A stretch of DNA of 63,728 nucleotides, the filler included, from Stramenopiles sp. TOSAG23-2 (lineage: Eukaryota), in the NCBI GenBank assembly GCA_900128395.1. It is 33 parts of 33 records of this genome, joined end to end, with 100 filler letters (N's around TTAATTAATTAA, not from the genome) between each part and the next. Parts side by side here need not be neighbours in the genome. Positions count along the whole stretch, not along the records: positions 46,527 to 48,351 come from LT652304.1; 32 more parts are not named here. The stretch is one strand, 5' to 3'. The translations under genes were made by a program, and so were the position numbers. The notes under the pieces were generated by a model. The model had not been told where the DNA came from. It made no database searches and saw nothing but the letters and a program-made list of their open reading frames with translations. This document shows positions 1-63,728 of this stretch, piece after piece (position 1 is the stretch's first letter; every line of letters begins with the position of its first letter).

Positions 1-584
1 ATTTTAATAATAGTGAGATAAGATAAAGTAGAGCCAGAGAGTATGCTGTGGTATGCTGGTATGCTGGTATGCTGGGTATGCCTAATGTTGCTAATTTGAG
101 CAAGAAATCAACTCTCACAGACAAAAAGAACTTATATCTCGATATTTTTCAATGCTATGTCCATATTAAATTTATCAAATAGGAAGGCAAGTTCTAGAAA
201 TGTGTGGTGTGGATGTGTGGTTTAAAATTTTCATCTAATGCTATATACCTGGTATGTCGTGATTTGGATCTTTCGAGGTTCATTTATTATACTTGTTAGT
301 ATAATATTTCAGCATGAAAGTTTTCTGCAAGTGGGAAAAAGAAGTAATCTCGATCTTTTTTTTGCACTTTTGTACAAAAAATTATAATCAGCTTTGCTCA
401 ATTAGCTAATGCTATTTATATGCTAGCTAGCTACTGAATGGATCATATTATAAGTATATTAATCACATACAAACGTAAGAATGCAAACACACGAAGATAG
501 AAACATATTTATATATATATATCGGTCAAATAATAAAACAATAAGAAAAACGTTTACGAAATCAAACAATTCTTTATACAAACA

Positions 585-1608
585 ATGAAAACATCACAAT
601 TATTAGTAATTGCAACTATGTTGCTTGCAGCAACATTTGCTAGTGCACAAAAAGGAAAACCAGTTCTTCAAAACCTCGATGTTGGTAAATCCCCACCTTT
701 GTCAGCAGCTATGAGATCTGTATTAATCATGGTTGTTGTATTCTTCATTGTTGAAGTTGGAAGTTATGCATTCAAAGTACAAGGCGAAATCACAAAAATG
801 AAAAATGCTGTTATGAAATGGATGTCAAAGTCGATGCCGTTATGAAAGTTACTGATGGATTTTTGAAAATACGTGGTAGTTATTTTTCAGGCCAATATTC
901 CAAGAAAACGCCAGAGGCATATGTTTTTGCAAAAGAAGGAGATGTACGCATACCATACATCACAGCTCAAACGTCTGATATCAAGACATTGGCAAAATTA
1001 GCAAATGTAACTGTTCTTAAAAATATTGATGACGTACCTGAAGGCTGCTGTGCGCAACCAATTGATGGTGATTTGCAAGTATATGTACAATTAAAGGGTG
1101 TTATTGATTTTGGAAAAGAAGTGACAAAACTAACGAAGGAGTTGGGCAAATTTCAAGGTATGGTGAAAAAAATCGAATCACAAAAATGAAAAATGCTGTT
1201 ATGAAATCGGATGGTGAAGATAAAGGTATGCTTGATGGTGTTGTAAAAATGCCAGCTGAAATCCAAAAACAATTGGATAATATTCGTGACTTTTTACAAA
1301 CCACTGATATGGTAACTAAACAAATCCCAATGCTTTCCATTTTGATCGTATTTGCACGTTTACGCGCAAAGGTTGATCTTGAAGGTACTGATCCTGCAGC
1401 ATACGCACAAAATGCTTTCATTACAATCGGTGTACTGGTTGCAATCCAAGCAGGTGCGCTTTTCCTGGATACATGTGACAACGCAACGTTAAAAATGTTT
1501 AACATTGTTGTTCAAGGATTATGCAAATTATCCATCATGGTATGCGTTGTTATCGTTATTGAATCAATCTTTTCATTGAAAAAAACCGTACCAAAAGTTG
1601 CATTTTAA
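585..1608 (+). CDS. Signal-peptide multi-pass membrane protein of unknown function, split by a foreign insert (~820-1175)
   Basis: ORFs 585..845 and 1186..1608 share KMKNAVMK, encoded by a ~32-bp direct repeat at ~788-819 and ~1176-1207. Removing the insert gives one protein with a signal peptide and several hydrophobic helices. Confidence 0.7.
818..1186 (+). CDS. VARS: Fragment of valyl-tRNA synthetase C-terminal region (chimeric insert)
   Basis: VPEGCCAQPIDGDLQVYVQLKGVIDFGKEVTKLTKELGKFQGMVKKIE matches the pattern of the eukaryotic ValRS anticodon-domain/coiled-coil arm junction. Confidence 0.7.
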
Positions 1609-1855
1609 AGGAATTTGATGTCTACGTCAAGGCAAAGATCATTGATCTATGCAGAAAAGATATTTTAGTATTGACGAGTAAATGGCTAATCCTATTTAAA
1701 AATGTATGTGTACGAAACATTTAAGAGAGAGAGAGAGAGAGATTTTTGAAGAAAAAAGGACTATTATATTAAGTTTAAAGTGACTTTATGATATTGCCAT
1801 TATGAGACTTATTTTTTTAAAATTGGAAAAAAACAAGAATTTAGAGAAAAAGGTG

Positions 1856-1955
1856 NNNNNNNNNNNNNNNNNNNNNNNNNNNNNNNNNNNNNNNNNNNNT
1901 TAATTAATTAANNNNNNNNNNNNNNNNNNNNNNNNNNNNNNNNNNNNNNNNNNNN
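1856..1955. other. Artificial contig spacer N44-TTAATTAATTAA-N44 (first of 32, recurring every ~1.93 kb)
   Basis: Identical linker with stops in all six frames, flanked by N runs. Contig lengths decrease steadily along the window. Confidence 0.99.
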
Positions 1956-2388
1956 CCGTTGATTTAAATATATTTGCAATATGATTGATGGTTGGGTTGT
2001 TGTTGTGTTTTTTCTTTGTTCTTTCTCTCGTCACTTTGTCGTCGTTTGTTCCATTCAACGTTGCTGTTAATGGTTTAATTAATGTATTTAATTGAATTGT
2101 TTCTTTCTTTGTTTGTTTTAATAATGTATTAAATAAAATATTTGAATCAAATTTGTTATTTCTTGTTGTTGTATTGTTGGTTGTATTATAATATAACGTG
2201 GATGTTTGTTGTTGTTGTTGTTGTTGTTGTGATTGTTTCATATTATCATTATTATTATTGTTTCTAGGTAATATGGATAATATCGGTGTTGTTGTTTTCC
2301 ATTTACCACCACGATGTTGTTCACGTTGAAAACGTTTTGTCCATGCATTTGTTGTATTTAATAATACATTATGTTGTTGATTTATCAT
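1956..2388 (-). CDS. 5' part of a low-complexity (N/Q/T-rich) hypothetical protein, truncated by contig end
   Basis: Open frame from ATG 2388 (MINQQHNVLL...) to the spacer. Confidence 0.45.
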
Positions 2389-2796
2389 TTTATGTTTTGT
2401 TTCTTTTTTTGGAAGAAAATGAATAATGTTGTCAAAAATTAAGAAAATGATGTTGTTGATGTGAAAATTCAAAAACAAGAAAAAAAAACCACCGTCAGAT
2501 TCAAATAATTTTTTTTCTACCGACCGCAATCACAAATAAATAAATACACACAGATATCTATCTCTCTATATATATAACGAGAGTATCACGCAAATAAAGT
2601 TATCTACATCCATCTATACATCTACATCAATAGGATAGATAGGCTTCAAAGTCCCTTTGGGAGAGCGAAAAAAGGCTGTAAAATTTAACTGCCATTTCCT
2701 ATATATCACCTATCAAAGCGAATACTTGTTTGTACTTGAAGGGGTCAAAATTCGTATTGTCATTGAGTTCGAAGTTTGTCAAATTATCAATATTTA

Positions 2797-3341
2797 TACT
2801 TAAATAGGATATTAGAATACGAACACTTTCTTTTTCGGAAAAGTTGTTCAGTGTTATTTATATGCTAAATGCTAATTACAAAACCTTAAATCACAACACT
2901 GGTTGACCGATTTATACTTAAATAGGATATTAGAATACGAACACTTTCTCTTTCGGAAAAGTTGTTCAGTGTTATTTATATGCTAAATGCTAAATTACAA
3001 CATATAAATAGCATTGTATCTTATTTCTATGCTAATCTGTACATTATTCTATAGGATATATGATTGTACTTGAATGGTATATTAGAATACTAAATCGATT
3101 TCGAAAAATCTGAAAACTCGAGTACTTACCTATCATATTCTCATATATTATACTTGAATGGTATATTAGAATACGATATCAAATCTGCAAAATGCAAAAA
3201 TGCAAAAATCTAAAATCTCGCCGAGTACTTACCTATCATATTCTCATATATTATACTTGAAGTAGATATTAGAATACGATATCAACGATTTCCAGCAATA
3301 ATAGGACACAGAAGTTGTACTTGAAGGGGGTATTAGAATAC
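2797..3341 (+). repeat. Array of six copies of the bipartite 24-bp motif TACTTRAA-N5-TATTAGAATAC
   Basis: Copies start at 2797, 2915, 3067, 3151, 3254 and 3318. A half site lies at ~2733. Confidence 0.9.
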
Positions 3342-3773
3342 CAATGACGTCATCCACTTCGTTATTTTTTGTGATCTTTTTTTTCTTTTTCTTTTTTTTT
3401 TTAGGAAATATGATAGGTATATTATCTCCTTTAGTATACGTTTAAGTATGAATATCCACGCATTTGAACCCCAACTATCACTGACTATATATATATATCA
3501 TAAATATATGTGGATATACACATAAATGTCAATAACAGAATAGAATAAATATAATATTATAATAACCAAGTTATATATACACATATAATATTAATAATAA
3601 TAGTAATAAAAAACAAGAAAAGAAAACAAAGGCAACTGGAAAAAAAAAATTTTGAACATTTTACATTTTCCCAAATTTTAACTTTTTTTCTTTTTTAATC
3701 AATTTCCCTATAAATTTACCTTTTAGATAATAATAATATATATATATATATAATATATACAGTAAAACAAACA

Positions 3774-3804
<31 letters not shown>

Positions 3805-3907
3805 TTANNNNNNNNNNNNNNNNNNNNNNNNNNNNNNNNNNNNNNNNNNNNTTAATTAATTAANNNNNNNNNNNNNNNNNNNNNNNNNNNNNNNNNNNNN
3901 NNNNNNN

Positions 3908-4119
3908 AATTCATGTATTTTTGTCTTTGATTTTACATCATATATAGTTGTTTTATTTGCATTATCCCCAGTTGCCAATAATCTACCATCATTTGAAAAT
4001 GATACACTTAATACACTAGCATCGTGTATAAATTCATGTATTCCAAAAGTTTCATTAGAAGGAATCTCTTTTATTTCTTTTGTTTCGTCCATCGGTTGTA
4101 TTTGCCTTGTTTTCAACAT
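3908..4119 (-). CDS. WD40-repeat protein, 5' fragment
   Basis: HDASVLSVSFSNDGRLLATGDNANKTTIYD is a typical WD40 blade. A second repeat (KIHE) begins at the contig end. Confidence 0.8.
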
Positions 4120-4633
4120 CGTAACCTCGCTTCCTTGATGATATGATATATTATATATGTGTCTCTTTCCATTATGCCTCATCAAACATACACACATGTA
4201 TATATATTTTATCAAATGCAATAATAATGTGTTATTCGTTACACACAAAACAAGAAGAAGCAAATTTCACCCATCACAACAAAATAACATACAAATAGCA
4301 TTAAAGAACGGTACATGTTTTATTTTTAGGTGAAAAATCAACAATGGGTTACAGAAAAAATTAAAATCGTTGTCAAACAAAAATTTCGAGGGGTACAAAA
4401 TTTTCAAAAACGTTTTTAAGTTCTAATATAAATACGTAGTTCCTACACACACGCACACACACACTTCTTTTCGTAATATTAAAATTTTCGATTTTCCTCC
4501 TACACTACACAATTTTTGATATTAATGCACTTTTAAATACAGCTGCGCCACAAACGAACAATTTCATTTTAAACAATTTCTGCCTTGGTGCTATATATTA
4601 TAATTTTATCACTTTCACTCTCTCTCTCTCTCT

Positions 4634-5722
4634 CTAATCACCATCATCTTTCTTACTTTTATCTTTTTTTCTTCTCGGTCTACGTCGTGGATATTTTTCT
4701 ACTTTTGGTGTATGTTGGCCTTGTCCATCTACTTGATATGGTTTCGACGTATCCCTCCATCGAACACGATTTACAGGACCACTTGTTTTAATACGATACA
4801 TTGCCCCACCAGTTGGTTTAATTTGTTGAATAATAACTGCATGATCAAGTGGGTGTTCACCAAATTGATGTTTGTACCATTTATACATTCCCATTTGTCC
4901 ATATATTCTTGCTTGTAATAAAACGGCACGTTCCGCACGTTTCATTATCTTTTCCGGTAATGTATTTCTGTATGCAATTGCAAATCCATCTGCCTCTTTC
5001 GTATCTACAGCCCGCCCTTCAATGATACAATCCAATATATAATCAGGTTTTGGATCTAGTTTTTGCAAATCAATGCGTAATTCCTCATGGGCTAATCGAT
5101 TATATTCCACTGAATTTATTTTTAATGCATCATCTGCTGGATTATGAGCAGAAAGACCAAAGATGGTATATTCAAAAAAAAAATTAGGCATTTTAACATG
5201 ACCTGGACCTTCTGGGGAAATATCATGTTCATTACCTAAATTTAATTGAAATGCAACTTCTTCATCATCGTAATCATCTAATGGTAACCACATTGTGGTT
5301 ACTGCATGATTCCAATTATGTCCAATGGCACGATGTGTAGATGGATCTGGCCAATCCCAATATCTAACACGTTGTTTTTCATTTAATCCACTTTCTGGAT
5401 TTAATACTTTTTTGGCACGAAAATATTGTGTAGTAAAATATGCCAATGACAATCCAGTGATTAATATGAAGACAATCGTTTCACAGCAATATTTTTCAAA
5501 ACATGTGCGCTTACGCATTATTCTACGTTTTTTCTTACCAGACGAAGTAACTCTTAAATGTTTTGGTGATGGAGGAATATTTGCCATATTATCCGTTGTT
5601 CTTTTACGTTGTCTTGTTTTTGAAGTTGTTGCTTCGTTTATATATTTATCGTAACGTATGTCGTCCTCATCTTCATCTGTTGATGTCCAATCTGTACTAT
5701 ATTCATCTCTATCAACATACAT
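4634..5722 (-). CDS. Hypothetical type II single-pass membrane protein (~362 aa)
   Basis: Long ORF with an acidic/basic N-terminus, one TM helix (IVFILITGLSLAYF) and an unrecognised globular region. Confidence 0.75.
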   Translation of the reverse strand: MYVDRDEYSTDWTSTDEDEDDIRYDKYINEATTSKTRQRKRTTDNMANIPPSPKHLRVTSSGKKKRRIMRKRTCFEKYCCETIVFILITGLSLAYFTTQYFRAKKVLNPESGLNEKQRVRYWDWPDPSTHRAIGHNWNHAVTTMWLPLDDYDDEEVAFQLNLGNEHDISPEGPGHVKMPNFFFEYTIFGLSAHNPADDALKINSVEYNRLAHEELRIDLQKLDPKPDYILDCIIEGRAVDTKEADGFAIAYRNTLPEKIMKRAERAVLLQARIYGQMGMYKWYKHQFGEHPLDHAVIIQQIKPTGGAMYRIKTSGPVNRVRWRDTSKPYQVDGQGQHTPKVEKYPRRRPRRKKDKSKKDDGD

Positions 5723-6289
5723 CAATGATGATGATGGGCGGCAATTTTTTTTGTGGAGTNNNNNNNNNNNNNNNNNNNNNNNNNNNNNNNNNNNNNNNNN
5801 NNNTTAATTAATTAANNNNNNNNNNNNNNNNNNNNNNNNNNNNNNNNNNNNNNNNNNNNGAATACAATAACTGAGACAAATCTATCTCACTAAACTGAAA
5901 GATGGACAATGAATCGTAACATCACGATAGAGTTCATTGAAATCCACAGAGTGTGCCTATATATAATTTAGTTTACGCATTTAATTTATTTTTTAATTTA
6001 CTCATATGATAATTCCTACTCTTCAAAAGAATACAATAACTGAGAGACAATATATATATAAATCTATGTGTGTCATATGTCGTGTACTTTACACTACAAT
6101 GGCCTATTGCATGATGATGTATTACTATCATACAATTCCCACTGCCACTATTGAGTTATACATAATTCAAAATTTTTGATAATTACTTGATATGTGTTAA
6201 TTTCATGAAAAATGTGTGAGGAGAAAAAATAAAAAACATATCTAGAGAGACACATTTTCACACGAACATGCTATTAAAAAACAAATATC

Positions 6290-7225
6290 TTAGTCTTCGT
6301 ATAGGTGATTTACAAAGGCTCTATACTTTTCAACGAAAAGAAACATCATTACGGTGTGGCCCCCACCACGTGCAAAATATGCTGGAAAACCTTTCCAAAG
6401 TGCAAATAGACCTTCTTGTCTTGGTATTTTCAATAATGCATCGCCAATACTAGTATATTTCAACGTACCATCAGCTAGCGGCAATTGATTTTGCATTCGA
6501 GTTTTAGTGATATCCAAAGGCAATGAAGCTATACAATATACAAAACCAGCACTTACACTTGCACTTAAGTGCAACAATGTACCTTCATGTTTAATAATAT
6601 TATAATCGAGTAACATTTCTTTAAATTGGTCATACGAAGCAAGTTGTGTCATAGATACAACTGCACCACGTGTTACTGTTGGCACAACCCCCCTCCATAA
6701 AGTCGCTATGCCTTCATTTGATGCTGTTTTATATATAGCATCAAAAACATTTTTATAGCCTCTTCTTAATTCTGGTGCAGCCACTCCATCTGCTTGCATA
6801 CGGACCAATGCCACTTCAACGGGGCAACATACAGTAGCAGCAATACCACCGGCTGATAAACCACACAATAATTTTTCCCCTATAGATAAATGATGCGGTG
6901 ACTTTTGATTATTATTATTATTATTTTTATTTTTACTATGTATTAACTTGGACGTAAAAACATCATAAAGACCTAGACGACTGGTTGTGTAACTAAATTG
7001 CCGTGCAGCAGCAGCAGATAGACCACTGTACATCCCTTTGAGTCCTTCCATCCTATAAATTTGACTAAAGGCCCTAATAGCACTGATATTTTTTCCTTCA
7101 TTAATTTGCATTCTAACTTTCAAAACATCGAATGGATGTACAAACATCCATCCAGAAAATCCGCCAATACCTGCAATGGCAAACTTTGTCCATGCCGGGG
7201 GTACATTTTTATTATTGTTGGGCAT
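6290..7225 (-). CDS. Mitochondrial carrier, 2-oxoglutarate/malate (OGC/DIC/DTC-like) subfamily
   Basis: Three Px[DE]xx[KR]xR-type signatures (PFDVLKVRMQ, PVEVALVRMQ, PLDITKTRMQ), plus YSGLSAAAARQFSYTTSRLGLY and VRMQADG, typical of OGC/DIC. Confidence 0.93.
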   Translation of the reverse strand: MPNNNKNVPPAWTKFAIAGIGGFSGWMFVHPFDVLKVRMQINEGKNISAIRAFSQIYRMEGLKGMYSGLSAAAARQFSYTTSRLGLYDVFTSKLIHSKNKNNNNNNQKSPHHLSIGEKLLCGLSAGGIAATVCCPVEVALVRMQADGVAAPELRRGYKNVFDAIYKTASNEGIATLWRGVVPTVTRGAVVSMTQLASYDQFKEMLLDYNIIKHEGTLLHLSASVSAGFVYCIASLPLDITKTRMQNQLPLADGTLKYTSIGDALLKIPRQEGLFALWKGFPAYFARGGGHTVMMFLFVEKYRAFVNHLYED

Positions 7226-7809
7226 ATTAAGTATTAGGTAGGCTACTGTATTGTTATCTCCTAAGACTATTATCCGAAATGATTCAGTATGTATAGTATG
7301 TCATTTTACATCTATCTCTACTTTTTATACAGCAGTACATTTTGTGATCCGTCGATAATTTATTATTTATTGCCTATTTATAATATAAGACTATGCCAGT
7401 ATGATGTAGTCCTGGTAGTCCCACTATTACATTCACATCACCACAATTATGTGTGTACTTTTTTAAGGTAATTTAGTAACCTAACATATCTTAATAGTTG
7501 AATTTAACATTATCTCAGGTTAGAATATTTAGAATTATAAATATAAAAATAAAATTCCTTAAACGTAGATTTTGTATTATACGGATGGATTGGCGGAGTA
7601 ATGGTGGTATGCATACAAACCAGACAAAAGGCACCAAAGAAATACATTTAAATATAAAAATATATATTTTCTCTCTATCTCTCTCTATAAAAATACAAAC
7701 ACACTCTGTNNNNNNNNNNNNNNNNNNNNNNNNNNNNNNNNNNNNNNNNNNNNTTAATTAATTAANNNNNNNNNNNNNNNNNNNNNNNNNNNNNNNNNNN
7801 NNNNNNNNN

Positions 7810-7974
7810 GAATCTGATGATGTTGATTTTAAAGACGATGCATTAGCTGATTTGAAACGATTAAGTGCCGATGAAGATAATAATAATAGTAATGTTTGTA
7901 ATACGCCTCGTAGTAAGAAGCGATTAAGTAAAGACAGTATAGACGCAGTTTCCTCAAAAAAGCAAAAAAAGTAA
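7810..7974 (+). CDS. 3' end of an unidentified gene with a basic C-terminus
   Basis: Open frame from contig start (ESDDVDFKDD...SSKKQKK*). Confidence 0.45.
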   Translation, partial: ESDDVDFKDDALADLKRLSADEDNNNSNVCNTPRSKKRLSKDSIDAVSSKKQKK

Positions 7975-8314
7975 AAGGAAAAATAACCTAGTGTGTGTGT
8001 GTGCATAAAAATGTAAAAAGTACGAAAAATAATATAAAAATATCTTAATTTAAAAAAAAATATTTTTTAATATTTTCATGTGTGTGTATTAATAAATATT
8101 ATTATACGTTCGTAATTAATATTTTTTCATAAATCGTGTGGTATATATTAACATTATATTTATATTTTTCAAAATTAAAAGTAACACACTACAAAAAAAT
8201 CTCAAAATTTTTTATGACACATTAATATCTCTATAGTAAAATTTACGAAGTTCGTAAACATTATGATGCATTTTACCATACTCCCCCATATTTGATGATA
8301 TAGATTCTAATTTA

Positions 8315-9049
8315 CTATCGCTGACCACCATACTTTAATCGAAGATCAACTGCAACAAAAAATTCTATAATTACTTTATGAGTAGGGCTTCTAGCTACAT
8401 AAGCTTTCTTACTTTTTTCATTAAATATTAATTGTATGCCACGTTGTACAAATTTAATTAATTCTTCCGGTTCAATCAAAGCATTTCCATCTTGATCAAT
8501 GCTTTGTAAAATTTCTGTACATATTTTTATAGACACGTCATGTTTTGTAAACGCTTCAATCATATTTCGAGCTTCTATTGGATTTAATGCTCCATCTTTA
8601 TCTTGATCAAAAATAGGAAACACTTTTTCCACAAATTGAACAATTCTTTCATCAAGTTCTGCATATTTTTTGTTTCTTGGTAACACTTTTTTAGATGATG
8701 AAACAGGCATGGTCATTCTTCTTTGAGTTTTTGAACGATTTCCCACTCTCATATTTGCAACAACATTTTCGTCTACAAAGTTATCTATATGTTTTCGCCT
8801 TGCATGATTCCATTTTTTAGAATCTCCACCAAAACATTTCATAAATATCAAAATACAAATAACTTCAGTCACATTGAAAAAAACGAAGAGATCTAATACT
8901 GTAATTGCTGCATGACCCGCGCTAAATACTAATACATTTGTTTCTTTTGTCTTCCAGACAAAACGCATACCATATGCATCTGTAGAACGGGTTCTTTTAT
9001 CTAAACTAGTTGGTACGGATGGATATATGGTTCTTTGCCAATTTAAATA
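8315..9049 (-). CDS. C-terminal part of a membrane protein: P2X-receptor-like pre-TM2/TM2 segment followed by an EF-hand pair; 5' part missing
   Basis: Frame is open upstream of the tracked Met: ...RTRSTDAYGMRFVWK, then a hydrophobic helix. EF loops DQDKDGALNPIE and DQDGNALIEPEE. The EF hands are clear; the P2X call is tentative. Confidence 0.6.
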   Translation of the reverse strand, partial: YLNWQRTIYPSVPTSLDKRTRSTDAYGMRFVWKTKETNVLVFSAGHAAITVLDLFVFFNVTEVICILIFMKCFGGDSKKWNHARRKHIDNFVDENVVANMRVGNRSKTQRRMTMPVSSSKKVLPRNKKYAELDERIVQFVEKVFPIFDQDKDGALNPIEARNMIEAFTKHDVSIKICTEILQSIDQDGNALIEPEELIKFVQRGIQLIFNEKSKKAYVARSPTHKVIIEFFVAVDLRLKYGGQR

Positions 9050-9759
9050 TTAAAGATGGAGAGAGGAAAAGGATAATGATTGTTGTGGTAGATTACCAAA
9101 TAATCGCAGATCGAGATCACTAGCAAAACGAAGATCAAGACCTTCGTTCTCAATCTCCTGCGCGACTTAAAGAAGATTGGCTAGCCGCTAAGGAATTCTT
9201 CAAGTTGTGAAAGAATTAAGTTTTGATGTTGTCGTTGAAGCTACACCACGTATTACTGAAGCTGTGGCTAGAGAATTCGAGAAGAAGATGAAGTATAAAA
9301 TGTGTGGTATATATACGTACAAATTATTGACACGTATGATAAAATATATTCGTACGAAGTATATTTTATTTGATGATATGTACATAACAGTGATTAGGGG
9401 ATGATTTCTATAAAAATATAGTATATAGGGTATTTTTAAGTGCAATATATAGTACACTAAGTATGGATATTGTGATTTTACCCACAGTACCGAATCGTAA
9501 AAATACTGTACCGCACAATATCTCTTTTACGAATACGAATTACACTTTCGCTTTTTTATAATAATATTTAATCACTATCACTATCTGAAAATGTTTTTTT
9601 CGTTGCAGTTAACCCAATTAAATCTTCCTTTGGACCGAACCTTCCATACGTTTTAATATNNNNNNNNNNNNNNNNNNNNNNNNNNNNNNNNNNNNNNNNN
9701 NNNTTAATTAATTAANNNNNNNNNNNNNNNNNNNNNNNNNNNNNNNNNNNNNNNNNNNN

Positions 9760-9806
9760 GGGAGTAAAAGAATTTTATATAACATATGAGTAAGAGAAAA
9801 ACACAT
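9760..9806 (-). repeat. Dispersed ~47-bp element A (also 15364-15410 on +, degenerate at ~41347-41409, partial at 9893-9914)
   Basis: TGTGTTTTTCTCTTACTCATATGTTATATAAAATTCTTTTACTCCC is shared by two unlinked contigs. Confidence 0.9.
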
Positions 9807-9811
9807 ATATG

Positions 9812-9851
<40 letters not shown>

Positions 9852-9922
9852 TTTAAATTTTAAGTAAGAGAATTTTTTATATATATAAATTATATGAGTA
9901 AGAGAAAAACACATATATGAAT

Positions 9923-11087
9923 TTACTCCAATGTATCCAATGCTCTCATTCCACTACCGCCAGGTCCAGACCAAGTATCTGGTTTGTTGCCTAAAATCTC
10001 ATCAATGTCCTTCATATTTTTCGCAGTAATTTTTTTGGCAATTTCAAGAGACCCAAGGTTTTCTTCCAATTGACTTACTTTAGTAGCGCCAAGTAAGACT
10101 GTTGTGACATTTTTATTTTTTAAACACCATGCTAATGCAAGTTGAGCAACGCTACAATCAAAATTTTCTTTGGCATATGTAGTCAAAGTTCGTACTTTTT
10201 CAATCGACCCGTCACTCACGAAAGAGTCTAATCGCTTTTTCAGCCATTCATAACCTTTTTGATTCATGCGTGAATCTTCTGGTATACCATCATTGTATTT
10301 ACCTGTTATTAAACCCGATTTTAGAGGGCTCCAAATGGTTGTGCCAATGTTATATGGCCTAATGTAAAACAAAATTAAATATTGTGAGAAAAGAATAATA
10401 GAAGAAAAAGAATAAAGTAACAATTATGCAACTTACGCTTGAAACATTGGAAAATATTCTTTTTCAAATCGATCTCTTGTAAACATATTATATTGCGGTT
10501 GTTCCATTTGTGGTGGTACACAACCTTCCGTTTTCGCAATCCAATAAGCTTCTGTAATTTGCTGGGCACTCCATTCTGAGGTACCCCAAGCAGTTGCCTT
10601 ACCAGATCGTACAATATCTGACATGCATCTAACAACAGTTGCTGTTGGCGTGAATGGGTCTGGGCGATGGCAAAATACTAAATCCACATAATCAGCTTGC
10701 AAACGTTTCAATGATGCGTCCATGCCTTCATTAATATGTTTTCTGGAAAGGCCTTTTTCATTGACACCATCCCCTCCCCAAAAAATCTTTGTAGTAATCA
10801 AAATATCAGATCTTCTCCAAGCAGTTGGATCTTCAGCTCGTAACTGTGTTATTGCTTCTCCCATAATACGCTCAGCCTCACCACGTGGACTACCATAAGT
10901 TTCAGCATTATCAAACAAATTGATACCATTTTTCCTTGCAACTCTCAAAATATCTTTTGCCATATCAATACCTGCTTGTTTCGTCAAGCGTTCTTTAGAG
11001 CCATACGTCGCCCAAAATCCAAAAGAACAAACCAGTGTTACCCATAATACGGTATAACATTTTTTCTCCGACTGCTAATGAAGTCAT
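9923..11087 (-). CDS. Aldo-keto reductase, voltage-gated K+ channel beta-subunit (AKR6) type; intron 10359-10436; apparent frameshift at ~11027
   Basis: MLYRIMGNTGL / SFGFWATYG, GINLFDNAETYG, ITTKIFWGG, GLSRKHI, VDLVFCHRPD, WGTSEWSA, MEQPQYNM, WSPLKSG. GTAAGT...TAG intron restores FQAPY. Confidence 0.92.
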
Positions 11088-11708
11088 ATCGTGTAATTAT
11101 TTTTTTTTTTTAACTTTGTTTGTTTGTTAAATTGTTTTAATTATGATCCTTTTGTTTCTTTTAATATTTGTATTTAGTTCGTATATATTTTTCTGTTCAT
11201 ATATCATCTATACCTGTATGTATTAATAATAAGATTAAGATTGCTGGATTGGACAGGGAGAAGAACGAAGAAAAAAATATCTTTTTGTGCTAATGCTGTG
11301 TTGCTGTTAGTGTGCTGCTTCTTTTGTTAGCCAGTTAGCACTCGCTATATACTGGTATATATTTATTAAGGAATGTACAATCGCTCATATGCGTCGTGAG
11401 CCCACATTAAGCTAGCTTGAGCTATCATCTTCAGAGAGAGAGAAGTGCAGACGACAGACGTGCAGACGACGCGCAGACGACTGCACGCTGCACGACTGGC
11501 ACAGCAGAAGATGAGCACATGAGAAGAATTTGTGGTAAAAAAAAAAATAATATAATTTAGAGTTATCTACATTAAAGATGGTGAATTTTTTTTTTTTTTT
11601 TTTTTTTTNNNNNNNNNNNNNNNNNNNNNNNNNNNNNNNNNNNNNNNNNNNNTTAATTAATTAANNNNNNNNNNNNNNNNNNNNNNNNNNNNNNNNNNNN
11701 NNNNNNNN

Positions 11709-11765
<57 letters not shown>

Positions 11766-11972
11766 TAATTTTTTTATTATAGCACTTTAATTTATTATTA
11801 CAGTATTTCAATTATTATTACTACATATGTACACACACACACAACTTACAGTACCAGGTCCAGTACAACAACTGGACAACACACAAGTGATGGGTGCCTT
11901 TAATACAAAAAAAAATACAAGATTCAAAAACAGTAGAAAGGATTATAGATATAGACAGATAGAACTTAAAAT

Positions 11973-13304
11973 ATGAGGCGATTAAATGTACAAACCACAT
12001 CATCGAATGAATGTAAAAAAATAACTATTAGCAAATTATTTTATGGCATCATTATATTTTGTACCATATACCTGACCTTTTCAAAATTACTATTATTTTC
12101 AACAAATAATAATTTAAATAATATGAAAACCATTTCATACCAAGAATATAAACCGGGCGTCAAAGTAACACGATTATCCGAACGTTTACAAAATTTTCCT
12201 TTAAGAAAAAATGCTACTGGCAAGACATCTTTTAAATATATGGATATTACAAATCCAAATGTAATAGAACTTTTTGTTGAAGAACTCGCTATTGTATATT
12301 CCTATGCTAATGGTTCTGCAAGTGATTATTTAAAAATACGTTTAGAAGCATGTAAAAATATTCATTCTCTAAGGTTTTGTAATAATAAATGGAGATTAGA
12401 AAGAAGTAGAGATAGTGGAGAAATTTTATATTCGATCAGATCAATTGCAAAAAATATGCCTTGGTTTCGAGGTCATATTTATATTGTAACAGCAACTGGT
12501 AAAGGACCAGACTATTTAGATTATTCAAATCCGCGTTTACATGTTATACATCAAAAAGATATTATGCCAAATGAAAATATCCCATCATTTATAAATGATT
12601 GCCAAGAGTATTATTTAACAAATATCAAAGGTTTAAATGATCGATTTATAATATTTGATGATGATACATTTTTAGGTAGATACGCTCCGCCATCGGTCTT
12701 TTTAACGCAATTTGGTGGCAATAATTTATATGTTGAAGATTCATTAGTTGATGATTGTCCATGTACTAGTTCTCAAATATGGTCATGCAGTGTTTGTAAT
12801 ACTTTGCGAACGTTACGACGAGTATATGGATCTGGATCTGTTCCATTTCATTACATGAAACATGCACCACGTGTATATTCCAGGCAAGTGATAGAATATA
12901 TACATACTGTAAAAGAACTAGATTATGCTATAAGAAGAGGTTGCAAGAATCCATTTCGTAGTGGATCTTTAATACAATTTGATTTTTTACATCATCATGT
13001 ATTGATGCAAACACACCTACATGATTTTGGGGTATCAACTGGTTGGAACGCTGACATGCATTTGATCCAATTAGCAGGTAATGATATTAATTCTTGGAAA
13101 AAGTTAGCAAGTGAATGGTCTGTGAAACCACCCTTATTTTATGCTATCAATGATGAAGGTTGGAAAGATTGTAGATATGGAGATGTTTTGTTAGATTTAA
13201 TGAATAAATTATATCCTGAACCATCTGAATTTGAAAAGAAAGATGCAACGAAATTAATTCATTTTAGTCATTGTAAATATCCTGCGAAAAAAAAACTTCG
13301 TTGA
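11973..13304 (+). CDS. Stealth-family hexose-1-phosphate transferase (GNPTAB/CpsY-like), type II membrane protein
   Basis: N-terminal TM. CR1 IVYSYANGS, CR2 EILYSIRSIAKNMPWFRGHIYIVT...IPSF...IKGLNDRFIIFDDDTFLGR, CR3 HAP...PFRS, CR4 FYAINDE. Confidence 0.9.
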   Translation: MRRLNVQTTSSNECKKITISKLFYGIIIFCTIYLTFSKLLLFSTNNNLNNMKTISYQEYKPGVKVTRLSERLQNFPLRKNATGKTSFKYMDITNPNVIELFVEELAIVYSYANGSASDYLKIRLEACKNIHSLRFCNNKWRLERSRDSGEILYSIRSIAKNMPWFRGHIYIVTATGKGPDYLDYSNPRLHVIHQKDIMPNENIPSFINDCQEYYLTNIKGLNDRFIIFDDDTFLGRYAPPSVFLTQFGGNNLYVEDSLVDDCPCTSSQIWSCSVCNTLRTLRRVYGSGSVPFHYMKHAPRVYSRQVIEYIHTVKELDYAIRRGCKNPFRSGSLIQFDFLHHHVLMQTHLHDFGVSTGWNADMHLIQLAGNDINSWKKLASEWSVKPPLFYAINDEGWKDCRYGDVLLDLMNKLYPEPSEFEKKDATKLIHFSHCKYPAKKKLR

Positions 13305-14293
13305 ACCAAAAAAAAGAAAAAATATCCGTGTACATATATAAGATTTATACCACAATTTTGGTCCGCTATGTACATGTGTTTATGTTAAATATGTTTTTTA
13401 ATACGAGTTCGTATATGTATGTATAATATATTACGAAGGTTCGTATTATATATTTTATTATTAAATATAATAAATATATATATATATTAATATCATGGTG
13501 GATAAAATCTAAGTTATAATATTTTTATGCTTCTCGTGTTAAAGTAATATGCTCAATNNNNNNNNNNNNNNNNNNNNNNNNNNNNNNNNNNNNNNNNNNN
13601 NTTAATTAATTAANNNNNNNNNNNNNNNNNNNNNNNNNNNNNNNNNNNNNNNNNNNNTATGTATATGAAACTTTTTTATGTGTAGAATCGATTTATGTGG
13701 TCAAATTGGTGTTTGGGCCCAAAAATGGCCTCCATCCCATTTTATGAAAATGAGATCCCTTAAACTGTACCTAGGTACAGTTTCTCCCACGAGAGGATAG
13801 GCTTACCAGCTGCTTTTTTTAGTTACACATTTTTTTATAAAAATAAGGTGCATTTACATTCTCGTGCTCTCCAGAATTTCTGGCATAATTTCATACACCT
13901 CTGCACCTCTGTATGGTGCTATGTAACTAAAATCGAAAAATTTGCCGGGCCAGCCACGTACAGTATAATACAACAGCCAGGACGCCAGCCCAGCCAGCCG
14001 CCATCCAGCCGCCATGCTAAGGCATGCTGATGCCTATATATTTATATTTATTATCACATCATTTATTATTATATGCCAATTCCTATTATAGATGCATCGT
14101 GCCATCATCATCGATGATGATAATATTAATAGTAGGCGGCACATAGATGATATATTTGATATATTATTATGAATAAATAAATATATTGGTCAACATATAT
14201 AATATATAGATAGATATATACAGTTTGACAAAGTTTACTTTACAATTATAATTATTATTTTATGCATTTATAGCATTTTGTATAATTTAATCA

Positions 14294-14324
<31 letters not shown>

Positions 14325-14350
14325 TAAATAAGTAAAATAGTCTATACATC

Positions 14351-15124
14351 ATGTATTCGGTATGGGTTCGTGCTAATGTAAGTATATACAAACAATATAT
14401 TCCTCTAATAATACTCTCATAACAAAACAAAACAAAAAATATTTATATATATATACACACTGCATGGTGTACCCAAATAACACAATCTGAAAATTGATTA
14501 AAGCTAACTTATAGGTTTTTCACAAATGCACTTACGCGATATATATAATGATGATTTCATATATAACAGGCTGTCATAGTTTATGGTATAGTCATTTTAG
14601 GAATCATGTCAGCTGGATGTGCATGGTCTACTTTATGGCTTGATCGACCTCCAACAAACGTAAAGTTGAAAGTAAACGATCTATATCATCTATTGCCATT
14701 TGGAAGAAGTAGTTTTCAAGGAGAGAGAGCAAATTTTACATTTAGCGTATCTGCGGATTTTCGCCCATTGTTTAGTTGGAACACTCGGCAAATTTTTGTA
14801 TACATTACCGCGGAATATATGACAAAATATGGTACACATAATCAAGTAGTTGTTTGGGATAAAATTTTAAGAACGGATATAGAGCGTTTTGAAGGGCCAG
14901 AATGGGATCATGTATGGGAACCAACAAGAATGTTAGATCTGGATAATATTGGTTGTAAATATTTGTTAATGGATCCAACAGATAGTTTGCGATCCAATGA
15001 TATAAATTTAGTGCTTTCATACGATATTATGCCGGTTTCTGGCTCAATTCGCATGTTTCCAAAAACAACGTTTAATAAATTTAATATGCCATCAAAGCAT
15101 ACACGGCGCAAAATAATGCTTTGA
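14351..15124 (+). CDS. SPCS3: Signal peptidase complex subunit 3 (SPC22/23); intron 14378-14569
   Basis: Exon 1 MYSVWVRAN then GTAAGT...CAG joins in frame. ADFRPLFSWNTRQIFVYITAEY, NQVVVWDKI, KYLLMD and LSYDIMPVSG follow. Confidence 0.93.
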
Positions 15125-16099
15125 ATGGAAAAAAATATGTGCACCCACGCTTCATCAGGTATTATTTTTACGAAGCATTATCATAAAATGTATGATTAGG
15201 ATTATCTATATATTTGATAATTTGAGAACCAATGGTATCCAGCGGAGCCGGAGTCCAGAGACTACGCATCAGACTATCCAGAGACCAGAGAATTGGGAAA
15301 AACCTTGCTATAATTGTTACGAAAATAAGTTAATGTATGATATCATATAATATTATAATATAATGTGTTTTTCTCTTACTCATATGTTATATAAAATTCT
15401 TTTACTCCCGTTCATTAACATCTCAAATCAAAAATGATTTATAAAGTTTAGTAAAAATTATTTAGTATTCAAAAGATTGTTCCTCTGTCTGTGATTCAGA
15501 TCATCNNNNNNNNNNNNNNNNNNNNNNNNNNNNNNNNNNNNNNNNNNNNTTAATTAATTAANNNNNNNNNNNNNNNNNNNNNNNNNNNNNNNNNNNNNNN
15601 NNNNNGTATGAAATTTTAAATTAAATATATAATAATCAACACTGTACCTAAGAATTTTTTTATATATCAAAAGCTTTTATATTGTGAAAAAAAAAGAGAG
15701 TTTGTGCTATTTTTTTAAAGAAAAAGAATATAAATGGTTATATTATTGTTCGTATTGACTAATTTTTTCTTGAATGAATATTTCTATCATTTACTCTCCT
15801 CTCTCACACTCTTTTCAGTTTTCTCTCTCGTATATATTCAATATATATCATCCAACATACATCCTGGCATCCACATATCTTTTCGAAGTGGTTGCTGTGT
15901 CAATGCTAAATAAATAAAACTATACAGTATGGGGATAGCCAACCAAAACGTGTTTAATTTCCAATGAACATAATTCATCATTTCATATCAAAATGCTGCC
16001 TCTGATGATACTGATATAATTCCTTTTTCCTTGCTCACCAAGACCAGCATCAGGATGTTAGTCTACTAAAATTGTAGCAGCTTCCTGTAATATCCGAAA

Positions 16100-17230
16100 C
16101 GTATTATTGTTATTATTTTCTACATTTATTTGCTTGATTGTCATCTTTTTCTTGTTGATGTTTTCCATTTCTTTTTTTCTATATGATTGGCAATATCAAC
16201 ACAATGCTCATATGTACATTGCACACTGTCACCTTGTGCATAATACTTAAACAAATTTGATATTTTCATCTGGTTCATCAGGAGATGCAATTTGAAAAAA
16301 AACTTTGCTTAATCTTCTTTCATTATTAATTAGTCTTTGCAAATACAACTTTTGTATTTGTTGTTCCCTCCTTGTGGGTGTATGGATCGTTACCTGGACA
16401 CTTTCTGTAGGTTGTGGTACACCTGTGTACATCATTGTTACAGATTGTTGTTTGAAAATCACTCCAGTATGGAAAGAGAACTTGACTACACAAATGTGAC
16501 AGCAACCCTTGTTAATTTTATGATGGAAGTATACCTCCCTTCCCTTAAACTTAACCCAGAAAAGGGCAAACTATTAGACTATGCACACACTCTGAATGAA
16601 AATGTTCTAAAACTGCATCAAATCCAGGAGCACCCAGATTTGAAAGGTGCCCATCTAGAATTGTTGATTATGCATTCAGCCAGTTTTATAACACAGAGAG
16701 TGGTGAATTAACAATTTTTATTTTTTATTATCATATTTTCGTTGCTGCAAAGAGATAAATGATAGTGGTGATTGGAGAGATCATTATTAACATTTACAAT
16801 GCTCAATTAACTTTGCCACTGTGCTAGAAAACCTAAAAATGGATCAGGAAATAATGGAAAAGCATTATGGTTTTAGACAAATCTAGAAGAATTGAGGAAC
16901 ATATTACCAGCAAAATATTTCATTTTTAACCCAAAAAAAACACCAAATTGTTTGCATAAAGGAAATGGGCTGTCAGTTGGTATGTTTTCATGGCCATGTC
17001 ATGTGGATAAACACATCCAAAAAAGGTATTTGTTATTCTACTGGTTGTACCCTAAACGTGAATGGATTGTTAATTTAATTGAGAATTTAGCTCTTAAGAT
17101 GATTTCTAATTTTAATTTGTGTTGCTTTGGTTTGTGCAACTGTGCTTGTTAGTAGCTGTAATGCTATTTAAATATTTAGTGTATTTTATAGGGTAGCACC
17201 ACCAGTAGCTATTTGCCTGCTAGCAAAACC
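16100..17230. pseudogene. CpG-depleted degenerate relic of unknown origin (decayed repeat or insert)
   Basis: Broken short ORFs. Manual count finds only about 3 CG dinucleotides in ~1.1 kb, with abundant TG/CA. Confidence 0.4.
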
Positions 17231-17962
17231 TTATGTCGTTGGCGGGTGACTTACAAAAAATTGAAAAGATGAATCGATGATGATGAAGACGTTAGAAAAA
17301 TATTGTTGTATTATTATTGCCAGTAAGAATATATATCGATAATAATTGATGGAAAGAGATCAATAGAGGATGGTATATAAAATCCATATTGTAGCATAAT
17401 TATTGTTTTATATAACTTGGAACAGTTTGAAGATTTACCTGGTTTCATANNNNNNNNNNNNNNNNNNNNNNNNNNNNNNNNNNNNNNNNNNNNTTAATTA
17501 ATTAANNNNNNNNNNNNNNNNNNNNNNNNNNNNNNNNNNNNNNNNNNNNTAAGTGTAGTGTGTGAGTGAGTGTTGTAAAAATTTACAAAATCTTAGTGCG
17601 CTTTTTCAATAAAAAAAATTACATATGTACTGACATTATTTGTACACATTTAAAAAACTCTCTCTATAGTCTTAATTTTAGAAACATACTGATTTTTAAA
17701 AAGACGCGCAACTCAAAAAATCTTTTTCTAGGTGTTGCGTGTGATTAAATTATTAAATATATGACGAGAAGCAGTTTAGCTTTTTCGAGTGTTTTTTTCA
17801 AACATACGTTTCGTCATATTTATTTTAATAACACAAAATACAAAAGTATGATAAATCTCGACGACTTTTACAATTTTGCAACACCACCACTGAACTTTGC
17901 TTTTTGTTCTAGTGATTTTTTCTCAATAGCATTTTTTGCTTCTACAAATCCACTACTACGGT

Positions 17963-18937
17963 TTACAATTTTGCAACACCACCACTGAACTTTGCTTTTT
18001 GTTCTAGTGATTTTTTTTCAATAGCATTTTTTGCTTCTACAAATCCACGACTACGATGTGCTGCTCCACCATCAATAGTCAAGCGAGTAGCAGTAATCCA
18101 ACCACCAGCATCTGTACACATGTACACAGCTGCTAAGGAAATATCTTCAACTCGACCCCATCTTCCAGCTGGAACACCACGTTGCCTTACACGACGAGGT
18201 GTCGGTTCTCCAAAATCTTCAATATCATCAGCAGAACCAACAGATTTACTAGCTGCTTTATTTTCATCATTACCAAATACACGGCCACCCGGTCCACCAA
18301 CGGTTCCAGCAATTCCACCTGGTGCTAAACCAATAGTACGGATGCCATATTCAGCCCATTCAACCCCTAGTGTATTTGTCAATACATCAATACCAGCTTT
18401 TGCAGCAGCAGCATGTCCTTGGAAAGGTGTTGCTTGGTCTTGTAAAGTGGCAGTGATATTAACAATGACAGCACCTGTTTGAGGGCCTGTTACTTTCATG
18501 TGTGGTAACACAGCTTTAGACATGTGAAAACAACCTTGTAAATCAATTCCTAAGACAGTTGCTAAGCCACCTGGCGTTAAATTTTCTGCAGATACCATAA
18601 AATTACCAGCTGCATTATTTACTAAAAAATCAAGTCGTCCAAAATGTTTTACACATTCATTTACAGCTGCTACGCAACGCTCAGCATCTCTTACATCAAC
18701 AGTAGTACCAAAAGCATCAACACCTTGTGCTCGCAATTTTTCAACACCTTCCATGATTACTTTTTGTCGTCGAGACATGATAGCAACTTTGCATCCATGC
18801 ATACCAAATGCTAATGCACAAGCATATCCAATTCCCGTAGCACCACCAGTTACAATAACTACTTTTCCTTTTAATACATCATTTTTAAATGGTGATTTAT
18901 TTAATGTTGGTATTGGCGTTTTTACAGCGTCACTCAT
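17963..18937 (-). CDS. DECR2: Peroxisomal 2,4-dienoyl-CoA reductase (SDR family)
   Basis: VTGGATGIG, LVNNAAGNF, IVNITATL, HAAAAKAGID, VEWAEYGIR, P-GRWG and C-terminal PTS1 AKL. The 3' end is tandemly duplicated at ~17867-17960. Confidence 0.9.
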   Translation of the reverse strand: MSDAVKTPIPTLNKSPFKNDVLKGKVVIVTGGATGIGYACALAFGMHGCKVAIMSRRQKVIMEGVEKLRAQGVDAFGTTVDVRDAERCVAAVNECVKHFGRLDFLVNNAAGNFMVSAENLTPGGLATVLGIDLQGCFHMSKAVLPHMKVTGPQTGAVIVNITATLQDQATPFQGHAAAAKAGIDVLTNTLGVEWAEYGIRTIGLAPGGIAGTVGGPGGRVFGNDENKAASKSVGSADDIEDFGEPTPRRVRQRGVPAGRWGRVEDISLAAVYMCTDAGGWITATRLTIDGGAAHRSRGFVEAKNAIEKKSLEQKAKFSGGVAKL

Positions 18938-19488
18938 TATTGTTTTTTGTTTTGAATATTCTTTCACTTCTTACTTCTGGTTGTTTTTTATATATATATA
19001 TATATACTGTAATAAAAATACAAGAAGATTAGTATTGTTTAATTAATATATATCTATACTATCCCCTCTGTCTTATCTGTAATAATATATATTCATCAAT
19101 CTATTATTTTATGTTCCATTATTGGGGGTGATGATTGTGGTGTTTTGCGAAAATCGATTATTTCTCTATGAAATGACAATTATTAGATTACGATAATTAT
19201 GTACGAATCGATTTCCTATTTATATTTCCTTCCATGCTATCAAAAACGACCTTAAAGTATGTATTTTCAAACCCTCTGCTGTGGTCTGCACGACGTCTGA
19301 TGTCTCTCGAATCTCGAAACATCTCGGGCCATTTCGCCTATGAAAGTTAAGTTTAACTTTCTGTATTCTTATCTTTACTATAGAAATANNNNNNNNNNNN
19401 NNNNNNNNNNNNNNNNNNNNNNNNNNNNNNNNTTAATTAATTAANNNNNNNNNNNNNNNNNNNNNNNNNNNNNNNNNNNNNNNNNNNN

Positions 19489-21325
19489 GATAAAAGCAAT
19501 AACATGCTGCGCAAGGAAAATATTGGAAAAATTTATTCTGGGTGTACAGGGTTTACTAACACGATTTGCAATGACAATGAGGACATACATGAAATAAGTG
19601 ATAACATCAATGATAGCTTGCAACCTAAATATGATCCGGAGACACTAATTTCGTCCAAAGTAGCTGCCACAAAAGAAGTTAGTAAGGCTCCTAGTCATAT
19701 GATAAGCGATACAGTAGATGCATTGTCATCAATTGAAAGTATGATGAACACCAAGGACTATTTGAAAGACGATTGTAAAGATGTGTATTCTGATGCAGAA
19801 TTTGCTGTTAGGAACTTCATCAAAAACATTACATCCCATGATCCGATGCAATATTGTGTTCATATGCACACTATCAAATCACTTTTTTGTCATGATGCTA
19901 TCAAAAATTGTAAAGTAAATGAGGAGCAAAAATCATTACAATCGTACGCTTGCTCTGTTATAAGTGTCGTATATGATAAGTACTACAAAGCATGTCGAGT
20001 AAAAGCAAAAGTGATTCATTTGCCATCATCGCCACCTGAATCACCTCCAATCAAAGTAGAAAATTCTTTGCGTCCGCAGCAAGCTGTTTCTAAAGTAGTA
20101 CCGAAACCGGTGCCATTAAAGAATAAACTCAATATTTTTGAACCGTGTGAAGTGTTTGTGAATCTTACATTAATGAATCGTGCAAGCGTAATTTACGGCA
20201 GTGATGGCAAAAGCTCTGTAATTCCAGCGTTGGGTCTACAGTATACAGGTTTACATTGTTTTGAAAAGGCGAAAACGAATTATGATATGGTATGCATATA
20301 TGAGATGGAAGCGAACGCAGATCCAAATAGGACTATGGGTGGACCGTATGAACCAATTTTTCAAGATGGTTATAAATTGCAATTTTATCCAACAGGTGAA
20401 TTACCAATTCCAAATAATTTTAGATACATTGAAGGAAAAACATACACCATTCGTTACGAACATAAAGTAACAAAGAACTCTACCTGTACGTGGGTACACC
20501 CAGAATCAATAAGTTTAAAGGGTGAAACAAAGATGCTTCATGTAGATAAAAAGACCAACTCGACCATTACAATTGAACGAGGTAGATATGCAGGAATTTA
20601 CGTAGAAAAAGATGTCTGGGGAAGTATCACTATTAGGTGGCCAAAAGTGAAAATAGGCCCTCCATGCAAGATGTATGGTTCCCCACCTCGAAAAGTGTCA
20701 GTTGAAATATCGATCAATGGCGTAGATTTTCATGGTACAAATAGCAGCTTTACATACCATGATAAAAACTTTTATCCTAATGTCTATGGTAAATCTGAAT
20801 GTGTTCCGCCAGATCCATCTTTTAGTTTTGGACCTGATCCTGCCGGCGAGGGTAGCCAAGTTAGAATTTGCGGCATACCACCAAAAGTACTAAAAAAGTG
20901 TGAGGGAAATGAACAGGAAAAAGCAGAAATTTCTATATTTCCGAAGAGTGCCCTTAAAGCTGGTGGGACCAATGTTACTGTTAAAGGATTCAAGGCAGTT
21001 AAAGGGTTTGCATATAGCTGTCGTTTTCAAGACCTATTAGTTCCCGCTATTGTAGAAGGCGATGTATTAATTTGCAAGTCTCCACCGTATGCGATAGCTA
21101 GAAAAGTTTCATTTGCAATTTCAATTATGATGGCAGGTAGTACAAATTTAAAAAAATGGAGCTATGACTCTGTTTTGGGGCTTTCTGATGGCGCGGCTAC
21201 TCGATCTCCAAATAGACGTGAGACATATGAAAGTGATTTGAAAGCGGCTCAGCTTGAAACAGATTTAACAAAAGATTTAGTTACATTTGAATTTACCGAT
21301 TCAAATGTGACAACATCAAGAAAAG
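19489..21325 (+). CDS. Large extracellular IPT/TIG (Ig-like) domain protein, internal fragment
   Basis: The whole contig is open. VSVEISINGVDF..FTYHD and IFPKSALKAGGTNVTVKG...CRF...LICKSPP are IPT/TIG hallmarks. Confidence 0.8.
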
Positions 21326-21669
21326 NNNNNNNNNNNNNNNNNNNNNNNNNNNNNNNNNNNNNNNNNNNNTTAATTAATTAANNNNNNNNNNNNNNNNNNN
21401 NNNNNNNNNNNNNNNNNNNNNNNNNCGGGGGCGGTGTAATTTTTTTATAATGATTTCAAATCATCTCTACCTGGTCCCTATAATACAAAAACTAAGAAGC
21501 AATCCGAAAATCTAGATTATTGCTATTTATAGATACAGGAAACAGGGGATTAATATTTTATACATGTACGCACATATTTTTGTGTGTAATAAAATACGTG
21601 TCAAATACGTCAAGTAAAATTTTAATTTTTTTTATTTTACTTCTACGAAAGACGAAGAAATTTCTAAAA

Positions 21670-23166
21670 TTATTTCATTTCAACTTCTATTCGTTTCCCA
21701 TCTTCTTCTTCATCTTTTGTACCATTCCAATTATTGTTTTCAATATCATTTTTACAACTCCTCGTCGTATTATTAGTAGTATCATTTTCATCATTGTTTT
21801 GATTACTAATTATTGGTGGGAGAAAAAATGAAACAACAGATGAAATTCCAAGAAAACCGGCTGCTACCCATAAACAAATTGATAGACCCCATGCATTGGA
21901 AGTATACTCATAAATTACCCCAGAAAGCAATGTACCAATTAAACGCCCACCAGCATTTGACATATAATAAAATCCAACTTCCTTTGCAATTTTATCTCGC
22001 CCAGCGTATGCAACAATCAAAAAACTATGAACAGCGCTGACAACAGCCATTGCAATTGCAAAAAAAACAAAAAAAAATGGCGTCACAATAGAGACACACA
22101 ATGTACTTTCACTGCCTTTTGTTAAATTTGTTGATGGTGAATTGCCATGGCAAGCATAAAATGCAATCCCACCAAAAATAGAAATAATTCCTAATATAAT
22201 TGTCCACGGCAATACATGGGATGGACGAGGTGGTGTGCAACGAAGCGGGCCAAGGCATAGTGCATTTGACGCGGCTTGTAATTTCCCATATACAACTGTA
22301 TATGCACCCATCATACCACTAACGATTGCCGGATTCCAACCCAATGCTTGAGATAAAAATATAGGAGCAGCTATTTCAAACCATAAATCTCTTGAACCAT
22401 AAAGCCAAAATCGTGCTAGTGATAACATTCCAACTGATTTTGTTGTTTTGAACATTTCTAAAAATTTTATTTGCTTACGAGACATACCAAGTTTTGGGTC
22501 AACATAATACATTACAAATGGTATTGGAACAATTATTAATATTGCTAATGCAATAAGACCGATAAGATAACCAACTGTCGAAAGAATCAATCCACCAAGA
22601 AACATTCCGACACCTTTAATAGCATTTTTTGCACCAGTAATATAGCTTACTAAACGAAATAATTTTCCTCTGGCATTTTTTTTAGAAACTAACTTTGTTA
22701 CCGATTTGCCAGAAACTTTTAAAAAGTCTTTTGCAGCTCCAGCTAACGCTTGAACTATTGCTATATAAATCATATATTTTTTTCTATCGGCTGCAAAATT
22801 AATATCACTGTCTCTTCTAATTGGAAAAAATGAATCTACCAAAGAAGCTAATATCAAAGATATTCCTTGCAAAGATAGACCCAACAAACAGGTTAGTTTT
22901 AATCCAAGCGTGCTTGCCATGCCACCACCAAATAAATTGATGATGATACCCAAAAATTCGTACAACATAAACATGACTGCTATTTCAATGGGAGTAAACC
23001 CTAAACTAGCAGCATTTAACAAGATTGCTGTACGTAAGGCACCATCAGTTAAAGTTAATGTACAATATGCAGAAGATATGACTTGAAAATTGATAAATGC
23101 GGCTACATTATTATTATTGTTGTTGTTGTTATTTGGTGAAGATGACGTAGATACAACTGCAGCCAT
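21670..23166 (-). CDS. arsJ: ArsJ-like organoarsenical efflux MFS permease
   Basis: TLTDGALR, LGFTPIEIAVMFMLYEFLG..NLFGG, QALAGAAKD..KVSGKS, ITGAKNAIKGVGMFLGG, ARFWLYGSRDLWF and HSFLIVAYA...VGFYYMSNAGGRLIGTLLSG all parallel bacterial ArsJ blocks. Confidence 0.88.
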   Translation of the reverse strand: MAAVVSTSSSPNNNNNNNNNVAAFINFQVISSAYCTLTLTDGALRTAILLNAASLGFTPIEIAVMFMLYEFLGIIINLFGGGMASTLGLKLTCLLGLSLQGISLILASLVDSFFPIRRDSDINFAADRKKYMIYIAIVQALAGAAKDFLKVSGKSVTKLVSKKNARGKLFRLVSYITGAKNAIKGVGMFLGGLILSTVGYLIGLIALAILIIVPIPFVMYYVDPKLGMSRKQIKFLEMFKTTKSVGMLSLARFWLYGSRDLWFEIAAPIFLSQALGWNPAIVSGMMGAYTVVYGKLQAASNALCLGPLRCTPPRPSHVLPWTIILGIISIFGGIAFYACHGNSPSTNLTKGSESTLCVSIVTPFFFVFFAIAMAVVSAVHSFLIVAYAGRDKIAKEVGFYYMSNAGGRLIGTLLSGVIYEYTSNAWGLSICLWVAAGFLGISSVVSFFLPPIISNQNNDENDTTNNTTRSCKNDIENNNWNGTKDEEEDGKRIEVEMK

Positions 23167-23785
23167 GATGATTGTTACCTTTATTATAATTATATGCTTT
23201 TAAAATTTTCAAAATATATGTAAAATATATACTAAAGGATATATTTTTATCTAATTATCCANNNNNNNNNNNNNNNNNNNNNNNNNNNNNNNNNNNNNNN
23301 NNNNNTTAATTAATTAANNNNNNNNNNNNNNNNNNNNNNNNNNNNNNNNNNNNNNNNNNNNTGTTAGAAAAAGAAGACATAGAAAGGAACATGATATGTC
23401 AAAAAATACAAAGATCGATGATGGTCGGAGTAGTGATGATGAAAAGACAAAAAATAATACGAAAAATAATGGAAATCTGACAGCGTTATTGTAAAATTTT
23501 TTAACATTTTTGTTGTGTTGTGCTGTTTGAATCTCGTGTGTATTTTGAGGAAGAGTAAAAACATGTATACGAGAAGTACGTACAAAGAATAGTTACGTTA
23601 TCTTAATGCTTCAACATATGTTTTAAATTTCATAACACAAGAAAACACCACTGAACATGTATCGTATAAAATATTTTTTAAAAAACTCTCTCTCTACTAA
23701 CTATTTTTTTCTTCTCCAGTTTTATATCAAAAATATAATCAGACATTAAAATTTTTTTTATCCATTTTATAGAAATCATAAACAA

Positions 23786-24064
23786 TTACGAGCGTTGTAA
23801 ACGTAGTATTTCTTGTTTTATAGCATTTGATGTGGCATCAAAAATGGAATACTGTACATGCATATTTTGTAATAATTCCTCTAAGTTATCTTCAACGTTG
23901 TCCATAGCAATCTCAAGTTTTTCTAAACGCGCTTCATCTTTCTTCGTAAATATATTTGGTTTTCTAGGTATTTTATTGATTTTATTGGGTCTTAATAATG
24001 ATTGTGCCGTCATATCATTTAAAAAACTTCGAACACTTTCATGTTCATATGTTTTCGCTTGCAT
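23786..24064 (-). CDS. Small hypothetical coiled-coil protein (92 aa)
   Basis: ATG-initiated ORF with a heptad-like C-terminal half between AT-rich flanks. Confidence 0.55.
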   Translation of the reverse strand: MQAKTYEHESVRSFLNDMTAQSLLRPNKINKIPRKPNIFTKKDEARLEKLEIAMDNVEDNLEELLQNMHVQYSIFDATSNAIKQEILRLQRS

Positions 24065-24393
24065 CCTTATAATACTTTTTTATTTTTATGTTTGATTCTA
24101 TACATATATATACACACATAAAACATAAAGTGATATAAAAGATTTTAAAAAAAAAAACAAACCTTATGAAACAAACATACAGACAAACATCTTAATCTTG
24201 TTTGAAATTAATTTTATAATTTTCAAATATCCGTATATATTCTATCTATATATTGAAATAAAAAATAATTAAGTTAGTTTGATATTCTAATTTACTTTTC
24301 AAGTACAAATTATGGCCTATTTAGTATATAAATAGGATTTCATGTTATTTATATGCTAATCTGTGGCCCAATTCCTCACTCAACTGTTCTTAT

Positions 24394-24603
24394 ACTATAC
24401 TACCATCATGGTAGTATAGTCTATAGTGAGACATTCTACGTCTCTCTACCTCGTAATTTCATCGCTTCACAAGTATAAAAAGAATGGATAATTTGATAGC
24501 ACACACAAAGTAAAAGCACCTTTTATATTTTGGATTTTATAGTCTATACTGTAGGTGCTTTTACTGTATTAATAGCTAGAGTAAGAGAGGATCCTCTTAC
24601 TCT
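24394..24603. repeat. Cluster of three inverted repeats
   Basis: ACTATACTACCAT-c-ATGGTAGTATAGT (24394-24420), AGTAAAAGCACCT/AGGTGCTTTTACT (24509-24565) and AGAGTAAGAG/CTCTTACTCT (24578-24603). Confidence 0.85.
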
Positions 24604-24670
24604 CTACTTTTTATTTTAGCTTTTAGTGCTTTTGTGCTTTCCAGCTTTCCGATAAATTAAAATAGCTAAG

Positions 24671-24710
24671 CTTTCCAGCTTTCCAGCTTTCCAGCTTTCC
24701 AGCTTTCCAG
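24671..24710 (+). repeat. (CTTTCCAG)5 tandem repeat
   Basis: Five perfect 8-bp units, with about 1.5 more at ~24637. Confidence 0.95.
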
Positions 24711-25492
24711 GCTTTTTATGATCCACATTTCTTTTACTTTTTTGGATTGAAAAAAGCACGTGCAAAACGTGCACCAACATTATAATTTTACTATTTCTTT
24801 TTTTGGATTCTTCTAGAGCCTGGGTGGTCATATTAGCATGGCAATACCATCTGAACCAGAGGGTTTACTAGAGAAATATATCAGTACACTAATTAGTACA
24901 ATAATACTACATTTTTAATTATTATTCATAATCATCAATTATAACAATGTAATCTGGTAATATATACTACATAAAATATTGAAAAAAGGGATTAGTAAAG
25001 ATGAATAGATCAAAACCAAATATAGATCTTTTACTTTGTTTATAGCCTGTTCATAGATTTGTATAGAATATAACATTCATTGATATAATAATATATTAGT
25101 ATTGTGTGTGTGTGTGTGTGTGCGCGCGCGCGTGTGTGTATATATATATACATTGATATAGATATATATTATTTGTATTGATATATTTGATTGATNNNNN
25201 NNNNNNNNNNNNNNNNNNNNNNNNNNNNNNNNNNNNNNNTTAATTAATTAANNNNNNNNNNNNNNNNNNNNNNNNNNNNNNNNNNNNNNNNNNNNTTCAG
25301 CAAAAGAACGACGTGGAATGGAACATTTGGAGTGAACATATAACATTTTTTATAAATATAAAAAAATATAAAACGAGTTGTAAAAGAGAGATTTAATTGG
25401 CAAAGAATATCTCGCGCCGTGTGATAAAAAATATACGAGTATTACGAGTAAAAATTATTAACGCGGCGGTAATAAAAAAAAAAAAGAACGAG

Positions 25493-25876
25493 CAAGGGTG
25501 GAGACAATAGATTTTTTGAGCGTCCCAGAGAGCCCTCGCTCAGGGGGTCTGGGGGATCAAGCGACTATGATCCCCAAGAAAAATTTTTAAGATTTTAGAG
25601 TGAGGGTTTAAAGTTTTCCTTATAAAAAATTACACATTTCCTCTAATTTTTTGTATTGTTTACTGTAAAATAAGTACAAACATGTTACCCTATATATACT
25701 TTTAGCCGTACGCAGTACGAAAATTTTGTGCCCCATACACACTTTTTAGAGCTAAAAAATCTATTAAAAAATGGTTTATTTTGGGACTTTCAGATGAGCT
25801 AGTGTATCAAATACCAGGAGGTGCCAGGAATTTGGGCGTCCTAAAGGACGCTCAAACCCCTTCTCCTCCACCCTTG
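25493..25876. mobile_element. 384-bp non-autonomous DNA transposon (MITE), hAT- or P-type
   Basis: TIRs CAAGGGTGGAG / CTCCACCCTTG, subterminal IR TTTGAGCGTCC / GGACGCTCAAA, and a perfect 8-bp TSD AGAACGAG at 25485-25492 and 25877-25884. Confidence 0.92.
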
Positions 25877-27742
25877 AGAACGAGACACATTTTTAAAAAC
25901 AAAAAATTAAAAAAATTATGTGCGTAATTTGTACACGATAAATTTTTTCTTGTTCTCTCTTTCCTCTTTCTCTCTACTCTCTACTCCTCTCTAGGTTTCT
26001 TGTTTCTTGTTTCTGGTTGCCCTGTTCTCTAGTTCTCCTCTGGATTTTAGATTTTAGCTTAAACTTTTTTAACTCTCGCACCTCGCACACCCCTCACACC
26101 AACACAAAATCATGATGATCGTTATCGACATCTTGTGTATGTAGTATATTATTACTAGTATATATGAATATTAATATACAGCGTAATGCACAGTATCCCT
26201 TGTTGTTGATTATTACAACTTTAATGATCTAACACTTCTAACATGTTTGTCCATATCTATTTTATATAATATATATATATGTGTGCATGAGTTTATGAGT
26301 TTTGTCATAGAAGATCGTCGTGTAACGTTCTTCCGTGATGAATATTGTGTACTTATTGTATACTGAAGAAGAATAAATATACCTATATATCAGCAATTGG
26401 GTTCGCTATGATGCTGCTGCTGTGAGCTGTGTGTTGTTCTCAAGAATAATACATTTACATGGGAATATCGTTGCAAATCTCGTCTAGCAGGTAAATACAA
26501 TGCAGACGGTTCCTGAATAATACATTTACATGGGAATATCATTGCAAATCTCGTCTAGCAGGTAAATACAGTGCAGACGGTCTTCCATATCAAAATATTA
26601 GTTCAGTTTTTTGATGAGAGATTATTACAACGTATAACTATTGCCAGATTGCATCACAACATCACAACTAAAAAAAATAGTTAGGATCCATAAAATACTA
26701 TTCTATACATGAATTGCCGATTTAATATAGTTTTTAAAGAACCTGTAACACTGGATTCAATAAACAAAATGGATAATATAAACATAATAAATTTACATCT
26801 AAATTTCCATAATAAATTCTAAAACACTTTCAAAGAAAGATCTCGAAGCGCAACAACGAGAAAAAGAAACGAACAATTGATGGACCTCTAAATGATACTA
26901 AATCGGAAATTAATTATCTTCAAAAATATATAATTTGTAATAGATCTAATATTAATCGATCTAGTATCACACAGCACTCACTACAAATTTGGTAGCATAT
27001 ACACACACTAAACAATGCTATTAGATGCTATATATACGTATCATCGACACAGTATAATCTACAAACACCTCTTCATAAATTATAACGATACACTATTGTA
27101 AAATGGGTATTATTCTTTCCAATTACCATNNNNNNNNNNNNNNNNNNNNNNNNNNNNNNNNNNNNNNNNNNNNTTAATTAATTAANNNNNNNNNNNNNNN
27201 NNNNNNNNNNNNNNNNNNNNNNNNNNNNNATAGTGGTGTACGATATGGATTATTTTTTTTAGGGAGCTATTAAGAAGAAGTACGCGAGTTCTGGTACGCG
27301 TACATCATCATGTTAATTATACGAAGTTTGGAGTTTTAGAAAGGGGGCGTCGTGTGTTCTAGACGACTAAAAGAAGAGCATTATTATATGGGAGGGAATG
27401 CATGTTCGATTTCCACATAAAAAATGCTGTCGATTTTCTGTGTCTTACTTATATAATGCTATGACTATGCTATATAATTTTTTATCGATTAGTACTATGT
27501 ATATTATATATACTAGTAGGTACAAGTTTACTAATCGTCTATTTGTTTTTTTGCACGTAATGGTGTGTCCGTCCTGCCAAAAAATGATGGATGCAAATAA
27601 TATATAAGCTGCGCACATGCCAAGCTGCAAATATTTATTTTGTAATGAAGTATAAAAAATGAAATGAAGATATCAAAGAACAAAAAGAGAGAAAAGAATT
27701 TCAATTGTTTTATACATGTAGTAAAAAGTAACAAACAGAAAG

Positions 27743-29062
27743 ATGCCAACATATAAACAACGTGTAATAACTGCCATGAGAGCATTGGCAAATCCTGAAG
27801 GATCAAATTCGAATGAAATCTGTGATTATTTATTACAAAATGATTTAACGTACGGTAGTGGTAAAAGTACATATATAATAAACGCCTTAGATGCGTTAGT
27901 TGATGATGGTGTTTTAACTCCTTGTGTTTGGCTGTTTCGTTACAGATTTACAGATTTACAGGAATATTCAAACACCACACGACCATCGAATACATCTAGT
28001 GTTACTGTAGAGAAGACTGTAACGGTCGACGAACAGCTTGCAGAACAACTTGCTGAGGCAAAAAAAAATAATGCAGTAGACCATCGAATACATCTAGTGT
28101 TACTGTAGAGAAGACTGTAACGGTCGACGAACAGCTTGCAGAACAACTTGCTGAGGCAAAAAAAAATAATGCAGTAGTTGATTTATACAGTGATGAGGAA
28201 GAACAACCAGAAGCAAATGTGACTAGTGATATAAATTCACACGACTTTTTAATATATACAGAAGTGGAATCAATATTGAAAAGCGGTAGTAATGTCAATA
28301 TTCCCGTTGCTAAATTATATACATATCAAAATGTAAAATCAAAATTGGAAAAGTTTGGCAAGACAACAACAACATCTTCAGACGGTTCAGGTTCATCTGG
28401 CTCTGGTTCTTCTAGTAGTAGTAGTAGTAGTATTTCATCCTCTTCTTCATCAAGAAAGAAAAAATCAAGATCATCATCGTCTACAAAAAGAAAAAAAACT
28501 TCTAAGAAAAGAAAAGCTCCTTCGTCTGGGTCTGGCATATCATCTTTATCAAAAAGATCATCATCTACAAGTAGAACATCAAGAAATAATAATAATAATA
28601 ATCACCAACAAGCTCAATCGTCACAGAATGATGATGATGGGATTACAATAAGAGTCAAAGATCAAGCTACAAGTAGAACATCAAGAAATAATAATAATAA
28701 TAATCACCAACAAGCTCAATCGTCACAGAATGATGATGATGGGATTACAATAAGAGTCAAAGATCAAGGAGGGGATGAAACATTTTTCAAAGTGAGAATG
28801 ACAACTGAGATGAGTAACGTCTTTAGAGCATATGCTCAACGAAGAGGTGTGGATGAAACATCTCTTCGTTTCCTTTCAGACGGCGAGCGTATCAACCGCC
28901 AAGATACTCCACGTTCACTTGAATTGGAGGATCAAGATCAAATATATTGTTTACTTGCAATGCATGGTATGATTGGTCATTTCAAACAACATTCCACAAC
29001 AACTCGTGGTACTCACTTTCTCAATTCATGTCCATTGCCACAAATCGATACATATCCAAAAG
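27743..29062 (+). CDS. Protein with linker-histone H15-like domain, SIM-like motif, Ser/Lys-rich linker and internal SUMO-like domain; 3' truncated
   Basis: MPTYKQRVITAMRALANPEGSNSNEICDYL..ALDALVDDGVL (H15-like) and ITIRVKDQGGDETFFKVRMTTEMSNVFRAYAQRRGV..LRFLSDGERI..TPRSLELEDQDQI (SUMO). Removing a 98-bp tandem duplication joins the two tracked ORFs in frame. Confidence 0.75.
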
Positions 29063-29163
29063 NNNNNNNNNNNNNNNNNNNNNNNNNNNNNNNNNNNNNN
29101 NNNNNNTTAATTAATTAANNNNNNNNNNNNNNNNNNNNNNNNNNNNNNNNNNNNNNNNNNNNT

Positions 29164-30111
29164 AACGGTGAGTCACATAGTATAAATTCTGCGTTTCATA
29201 TGAATATACATAATCCAAATGGAGTTGGGACGAAGAATGGTACTACAGCAGAAGCATGTGATTATTTAGATAACGTGCCCAATCAAACGCAATGTGCAAG
29301 AGAAAATGGCCTGCTGATTTTATATTGGACTGGCGTGACATTATTATTAGTTTCAACATCATTTTTGAGTGCCTCTCAATATCATTGGAGATTAGAAAAA
29401 GTGTGGTTAAATCGTGCAAAAGAGAAAATTATTGAAAGTAGATTTCAAGATGATAGTAGTAGTGGCAGTAGTAATTATGGTAGTAGTAGTAGTAGTGGCA
29501 ATGATAATTATAGTGATAGTGATAATGAAATTGGTGAGAATGGAAGGAAAAATTATTTAAAGTCTAAATTAAAAAAAACAAATAAAACGAGGAAACATGA
29601 AAAAGCGAAAAAAAAAGTCTCATTTTCTGCATCAACCAAACGTCGACATTCAATTAGTGAAAGTAGTTCCGATGATGATAAAATGAAGAAAGACTCTGCC
29701 AGAATGAATGCGGAAGAACGGAAGGAGGAAGTCACAAGATTATTAGAATTGGCAAAAGTCAAATCTTTTAATAAGAAAGCTAAAAAAAATCGACGTGCTA
29801 ATCAACGACCACAATCGGCACGGGTTAATAGTAGTAACAACGGTAACCAATTCAATAACAATCGTAATAAGAATGTAGGTAGAAGTTATACATCTAGAGT
29901 TAGTAGCAGTCGTAATAATAATCGTGCAATGCCAAATAGTGCTAGACAATGGTCAAATAGACATGATGTTGGAGGGCATAGCAATATAGATGATCATCCA
30001 CAAGAGGAAATCGGAGCCAAAGGTAGCAACCAATTTGCAAGTACACGTACGAATGCTCATGAAACGTTGTATACTGATGATAATGGCACACATCATCGAG
30101 TGAATATTTAA
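29164..30111 (+). CDS. 3' part of a hypothetical membrane protein with a low-complexity cytosolic tail
   Basis: Open from contig start, with TM LLILYWTGVTLLLVSTSFL and a S/N/K-rich tail. Confidence 0.65.
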   Translation, partial: NGESHSINSAFHMNIHNPNGVGTKNGTTAEACDYLDNVPNQTQCARENGLLILYWTGVTLLLVSTSFLSASQYHWRLEKVWLNRAKEKIIESRFQDDSSSGSSNYGSSSSSGNDNYSDSDNEIGENGRKNYLKSKLKKTNKTRKHEKAKKKVSFSASTKRRHSISESSSDDDKMKKDSARMNAEERKEEVTRLLELAKVKSFNKKAKKNRRANQRPQSARVNSSNNGNQFNNNRNKNVGRSYTSRVSSSRNNNRAMPNSARQWSNRHDVGGHSNIDDHPQEEIGAKGSNQFASTRTNAHETLYTDDNGTHHRVNI

Positions 30112-30381
30112 TGTATCGTATGCATATCATTCTATGCATAATAATCTGTAGTGGAGTATGCATATATATTAAATATATGCATATTTTGTGAAGTGTGCGC
30201 GTGTGATTCAATATCACAATTAAATGTGTATTAATACACAAGGGTCACAAACTAAGGCAGAAAACGTATACATGTGTGGCTGTGCATTTTAATTATTATA
30301 TACGCTCGTATTTATACTCGTATATCGTATATATTAGACTATATATTTATGATGCGTAAATTATTATATTTATGATGCAGT

Positions 30382-30480
30382 AGGATAGAATATTTATTCT
30401 CGAGATTGAGTATTGAGCATATTATTTTACCAAGATGAGAAGTAAAACTATTACGATTTATAACTTATAGATTTTAACCA
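30382..30480 (+). repeat. Dispersed ~90-100 bp element B (second copy 56146-56234)
   Basis: AGGATAGAATAT..GATTGAGTATTGAGCATATTA..TAGATTTTAACCA is on two contigs. The terminal 13-mer is also at ~36341. Confidence 0.85.
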
Positions 30481-30761
30481 CTATATTATATATATATTTG
30501 TGATGCTTCTTTATATTTTATATATAATATGTGTTTAAATTATGATATTTTGATTTGAAAAATATACTCGTATGATTTCATACGAATGTCATATGCATAC
30601 GAAGAGACAGCTATTTAATTTTTTATATCTTGTTTTATATATAATAATAAAAAAATTATTTTTGATACGACTCGTAAAAATTAAAAAATATGCATATATA
30701 TATATAATATTATTCCGTTTTCGTATTATACGAATTCTTCTCTCGCTATACACAATCAAAC

Positions 30762-30994
30762 TTACGCAGTAAACGAACTAACTCTTTTACTACCAAAAAT
30801 GTTTTTCCAAAGTGTAGGTTTCACCCAGGTATAGTCACTCCTTCCTAAATATTCCTGGACAGTAGATCGCAATTCTCTGAAAGAATCCTTTTCAACTTCT
30901 GTAAGATTTGGGAGCACTTTTGGCCTTTTATGAGTTTCACGTTTAGCATTAAATTGAGTAAGCTTCCTATCAAATGCATTCATATTAAATAGTG
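30762..30994 (-). CDS. 3' end of an unidentified gene
   Basis: Coding-like frame running from near the contig end to the stop at 30762. Confidence 0.5.
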
Positions 30995-31504
30995 NNNNNN
31001 NNNNNNNNNNNNNNNNNNNNNNNNNNNNNNNNNNNNNNTTAATTAATTAANNNNNNNNNNNNNNNNNNNNNNNNNNNNNNNNNNNNNNNNNNNNGATATT
31101 CCGCTTCAATACTTTTATCATCAATGTCTGATACACCATATTTTGCTAAGTCTTTTGCATCCATGGTTTATTTATAGTTTATTTATGGCGTGAAGGTAAT
31201 GTATTGTTGATAATATGTTTTGGGTGGTGTATATTTGTGTATTTGTATATATACATATAGGTTTATTAGATATGTATTTATTAAAATATAATAAATAATA
31301 TTATTATTATATATTATAGCAACAATAAGTAGTTATATACAAACGTTTTAGTTTAAATATAATAACGAAAAACACTCTTCTCATCATATCATACATATAT
31401 ACGGCAAGTCATTTTATTATACCAACGTTGTGGTATATATTTCAAGAATCCGTCCATAACGTTTGTAAACAAACTACATATGGACATAATATATAGTGAT
31501 GATT

Positions 31505-32391
31505 TTACACCATGCTAAAATCAATATTACCTTTGCGTCCAGTCCACCAGTCTTCAAACTCTTTAAATTCAATTTTACCAGATGCATCTTCATCTAATAA
31601 TCGAAAGATTGCAACTAATTCATTTGATGTGAATTCAGAGCCTAATTCCTTTGCAACTGCTGCTAATTCAGGTTTATCAAGTGCGCCATTATGATCCGTA
31701 TCGTACTTATTAAACATTTGTTTGCAATATACCTGTGTAGAGTGTGAACATAATATGTATATGAAATGAAGGATAGGTGATGTATGTTAGTACGAAAAGA
31801 ATTTCTGCGTTTTTATTGTACAATTTATTTGTTTTTACTTACGACATCTTCTTGATGAGATAAAACCATTTTACTATGTAAATCGTTTAATTTCTTTTTT
31901 GCATAATAAGATACGCATAAAGAGAAGATTGCACAGACAATCAGGCATATACCATCGATTGTTCCAATTGTTTGGTATAAACCACTGTCCCCAGTTCTGA
32001 TACTTGCCAATGACATACCACCAAGAATTAGGTACAATATTCCTCTTCCTTTTACCCGTGAGAATAATTTTACCCAATGTTCAATCCATCCATGGCACCT
32101 TCTTGTACATAGGCATGGGCCAAGTTCCAATATACAGCCAATAAAACTGAATATTATTGCATACACATTGACAACCATTCGCCCAATATCAAATGTAAAT
32201 AAGAATGGCAATGCGGCTAATACGTTAACAACGCAACAAACAGCACATGCAAGAAAACATACAGTTTTTAATGCAAACGGCCCTCGTACAAGCATGCCTT
32301 TTAGTTTATTTAATACTGTACGACGTTCCGATTTGTCAGCAAGCGCACGGCCTTCTTCACTTTGTAATAGTCCGGAAGCTAAAGATGACAT
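31505..32391 (-). CDS. COPI-associated/TVP15-like four-TM protein with a C-terminal EF-hand pair; intron 31733-31842
   Basis: TM helices with VNVYAIIFS..ILE and FSRVKGRGILYLILG. GTAAGT...CAG joins EDV to VYCKQMF. EF loops DTDHNGALDKPE and DEDASGKIEFKE. Confidence 0.8.
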
Positions 32392-33026
32392 TGTTGTTTA
32401 TTTTTTTTTTTTGAATGTTTTCTCTTTATTTCATTTATTTGAATGTAAAATATATATGTATACATCTATTTATCTACTTTCTGAATATCTTTTGTATCAA
32501 TCTATTTATATCTTTATCTTTTTTTTCTACTTTTTTGTGGATTACATTTTTGTACACACCACATCATCATCAGCACATCACATTTTTATAGCACATCATT
32601 AACATTATTATTACAGTATAAACATTCCACAAATGTGGGTAGCGAGCTAGTCGTCTACCACAGGTGGTACATATATAGCGAGACAGGTAGATAATTTAGT
32701 GCTATTCCATGTATTATCTATCCACCTACCACGGTAATTTAGGGGATCGTCGTTGCGATCGTTAATTAAAAATAAACAACTATACTAAAAAAAATATAAT
32801 AGAAAAGAAGACAAAATATTACAATATAAAACATGCAGAACAACTACTGTGAAGTGAATTAAGAAGAAAGAGACAATACATACATATATATATATATATA
32901 TAGAATCTAAAAACAATTATTGCAACNNNNNNNNNNNNNNNNNNNNNNNNNNNNNNNNNNNNNNNNNNNNTTAATTAATTAANNNNNNNNNNNNNNNNNN
33001 NNNNNNNNNNNNNNNNNNNNNNNNNN

Positions 33027-33099
33027 TATCAAATGGTCCACATACAGTACGTTTTGCATAGGATTTGAATCCATCAATAATGACTTGTTTAATATGCAT
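33027..33099 (-). CDS. SMC2: Condensin subunit SMC2, first 24 codons (absent from ORF track)
   Basis: Manual translation MHIKQVIIDGFKSYAKRTVCGPFD. GFKSYAxRT..FD fits SMC2 better than SMC3. Confidence 0.8.
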
Positions 33100-33950
33100 C
33101 TTTTTAATATTATTTTCTTTTCCCTTTGTTTGTTTCTTCTTCTTCTTGTTCTTTATATAAATTAAAAGAATATAATATATGTATATTGTTGTTTGATTTG
33201 TTTTCTCTTTGTTTCTATTTTTCTACAGTTATTTCTGTGAATTATTTGATTTTTTTGCTCTAGTTTGCCTCATTTTTAACTGCCAACTGCCTAATACTGT
33301 GTCCGTGCTATTGATAAACAATGCTGTGTCCATATTAGTGAACGGACAGACTTTTTTTAGTTTCTGACTCAACTTTAGTTTGTGAGTTTTAATGTTTTAC
33401 TAATACATTGAATTATCGGTTACGTATAGTACCCTATGAACTGCATCTGAAAAGTATAAACTACAAGTATACTATTATAAAATGAAAAGAGAAGAAATAC
33501 AAAATACAGTCTTTACATATTACTTCTTATATAACACTGTTTACTATTAAAATTATTCAACTAAAAACGCATCATACTACATAACATGCAAAATACACTC
33601 TGTTGTCTCGTATGTATATATGGTAATAATTCATATAAATAGAGTAATAAATATCATATAGAAGTTACACAACATAAAATATTATCGCAAATTTATTATA
33701 CACATATATACAACAAGAACAGGATATATAAAAGTTTCAAATTATTGCCATTTTCTAATATATATATATATATACTTATCATACACTAACATTTTTAATA
33801 ACGTACGTCTTTTGTAATATATCAAGTTACTACTATATATATAAAAGTTTCAAATTATTGCCATTTTCTAATATATATATATATATACTTATCATACACT
33901 AACATTTTTAATAACGTACGTCTTTTGTAATATATCAAGTTACTACTATT

Positions 33951-34388
33951 ATGGGACGTAAACGAATGCAAAGAATACACCAGACTGGTAATAGTAATAG
34001 AAGTAGAGCTAAAAAATATCCCGAAGTTGATTCTGCTGAAATAACACGGTTGCAAGGAGATTTGACAATATCTGACGAAGACTTTGCTGCGACAAATAAT
34101 GGATGGGTAAGATCTGTAAATATATATAAATCACCCAGTTTAGTTAGAACACGTTTAGGTGGTAGTCTTTTCAGACCATTAAGTAGATGTGACTCAAAAG
34201 ACTATATACCTGTATTGGATGAAGCTTTAAAAGAAAAATTAAAATCGACTTTTACACAGCCTGCATGGACGAATGATCAACCACGTATGGGTGTCCCAAT
34301 ATGGTCTAATGATCCAATGCAAGCTAAAGTTTTTTCAACCGATGGTTTAATGGCAAATGTGCCAGAGCCAATGGGACATCATCATTGA
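33951..34388 (+). CDS. Hypothetical protein (145 aa), divergent from SMC2
   Basis: ATG-initiated ORF of coding-like composition. No family recognised. Confidence 0.65.
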   Translation: MGRKRMQRIHQTGNSNRSRAKKYPEVDSAEITRLQGDLTISDEDFAATNNGWVRSVNIYKSPSLVRTRLGGSLFRPLSRCDSKDYIPVLDEALKEKLKSTFTQPAWTNDQPRMGVPIWSNDPMQAKVFSTDGLMANVPEPMGHHH

Positions 34389-34957
34389 TGAAACGTGTGT
34401 GTGTAATAGAATTAAAATATATTTAAAATAATAAGTATTTGTGTCCCCCCTAAAAAAAACAAAAAAGATCATGTATGCATATTTTTTCAACAGAGCCAAT
34501 GGGACATCATCATTGATGAAACGTGTGTGTGTAATAGAATTAAAATATATTTAAAATAATAAGTATTTGTGTCCCCCCTAAAAAAAACAAAAAAGATCAT
34601 GTATGCATATTTTTTCAATAACAAAAAAGATCATGTATGCATATTTTTTCAATATATTACGAACCGTATAAAATATAAAATGCATTTAAAATCACGTCTT
34701 TAAATAAATTTTGATAAAAACTTTCTAAAATTACATAACCATATGTGCCATAAAGCTCGCAATTTATAAAATAGTACTGCTCCTCCTTGTTAATTTTAAT
34801 CCTCTCCCTCTCTTAACCTGTTCTATAATACCCAATTGTATCAAAATAATCACAAANNNNNNNNNNNNNNNNNNNNNNNNNNNNNNNNNNNNNNNNNNNN
34901 TTAATTAATTAANNNNNNNNNNNNNNNNNNNNNNNNNNNNNNNNNNNNNNNNNNNNA

Positions 34958-36091
34958 AAACAAAATACTGTAGAAAAATGGGCAAAAATATATTTAGAAA
35001 TATATTTAAATAATAATAATAATACAACTAAAACTAAATTATCAGAGGAAGAATTATTAAAAAAAATAGAAGAAACACAACGTTCTGCAGAGGAAATTGT
35101 GAAACGATTTGTACAAAAACACGATTCTGTTTCTGGGGATGTCAAAATTGAAAATTTAAATTTAAATTGGGTACATCATTCTGGTGCTTTGCTTTTTGCA
35201 TTTGGTACAAGTAAAATATTAGTGAACCCGTTAGAACGTTTTAGATTATTAATGCAAGTTCAACCAGATATTAATCCCACTTTAGATAGGAAACATAAAA
35301 TCCGAGGATGGAATCATTTAGCAAAAATGCAAAAAAACATTGGTACAGTAGGATTGATGCGTGGAACGACTGCAAATATATTACGTAGTGTCCCATTATG
35401 TTTCATTCCATTTGCTAGTTACGATGCATATAAACAGTTATTATATGTACCTGGCGTTACGAGAAATGATGTGAATTTTGGTACTAGATTATTATTTGGT
35501 GGCATTAGCTCTCTTTTCTTTTTAGGATTAACATATCCAATAGATTATGTTAGAACAAGGATTGCATGTGATTCCTATCGACAAGAAACAAATTTTATAT
35601 ATGCAAATTCTGCGGCATGTGCTCGTCAAACTATAAAAGCAAATGGTTGGAAAGGTTTATTTAGTGGCATTGTTCCTGCCGCATTATGGACAATTCCATA
35701 TTATACTATAGCATTTACATCATATGATAGCTTAAAATTTAAATTTAATACAGGTGCGGGAAATGAAAATAATAGTTTATTAACAAATATGTTTTGTGGT
35801 GGTATAGCAGCTGCATATGCAGAAGCAATTGCATTTCCATTAGATACTATTCAACGACGTATAATTATTAATGGGATGACACCTATGTATAAAAGTCAAC
35901 CAGCATTAATTAGCAAAACAATTAATGGTCCATTTGGATTAACTGCTATTGCACATTCTATTTGGGTACAAGAAGGTGTATTAGGTTTTTATAGAGGATT
36001 ATTGCCAAATATGGCGCGTTCATTTTTTCAAATGGGATGTATGTTTATGATGTATGAAAATTGTAAAGAAATACTTATAAGCATTGTGTAA
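34958..36091 (+). CDS. Mitochondrial carrier with N-terminal extension (adenine-nucleotide/CoA carrier-like), 5' truncated
   Basis: PLERFRLLMQ, PIDYVRTRIA and PLDTIQRRII signatures, with RGTTANILR and GFYRGLLPN. Frame is open from contig start. Confidence 0.9.
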   Translation, partial: KQNTVEKWAKIYLEIYLNNNNNTTKTKLSEEELLKKIEETQRSAEEIVKRFVQKHDSVSGDVKIENLNLNWVHHSGALLFAFGTSKILVNPLERFRLLMQVQPDINPTLDRKHKIRGWNHLAKMQKNIGTVGLMRGTTANILRSVPLCFIPFASYDAYKQLLYVPGVTRNDVNFGTRLLFGGISSLFFLGLTYPIDYVRTRIACDSYRQETNFIYANSAACARQTIKANGWKGLFSGIVPAALWTIPYYTIAFTSYDSLKFKFNTGAGNENNSLLTNMFCGGIAAAYAEAIAFPLDTIQRRIIINGMTPMYKSQPALISKTINGPFGLTAIAHSIWVQEGVLGFYRGLLPNMARSFFQMGCMFMMYENCKEILISIV

Positions 36092-36382
36092 AAATATTTT
36101 TTTTATTTAATAAAATTATACTGTATTTTTTGTACGAAATATTTTTACGCGTTCGTAATTGAAGTAAAATATACGAGAGTAGTATTAGTATGATATACTT
36201 GGTAAAATACGAAAGTATAAATCATTTAATATACGAATAATAACATACTTTTGTAGTTATACATATGATATATTGCAGTAAATTTACATAAGATATCTAT
36301 CATACTCAACATAATATATTAATTACGAGCTCGTATATATTAGATTTTAACCACATCATAATAATACGAAATATATATCATA

Positions 36383-36784
36383 TCATATTTTTGGTTTTTT
36401 ATTCGTCGCATGTATATTATTCTTGTCATTATCAACCTCCATAACATTATTTGTCTCCACTTCAATCACATCATCTCTCCCTTTTATATTATTTGAAGAT
36501 GAATTACTATCTGAAAACCATTTTTGTCGTTGTGCATTCCTATATTTCTCATCTGCAATTGGAACAAATTTATTACCCATCAATGATTTTCGTTTTGCAT
36601 TTACAACAATTTCCATATGATTAAAAAAAAATAATAATTTATCTGTCTCTTCAATATGTGATTTATTATTATTACTAGGTGGTAATTCACGAAATGCATA
36701 TCTTAAAGCTTCAACAGTGGATAAATATCCTTCACCAGCTGGTGGAACACGCCAAAATCGACCTTGCTTTGGTATATTTTTTAA
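36383..36784 (-). CDS. DTWD1: DTW-domain tRNA-uridine aminocarboxypropyltransferase, 3' fragment
   Basis: Manual translation RFWRVPPAGEGYLSTVEALRYAFRE...DKLLFFF matches the FWR / LSTIEA / LLFF pattern. Confidence 0.75.
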   Translation of the reverse strand, partial: LKNIPKQGRFWRVPPAGEGYLSTVEALRYAFRELPPSNNNKSHIEETDKLLFFFNHMEIVVNAKRKSLMGNKFVPIADEKYRNAQRQKWFSDSNSSSNNIKGRDDVIEVETNNVMEVDNDKNNIHATNKKPKI

Positions 36785-36886
36785 CTNNNNNNNNNNNNNN
36801 NNNNNNNNNNNNNNNNNNNNNNNNNNNNNNTTAATTAATTAANNNNNNNNNNNNNNNNNNNNNNNNNNNNNNNNNNNNNNNNNNNN

Positions 36887-38394
36887 GATTTCTTTTTCTT
36901 TTTTTTCTCTGATTTTGCCTTCTTTTTCTTCGGTGCATCTTCACTACCATCATCACTACCACCATCCATTTCTTCTGCTTTACGCTTCTCTTTCTTTTCT
37001 TTTTTTGATTTTTTTTTCTTTTTCTTTTTTTCAACTTCTTCATCACTATCAGAGGATGAAGATAAATCATCACGTTTACGCTTAGCAAGTACTGCATCAC
37101 TACTTGCATTGTAACTGGAACTACTACCATTGCTTTTTTTATCATACGCTTTATAATTCGTTTGTGTTTTACCATTACCAGAGGATGCACCAGAACCACG
37201 TGACTCCAATTGTCTCATACGTTCTTCCACCTTTGCTCTTCCTTCCAATCCAATCGTTGCTTCTTCTGTATCCCCAAGCGCATCTACACGTATTGCCAAT
37301 GCTGTTTTTGCAGCCAATACACGACTTATTTTACCTTTGTTTTTCGTAGCAGTTTGCCCGATCAAGGATGCATGGTAAATTAAACCATATTTTGGCGTAT
37401 CATGTTTTGTTTTCAATGCACGAAACAATGCTTTTTCTGCACCTAAAATTTGTACGGTACTTGCAGGTTGTTTTGCTAAATTCAACAAACTACCAGCATG
37501 TGCTAATAAACGTGCACCGACTAATTCACCGACCATTACCGTTAGATTAGGCGCAATCGCATTCATTCTACTTTTTAAATAATCAAACAATTGTACACGA
37601 TATTCCATCATACTCTGTACTTGCTCTGCTAATGCTTTAATGTTTAAAACATCCATATCCCCAATTTCCGTTCCCATACTAACTTCAGCAACTTCTTTCA
37701 TTTCTTTTTCAATATCTTCAGATAATATATCACTAAAATCTTCCCTAGATGCTTTATCACGCGTACCCATTTTTAAAATACATTGTGCGTATTGCAAATT
37801 GTCCGTCACAATTTTTCCCATTTCTGGAAAATGCCATCCATACCATTCACGTACACGCATCGCATATATATTAATTTCTTTATCCAACTCATCTAATAAA
37901 TTAATAGCTTGTACAATCATAGTATCCACTTTGTCGGGTGAAAATTTCAACTTGTAACGGGATAAACCATGGGCTAAACCTAATGAATATGCTTTATTGT
38001 CATCCGATGTGATTTCCGTAACCAAGGCTTCAAATTGGGAACGTATACCACGTATTAACTCTGCTGATTTTTCATTATTAATACAATCAATACTTAATTT
38101 TTCTTTCACGATATTACCTAATTTACTATCAGCAACACCTAATACATCACCTTTTGCAGAATGTTTTAATAATTTCTTTAAATTTTTATCCAATTTACCA
38201 TCTACGATGGCAACTGCAGCTTGCATGGCTTCCGTGGTGTTTTCGAATTTTTTAAATTGATGCAATTTCACTAAACCAGCTGCACGTTCTGGTGTTTTAA
38301 ATTCTTTATAAATATTATCCACTTTTTCTAATTTACCTTCATCTAATACTTTAAATAATGCATATCCAGAGGATGATTCAAATAATACTAACAT
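36887..38394 (-). CDS. NOP58: Nucleolar protein 58 (box C/D snoRNP), Lys-rich tail truncated
   Basis: MLVLFESSSGYALFKV, LGLAHGLSRYKLKFSPDKVDTMIVQAI, REWYGWHFPE, ASTVQILGAEKALFRALKTKHDTPKYGLIYHAS. Confidence 0.97.
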
Positions 38395-38816
38395 GATGAT
38401 AATATGTTTTTACAAACACGTATTTTTTTTTTGTAGTAGTAGTATTAGTAATTATATATATATATATATATGAATGAATGATCTTTTTCTCTACAATTTC
38501 AACCTGTTTATTACCGATTTTTCTTGTATATTTACTACTGCTTTCATTGCCTTTCCATTTGTGTCTTGACACTTTTTCTGTTTTGTAGTTGGAAAAAATG
38601 ATTTTTAAATGAATTTTTATGAATGGAGATGATTTTATTAAGTACAACATATATTTACATTTAACATATACACAAACTTTACCATCTTAGTATATGCAAA
38701 AACACACCTATCAATNNNNNNNNNNNNNNNNNNNNNNNNNNNNNNNNNNNNNNNNNNNNTTAATTAATTAANNNNNNNNNNNNNNNNNNNNNNNNNNNNN
38801 NNNNNNNNNNNNNNNC

Positions 38817-40499
38817 CCAGTAAATAATGGCGATAAGACTACCGATGAAATAAGTGAAGCACCATTGTCAATAGAAGAAAAAGATATACCAAGATATGAA
38901 GATGAAGAAGAAAATCTAACAAAACGAATAGACACCTCCTTTTTAGATGCAGTTGCAAATATAAGAACTAGTAAAAGTTTAGATGCACCGAATGATATGA
39001 AGTTGAAACTATATGGATTATTTAAGCAAGCAAATATTGGACCAAATTCTACGACAAGACCAGGATTTTTCGATCCAGTCGGTGGAGCTAAATGGGATGC
39101 TTGGATGGCATGTAAAGCACTTTCTCCAAAAGAAGCAAAGTTGCAATACATACAAGTTGTTTCAGAATTAGATACATCTTGGAATAATGGTAGTATTGTA
39201 GCTGATTTACAAGCATTTGAAGAGAAAAGCAAAAATCCTCAAGATGATGTTGGAGAATCATCAAAACAAATTGCATCAGCAACTACTGAGGAGGATAATG
39301 ATCAAAATCAGAAGAAGGAAAAGGGTGAGAATATGTCATTATGGAACGAACCTTTATGCCCAGTTAAATATAAAGACACCATCGAGGCAAAATTTAAGAC
39401 ATTCTTGGAAAGGGTAAAGGGGGACAGAGACAATGTGAATAAGTATTGGTCATTTAACTTTGAACAAAATGGCGTATGTTGTTTTGTACCCCATAATAGC
39501 GATTATCCAGGCGCAAAAGGCATTGGAATCTTAAATTATCCTACACGCGCAGTGTTTGAGATTATTAAAAGATGTGGTGATCCAGATGATACATTGGCAT
39601 ATCGTAAAGACCCAGATATGAAAAAAATTGACGTATTGGAACGTCTGAATGAACAAACTAGTGTACAATATTTGGAGTACAAAGCCGTTTGGCCAGTATC
39701 TGGGCGAGACTTTACAAACATAATCCATTGGCGTAGATTGAGAAATGGTTGTTTTGTATTTGCTGGTTTTACCTTTGAATATGAAAAACGTCCACCGATA
39801 AGTGGTTTAGTACGCGCGGAGACGATAATTGGTGGTTGGCATTTAGAACCATTAGAAAACGGGATGAAAACGAAGTTGACTTATATTGTTGAATTGGATT
39901 TCAAAGGTTCCATACCTTCGTTTGTCGTTAGTCAAGTTACTAAAAAGCAACCAATGCAAATTGATATTATTCGCACATTTTTAGAAGAGGAAGAAAACAA
40001 TTGCGGTGGTCGAGACCGTTTTTTAAAAAAATACGAAGATTTAGATAATATTGTAAATCTTGGAAATGTTGTACAAAATAATGATGATAATGATAATAAC
40101 AGAGATGATGATGACAACCAGATTGATAATAATGTAAAGCCAATGTCAACAAGAGCGACATTAACTGTGACTGATGAAAAATCTCCTGGTTCAGTGGCTC
40201 GTGGTGCAAGGAACGATACAACTCCAACGAAAGTTCCATCACCAAAGAGACGTACTTCTATTCGTAATTCTCCTAAACGACCAATAGGTCGGAACAGCTG
40301 GAGTGAAGATAAAAGACATAAGGTTTGTGAGGAATGTTCCGTAACCTTTTCTTTCACCGTTAGACGTCATCATTGTCGTTATTGTGGTCGTCTATTATGT
40401 GATAAATGTTCAAAATATCTTATAAATGATAAAAGGGCTTGCTTGACTTGTCTTAATAATGATGCAATAGAAGATATCGACGGAAGTGAATTGTATTGA
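38817..40499 (+). CDS. ACBP-START-FYVE multidomain lipid-binding protein, probably 5' truncated
   Basis: ACBP: KLKLYGLFKQANIG..RPGFFDPVGGAKWDAW. START: KAVWPVSGRDF..GLVRAE..DFKGSIP. FYVE: WSED..CEEC..RRHHCRYCGRLLCDKCS..RACLTC. Confidence 0.92.
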   Translation, partial: PVNNGDKTTDEISEAPLSIEEKDIPRYEDEEENLTKRIDTSFLDAVANIRTSKSLDAPNDMKLKLYGLFKQANIGPNSTTRPGFFDPVGGAKWDAWMACKALSPKEAKLQYIQVVSELDTSWNNGSIVADLQAFEEKSKNPQDDVGESSKQIASATTEEDNDQNQKKEKGENMSLWNEPLCPVKYKDTIEAKFKTFLERVKGDRDNVNKYWSFNFEQNGVCCFVPHNSDYPGAKGIGILNYPTRAVFEIIKRCGDPDDTLAYRKDPDMKKIDVLERLNEQTSVQYLEYKAVWPVSGRDFTNIIHWRRLRNGCFVFAGFTFEYEKRPPISGLVRAETIIGGWHLEPLENGMKTKLTYIVELDFKGSIPSFVVSQVTKKQPMQIDIIRTFLEEEENNCGGRDRFLKKYEDLDNIVNLGNVVQNNDDNDNNRDDDDNQIDNNVKPMSTRATLTVTDEKSPGSVARGARNDTTPTKVPSPKRRTSIRNSPKRPIGRNSWSEDKRHKVCEECSVTFSFTVRRHHCRYCGRLLCDKCSKYLINDKRACLTCLNNDAIEDIDGSELY

Positions 40500-41526
40500 A
40501 ATGAAAGCGCGTTGTATACATATTTTTTTATCATATTATATCATATATATTTTATGCCTGGCCCATAAAAAACTATTACTCGTATTATTATATAGGTAAA
40601 TATTTCTAGTATACAACTACTCCATACTTAGACCAGAGATTTCTNNNNNNNNNNNNNNNNNNNNNNNNNNNNNNNNNNNNNNNNNNNNTTAATTAATTAA
40701 NNNNNNNNNNNNNNNNNNNNNNNNNNNNNNNNNNNNNNNNNNNNACAATGCTATAAAAGAAGATGCTGAAGTTGTACAAACATATTCATTTTTTGAGAAA
40801 ATGCTAAAACGATCTAATGTTGACTTTTTGTGTTATTTAGTAAAACATAAAGTGCAAGAATCGACTGTTGAAAAAACAGTAGAAGAAGGATCTTAATGTT
40901 TCATATAACAAGAGTCAATATTATATTTTTTGGATTTTGTTGTATTAATAAAAGTATATATATACAATTTCACACACTGTTTTAAAAACAACTTAGCTGT
41001 GTGGCGCGTGTAATTAATGTATATTATGTTTGTATCTTTCGTGTATCATATTTTGAAAAAAAAAATAGAAGAGAATAAAAAATAAAAAGTTGCGAGTTCG
41101 TAAAATTTATTATATTTTAAAAATATTTAATCTCTCCATATTATACGAGAGTGTATGATAATATATATATGATATAATATATATATGATATGCATAAAAA
41201 CAAAACGCACCAGAGTGTATTTTAAGTGTTGGATATGTCAAATTAATTGCTTTTTTATCTTTTAATTTTTTACTATCCCCACTATGAGATGGAATATATA
41301 TTTAAATATGCATATATATTTTTTTTATATACGATATATTATATAAAATGTTCTCTTACTCATTACTCATATATTTATACGAGTGTATTATAAATTTCTT
41401 TTACTCCCGTTTATACGATATTATATCATAATATAAACATATTGTATTTTATAAAAAAAGATTATTTTCTATAAATTATTTACGAATTCGTACAATATAT
41501 TTAACATTTTGTCTCTCGCAAAAATT

Positions 41527-42573
41527 TTAGATATTGCCTGTTTCTGGGATATCTTTGAACGCAGGTTCAGCTGATGTATCTTGAAATTCACCAAGTTCAA
41601 TTTGATCCTCATTGACTCTGCTATACTTATTAGTTTTATCATTTTCTTTACATTTTAAATATGCATAACACAATAAACAGATACCAGCAAGTGCACCACT
41701 TATGTATGGTAAAGTTGTAAACACGAAATTATATGTACTATCTTTATTCTCTGATGTTGCTCCTGTTGGTTGATCGTTGTTACTGCTTCCTGAGGATGGT
41801 GATGATGATTTTTCAGAATTGTGATTGTTTGAAGATGGCACATCAGTTGTAGTTTTAGATTTACTTGATGTATCCGGATCACCATCCTTCTGTTTTGGTT
41901 GTGCTGTTGTTTCGGTAACAAATTCGGTACATAATTTATTTCCGGATGAAGTATGTACTACATCACCAATGACTTTCCTTTGATGATCAATCAAATATAT
42001 AGCACATTCAAAATTTTCTTTATCGCGTATAACTAAAAAAGTATTTTTCCCATTGATATCATTTATTTCATATGCCAATTCAACAGGAACCGTATTGCGT
42101 CCACCTATATCAATACTTTCTGTAAGCTTTTTGGATGGTACTTTTACTTCATCACCTTCAAGAATTTGTAAAAAGGTATTTTTTCCACTGACCTTTAAGC
42201 CAATATTTTTTACACTAATAGACAGAATGACAGTAGCACCATTACTACCACTCTTTGCTGTCACTTGCATCCGTCCTAACGATGGTTTATAACATGGTCC
42301 AGATAACCATGCTAAATGCACATTTGCAGCAACACTTTTATTGGAATGCGTTGGTATTCTATCAGGTGGTGGCCAAAATCCATATGCATCTTGAGCATCA
42401 TAATTGTTTCTACCATTCGACTTTGCCTCTGCATCGTTTGGTCCAACTTCCGGTGTATATGCAACGATACCGTATTTATCAAACATCCAATCAGTAGCAT
42501 CACCAGCAGCATTGTAATGCAAGCTGTCAAGGACATTGCTAGCTTTGTATGAGTTTAAATGGGTTATTTCACT
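41527..42573 (-). CDS. M14 zinc carboxypeptidase (CPT-like), C-terminal part with type I TM anchor
   Basis: YNAAGDATDWMF..GIVAYTPEVGP..GFWPP includes the catalytic Glu region, followed by an Ig-like segment, a Ser-rich stalk and a TM helix. Confidence 0.8.
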   Translation of the reverse strand, partial: SEITHLNSYKASNVLDSLHYNAAGDATDWMFDKYGIVAYTPEVGPNDAEAKSNGRNNYDAQDAYGFWPPPDRIPTHSNKSVAANVHLAWLSGPCYKPSLGRMQVTAKSGSNGATVILSISVKNIGLKVSGKNTFLQILEGDEVKVPSKKLTESIDIGGRNTVPVELAYEINDINGKNTFLVIRDKENFECAIYLIDHQRKVIGDVVHTSSGNKLCTEFVTETTAQPKQKDGDPDTSSKSKTTTDVPSSNNHNSEKSSSPSSGSSNNDQPTGATSENKDSTYNFVFTTLPYISGALAGICLLCYAYLKCKENDKTNKYSRVNEDQIELGEFQDTSAEPAFKDIPETGNI

Positions 42574-42673
42574 NNNNNNNNNNNNNNNNNNNNNNNNNNN
42601 NNNNNNNNNNNNNNNNNTTAATTAATTAANNNNNNNNNNNNNNNNNNNNNNNNNNNNNNNNNNNNNNNNNNNN

Positions 42674-43903
42674 GAGTTGAAGAGTGATATGAAAATTTTA
42701 GGAGATGCAGCGAAGAAGGCAAAGAAAGGTTTGGGTTTCAAAAATCCAAAATTAAAATCGAAGGGAAGTAATTTGTTGCCAGATGATGTAGCAGATGCAG
42801 TCAAATATTCAGACGATGCGATTAAAAAGAGTAAATATACAGACGATGCAGCAGATGTAGTCAAATATTCAGACGATGCTATTAAAGGGAATAAACATTT
42901 CATACCAGAGAAAGAAAACACAAAATTTGTAGATAAGATGTTCAACGAAAAAAAATTCAATAAGCTGTTCGATGATTTAAATATAAAAAGCGAGGGGCAA
43001 AAGGCTGGAGTCCAAGAAGCACTGGAGGCAAGTTTGAATGCACAAAATAAATTTCGAACTAAATTTACGATGCAACATGGTGTAGATGACTGGTTGAGCA
43101 ATTCAGTGTTGAAAAACCAGTTTGATAGGGGAACTCTAAAAACATTAACATCGAATTTTAAACGTGTAGCAAAAGAACATAATATTGCGGATGCGGACGA
43201 GTTAGCGAGAAGATTGTTTAAATATACCAGTAAAAAGAAAGCTGGATATGGTGGATGGATTAACACGTACGCTAAAGATTTTAAGAAATACATTGGTAGG
43301 GAAAACGCTGTGTACAGTAGCAATTTTTTGAAATTATGGGGAAGGGTTGCCCTCGATTTCGCAATTTGGGGGGTAACAGTGGGTAAATCTTCGATGTGTT
43401 TTCTGTCAAGCACAAATTTCATAAGGGACGACAGAGCATGTCCTCTCAGGAACAAACCGAATACCGTAAAACCAACAGACGGCATTGCAGGCGAAACATT
43501 ACAGAAAGCTATTAAAAAAGTAGTTGAAAGTAAGAATAATAATCGAAGAAGACGATTACTAGGGTATAGTGATGATTGGGAAGAATTTACAACTTACGTG
43601 AAAACAACGCGAGGGTCGTGTAACAGCGAAGCATTAAAAAAAATCAAAGTTGAGGATAGTGGCATGTTTAGTTTCAGATGCTCAACAGCAGAGGCATTGT
43701 GCACATGCATTCAACATGTTGGTTTAAGTGGAGAAGAGCAACATTTTGAGGCTGGTAATATTGGATTAAATGTGTTTCGCCAAGATGGAACAGTTAGTTA
43801 TGAGATATCAGAAAATGGTGAAGCATTAGTTTATGGTGATGTGAATGAAGGTAGGGTAGACAGGAGGAGGAGATTGTTAGGAAGAACATCTGGTGGGAGT
43901 TAG
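42674..43903 (+). CDS. 3' part of a hypothetical protein with KYSDDA repeats and two RRRRLL motifs
   Basis: Open from contig start for 409 codons, with a Cys-containing C-terminal part. Confidence 0.75.
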   Translation, partial: ELKSDMKILGDAAKKAKKGLGFKNPKLKSKGSNLLPDDVADAVKYSDDAIKKSKYTDDAADVVKYSDDAIKGNKHFIPEKENTKFVDKMFNEKKFNKLFDDLNIKSEGQKAGVQEALEASLNAQNKFRTKFTMQHGVDDWLSNSVLKNQFDRGTLKTLTSNFKRVAKEHNIADADELARRLFKYTSKKKAGYGGWINTYAKDFKKYIGRENAVYSSNFLKLWGRVALDFAIWGVTVGKSSMCFLSSTNFIRDDRACPLRNKPNTVKPTDGIAGETLQKAIKKVVESKNNNRRRRLLGYSDDWEEFTTYVKTTRGSCNSEALKKIKVEDSGMFSFRCSTAEALCTCIQHVGLSGEEQHFEAGNIGLNVFRQDGTVSYEISENGEALVYGDVNEGRVDRRRRLLGRTSGGS

Positions 43904-44045
43904 AAAGGACATATATATGTGTATAAGTGTATTTTCAATTAACTTATAAGCGGGTTCTATCATAAGAGTCAAAGAGAGGGTTAGAGAGTAGGGTTTAAAA
44001 ATTAACAATAACTACTATTGACCAAGTCATTCATTTACTCTCAAC

Positions 44046-44181
44046 AAAAGTAATCCATGTCAAAAATGTGCTAGTTTTTTACATTTTACGGATTTGGAAA
44101 AAAAAATTTCAAAAAACAAAAAACGTAGGAACATGAGGACGCTATGAAAAAACTAGCACATTTTTGGCATGTATTACTTTT
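44046..44181. mobile_element. ~136-bp foldback/MITE-like element
   Basis: ~35-bp inverted arms (44046-44080 and 44147-44181) with 2 mismatches. No TSD established. Confidence 0.55.
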
Positions 44182-44804
44182 TTTGGCAAATGTGTCCCTC
44201 AGACGTAAAAATTGATGGTCGTACCACATAATTTCATATATAAAACACTATTATTGTTGTATTTCTTAGTTAATGTTAGTTCATATTTTAGATATACATA
44301 CTTGGTGAACATATTAATGAAGTTTAAATGCATAAATATCATTTTTTCATATAATTTTTTGAGTAAAACATGTGTGTCGTACGCACGTACATACTTCCAT
44401 GAATCATTTCAAACGACTTTAAAAAGCTAAAACACAAAGAGAAATAAAGCAGAGATACACTTTATATAGCGAATTTTTACCTTAACTTAACACTATCCAC
44501 NNNNNNNNNNNNNNNNNNNNNNNNNNNNNNNNNNNNNNNNNNNNTTAATTAATTAANNNNNNNNNNNNNNNNNNNNNNNNNNNNNNNNNNNNNNNNNNNN
44601 CCTCAGTTTTTTTCCAAAATCCTCCTCCCCTCGCCCCCCCCCTATCTAAAAGAAACAAAGTATATAAAATATTATACTAAATTAATTTAATAGTAAATAG
44701 TTTTATAGTATATCCATACCCAAAATAATTTTCACTCACAAAAGTTATTACAGTAGTCATAAAGTAGTATACAGTATGAATGCATTTATATATACATTTA
44801 TTAT

Positions 44805-46426
44805 TTACAACTTTGAATTAGTAATTTTATGCACATTTGCAATAAAATCTTTTGCACCATCCCATGTTCCATGTCCATTTAATCTCCAATGTTGCAATGT
44901 TACTGGTCCATACCATAAATTAAATAAATATGGGTTACCAGATACATCAGCATTAGCAGGTGGATTTGTTTTCCATTCCTTTGGTAGTTCTGGTAAGAAT
45001 GGTTTACAACCAATCTCTTCAGCTAATTCATCGGTATAACGTATATAATCAATAAAACGTGTATACCATGGCTGCATACGTTTTAATCTTGCTTCTCTAC
45101 TTTTACAATATAATTCCATTTCTTCATGTGATGGCATAGGAATATTTCCAGTCAAAACGCTTAAACAATATCTTCCTTGCATCTCCCCAACACCAGCTTC
45201 ATTTGCATTTGTATTAATCATACCACAAAAACATAATGTTGGATATTCTGGATGCATTGTTAATTTATGAAGACGTAACCATTCTTTACCATTTACAGTG
45301 CGTTCCACTGAATTTAAAACTTTTCTTTCTAAAAATGGAAAGATCAATTTATAACCAGTACATGAAATTAACAAATCACATTTATGTTTCGCACCATTTG
45401 TTAATATAACATGGTTTTCACTTAATTCATTAATACCATAACCCATTTGTATACGACCATTTTCTAAATGTTCACAATGTCTTATCCAATTTTTAACATT
45501 AGCCGTATATGCTTGACGATGATCTTTTGGTGGTGGTGGCATACCACTTTTTAAAAAAACCTCATGAACTTTTCCCACTAACATGCCTTCCCGTTTACTA
45601 CCACCCATTTTCTTATTATTATCTGCATCAAGCACAATTTTACCACTATCCCCATCATCTGATCCTCTTGCCATTAATAATTTCGTTGATTTTCGTTTAC
45701 TTCCACGTAATTGATTAATTGATTCTGGGAAAACTTTTGATTTCTTTGGGCCATAAATATTATATCGTGCTGTGTGTATATATATAAATATATATATGTT
45801 TATATGTGGTTAGAAATGACATATTTACAACTATACATATATATATATATAAATGTATGTGTGTGTGTGTTGTTTGTATAATTATATAGAGGCAGAATAT
45901 ATAATATATAGAGTATGTATACAGTAATCAACTTACTATGAAAAGTAACATCTCCAGGTGGTATACTTTCATTACCACTTCCAACAGCTGTCATAAAACT
46001 TCCATTACGAGCACAATGCAAAATTTCCTTTGCATTACTACGTTCTGCCATATCAAATGCTATATCTAAAGATGAATTTCCCATACCTAATATAACTACA
46101 TTTTTATCATCTCCTTCGCTAGGTGAACGATATGTTTGTGAATGTATGATTTTTCCTTTAAATATATTTGAATTTTTAAATGTTGGCATATTTACATGTG
46201 TGCCATATTGACCAGAACATATGAATACGGCATCAAATGTATATTTTTCTACAATATTATTGTTATTATTATTATGATGTTTGGACGACATGACTTGAAC
46301 ATTCCACATTTCATTTTTTTCATCATCATATTCTGAATGCTCATCATAATAATTTGATAAAGGTTGATGTATAACCTTTTCCACTCGATATCCAAATTTT
46401 ATATATTTTCGTAAATTATAATTATC
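44805..46426 (-). CDS. Flavin-containing monooxygenase (FMO) with C-terminal SKL; intron 45770-45936; 5' truncated
   Basis: FDAVFICSGQY, FKGKIIHSQTYR, VVILGMGNSSLDIA, DLLISCTGY, EMQGRY, DYIRYTDELA..IGCKP. GTAAGT...CAG intron restores the frame (TFHTRY). Confidence 0.92.
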
Positions 46427-46705
46427 NNNNNNNNNNNNNNNNNNNNNNNNNNNNNNNNNNNNNNNNNNNNTTAATTAATTAANNNNNNNNNNNNNNNNNN
46501 NNNNNNNNNNNNNNNNNNNNNNNNNNTTCTAAATTACGAAAACATCTATTTGTACAATTATGATACTATTTTTTTCTTGTTATTATCATCTTCTTCCTTT
46601 ATTCTAATTCTTATTATTTTTTTTAATTATTTGATTTTGAACCATTTATTATTATTACATTAAATATATTTTATTAAATTATAAAACCATTATTATTATA
46701 GCAAT

Positions 46706-48351
46706 ATGTTAGCAAAACATCATCATGGAAAAGGACAAATACGTGTTATGAAAGTATTTCGTCAACCAGATAAACATTATGTAAAGCAATTTCTTGTGGA
46801 AACTAATTTATTTGGACCAGTTGATGAATGTTTCTTAGAAGGAGACAATGGTGGTATTGTTGCAACGGATACACAAAAAAACACTGTTTTCTGCATGTTG
46901 AAGAAGTTAACATTTGAAAGAAACTCCGCGGAAGATTTTGCTATGTTAATTTCGAAACATTTCGTAACTACATACCCGAAATTTATTCATCAATGCAAAG
47001 TTATTGTACATGAAGAGACATGGGAAAGAGTTGATGGCCATATGTCAAAAAATGAAAATCAACGCTTGAATCATCATCATGGATTTATAAAAATTGGCCC
47101 TCATCAAAACTATGCAGAAACATATGCATATCGTGATTTTAAGGATGGGGAAAAAATTAAAATTAAATATTTAAAAGCAGGTGTTCGTTCTTTAACTGTA
47201 TTGAAAACGACGCAATCTGGATTTGCAAACTTTGTACGAGATCAATATACTGCATTGCCAGAATGCGATGAAAGATTATTAGCTACGTCAATTGATTCTA
47301 CATGGGAATATGATCGTGCAACGATTGAATTTGCACAAGATTATGATGCATTAAAATTTCAAATTAAACGTGAAATGCTTGATGGATTTGCTGGACCAGC
47401 AGATACGGGAAAGTTCAGTGCAAGTTTACAAGAAACTGCATATGAAATGGGTCGTAAAGTATGCAAAAAAGTGCCTGGTGTTAGTTCCATCACCTTATTT
47501 TTGCCAAATATACACAATATACCATTTAATTTCAACCCATTTGGTTTAGAAAATAAAGATCATACCGGGGAACCTGATATTTTTTGGGTAACAAAAGAAC
47601 CTTTTGGAATCATACAAGCGACAGTTGTACAACCAAAAGAAAAAAAAGATGTAAAATCATTGCTTGGTAATATGGAGAAACATGTACCATATTACAATGA
47701 ATATATTTCAAAAAATCTTTCAATGCGTTTGTTACAAGAATCAAATGATGTTCCAAATGTACCAAATTTAGTATCGATTGGCAATGGACCACCAATATTT
47801 AATAACAACAATTTAAATGATGGTGAAATTACAAATGCATTATCATTTTTATGTGAAATATATAATGATTCATGGAAGAATTTAGCAAATATTTTAGACC
47901 AACGCGAGAAAGATCGTAAATTTATCGATCAACGTGTTCAAGCGTATGAAAAATTACCTTTGAAAATTCAAGAAAAAAGACCATTATATGAAGAAATAAT
48001 TGGACAACAAGATGCCTCTAATCGAGTTGTTATTGGTAAATTGAAGGATGATTTTTACAAAGCAACACCAAATAGTGACGTGAAAGAATTACCTGAATAT
48101 TTAACTGGTCCACACGTAACAATATTTGGGACTGCCGGGTCAAAGAAAGAAAAAGATGATGCTATGAACGTATATTCTAATAGTATATTAGAAAATGAAC
48201 CGGAGATTATGAAACAATTGCTGAAACGACAAGCTGAAACAGCAACGTCGACTACTCTCATGAAATGGGGAGCTGATTTGGAAGATTCACAAACTCCATC
48301 GAAACGTAATTTTTTAAATTCACAAGAAAATTTAAATGATGGTTTCCAACA
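46706..48351 (+). CDS. UOX: Urate oxidase (aa ~1-310) fused to a malate-synthase-like domain (from aa ~323); 3' truncated by contig end
   Basis: Uricase motifs HGK, IVATDTQKNT, VLKTTQSGF, YTALPE..ERLLAT, SASLQET, LPNIH and EPFGIIQATV. The frame continues without a stop into ALSFLCEIY..ILDQREKDRKFIDQRV..LPEYLTGPHVTIFG..AMN..KWGADLEDSQTP. Confidence 0.85.
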
Positions 48352-48802
48352 NNNNNNNNNNNNNNNNNNNNNNNNNNNNNNNNNNNNNNNNNNNNTTAAT
48401 TAATTAANNNNNNNNNNNNNNNNNNNNNNNNNNNNNNNNNNNNNNNNNNNNTACTGCTGTGTGCGTCTGTGTTAGTGGAGAGTATGTGTTTGTAAAAAAA
48501 ATACTGAGTAAAGAATACAATATTACACAAAGAGCGTTTGTAAAAAAATCTTTTCTAGAGTAATAATTTATTATTATGATACGCGAAACGTGCGTAATAA
48601 TTAAAAATAAAAAAAAAAGTAAAAAATCTTTTTTGTGTACAAACGTCAAATGTAAAATATTTTTGGTGTTTATTACTTTAACACGTCATTTTACACACAC
48701 ACTAAAGCGACAGAGAGGTTTATTTTTCACACTTTTCCATATACTACACACACGCACACCTCCTTTCTCTCTCTCTCTCTCTTATATATCAATATATCTT
48801 AA

Positions 48803-49681
48803 TCAAGATACAACTGATGTTTTACCACTCTCTAAAATAACTGTCGTATCCAAAACACCATCACCTGTCGTATCTAATAATTTCGTATCAATTATACCAT
48901 CACGATTGGTATCAAGTGCATCCACAATTCCATCCCCAGAAGTATCAAATCCTGTAATACCACTTCCTAATTTTACAATAGGTATCATTTTTTCGTTATT
49001 TACACCAGGATTCTTAGTATGTTTAATAATACTTCCCATACCACGATGCTTTCTACTATTTTTATAAACCATTTTCGTAGCTTTAGAACGTGCCATAAAA
49101 CGATGATGAGTTACGATTGAATCTAACGTATCAAAGAAATCCTCAATACTGATTTTTTCAAGGTTCTTTGATTTATCTTTCTTTCCTTTTGTTATATGGT
49201 CAATAAATGCTTGTCTCAGTTCCTCTTTATTATGAAATTTGAAATGTCTTACACTTTGTTCTCTTAAAAAATCATTGAAATATTCAACATGATCAACGAT
49301 GGTAATCATTTTCAATGCGTCATTTCCATGGTCTGTAACAATATCATAATCCATCTGCCCATTGAAGCCACCAACTTGAAAATGAGACAATTGTTGGAAT
49401 AAAGTTGATATACGAAACGCTTCTTCCGTCTTTTGTAATTTTTCCAGTTCTTTTTCTTTCTTCTTTCTAGTTTCAGAAAATCGTTTCCATAGACTTGTCC
49501 AACGTTGACAAACAAAGAACAAATCATAGACATCAAATTCCATATTCAATATATGATCAAAATCATCATCATCTTTACCAAACAATGTCCCTAGATCATC
49601 ATCGCCAAATATTTTATTTAACTCTACTTGTATTAATTCTTGTTGTTCTTCTTCACCACCTTCCTCTGCTATGACACCATC
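48803..49681 (-). CDS. Hypothetical protein (probable last exon) with C-terminal DxxGDG Ca-binding-like repeats
   Basis: DTSGDGIVD, DTNRDGIID and DTTGDGVLD. The frame extends to an AG near 49682, and the upstream ORF 50059-50276 may be an earlier exon (splicing unresolved). Confidence 0.6.
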   Translation of the reverse strand, partial: DGVIAEEGGEEEQQELIQVELNKIFGDDDLGTLFGKDDDDFDHILNMEFDVYDLFFVCQRWTSLWKRFSETRKKKEKELEKLQKTEEAFRISTLFQQLSHFQVGGFNGQMDYDIVTDHGNDALKMITIVDHVEYFNDFLREQSVRHFKFHNKEELRQAFIDHITKGKKDKSKNLEKISIEDFFDTLDSIVTHHRFMARSKATKMVYKNSRKHRGMGSIIKHTKNPGVNNEKMIPIVKLGSGITGFDTSGDGIVDALDTNRDGIIDTKLLDTTGDGVLDTTVILESGKTSVVS

Positions 49682-50375
49682 TAGCTCTTAAATTATTTTA
49701 ACACGATTGATGATATATATATATTATATCTGTCTTTAAAATATATATATATTTAAATTGAATTGAATTAAAATATTTGTTTTTTCATGACATGTGCACC
49801 ACATGAACACATGTCCATTAAATAAAATGTATCTGATACCAAGTATAATCATTAAAATGTTTCTAATGTTTTAAAAAAATGTATTTTTTTTGTATAACGT
49901 TTTTTGCTGTTGTTTTGTTGATGGGGGGCATGAGCTATAATACCTTAAATATATTTGTGACATAGTATTGACATGCTATTCTTCATTTGAGAAAGGTGTT
50001 ACAAATCGGATTTTATTCATCATCACCCCTCTCCCAGCTCTCAAATATGATTAGACGACTATACTACTTCTTCCAAACGATCCAAGCTAGATTGCAATAA
50101 CGATAAAGTTTTTCGGTTTAAATGCGTTTTGTCACTATCATAAATCGGATTTAATACCCTGGTTTCATTATTGAATTCAACCTCTTCCTCGTTACCTCTT
50201 GTTGTTGCACTGTTATTATACCCAGCATCAACATCATCATCAACAATATACAAGTCATCAATAAAATCTAAATAANNNNNNNNNNNNNNNNNNNNNNNNN
50301 NNNNNNNNNNNNNNNNNNNTTAATTAATTAANNNNNNNNNNNNNNNNNNNNNNNNNNNNNNNNNNNNNNNNNNNN

Positions 50376-52199
50376 ATTTCACATCTTTTGGGCATGTCCA
50401 AACATCATCATAATCTTTACATAAATCAGCGCCGTTAGGACAACTATTTATGTTCCTTCCAGTAATAGTGCATTCTTCATAATTTTTACCACTATACATT
50501 TGATTTACTTCATATGCTTCACAATTAGGGTCGTGTAGACAAATTTCTTTACACATTTTATGCGGCACCTCCGTCTTGCATAAATTTGGTCGATTGTAAT
50601 TATTCCACCAACAGCCATGGCGCCATCTGCAATGCCTTGTTCTACGGCGTTTGCATATACGGTTCTTATATTCCTTAAAATCAGAAGATTGGCCATCGCG
50701 TACATTTGCAATTGGTTTTGAACTATAATGGGTATATTTATCACCACCACTTCTGACAAATACTTGAGACATGAAGTGTTTATCCATTTGTAAACGAAAT
50801 GGACGCCATCGCGTACATTTGCAATTGGTTTTGAACTATAATGGGTATATTTATCACCACCACTTCTGACAAATACTTGAGACATGAAGTGTTTATCCAT
50901 TTGTAAACGAAATGGACTTTGTCTATCATGCCAACTTTTGCATGACCATCTACTAGCTGCTAAGTGATCTTTGCTGTAACTGTGCCAAGCATCGCTGCTA
51001 TTTACACGACACCAAACGGTTTCTCGCTCATTCTCTGATTCTTGGGTATTGATCCAAAATGCTTTCTTAGCAATACCTGGACGTGCACCCCATGGTAAAA
51101 TGCCATTTTGGCCTAATTCAACTGCGGTTGGCCAATTGGAATCGTCAAAATCTTTATTTGCAAAGATTTTTTGTTCCTCATCCGTTAAGAAACTTTTACA
51201 TTTCCATGTAGAACTTGTAACCAACGAATCACCGAATGAACCTATTACACCCATTTTCGCGCCTGCAGCACTTTCAATTTTCAATCCAAATATTTCAGTT
51301 TTTGCATCTACACGATAGCGATATGTATCTTTTGCTGGTCCCCACCAATCAACACGATCACCGACTTGTTTACCATCTGCATATAAGGTTACACCTTTAT
51401 CACCTACTAAACGTACGGGCCATCCACCTGTAACAACTTTGATATCATCAATTGCAAATTGGTCGCAACAATAACATGTGTGGCGTTTTTGGTAAAAGCG
51501 CAAGTGGACAGATGCATTCATTGCTTGTTGTGGTATCCTTGCCGTCATGTACCTCCATTTGTTTAAAAAGCCACTGTAAACATTCGCTGGATATGCTTTT
51601 AACTGCTTCCATGCTTTTGTATTATTATCTAAACATAGCATTCCTGCGTCAATAGTCACGTTTTCCCGGGCTTCTGGATCTACACAGTATTGCAATATAG
51701 GATCAAGAGGTTGTGGACGTTTCAACGCAGCTTCGGCTACTAGTTCTAATTTTTCATCAGCTTCATCAGCTTTTGCTTCGTGGTATGCTTCCTCAATTTC
51801 TTCATTAGCTTCGGAAACAGCATTTTTTTGAACTTTGTCATCGTCAACCATAGTCATGTCCTCAACACAATTGTTCAATGCTTCTTCCGTAGTTGGTGCA
51901 GGTTTCTTCGCTTTACACTTTGCAATGGCTTGTGCCTTCCTCAATTTCTTCATTAGCTTCGGAAACAGCATTTTTTTGAACTTTGTCATCGTCAACCATA
52001 GTCATGTCCTCAACACAATTGTTCAATGCTTCTTCCGTAGTTGGTGCAGGTTTCTTCGCTTTACACTTTGCAATGGCTTGTGCTTTTGTTAACTTAGCCT
52101 TAACTTGGCCAGCTTTCTTATTCATGATTTTATCGCTTGCAAACTCTTGTGCCAATTGCTCTGTAGCCATTTGTATACGTTGCATTGCTGTCATTTTTG
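50376..52199 (-). CDS. Internal fragment of a large Cys-rich extracellular protein (reelin-like, lectin-like and PAN/apple-like modules)
   Basis: HLRFYQ..DQFAIDDI, WKC..FDDSNWPTAVELGQNGILPWG..AFWI..VWCR and CKEICLHDPNCEAYE. The three tracked ORFs join after removing 148-bp and 113-bp tandem duplications. Confidence 0.7.
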
Positions 52200-52308
52200 N
52201 NNNNNNNNNNNNNNNNNNNNNNNNNNNNNNNNNNNNNNNNNNNTTAATTAATTAANNNNNNNNNNNNNNNNNNNNNNNNNNNNNNNNNNNNNNNNNNNNA
52301 AATATACT

Positions 52309-54122
52309 ATGGCAGATCATGTAACTAAATTTCAAGATGAAGCATATGCTGATTTATTAAAACAAGGTTACGAGACAAATGATTTAATAAGTTCAAATGA
52401 TATTATCAATACACCACCACCATCTTTTACTAATAAAAATAATATTATCAGCCCAGATGATATTGGCTTTGATAATAACGACGAAGAAGGTGAATTACGT
52501 GCAGTTCAACGCAAATATCATAATCAACTTGATTTAAATACTTCCTTAATGCAAGAAGTAGAAAAAATAACGAAAGAAAACAACCAGCATTTAACAGAAT
52601 TGAAAGAAAAAGAGCGTACGTTGCAAACGGTTATGCATACGTTAGATGAAGTACGTCGACAAAATGTGCGACATTCAGAAAGCAACGAAAGGTTCCAATC
52701 AATGCAATCAAGACAACGCCGTACTGAACAAGAAATTAAAATACAGTTAACCGTAAGTGAACGTAAACGAGAATCGTTGGAAAATGTATTAAAAGCTACG
52801 CGCAAAGAATTGGCGACAGTTAAAGAGCGACGTGCTGCTACTGAGGACAAATTGCGTAAACTAGAAGAGAAGCATAACGAAATGCATATTATACATCAAA
52901 ATACAAAGAAAGAACATGGTACGTTGCCAGTAAAAATATCACACTTAGAATCTACGGTAAAAAGTTTAGAAGCAGATATCGTACGTCTTGGCAAAGAAAA
53001 AGATGATATCAGTTTCAATTTAGACAATACGACGACGGAATTAGGCAAAGCACAAAGTGAATCAAGGCGTTATCAACGGGAACGCAATCAGTTGGAAAAA
53101 GAATTATTACGTGTTACGGAACATAGCAAACGCCAAGATGATAATGAAAAACGTTTACAAATTTCCATAGAAACATTGAGGCAATCATTAATACAACAAC
53201 ATACGGAATATGATAAAGTGAAAGTGGAATTAGATGCAAGTAGACGAAGGGATGAGGAAACGAACAATCGAATGAAAGCACAAAATGAGCGTGTCATTAG
53301 TACTGAATTAAGTTTACGAAATGTAAGAAATCAATTTGAAGATCATCAAGAGAAAACGATGGCGTTGCGTCAAAAATATGTAAATGAAAAAATTGCATTG
53401 GAAAATAAAATTTTGCAATTAAAAAATGAAATGCAAGAAGCAATTAATGATATGCGGGAAAAAGAAATATCACATGGAAAACATTTAAAAGTAGCACAAG
53501 AGGAATATAGAGAAAAAGAATCACGGATGGATGCACAATATGTCAATTTACAAAACGAATACACCGCATTGAATAAATTATTAGAAAGCGTACAAAACGA
53601 TAAGGCGTTGAAAATGAAAGAATTTGAAAAAGAACGTGAAGCATTTCGTGAGAAATTGAATCAAATTACTCAACTTCGTCAATTGGAAGCAGATTCCTTT
53701 CATGAAAGTGAATCACAATATAAAATACAACGTGCACGATTAGGGGATGATATACAACGAATGTTGAAAATGAAAGAATTTGAAAAAGAACGTGAAGCAT
53801 TTCGTGAGAAATTGAATCAAATTACTCAACTTCGTCAATTGGAAGCAGATTCCTTTCATGAAAGTGAATCACAATATAAAATACAACGTGCACGATTAGG
53901 AGATGATATACAACGAATGGAGGAAGACATGCAAGCGGTATTATCATCGCACGTTCATGAAATGACTGCATTGTCATCGGAAAATGGTAAATTGAAACGA
54001 GATGCAGAAATTAATATGGAAGAAATCACGGATTTAAAAAATAAAATCGATATGTTTAAAAAACAACTATATCAATTTCAAGATGATATTGTCAAACCAA
54101 TTAAACAATATGCAAAATCATT
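52309..54122 (+). CDS. Long coiled-coil protein, 3' truncated
   Basis: More than 600 open codons rich in E/K/Q/R heptads, with a 156-bp in-frame tandem duplication. Confidence 0.85.
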
Positions 54123-54222
54123 NNNNNNNNNNNNNNNNNNNNNNNNNNNNNNNNNNNNNNNNNNNNTTAATTAATTAANNNNNNNNNNNNNNNNNNNNNN
54201 NNNNNNNNNNNNNNNNNNNNNN

Positions 54223-54951
54223 TTGTTTTATTTATACGAATATCTAATGATTTATTATGATATTCTAATGCTTCATCGTGTTTATTTTGTGAATGATAAA
54301 CTGATCCTATATTATTATATGATATTGCAACATCATGGTGCTCTTTACCTAATATGTTTATATGAATATCTAATGCTTTATTATGATATTTTAATGCTTC
54401 ATCATATTTATTTTGTTTCTCATAAACTAATCCTATATTATTATAAGATTGTGCAACATCATGATGATCATTACCTAATTTATTTATACGAATAATGCTA
54501 TATTAATATATATATCTGAAACATGAGGATGATCATTACCAAATTTGTCTATACAAATATCTAATGATTTATTATGATATTCTAATGCTTCATCATATTT
54601 ACCTTGTTTCTCGTAAACTATTGCTATATTATCGCATGATGTTGCTACACCTTCTTCACTTTGCATTTTTTTTGCAGCTTTCAATGCACGTTTATGACTT
54701 TTTTTTGCAGCTTTCAAATTGTACACATGTGCCTGTGAATCCCCTTTCTCCTTATAAGTTTCATATTTCTTTTTACCTTTCTTGACTTTCATCACTTTGC
54801 ATTCCTTTTTATGACCATTATCCCAGTGAATTTTTGCACATTTTGCATCACAATAATAGACGCTTCTACAATTTGCACAACATTTTAATTTCAAATCACT
54901 TTCTTTACCACATGCATCACATGTCCATGTTTCTACTGTTAACGATGCCAT
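54223..54951 (-). CDS. MYND zinc finger + 42-aa TPR repeat protein with a frameshifting deletion at ~54493; 3' truncated
   Basis: CDACG..LKCCANCRSVYYCDAKCAKIHW..HKKEC, then repeats of HxxVAxSYNNIGxVYxxQxKYDEALEYHNKSLDI that continue in another frame. Confidence 0.85.
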
Positions 54952-55316
54952 TGTATATATAATATATATATACGTATCTATACACTGTACCTTTTGTTCA
55001 ACCACACTTTACCACTTACTTTTCTTAATGGTGTCTTAGTCATTATGTTTATATACGTATCTATACACTGTACCTTCAACCACACTTTTACCACTTACTT
55101 CTCTTAATGGTGTCTTAGTCATTATGTTTTTAGTTTTTTATTCAAAACATAATATTATATATTCACATATTTTAATGATGTGCATCTTATTGCAGTGCTA
55201 AATGTGTGCTAATCGTATAATGATCTTTTTCTATTTTCGCCTGAGATTTCAAATTTTTCCCCGACGACATAACACAATGCCACAGTAATTACAGTATCAA
55301 ACTTCCCAGGTATATA

Positions 55317-55487
55317 TTTAGTATACCAAATTTATGTATATTTATAGGTAGATAATGGATAATTCATAAAATCCAAAAATGGCCAAATTATGGGTTAATA
55401 CTGAAAATATCTAATAGGAAATATCCGATTTTATTAATATTATTCAATGTCTATACCTATTATATACACATAAATTGGTATACTAAA
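55317..55487. mobile_element. ~170-bp imperfect foldback/MITE-like element
   Basis: TTTAGTATACCAAATTTATGT...ATAGGTA pairs with TACCTAT...ACATAAATTGGTATACTAAA. Confidence 0.45.
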
Positions 55488-56268
55488 GCTATACTTGTTG
55501 AGCAATATGTTTTTGGTGAAAGGTATTCATCCGCGGCTTATTTACAAAAGGATTTGAAAGGGGAAATTGGAATATCTGTTAAAAATAGAAAAAGATCCCT
55601 ATTATATACACATAAATTGGTATACTAAAGCTATACTTGTTGAGCAATATGTTTTTGGTGAAAGGTATTCATCTTCCGCGGCTTATTTACAAAAGGATTT
55701 GAAAGGGGAAATTGGAATATCAGAAAAAATATACATCACATTGAGGTGTGGAAAATTATATTAATATTAATATATATCTAAGTACACTATATATGTATAC
55801 TACTATTTATTTCCTATATCTCCTACTATAAATGCACCAATCAAAAGTTTATAAATTTTGTTGTTTTTCAAAGCTGGCCAGGCTGGGCAAAAGCAAATTT
55901 TAACAGGTACATATCATTATCATAAATTAAAAAAACTAATGAAAAATGAAAAATAATAAATAAAAATTGAATAAATACATTTGAATATGTAACTCTTTTA
56001 CGCAAAAGAAGAAAGAAAGAAAGTCATACACAATTATTACAAAAANNNNNNNNNNNNNNNNNNNNNNNNNNNNNNNNNNNNNNNNNNNNTTAATTAATTA
56101 ANNNNNNNNNNNNNNNNNNNNNNNNNNNNNNNNNNNNNNNNNNNNAGGATAGAATATTATTCTTGCGATTGAGTATTGAGCATATTACTTAGCACGGGAA
56201 GTGTAAAATTATTATAACTTTTAGATTTTAACCATAACTCTAAAAATTTTTACACGCGACCACCTACC

Positions 56269-57871
56269 TTACCTTCCTCCAGTTAATCTTGCAAATACTC
56301 GTGGTAATTTTTTTTTTATCCAAGTACCTAACAACACAAGGGAAACAATCCAAATAAATGGTGCTACTATATAAAAAATTAAAAACCAAAATGGGCTTGC
56401 AACATGTTTACAACGTTGTACCATCTTTGGATCTGGATTATCTGTGACACCAACATTAATCACCTCACACAATCCAAGAAAAGGTTGAACGATTTCAAAG
56501 ATATATCCCATTATTGGTTCGTGTGCACAATAAATCCATAGTGTAAATGGTGTGACTTTCTTCAGCCATTTACTATGCCATGTATTTGTTATACTTGGTA
56601 CTTTCACTATTTTACCATCAAGGATCATAGTCAACATTTTATCAGTATGATATGAACTTAAAAAATCAACAATATGATCATACATGTACCACACGGAGCA
56701 AACTCCTAATGGTAAGGAAAATTTATATAATATAACCTTGGCATCTAAATCCAATATTTTTACTGGTCCTGTACTATCTTCAAATGTAGCAATGATAACT
56801 TTTCCAATATTGAATGAAAGCCATGGGATGACAAAAAATATTAAAGTCCATTTAAATTGAATTTTTCGACCTATATCAATATTATATAAAGCTAATAACG
56901 CACCGGCAGGGAAGAATAAATAACCATCCAAATCCAATATATATAAATTGAAGTATGACAATGGCCATAAATCATATAACCATGGAATAAAAACAATACA
57001 TGGAAAGATCCAAAATTTTAATGTTTTCTTATGTATATAGTAAAACAATGGCGTTTGAAGAATGATAAAAAATAAATCACGTAAATACCATAATGGATAT
57101 GGAACTGGGCTATCAATTATTTTACCTTTTATGGTCCATAAAATTTGTGGAAATTTATATGTATCTGCATGCACTAACCAGTTATGCCATGGCTGTGTGT
57201 GGAGCGTAGCGTATGAATGAGTGATGTGTTAGAGAGGATACCTTTTTTACAGGTTTTAGGGGAATAGAATTTTTACTTACCCATAATTTTTGTGACTTTG
57301 GTATAACTAATAAAATGATCACAACGCAAATATATGCAATGCAATCCCATAGCAAATATGGAATTAAAACCGACTTTATTCGACTGTCAATACGTTTTCC
57401 TATTTTGAAAGCTGGTTGATCATATTTTTTATGCATAAAAAATAAAAATCCAGACATCATAAAAAATATCGGAACAGCAAAACGTAATGCACCGCCTACT
57501 AGAAAATATTGAAATGCAATAACCCCATTTTTTGGATTATATGTTGACGTTGGATGCATCATTCTTGGATATCCATTATATGAGTGGGTATACACCACAG
57601 CTATGATAGACCAGAATTGTAATAACGTTATTTTCGTTGAAACATATTTTGATATTTTTGTTGCTGGTTTTACTCCAAAATATGTAATTGTATTATTGTT
57701 GGCTATATTTCCATTATTTTTATCATTGGTTGATGGATTTTCAATTGTCTTTTCTTCTTGTTGATTACTTTCAGTAGTTTTATCAACATCTTCTCGAAGT
57801 ACATCCTCTTCTTCTCCTTCTTCTGTAGTCAGCAAAGGCTCTGCTAAATTCATTTTCGAAGAACCATTCAT
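56269..57871 (-). CDS. Acyltransferase-3 (OafA-like) multi-pass O-acyltransferase; intron 57193-57280
   Basis: IIAVVYTHS, RFAVPIFFMMSGFLFF, RIKSVLIPYLLW, YPLWYLRDLF and TLWIYCAHEP. GTAAGT...CAG joins QKLW to PWHNWLVHAD. Confidence 0.88.
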
Positions 57872-58068
57872 AGTTGTGGAATATAGCGAATGAAACTTGT
57901 TATATAATATCGATTGTCACAATGGTAGATACATTTTTGTATTTGTGTATTTTGTGTGGTGTGTATANNNNNNNNNNNNNNNNNNNNNNNNNNNNNNNNN
58001 NNNNNNNNNNNTTAATTAATTAANNNNNNNNNNNNNNNNNNNNNNNNNNNNNNNNNNNNNNNNNNNNT

Positions 58069-59067
58069 ATATGCAATTATTGCCAAAGTGAGAAATTTGC
58101 ATTATGTTGTAAATGTAAAGAACAGTGGCATCCAAATTTTTCTGATTGTGATGATGCTAAAAAAAGTCAAAATAACAATAGTAAATCATTAAATTTGATA
58201 AAAGCATCATCAAAACCATGCCCAATATGTAAATATCCAACAACTCGGTATCATTCTCATGGATGTCATCATATAAAACCAAACACTGGATGTGTTTCAT
58301 GTGGATATGATTGGTGTTATGTCTGTAGTGGAGACTATAGAAATTGCGGTTGTGAATATCAAGGCGCATCATGGTGTGATCGAGTTCGGACTAAGAAAGA
58401 TGTTGTGTTTAATGAAGCAGGTTGGCCAGTTAGTGTAACATGTAGATGTCCAATATGCCCAGATTGTAGACTTGGTAAATCGTGCAGAGATTGTGGTGGC
58501 GATTGCCCAGTATGCCAAGGTATTGTGCCACCGGGAAAAATGAAAGTTAGTGAAATGTGGAAAGAAAATGACGGAATTATAACAAAGAAGTATGTATATG
58601 AAGGTCAAATGAAAGATGGTAAACGGCATGGAAAAGGTACAGCGACATATGCTAGAGGTGGTGTATATGTTGGTGAATATAAAGATGATAAGAAAGATGG
58701 AAAAGGTTCATATACATGGGCTAATGGTAATGTATATGTTGGTGAATGGAAAGATGGTAATCCACATGGAAATGGTACATGGACATGTAATAGTGGATCG
58801 AAAAAAGGTGATGTATATGTTGGTGAATGGAAAGATTCTTATTCACATGGAAATGGTACATATACATGGGCTAATGGTAATGTATATGTTGGTGAATATA
58901 AAGATGCTAATTCACATGGAAAAGGTACATATACATGGGCTAAAGGTGCTGTATATGTTGGTGAATGGGAAGATGATAAGCAACATGGATATGGTAAACA
59001 CACTAATGCAGATGGTTCTATCTTTCATGATGGAATGTGGGAATATGGTGAACCGTGCTATGAATGA
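58069..59067 (+). CDS. RBR-type (IBR + RING2) domains fused to MORN repeats; 5' truncated
   Basis: CNYC..CCKCKEQWH..C, then KPCPICK..GCHHI..CVSCGYDWCYVC, then about seven YxGEWKDGxxHGxGTYTWANG repeats. Confidence 0.85.
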   Translation: MCNYCQSEKFALCCKCKEQWHPNFSDCDDAKKSQNNNSKSLNLIKASSKPCPICKYPTTRYHSHGCHHIKPNTGCVSCGYDWCYVCSGDYRNCGCEYQGASWCDRVRTKKDVVFNEAGWPVSVTCRCPICPDCRLGKSCRDCGGDCPVCQGIVPPGKMKVSEMWKENDGIITKKYVYEGQMKDGKRHGKGTATYARGGVYVGEYKDDKKDGKGSYTWANGNVYVGEWKDGNPHGNGTWTCNSGSKKGDVYVGEWKDSYSHGNGTYTWANGNVYVGEYKDANSHGKGTYTWAKGAVYVGEWEDDKQHGYGKHTNADGSIFHDGMWEYGEPCYE

Positions 59068-59989
59068 AGAGGAAAATATATTAATAATATATTATTGATA
59101 CTTATTACTATACATCTGCATATAGGAACACAATAATGTATAATGTATATATATATTATATATTACTAGGGGCTAACGCCGCCGGCAAATGCTCGAAATA
59201 AGGAGGCAGTAATTGCGACCATTTTGGTGGCCGGCGTCGCATGTTCATTTTATGTTGTTATTAATATATTTTTGTACTAGGGGCTAACGCCGCCGGCAAA
59301 TGCTCGAAATAAGGAGGCAGTAATTGCGATCATTTTGGTGGCCGGCGTCGCATGTTCATTTTATGTTGTTATTAATATATTTTTGTTTCACGATCTTATT
59401 ATTGGTATTAAAGTTACATGTTTTCATTTTGAAGAAAATCCTTATATACACAAAACAGTTATACCCCATGTTGTTATTCGGTCATAATTACTTCCTCGTT
59501 AATGTACTGCATGTTGAAATAGATATTTTTTGTGAACAATACAATTTATTTTTTAAGGATTATGGTAATAAATTAAATAGAAACTTATGACAGTATAAGG
59601 TATATTGTATAGTATATCGTATATCACTAATCCATTCATTCATTTTTCCTTTACGATACTATGCCCATGTTAATTCTATTTACCATGAACGTATCATTGA
59701 CTATTTTAATTTCATATATATACGTAAAATTTTTTTTCACACTTAAACAGAACATGAAATATCCTAAGTAGCAACCTATACATATTAACAATGGCAGCTT
59801 ATGAACAGGAAAAGTAGCGATGATCTGGTGGTAAGTGTGAATCCCTTAAAACAGCACAAACACATAACGGTAAGACTATGCTACTTTTNNNNNNNNNNNN
59901 NNNNNNNNNNNNNNNNNNNNNNNNNNNNNNNNTTAATTAATTAANNNNNNNNNNNNNNNNNNNNNNNNNNNNNNNNNNNNNNNNNNNNT

Positions 59990-60670
59990 GTACGTGATGA
60001 AGCATTGAGTATTGATTATGAAGGTAGAAGAAGTATAAATGAATTGAGACTTTCACATCCAGCAAGAAGACTTTATTTATTAATTGAAAGATATCGAGTA
60101 GATTTTTCACGTGGTAGAAATCTCGAAGATGAAATACCAACACCTATCGTATGTGCATGTCAACATCGATATATGGATGATGTGCAATCATTTGTGAATC
60201 TTCATCCTTATCACAAGTATATTACTAATCGTGATGCGAATGGCTACAGAGATGATATGACATTGAAAGAATACGTGAATCAAGTCGGTACAGATAGTTA
60301 TGGTTATGAAATGACACCGTTAATGAAAGCTGCAGAGAACGAACATTTCCAAATAGTTAAATATTTAATTGAACAAGGTGAAGCTGATCCTAATGTTGCA
60401 AATAGTGATGGATATAATGCATTGCATTTAGCAGTATATAACAAAACGAATACTGAGTTGATTGAATTGTTATTAACTGATATGCCTCTTGATAGTATTA
60501 ATAAGAAGACGAGGTGGGGAGCGACTCCCCTGGACAGGGCATATGCATATAATCATACTCCACTTCGCCAAAAGGTCATTGCACTGTTACGTTTAAAAGG
60601 TGGAAAAGGAAATTTTCATGATGAAAATGGTATAAGAGTAGGAGAAGGTAATGGTGATTTAAATCATTAA
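59990..60670 (+). CDS. Ankyrin-repeat protein, 5' truncated
   Basis: TPLMKAAENEHFQIVKYLIEQGEADPN, GYNALHLAV and GATPLDRA. Confidence 0.9.
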   Translation, partial: VRDEALSIDYEGRRSINELRLSHPARRLYLLIERYRVDFSRGRNLEDEIPTPIVCACQHRYMDDVQSFVNLHPYHKYITNRDANGYRDDMTLKEYVNQVGTDSYGYEMTPLMKAAENEHFQIVKYLIEQGEADPNVANSDGYNALHLAVYNKTNTELIELLLTDMPLDSINKKTRWGATPLDRAYAYNHTPLRQKVIALLRLKGGKGNFHDENGIRVGEGNGDLNH

Positions 60671-61132
60671 AAAAATGTTTTTGTTGATTTTGCTGATTAA
60701 AGAGTTTACTAAAAAACATAAAATATATTTTGTGTACACATGTATTTATGCAGATCCTTTTTGTCTCAGAGTCTTCTCGGTGTTCACCATCTCTTCTCTA
60801 TCATATCGCGGCCATATTGACTAATAAGTCTTCTTTTTGTTGAATGGCCTTTATATATTTATATAGATAGATATGATATAGCAAGGGGGAAAGGGGAGGA
60901 ATATATGTATATATAGATAGATAGACCATTCTTCTTCTTCTTTTAGTGACTTTGTAGTAAAACTAAAATTTATAAGAATAATCAACATTGTATTCTACAA
61001 CAATATATATATATACATTATTTGGAAATTGTAATACACATTAACATTCATAAAATTAATACAATTTATATTATATATCTACAAATAAAGAAACTACCAA
61101 ATTACAAATTTAAATTAAAAAAGCAAAAAAAC

Positions 61133-61808
61133 ATGTCGGTTGATCGTACAACACGTGGTAATATGTGGAAGCCAAAACCATCATTTACAAAGACATATCC
61201 AAATGGACAACCAAAGCCATTTTCACCACGGCGTATTGCATTATCGCGTGGGGTATTTGCTCATAATTATATCCATACCAATCTTAAACGACATGATATT
61301 AATAATACAACAACAAATAATCAAACTGATAATGTTACGTTGAAATCGTATGTTGATTTAGCAGATGCATATGCAGCAATTGTAAGTAGACATCTCCTAC
61401 GAACATCTCCTACGAAAAAAAACTTGACGCAATAAACTAACACTATGATATACATACATACATATCCATACATAGGGACAATATGAAATAGCAGAGGAAA
61501 AATATCGTAGTGCATTAACTGCATATGATGGATCAATTCATACAGCATCCATCATTTCACGTTGTTTATGTGGAATGGGAGCTGTTTGTACAGCTACAAG
61601 TAGATTTGATGAAGCAAAACAATATTTATTATTAGGATTAAAATTTTTAACAGCTGCAACTGAAACTGCTTCAAATGCAAAAATAGCACGTGAACAAATG
61701 GAAGAAACCATGATAACAACAACATCAACAACAACCAATGTGGATGTTGCTACTGATATCATGGAAAATATAAATAAAGATTTAGATGATTGGAAATTTG
61801 CTGATTTA
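61133..61808 (+). CDS. TPR-like protein; intron 61382-61475; 3' truncated
   Basis: GTAAGT...TAG joins LADAYAAI to GQYEIAEEKYRSAL, in frame with CLCGMGAVCTATSRFDEAKQYL. Confidence 0.75.
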
Positions 61809-62276
61809 NNNNNNNNNNNNNNNNNNNNNNNNNNNNNNNNNNNNNNNNNNNNTTAATTAATTAANNNNNNNNNNNNNNNNNNNNNNNNNNNNNNNNNNNN
61901 NNNNNNNNATGAATCAGGTAACGTTTCTGCCATGGTTGTTTTTATTATGTGTGAGGTTGCTATGTTATGTCTATATGTTTGTTATCTGTTTCTGTAGTAT
62001 GTCATTAGACGATTATCTACTTCAATTTGATGTTATGTAATTCTATGTGTTGGCCAAAGTAAGACGGAGGAGAGAGTGGGAGTTAAAATTAGGGTTTTAT
62101 GAGATGACTAAAATATTTATAATAATCGTTTCAACTCCTCTCTCTCTTATCTATTGATGATCGATGTACATATTTAATAATATACACATTGATCAAAACA
62201 AAATAGAAACAGATAGACAGACAGACAGACAGATAGACTAATATACAATTACATATACATATATACAATAGAAAAT

Positions 62277-63361
62277 ATGGAGGAAATCAAAAACAATAAA
62301 CCACCATCAACATCATCCATGTCATCACCAAAAGGGATGGATAAGGTACAAAAAATATTAAACAAGAAACAATCATACATATATACAATAGAAAATATGG
62401 AGGAAATCAAAAACAATAAACCACCATCAACATCATCCATGTCATCACCAAAAGGGATGGATAAGGTACAAAAAATATTAAACAAGAAACAATCAGGACA
62501 GGATGATAATGATGAAAAAGAAGAAGTAGTAAATGTACAGAATGAAAAGACCAATAACGAAATTAAAATACCACCACCACCACCATCTGATCCACCACCA
62601 ACCAAAAAGAAAAAAACATCTAGATTAAGCATGTGGAAGAAGAAGAAACGCGATAGTCCACAAAGAAGGTCCACTAAAAAAATTTCGTCCAAAATATATC
62701 CAGAAACATTTGTTGTAAAAGGATCGTTTACTATTGTAAATACTGATTTTGAGATGCAGCAGACGAAAATATTTCATAGAGAATCTCATGCACCATTTTT
62801 ATTACGGATGCACTTGTTTGATATGATAGGGAAAGATCGTTTACTATTGTAAATACTGATTTTGAGATGCAGCAGACGAAAATATTTCATAGAGAATCTC
62901 ATGCACCATTTTTATTACGGATGCACTTGTTTGATATGATAGGGAAAATGCGAATAGCAAGATTGAAGCAACGTAGACGTAGAATTGATCATTCAGGAGT
63001 TATTCATGAATTAGACATGTCTCGTAAAGGAAGCTTTGTTTTACAAGAGATATCAAATAAATTTGTAAATGCACAAAATTTGATAACAAATGTGCTTGGT
63101 CAGAAAAAATCAAAACATGCATATCGTGGTGCACTTTATGTTTATACTGATGTTGGACCAAAATGGTTAAATAAAATTGTAAAGAAAATCAAAGAATTTG
63201 GCAAAACTGTTGATAAAAAAACAGACGAAGTTTCGATGAAGCGAAAACAATTACAATATATGGAATTATTGAATATAAGTAGAGGCAATTCGCCTTCAAA
63301 TTCACCAAATACACATTCTTCCAAGTCATCAACTAATAAGAAAAAGATGGCACAAATGTGA
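62277..63361 (+). CDS. Hypothetical basic protein, split by tandem duplications
   Basis: Removing the 113-bp duplication (copies at 62722 and 62835) joins ORFs 62277 and 62867. A 120-bp duplication repeats the start. Confidence 0.65.
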
Positions 63362-63728
63362 AGGTGGTTTTTAGTAGAGTAGATTTAGTGTATGATAGGG
63401 AGAGTTTTTTAGAAAGGGAGCTTCAAGAAAAAAAAGGTGTTTTTTTAGTGTTTTTCCGTAAGATAAAAATGTTAAGTAAGAGAGAGTCGTATGATATAAT
63501 AAAACACACAAACCTAAATATTTTTAAATTACCAAAAAGTGCATTAAACGGAGTGTGGTGATTTTTTACACACGCGCACAAAAATGTTTTTTTCAAAAAT
63601 GTAATATGTAAGCCACAGCAGTATTTCTTTTTTTCTCTATATCAGCTCATATCATATCATATGCATATGATACCATACCCTCTCTCAGCAAACTTGTAAT
63701 AATTGATTCAAAAAAGATTCGACTTGGA

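Follow-up and report, generated by a model that had tools for sequence, protein, structure and literature searches.

A single gene of an AT-rich marine eukaryote carries five modules on one chain, in the order uricase, malate synthase (MS)-family domain, OHCU decarboxylase, beta-lactamase-fold serine hydrolase and allantoicase. The junction between the uricase and the rest is real, the active site of the MS-family module is intact, and the last four modules recur in bacteria as a core without the uricase. With the proposed roles and origin of the modules included, this reading of the gene is given a probability of about 0.6. A literature search found no publication on the five-module architecture.

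The window, which is the whole stretch of DNA analyzed (63,728 nucleotides, filler included), consists of 34 short contigs joined by 33 spacers (N44-TTAATTAATTAA-N44), and the contigs have no physical linkage to each other. The contig of interest occupies 46527-48351 (1825 bases, from a fragmented assembly). As the first-pass annotation stated, it carries a single uninterrupted ORF, which begins with the ATG at 46706 and reaches the contig end at 48351 without a stop, after 548 complete codons. The motifs quoted at that stage (HGK, ATDTQKNT, ERLLAT, SLQET, PNIH, FLCEIY, LDQREKDRKFIDQRV, PEYLTGPHVTIFG and KWGADLEDSQTP) are all present in the translation. The features of this region are as follows.

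46527..46705, plus strand: AT-rich 5′ flank, from the contig start to the ATG; the matching flank in metagenome contig L081 has a GC content of 0.116 and a (TA)n run.
46706..47629, plus strand: uricase module (factor-independent urate oxidase), residues 1-308, from TIGR03383, PF01014 and solved uricases.
47630..47680, plus strand: linker of ~17 residues (309-325), from the uricase end to the start point of the bacterial proteins.
47681..48351, plus strand: N-terminal part of the MS-family module, residues 326-548, cut by the contig end; from relatives and a structure model.
48101..48112, plus strand: L-T-G-P, residues 466-469, barrel strand 1; equivalence to Ile94-Thr95-Gly96 of E. coli malate synthase A (MSA) assigned by eye.
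48269..48289, plus strand: G-A-D-L-E-D-S block, residues 522-528, aligned with ADFEDS of malate synthase A.
48352..48451, no strand: artificial spacer (N44, TTAATTAATTAA, N44), a contig boundary outside the gene.

The window ORF is the 5′ 28% of a gene of 1940 codons, with 1392 codons further on. It is equal at 542 of 548 residues (98.9%) to a full-length protein of 1940 aa (P0003), in which Pfam recognizes Uricase, MS_TIM-barrel, MS_C, OHCU_decarbox, Beta-lactamase and Allantoicase. A metagenome scan for the full-length gene recovered a single locus, the contig L081, which encodes the same protein as one ORF (156-5978, 1940 codons) and shares 98.6% DNA identity with the window contig. The gene is intron-free, and its GC3 is even over the modules (0.21-0.28). 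The core blocks GWHDY, SxxK and HQG and the two allantoicase repeats are present in both P0003 and L081; only about the first 223 residues of the four-module core (326-548) lie inside the window. A tblastn search with P0003 found nothing in the window beyond the already known 548 residues, and an Rfam search of the window gave no match. The ORF had been described as fusing the entry and exit steps of purine catabolism. The fusion of a uricase to an MS-family domain stands; the limitation to two enzymes does not, because an OHCU decarboxylase, a hydrolase and an allantoicase follow in the same gene, which thus covers nearly the whole pathway. The same order of uricase and MS part was sought elsewhere and was found in P0003, in L081 and in P0002, an orthologue 64% identical to the window protein. 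In the proposed pathway, the uricase module would convert urate to 5-hydroxyisourate, the OHCU decarboxylase module would yield S-allantoin, and the allantoicase module would split allantoate into ureidoglycolate and urea. The recovered 3′ end encodes no PTS1, the full-length protein terminating in -GKKQ.

That the first ~310 residues form a complete uricase is borne out. The TIGR03383 uricase equivalog matches residues 2-308 with 250.4 bits against a cut-off of 168.4, Pfam Uricase (PF01014) matches two stretches corresponding to both uricase repeats (E 5e-41), and the module aligns end to end with solved uricases, the best being 7f2v (E 1.8e-41). The active-site blocks (GK near the N terminus, TDTQKNT, R-x-LATS, SLQ and PN-x-H) all align with those of the solved enzymes, and their residues presumably have the same catalytic roles. 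Among named uricases, those of stramenopiles and plants are nearest, and 9 of the 14 relatives checked have a PTS1-like tripeptide at the C terminus. Judged by its sequence, the module is of the eukaryotic type.

The nature of the second module is visible only through relatives and structure; the 238 C-terminal residues of the ORF alone gave no malate synthase match in Pfam, NCBIfam or PDB sequences. The matches to SnoaL_3, Flavodoxin_3 and an acetyltransferase that this segment gave were at chance level. The expected similarity to PF01274, absent for the fragment, is seen in full-length P0003 (47.7, cut-off 26.4), but PF20659 stays just under its cut-off there (22.4 against 23.1). The window MS part is 64% identical to P0002, and phmmer aligned the MS-family module with 3cuz (E 1.2e-20). 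An AlphaFold2 model of the domain (pLDDT 84.7, pTM 0.90) was compared with known structures by Foldseek and VIA-align, which ranked malate synthase A at the top. Residues 43-685 of the model superimpose on residues 9-533 of the E. coli enzyme (3cv2_B) with a Z score of 33.4 and an rmsd of 2.6 Å over 490 residues, and MSG chains reach Z scores of 27-29. The N-terminal domain, TIM barrel and C-terminal plug of the MSA/MSG fold are all predicted in the model, in which the window part accounts for the helical N-terminal domain and the opening strands of the barrel. The ESM Atlas returned malate-synthase clusters at 0.82-0.86, under its own trust line and therefore a lead only. Compared with E. coli AceB (3cuz/3cv2), the module has the same fold and keeps the equivalents of Arg166, Asp447, Glu250 and Asp278, but it has insertions after barrel strand 1, a longer N-terminal part, and GWHDY in place of GRWDY. 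It is only 18%–23% identical to solved malate synthases and, unlike them, is fused to other enzymes.

Residues are numbered as in MSA, from PMC3112382 and the register of the alignment, and the family alignment comprises 88 rows. The equivalents of Arg166, Glu250, Asp278, Met330, Trp365, Pro369 and Asp447 are kept in all 88. The catalytic Arg166 and Asp447 and the Mg ligands Glu250 and Asp278 are present in P0003 beyond the window contig end, which is where the catalytic residues had been expected. The GADLEDS sequence of the window aligns with ADFEDS of the E. coli and B. anthracis malate synthase A, so the earlier assignment of this block was correct; the position reads GADDEDS in 87 of the 88 rows. 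The GRWDY block of MSA (Arg276, Trp277) is replaced by GWHD[YF] in every row, and Arg276 is thus lost, with Trp instead. Isoform G malate synthase is likewise not known to have Arg at the 276 position. The acetyl-CoA contacts of E. coli MSA described in PMC3112382 are Ile94, Thr95, Gly96, Met102, Met330 and Pro369, with Ile94-Thr95-Gly96 of barrel strand 1 contacting the adenine and pantothenate moieties. L-T-G-P at residues 466-469 is read by eye as the equivalent of this triad, a stretch that phmmer placed elsewhere. On that by-eye equivalence, all 88 rows have Leu at the Ile94 position and retain Gly96, and the Thr95 position, variable in bacteria, is occupied by Thr in the window. At the position of Met102, at least 78 of the 88 rows, all of them bacterial, have Leu or Met. 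Counting against a malate synthase, two positions of the CoA site have drifted in the eukaryotic P0003, with Glu in place of Met102 and Asn in place of Cys438.

The four-module core without the uricase was found in 398 bacterial species genomes, mostly of Bdellovibrionota, as a protein of ~1550 aa (MS-like, OHCU decarboxylase, beta-lactamase-fold, allantoicase). It is named "serine hydrolase" by NCBI, "malate synthase" by UniRef and "allantoicase/malate synthase/CubicO group peptidase" by JGI. The bacterial proteins are 41%–48% identical to P0002 and 46%–50% identical to the MS part of the full-length window protein; the likeness to divergent Bdellovibrionota malate synthases noted in the first-pass annotation is genuine, these being the closest relatives. 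The Bdellovibrionota protein has the four modules, their order, the GWHDY signature and the active-site residues in common with the eukaryotic protein; it differs in being without uricase, with a separate membrane PuuD and a separate upstream HIU hydrolase gene. In the bacterial operon, the PuuD urate oxidase and the HIU hydrolase are followed by the core as the last gene, with HIU hydrolase near the core in 68 and PuuD in 63 of 80 loci. Among 39 sampled core genomes, 26 lack both a further malate synthase and a full-length match to isocitrate lyase, and 13 possess isocitrate lyase together with a canonical malate synthase. No glyoxylate carboligase scored above its cut-off in any of the 39.

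The chances are evenly balanced that the serine hydrolase module fills the otherwise missing allantoinase step. A recognized allantoinase over curated cut-offs is missing in 38 of the 39 genomes: AllB exceeds its cut-off in one and PuuE in none. Counting against this candidate role, cyclic amidohydrolases below the cut-offs occur in 27 of the 39. The genome G252 encodes a canonical allantoinase fused to OHCU decarboxylase and has kept a beta-lactamase-fold/allantoicase fusion; since both are present, it was rejected as a case of allantoinase replacing the beta-lactamase-fold module, and the replacement argument fails. HIU hydrolase was also rejected as the role of the module in bacteria, because a transthyretin-type HIU hydrolase lies nearby in 68 of the 80 loci.

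The first-pass annotation called the ORF a urate oxidase-malate synthase-like fusion. An MS-family domain is indeed joined in frame, and it may be either a malate synthase or a ureidoglycolate lyase. The module is given even odds of being a working malate synthase dedicated to the urate pathway, and this is favored over a lyase. Like DAL7 in yeast, it would then join glyoxylate, the end product, to acetyl-CoA, giving malate. DAL7, a malate synthase encoded in the allantoin gene cluster, is described as removing the glyoxylate that allantoin degradation releases, and so provides a precedent for malate synthase in this pathway (PMC3646786).

It is possible, though less probable, that the module of the same five-module protein instead acts as a ureidoglycolate lyase, as the vertebrate "malate synthase-like" enzyme does. 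Its substrate would be the (S)-ureidoglycolate made by the allantoicase module, and its products glyoxylate and urea. If the serine hydrolase were the allantoinase, the chain would cover every step between urate and glyoxylate with none left over, two pathway holes being set against two modules lacking an assigned role. The precedent is the fish "malate synthase-like" protein (DrMSL/UGL), an MS-family protein tied to purine breakdown and described as a metal-independent ureidoglycolate lyase in which Arg276 is replaced (PMC10120013). The present family has likewise lost Arg276, with Trp in all 88 rows. None of the 39 core genomes yielded an AllA-type ureidoglycolate lyase, so the lyase step needs some catalyst, and the near absence of AllB and PuuE leaves the allantoinase step in the same position. 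The 13 genomes with a separate canonical malate synthase and isocitrate lyase also fit a lyase. Fusions usually join consecutive pathway steps, and in P0226, a two-module fusion, the MS-like domain is joined directly to allantoicase. This parallels Cryptococcus Dal2,3,3, in which allantoicase is joined to ureidoglycolate hydrolase (PMC3646786). The UGL group is characterized in PMC10120013 by the substitutions Arg276Ile and Trp365Met, an unconserved acetyl-CoA site, an insertion of 2 residues where the site meets its interface and a C-terminal PTS1, and it comprises eukaryotic sequences only. Against a lyase, all 88 rows of the present family retain Trp365, a position occupied by Met in the fish enzyme, and parts of the CoA pocket are retained, with the surface residues of the adenine pocket conserved in bacterial members, unlike the UGL group. 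The MS-family domain is moreover of bacterial type, and its nearest relatives are bacterial. The protein also differs from the vertebrate enzyme in ending without a PTS1. Finally, 26 of the 39 genomes yielded no other recognized glyoxylate consumer in searches for malate synthase, isocitrate lyase and glyoxylate carboligase.

Beyond the favored malate synthase, a more far-reaching reading, doubtful when all of its parts are taken jointly, leads from urate to malate on one polypeptide with two unrecognized catalysts. One would be the beta-lactamase-fold module, acting either as an allantoinase of a third, serine-hydrolase class or as an amidase that cleaves ureidoglycolate. The other, the GWHDY module, would use a single site both to free glyoxylate from ureidoglycolate and to join it to acetyl-CoA, so that free glyoxylate would never leave the enzyme. 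This machinery would have reached a marine protist from bacteria preying on other bacteria, and the protist would have added its own uricase.

Two-enzyme fusions of the urate pathway are textbook cases of pathway wiring. Bacillus PucL (OHCU decarboxylase-uricase), which was among the PDB entries matched by the uricase module, the HIU hydrolase-OHCU decarboxylase fusion allantoin synthase and the allantoicase-ureidoglycolate hydrolase fusion Dal2,3,3 (PMC13751858; PMC3646786) likewise place enzymes of one pathway on one chain, but with two activities each, compared with five modules here. Neither MS nor a beta-lactamase fold is mentioned among the urate-pathway fusions in the excerpted text of these two sources. 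The five-module chain represents another order of fusion, comparable in idea to the fungal AROM protein. The serine hydrolase between OHCU decarboxylase and allantoicase is a candidate new enzyme of a classical pathway, and the activity of the GWHDY clade tied to allantoicase would tell how often the MS fold has been recruited to the ureide pathway. As the bacterial form occurs in 398 species genomes under misleading names, one series of assays would correct many annotations.

The four-module core was apparently acquired from Bdellovibrionota-type (predatory) bacteria; it probably passed from a bacterium to a protist and was then joined to a host gene. In such a transfer, a host-type uricase, peroxisomal in its relatives, would have been fused to the front of the core, where it would occupy the place of urate oxidation in the bacterial operon. 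A point against this origin is that the placement in a FastTree phylogeny is a long branch. It is very improbable that the contig is a bacterial contaminant of a eukaryotic bin, the whole protein being bacterial and no transfer having occurred, although the relatives of the core are all bacterial among the matches listed, the gene is without introns and the window contigs are not physically linked. Among the 120 long relatives listed, only the protein of the window itself carries uricase PF01014; bacteria use PuuD instead, and the uricase is of eukaryotic type. The 5′ flank, with its GC content of 0.116 and TA microsatellite, and contigs of 95%–99% identity in a polyA-selected metatranscriptome also argue against contamination. 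Elsewhere in the window, Nop56/58 and an ACBP-START-FYVE protein are encoded on other contigs, which fits a eukaryote. The stretch or part of it was detected in runs of 18 studies, of which the labeled ones are marine, seawater or aquatic metagenomes or metatranscriptomes.

An assembly chimera, or read-through of two adjacent genes with no fusion protein, had been named as a danger at the junction. The contig is short (1825 bases), the assembly is fragmented, and no RNA contig bridges 47665-47906 (47686-47868 is without coverage), a gap that does not imply absence; RNA contigs equally leave 47015-47197 and everything past 48173 uncovered, again with no absence implied. RNA-library contigs do lie on both the uricase and the MS parts, one of the libraries being polyA-selected, and one contig starts inside the uricase and passes the end of the uricase domain to 47665. 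The chimera is already contradicted, and its probability is negligible: the same junction is present in P0003, within the single 1940-codon ORF of L081, in DNA contigs of two further runs from two studies (46644-48219 and 46650-48018) and in the 64%-identical orthologue P0002, where a uricase tail is followed by the MS part, and composition is even over the modules. The bacterial proteins begin at ..IPYY.., which aligns with ..VPYY.. at residues 327-330 of the ORF.

The ORF at 46706-48351 (+) starts with an ATG at 46706, is still open at the contig end (48351) and comprises 548 complete codons. The first-pass annotation described it as a complete uricase fused to a malate synthase-like domain, and all the motifs it quoted are found in the translation. 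The uricase is indeed complete: residues 2-308 score 250.4 bits against TIGR03383 (cut-off 168.4), Pfam Uricase matches two stretches of the ORF, and solved uricases align end to end with the conserved blocks kept. The C-terminal 238 residues alone matched no malate synthase model among Pfam and PDB sequences, so the claim for the second domain was not decidable from the fragment. When residues 311-548 were used as the query of a word-based search, a single protein came up, P0002, a 422-residue fragment of an orthologue (64% identical) that starts in the uricase tail and extends further into the second domain. With P0002 as the query against longer proteins, 538 matches were obtained. The top match, P0003 (1940 residues), shares 542 of 548 residues with the window ORF. 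Among the best 120 of the 538, 119 span 1488-1940 residues and have Pfam matches to OHCU decarboxylase, malate synthase, allantoicase and beta-lactamase; P0120 (885 residues) is without the last two, and uricase is carried by P0003 only.

Modules of P0003 (residues, Pfam)
to 303, uricase
566-782, malate synthase TIM barrel
857-949, malate synthase C-terminal family MS_C (22.4 bits, just below the 23.1 cut-off)
1057-1162, OHCU decarboxylase
1174-1509, beta-lactamase fold
from 1601, allantoicase, two repeats

A scan of JGI metagenomes gave one contig, L081 (6344 bases), which shares 98.6% DNA identity with the window contig and has a single ORF (156-5978) encoding P0003 exactly. The flank upstream of the gene has a GC content of 0.116, and GC3 is even along the modules (0.21-0.28). 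The observation of a uricase-led, in-frame ORF is confirmed; the interpretation as a two-enzyme fusion was correct in type but fell short of the full extent, since P0003 and L081 continue into three more modules. A search of openly accessible full texts, main articles only, returned no paper on this five-module architecture. A review on the enzymes of urate breakdown published in 2026 covers, in the available text, fusions of HIU hydrolase and OHCU decarboxylase only, and Bdellovibrio is never named in it (PMC13751858); nor is Bdellovibrio named in the accessible part of a paper on PuuD (PMC4562309).

The junction between uricase and the malate synthase-like domain is real. Logan contigs of DNA runs from two studies, one run each, span it: one covers 46644-48219 (3 differences) and the other 46650-48018 (14 differences). 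P0003, L081 and P0002 likewise contain it. The stretch occurs, whole or in part, in 20 runs from 18 studies; where an organism label is given, these are marine, seawater or aquatic metagenomes, apart from one labelled with a coded organism. RNA libraries account for six of these runs and polyA-selected ones for two. In the two RNA runs compared, contigs lie on both the uricase and the second part, and one (47458-47665) extends beyond the uricase domain end, but none bridges 47665-47906, which a single transcript would span.

The window consists of 34 separate contigs of ∼1.8-1.9 kb, ordered by descending length and joined by 33 artificial spacers (N44-TTAATTAATTAA-N44), so genes on either side of a spacer are not linked. 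GC content is ∼0.25-0.40 throughout. The Nop56/58 and ACBP-START-FYVE proteins on other contigs indicate that the assembly is eukaryotic.

Features of the window
46527-48351, contig carrying the uricase-led ORF
36887-38394 (-), Nop56/58 ORF (NOP5NT and Nop)
38865-40499 (+), ACBP-START-FYVE protein ORF
11973-13304 (+), Stealth CR2 protein ORF

On the contig just before that of the fusion, two ORFs (44805-45674 and 45800-46384, both -) lie head to tail across a short AT-rich gap and may represent two exons of a single gene.

The second domain is a member of the malate synthase family. Residues 311-1030 of P0003 (720 residues) match E. coli malate synthase A (MSA; 3cuz) with an E value of 1.2e-20 in phmmer. 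With an AlphaFold2 model of this segment (43 aligned sequences; pLDDT 84.7, pTM 0.90), Foldseek ranked MSA top and isoform G next. VIA-align placed residues 43-685 of the model on MSA chain 9-533 with Z 33.4 and an rmsd of 2.6 Å over 490 residues. Residues ∼353-548 of the window ORF thus match the N-terminal domain and the first strands of the MSA barrel, which supports the initial malate synthase-like assignment. In the phmmer alignment, where residue number minus one gives the chain index, P0003 keeps the equivalents of the Mg ligands Glu250 and Asp278, of Met330, Trp365 and Pro369, and of the catalytic Arg166 and Asp447, so that the catalytic pair sought in the missing 3′ part is present. 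All seven are kept in every row of an 88-row family alignment (79 of 80 bacterial loci, eight database proteins and P0003; one locus with an ORF below 1400 residues was dropped), and GWHD[YF] replaces GRWDY in all 88.

Relatives of the core, that is, the four modules after uricase, were found in 398 genomes in a search of one genome per prokaryotic species. The best 80 loci, used for context analysis, mostly carry Bdellovibrio, Bacteriovorax, Halobacteriovoraceae or Oligoflexus titles, and a few have other MAG labels, in keeping with the likeness to Bdellovibrionota malate synthases proposed at the outset. Flanking ORFs were clustered and one representative per cluster was named by Pfam. A transthyretin-type HIU hydrolase is present at 68 of the 80 loci, in 55 of them as the adjacent upstream gene in the same orientation, and a PuuD-type urate oxidase (PF06181) at 63, in 45 of them two genes upstream and also co-directional. 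Near the core, 21-23 loci have xanthine dehydrogenase subunits and XdhC, and 8 have a deaminase. The bacterial proteins start (..IPYY..) at the exact point where the window protein resumes (..VPYY.., residues 327-330), after a linker of ∼17 residues from the uricase. In genome G104 the core is divided into two ORFs inside the OHCU decarboxylase part (L085, 4702-6891 and 6972-9194, +), with PuuD and HIU hydrolase genes upstream as usual; a frameshift, an error in sequencing or a genuine split could explain this.

We put the probability that the malate synthase-family module is a true malate synthase at about one half. A less probable but serious rival is that it acts only as a ureidoglycolate lyase. 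The available text of PMC10120013 describes a fish 'malate synthase-like' protein as a metal-independent (S)-ureidoglycolate lyase, in a clade of eukaryotes only, with Arg276 replaced by Ile, Trp365 by Met and the acetyl-CoA site unconserved. Among 301 sampled Bdellovibrionota genomes, 39 were read from the table of matches as having the core type (65-94 bits, in frames ∼700-1650 residues long). None of these has glyoxylate carboligase or PuuE allantoinase above cut-off or an AllA-type ureidoglycolate lyase; AllB allantoinase is above cut-off in one, and 27 others have sub-cut-off amidohydrolases (159-286 bits). Allantoinase and ureidoglycolate cleavage are thus two steps without a recognized enzyme, and two modules are without an assigned step, which favors the lyase. 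Against it, the Trp365 equivalent is kept, and so are most acetyl-CoA contacts of E. coli MSA, given in the accessible part of PMC3112382 as Ile94, Thr95, Gly96, Met102, Met330 and Pro369. All 88 rows have Leu (for Ile94), Gly, Met330 and Pro369, and at least 78, all of them bacterial, have Leu or Met at the equivalent of Met102; the strand-1 match (LTGP/ITGP) is a judgement by eye, as phmmer gave a different alignment there. Moreover, the core is the only malate synthase type, and the sole recognized glyoxylate consumer, in 26 of the 39 genomes; these contain no full-length isocitrate lyase match, with weak partial ones (34-52 bits) in five. The other 13 (e.g., G001, G005 and G038) have a canonical malate synthase (>250 bits) beside the core and all have isocitrate lyase, within ∼1.5 kb of it on the same contig in 12 and on separate contigs in G266; this glyoxylate-shunt pair stands apart from the purine gene cluster. 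That the module has both activities is improbable, as is, to the same degree, some other function.

Two database proteins carry related domains. P0226 (1038 residues) joins a GWHDY-type malate synthase-like domain directly to two allantoicase repeats, with no OHCU decarboxylase or hydrolase modules, and P0194 (523 residues) is a free-standing GWHDY protein.

The beta-lactamase-fold serine hydrolase module looks catalytically alive, judging from SxxK (ASLSK), YSG and HQG blocks conserved in all or nearly all 88 rows. It would be a candidate allantoinase, as the chain order OHCU decarboxylase, hydrolase, allantoicase would then follow pathway steps 3, 4 and 5. The gene set of the Bdellovibrionota genome G252 counts against this simple assignment: a canonical allantoinase is fused there to OHCU decarboxylase (L084, 7383-9236, -), the beta-lactamase-fold/allantoicase fusion is retained (L082, 2303-4621, +), and a free-standing GWHDY malate synthase-like gene (L082, 6521-8728, -) lies between two class-V aminotransferase genes.

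The eukaryotic core falls within bacterial diversity in a FastTree phylogeny (LG+gamma; 88 rows, 1545 columns), its sister being a Bacteriovoracaceae MAG locus with a normal bacterial operon (SH-like support 0.96); given the long eukaryotic branch and a sample confined to the 80 loci nearest a Bdellovibrio query, this locus need not represent the donor. Transfer of the core from bacteria to a protist is the economical reading, because the core is present in 398 bacterial species, compared with a single eukaryotic lineage represented by two members. By its sequence affinities the window uricase is assigned to the eukaryotic type. Its closest relatives are unnamed free-standing uricases (303-316 residues, 57-61% identical), and the nearest named ones come from stramenopiles (50% in Pinguiococcus, 43-44% in brown algae) and, next, from plants. 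Of the 14 relatives checked, nine have a PTS1-like C-terminal tripeptide (SRL, SKL, AKL, PRL); a PTS1 is absent from the recovered C terminus of the five-module protein, which ends in -GKKQ. Two further uricases, P0275 and P0276 (452 and 458 residues, 51-53% identical, C terminus ..YRGS), also contain a transthyretin-type HIU hydrolase domain and are a uricase/HIU hydrolase fusion in related organisms.
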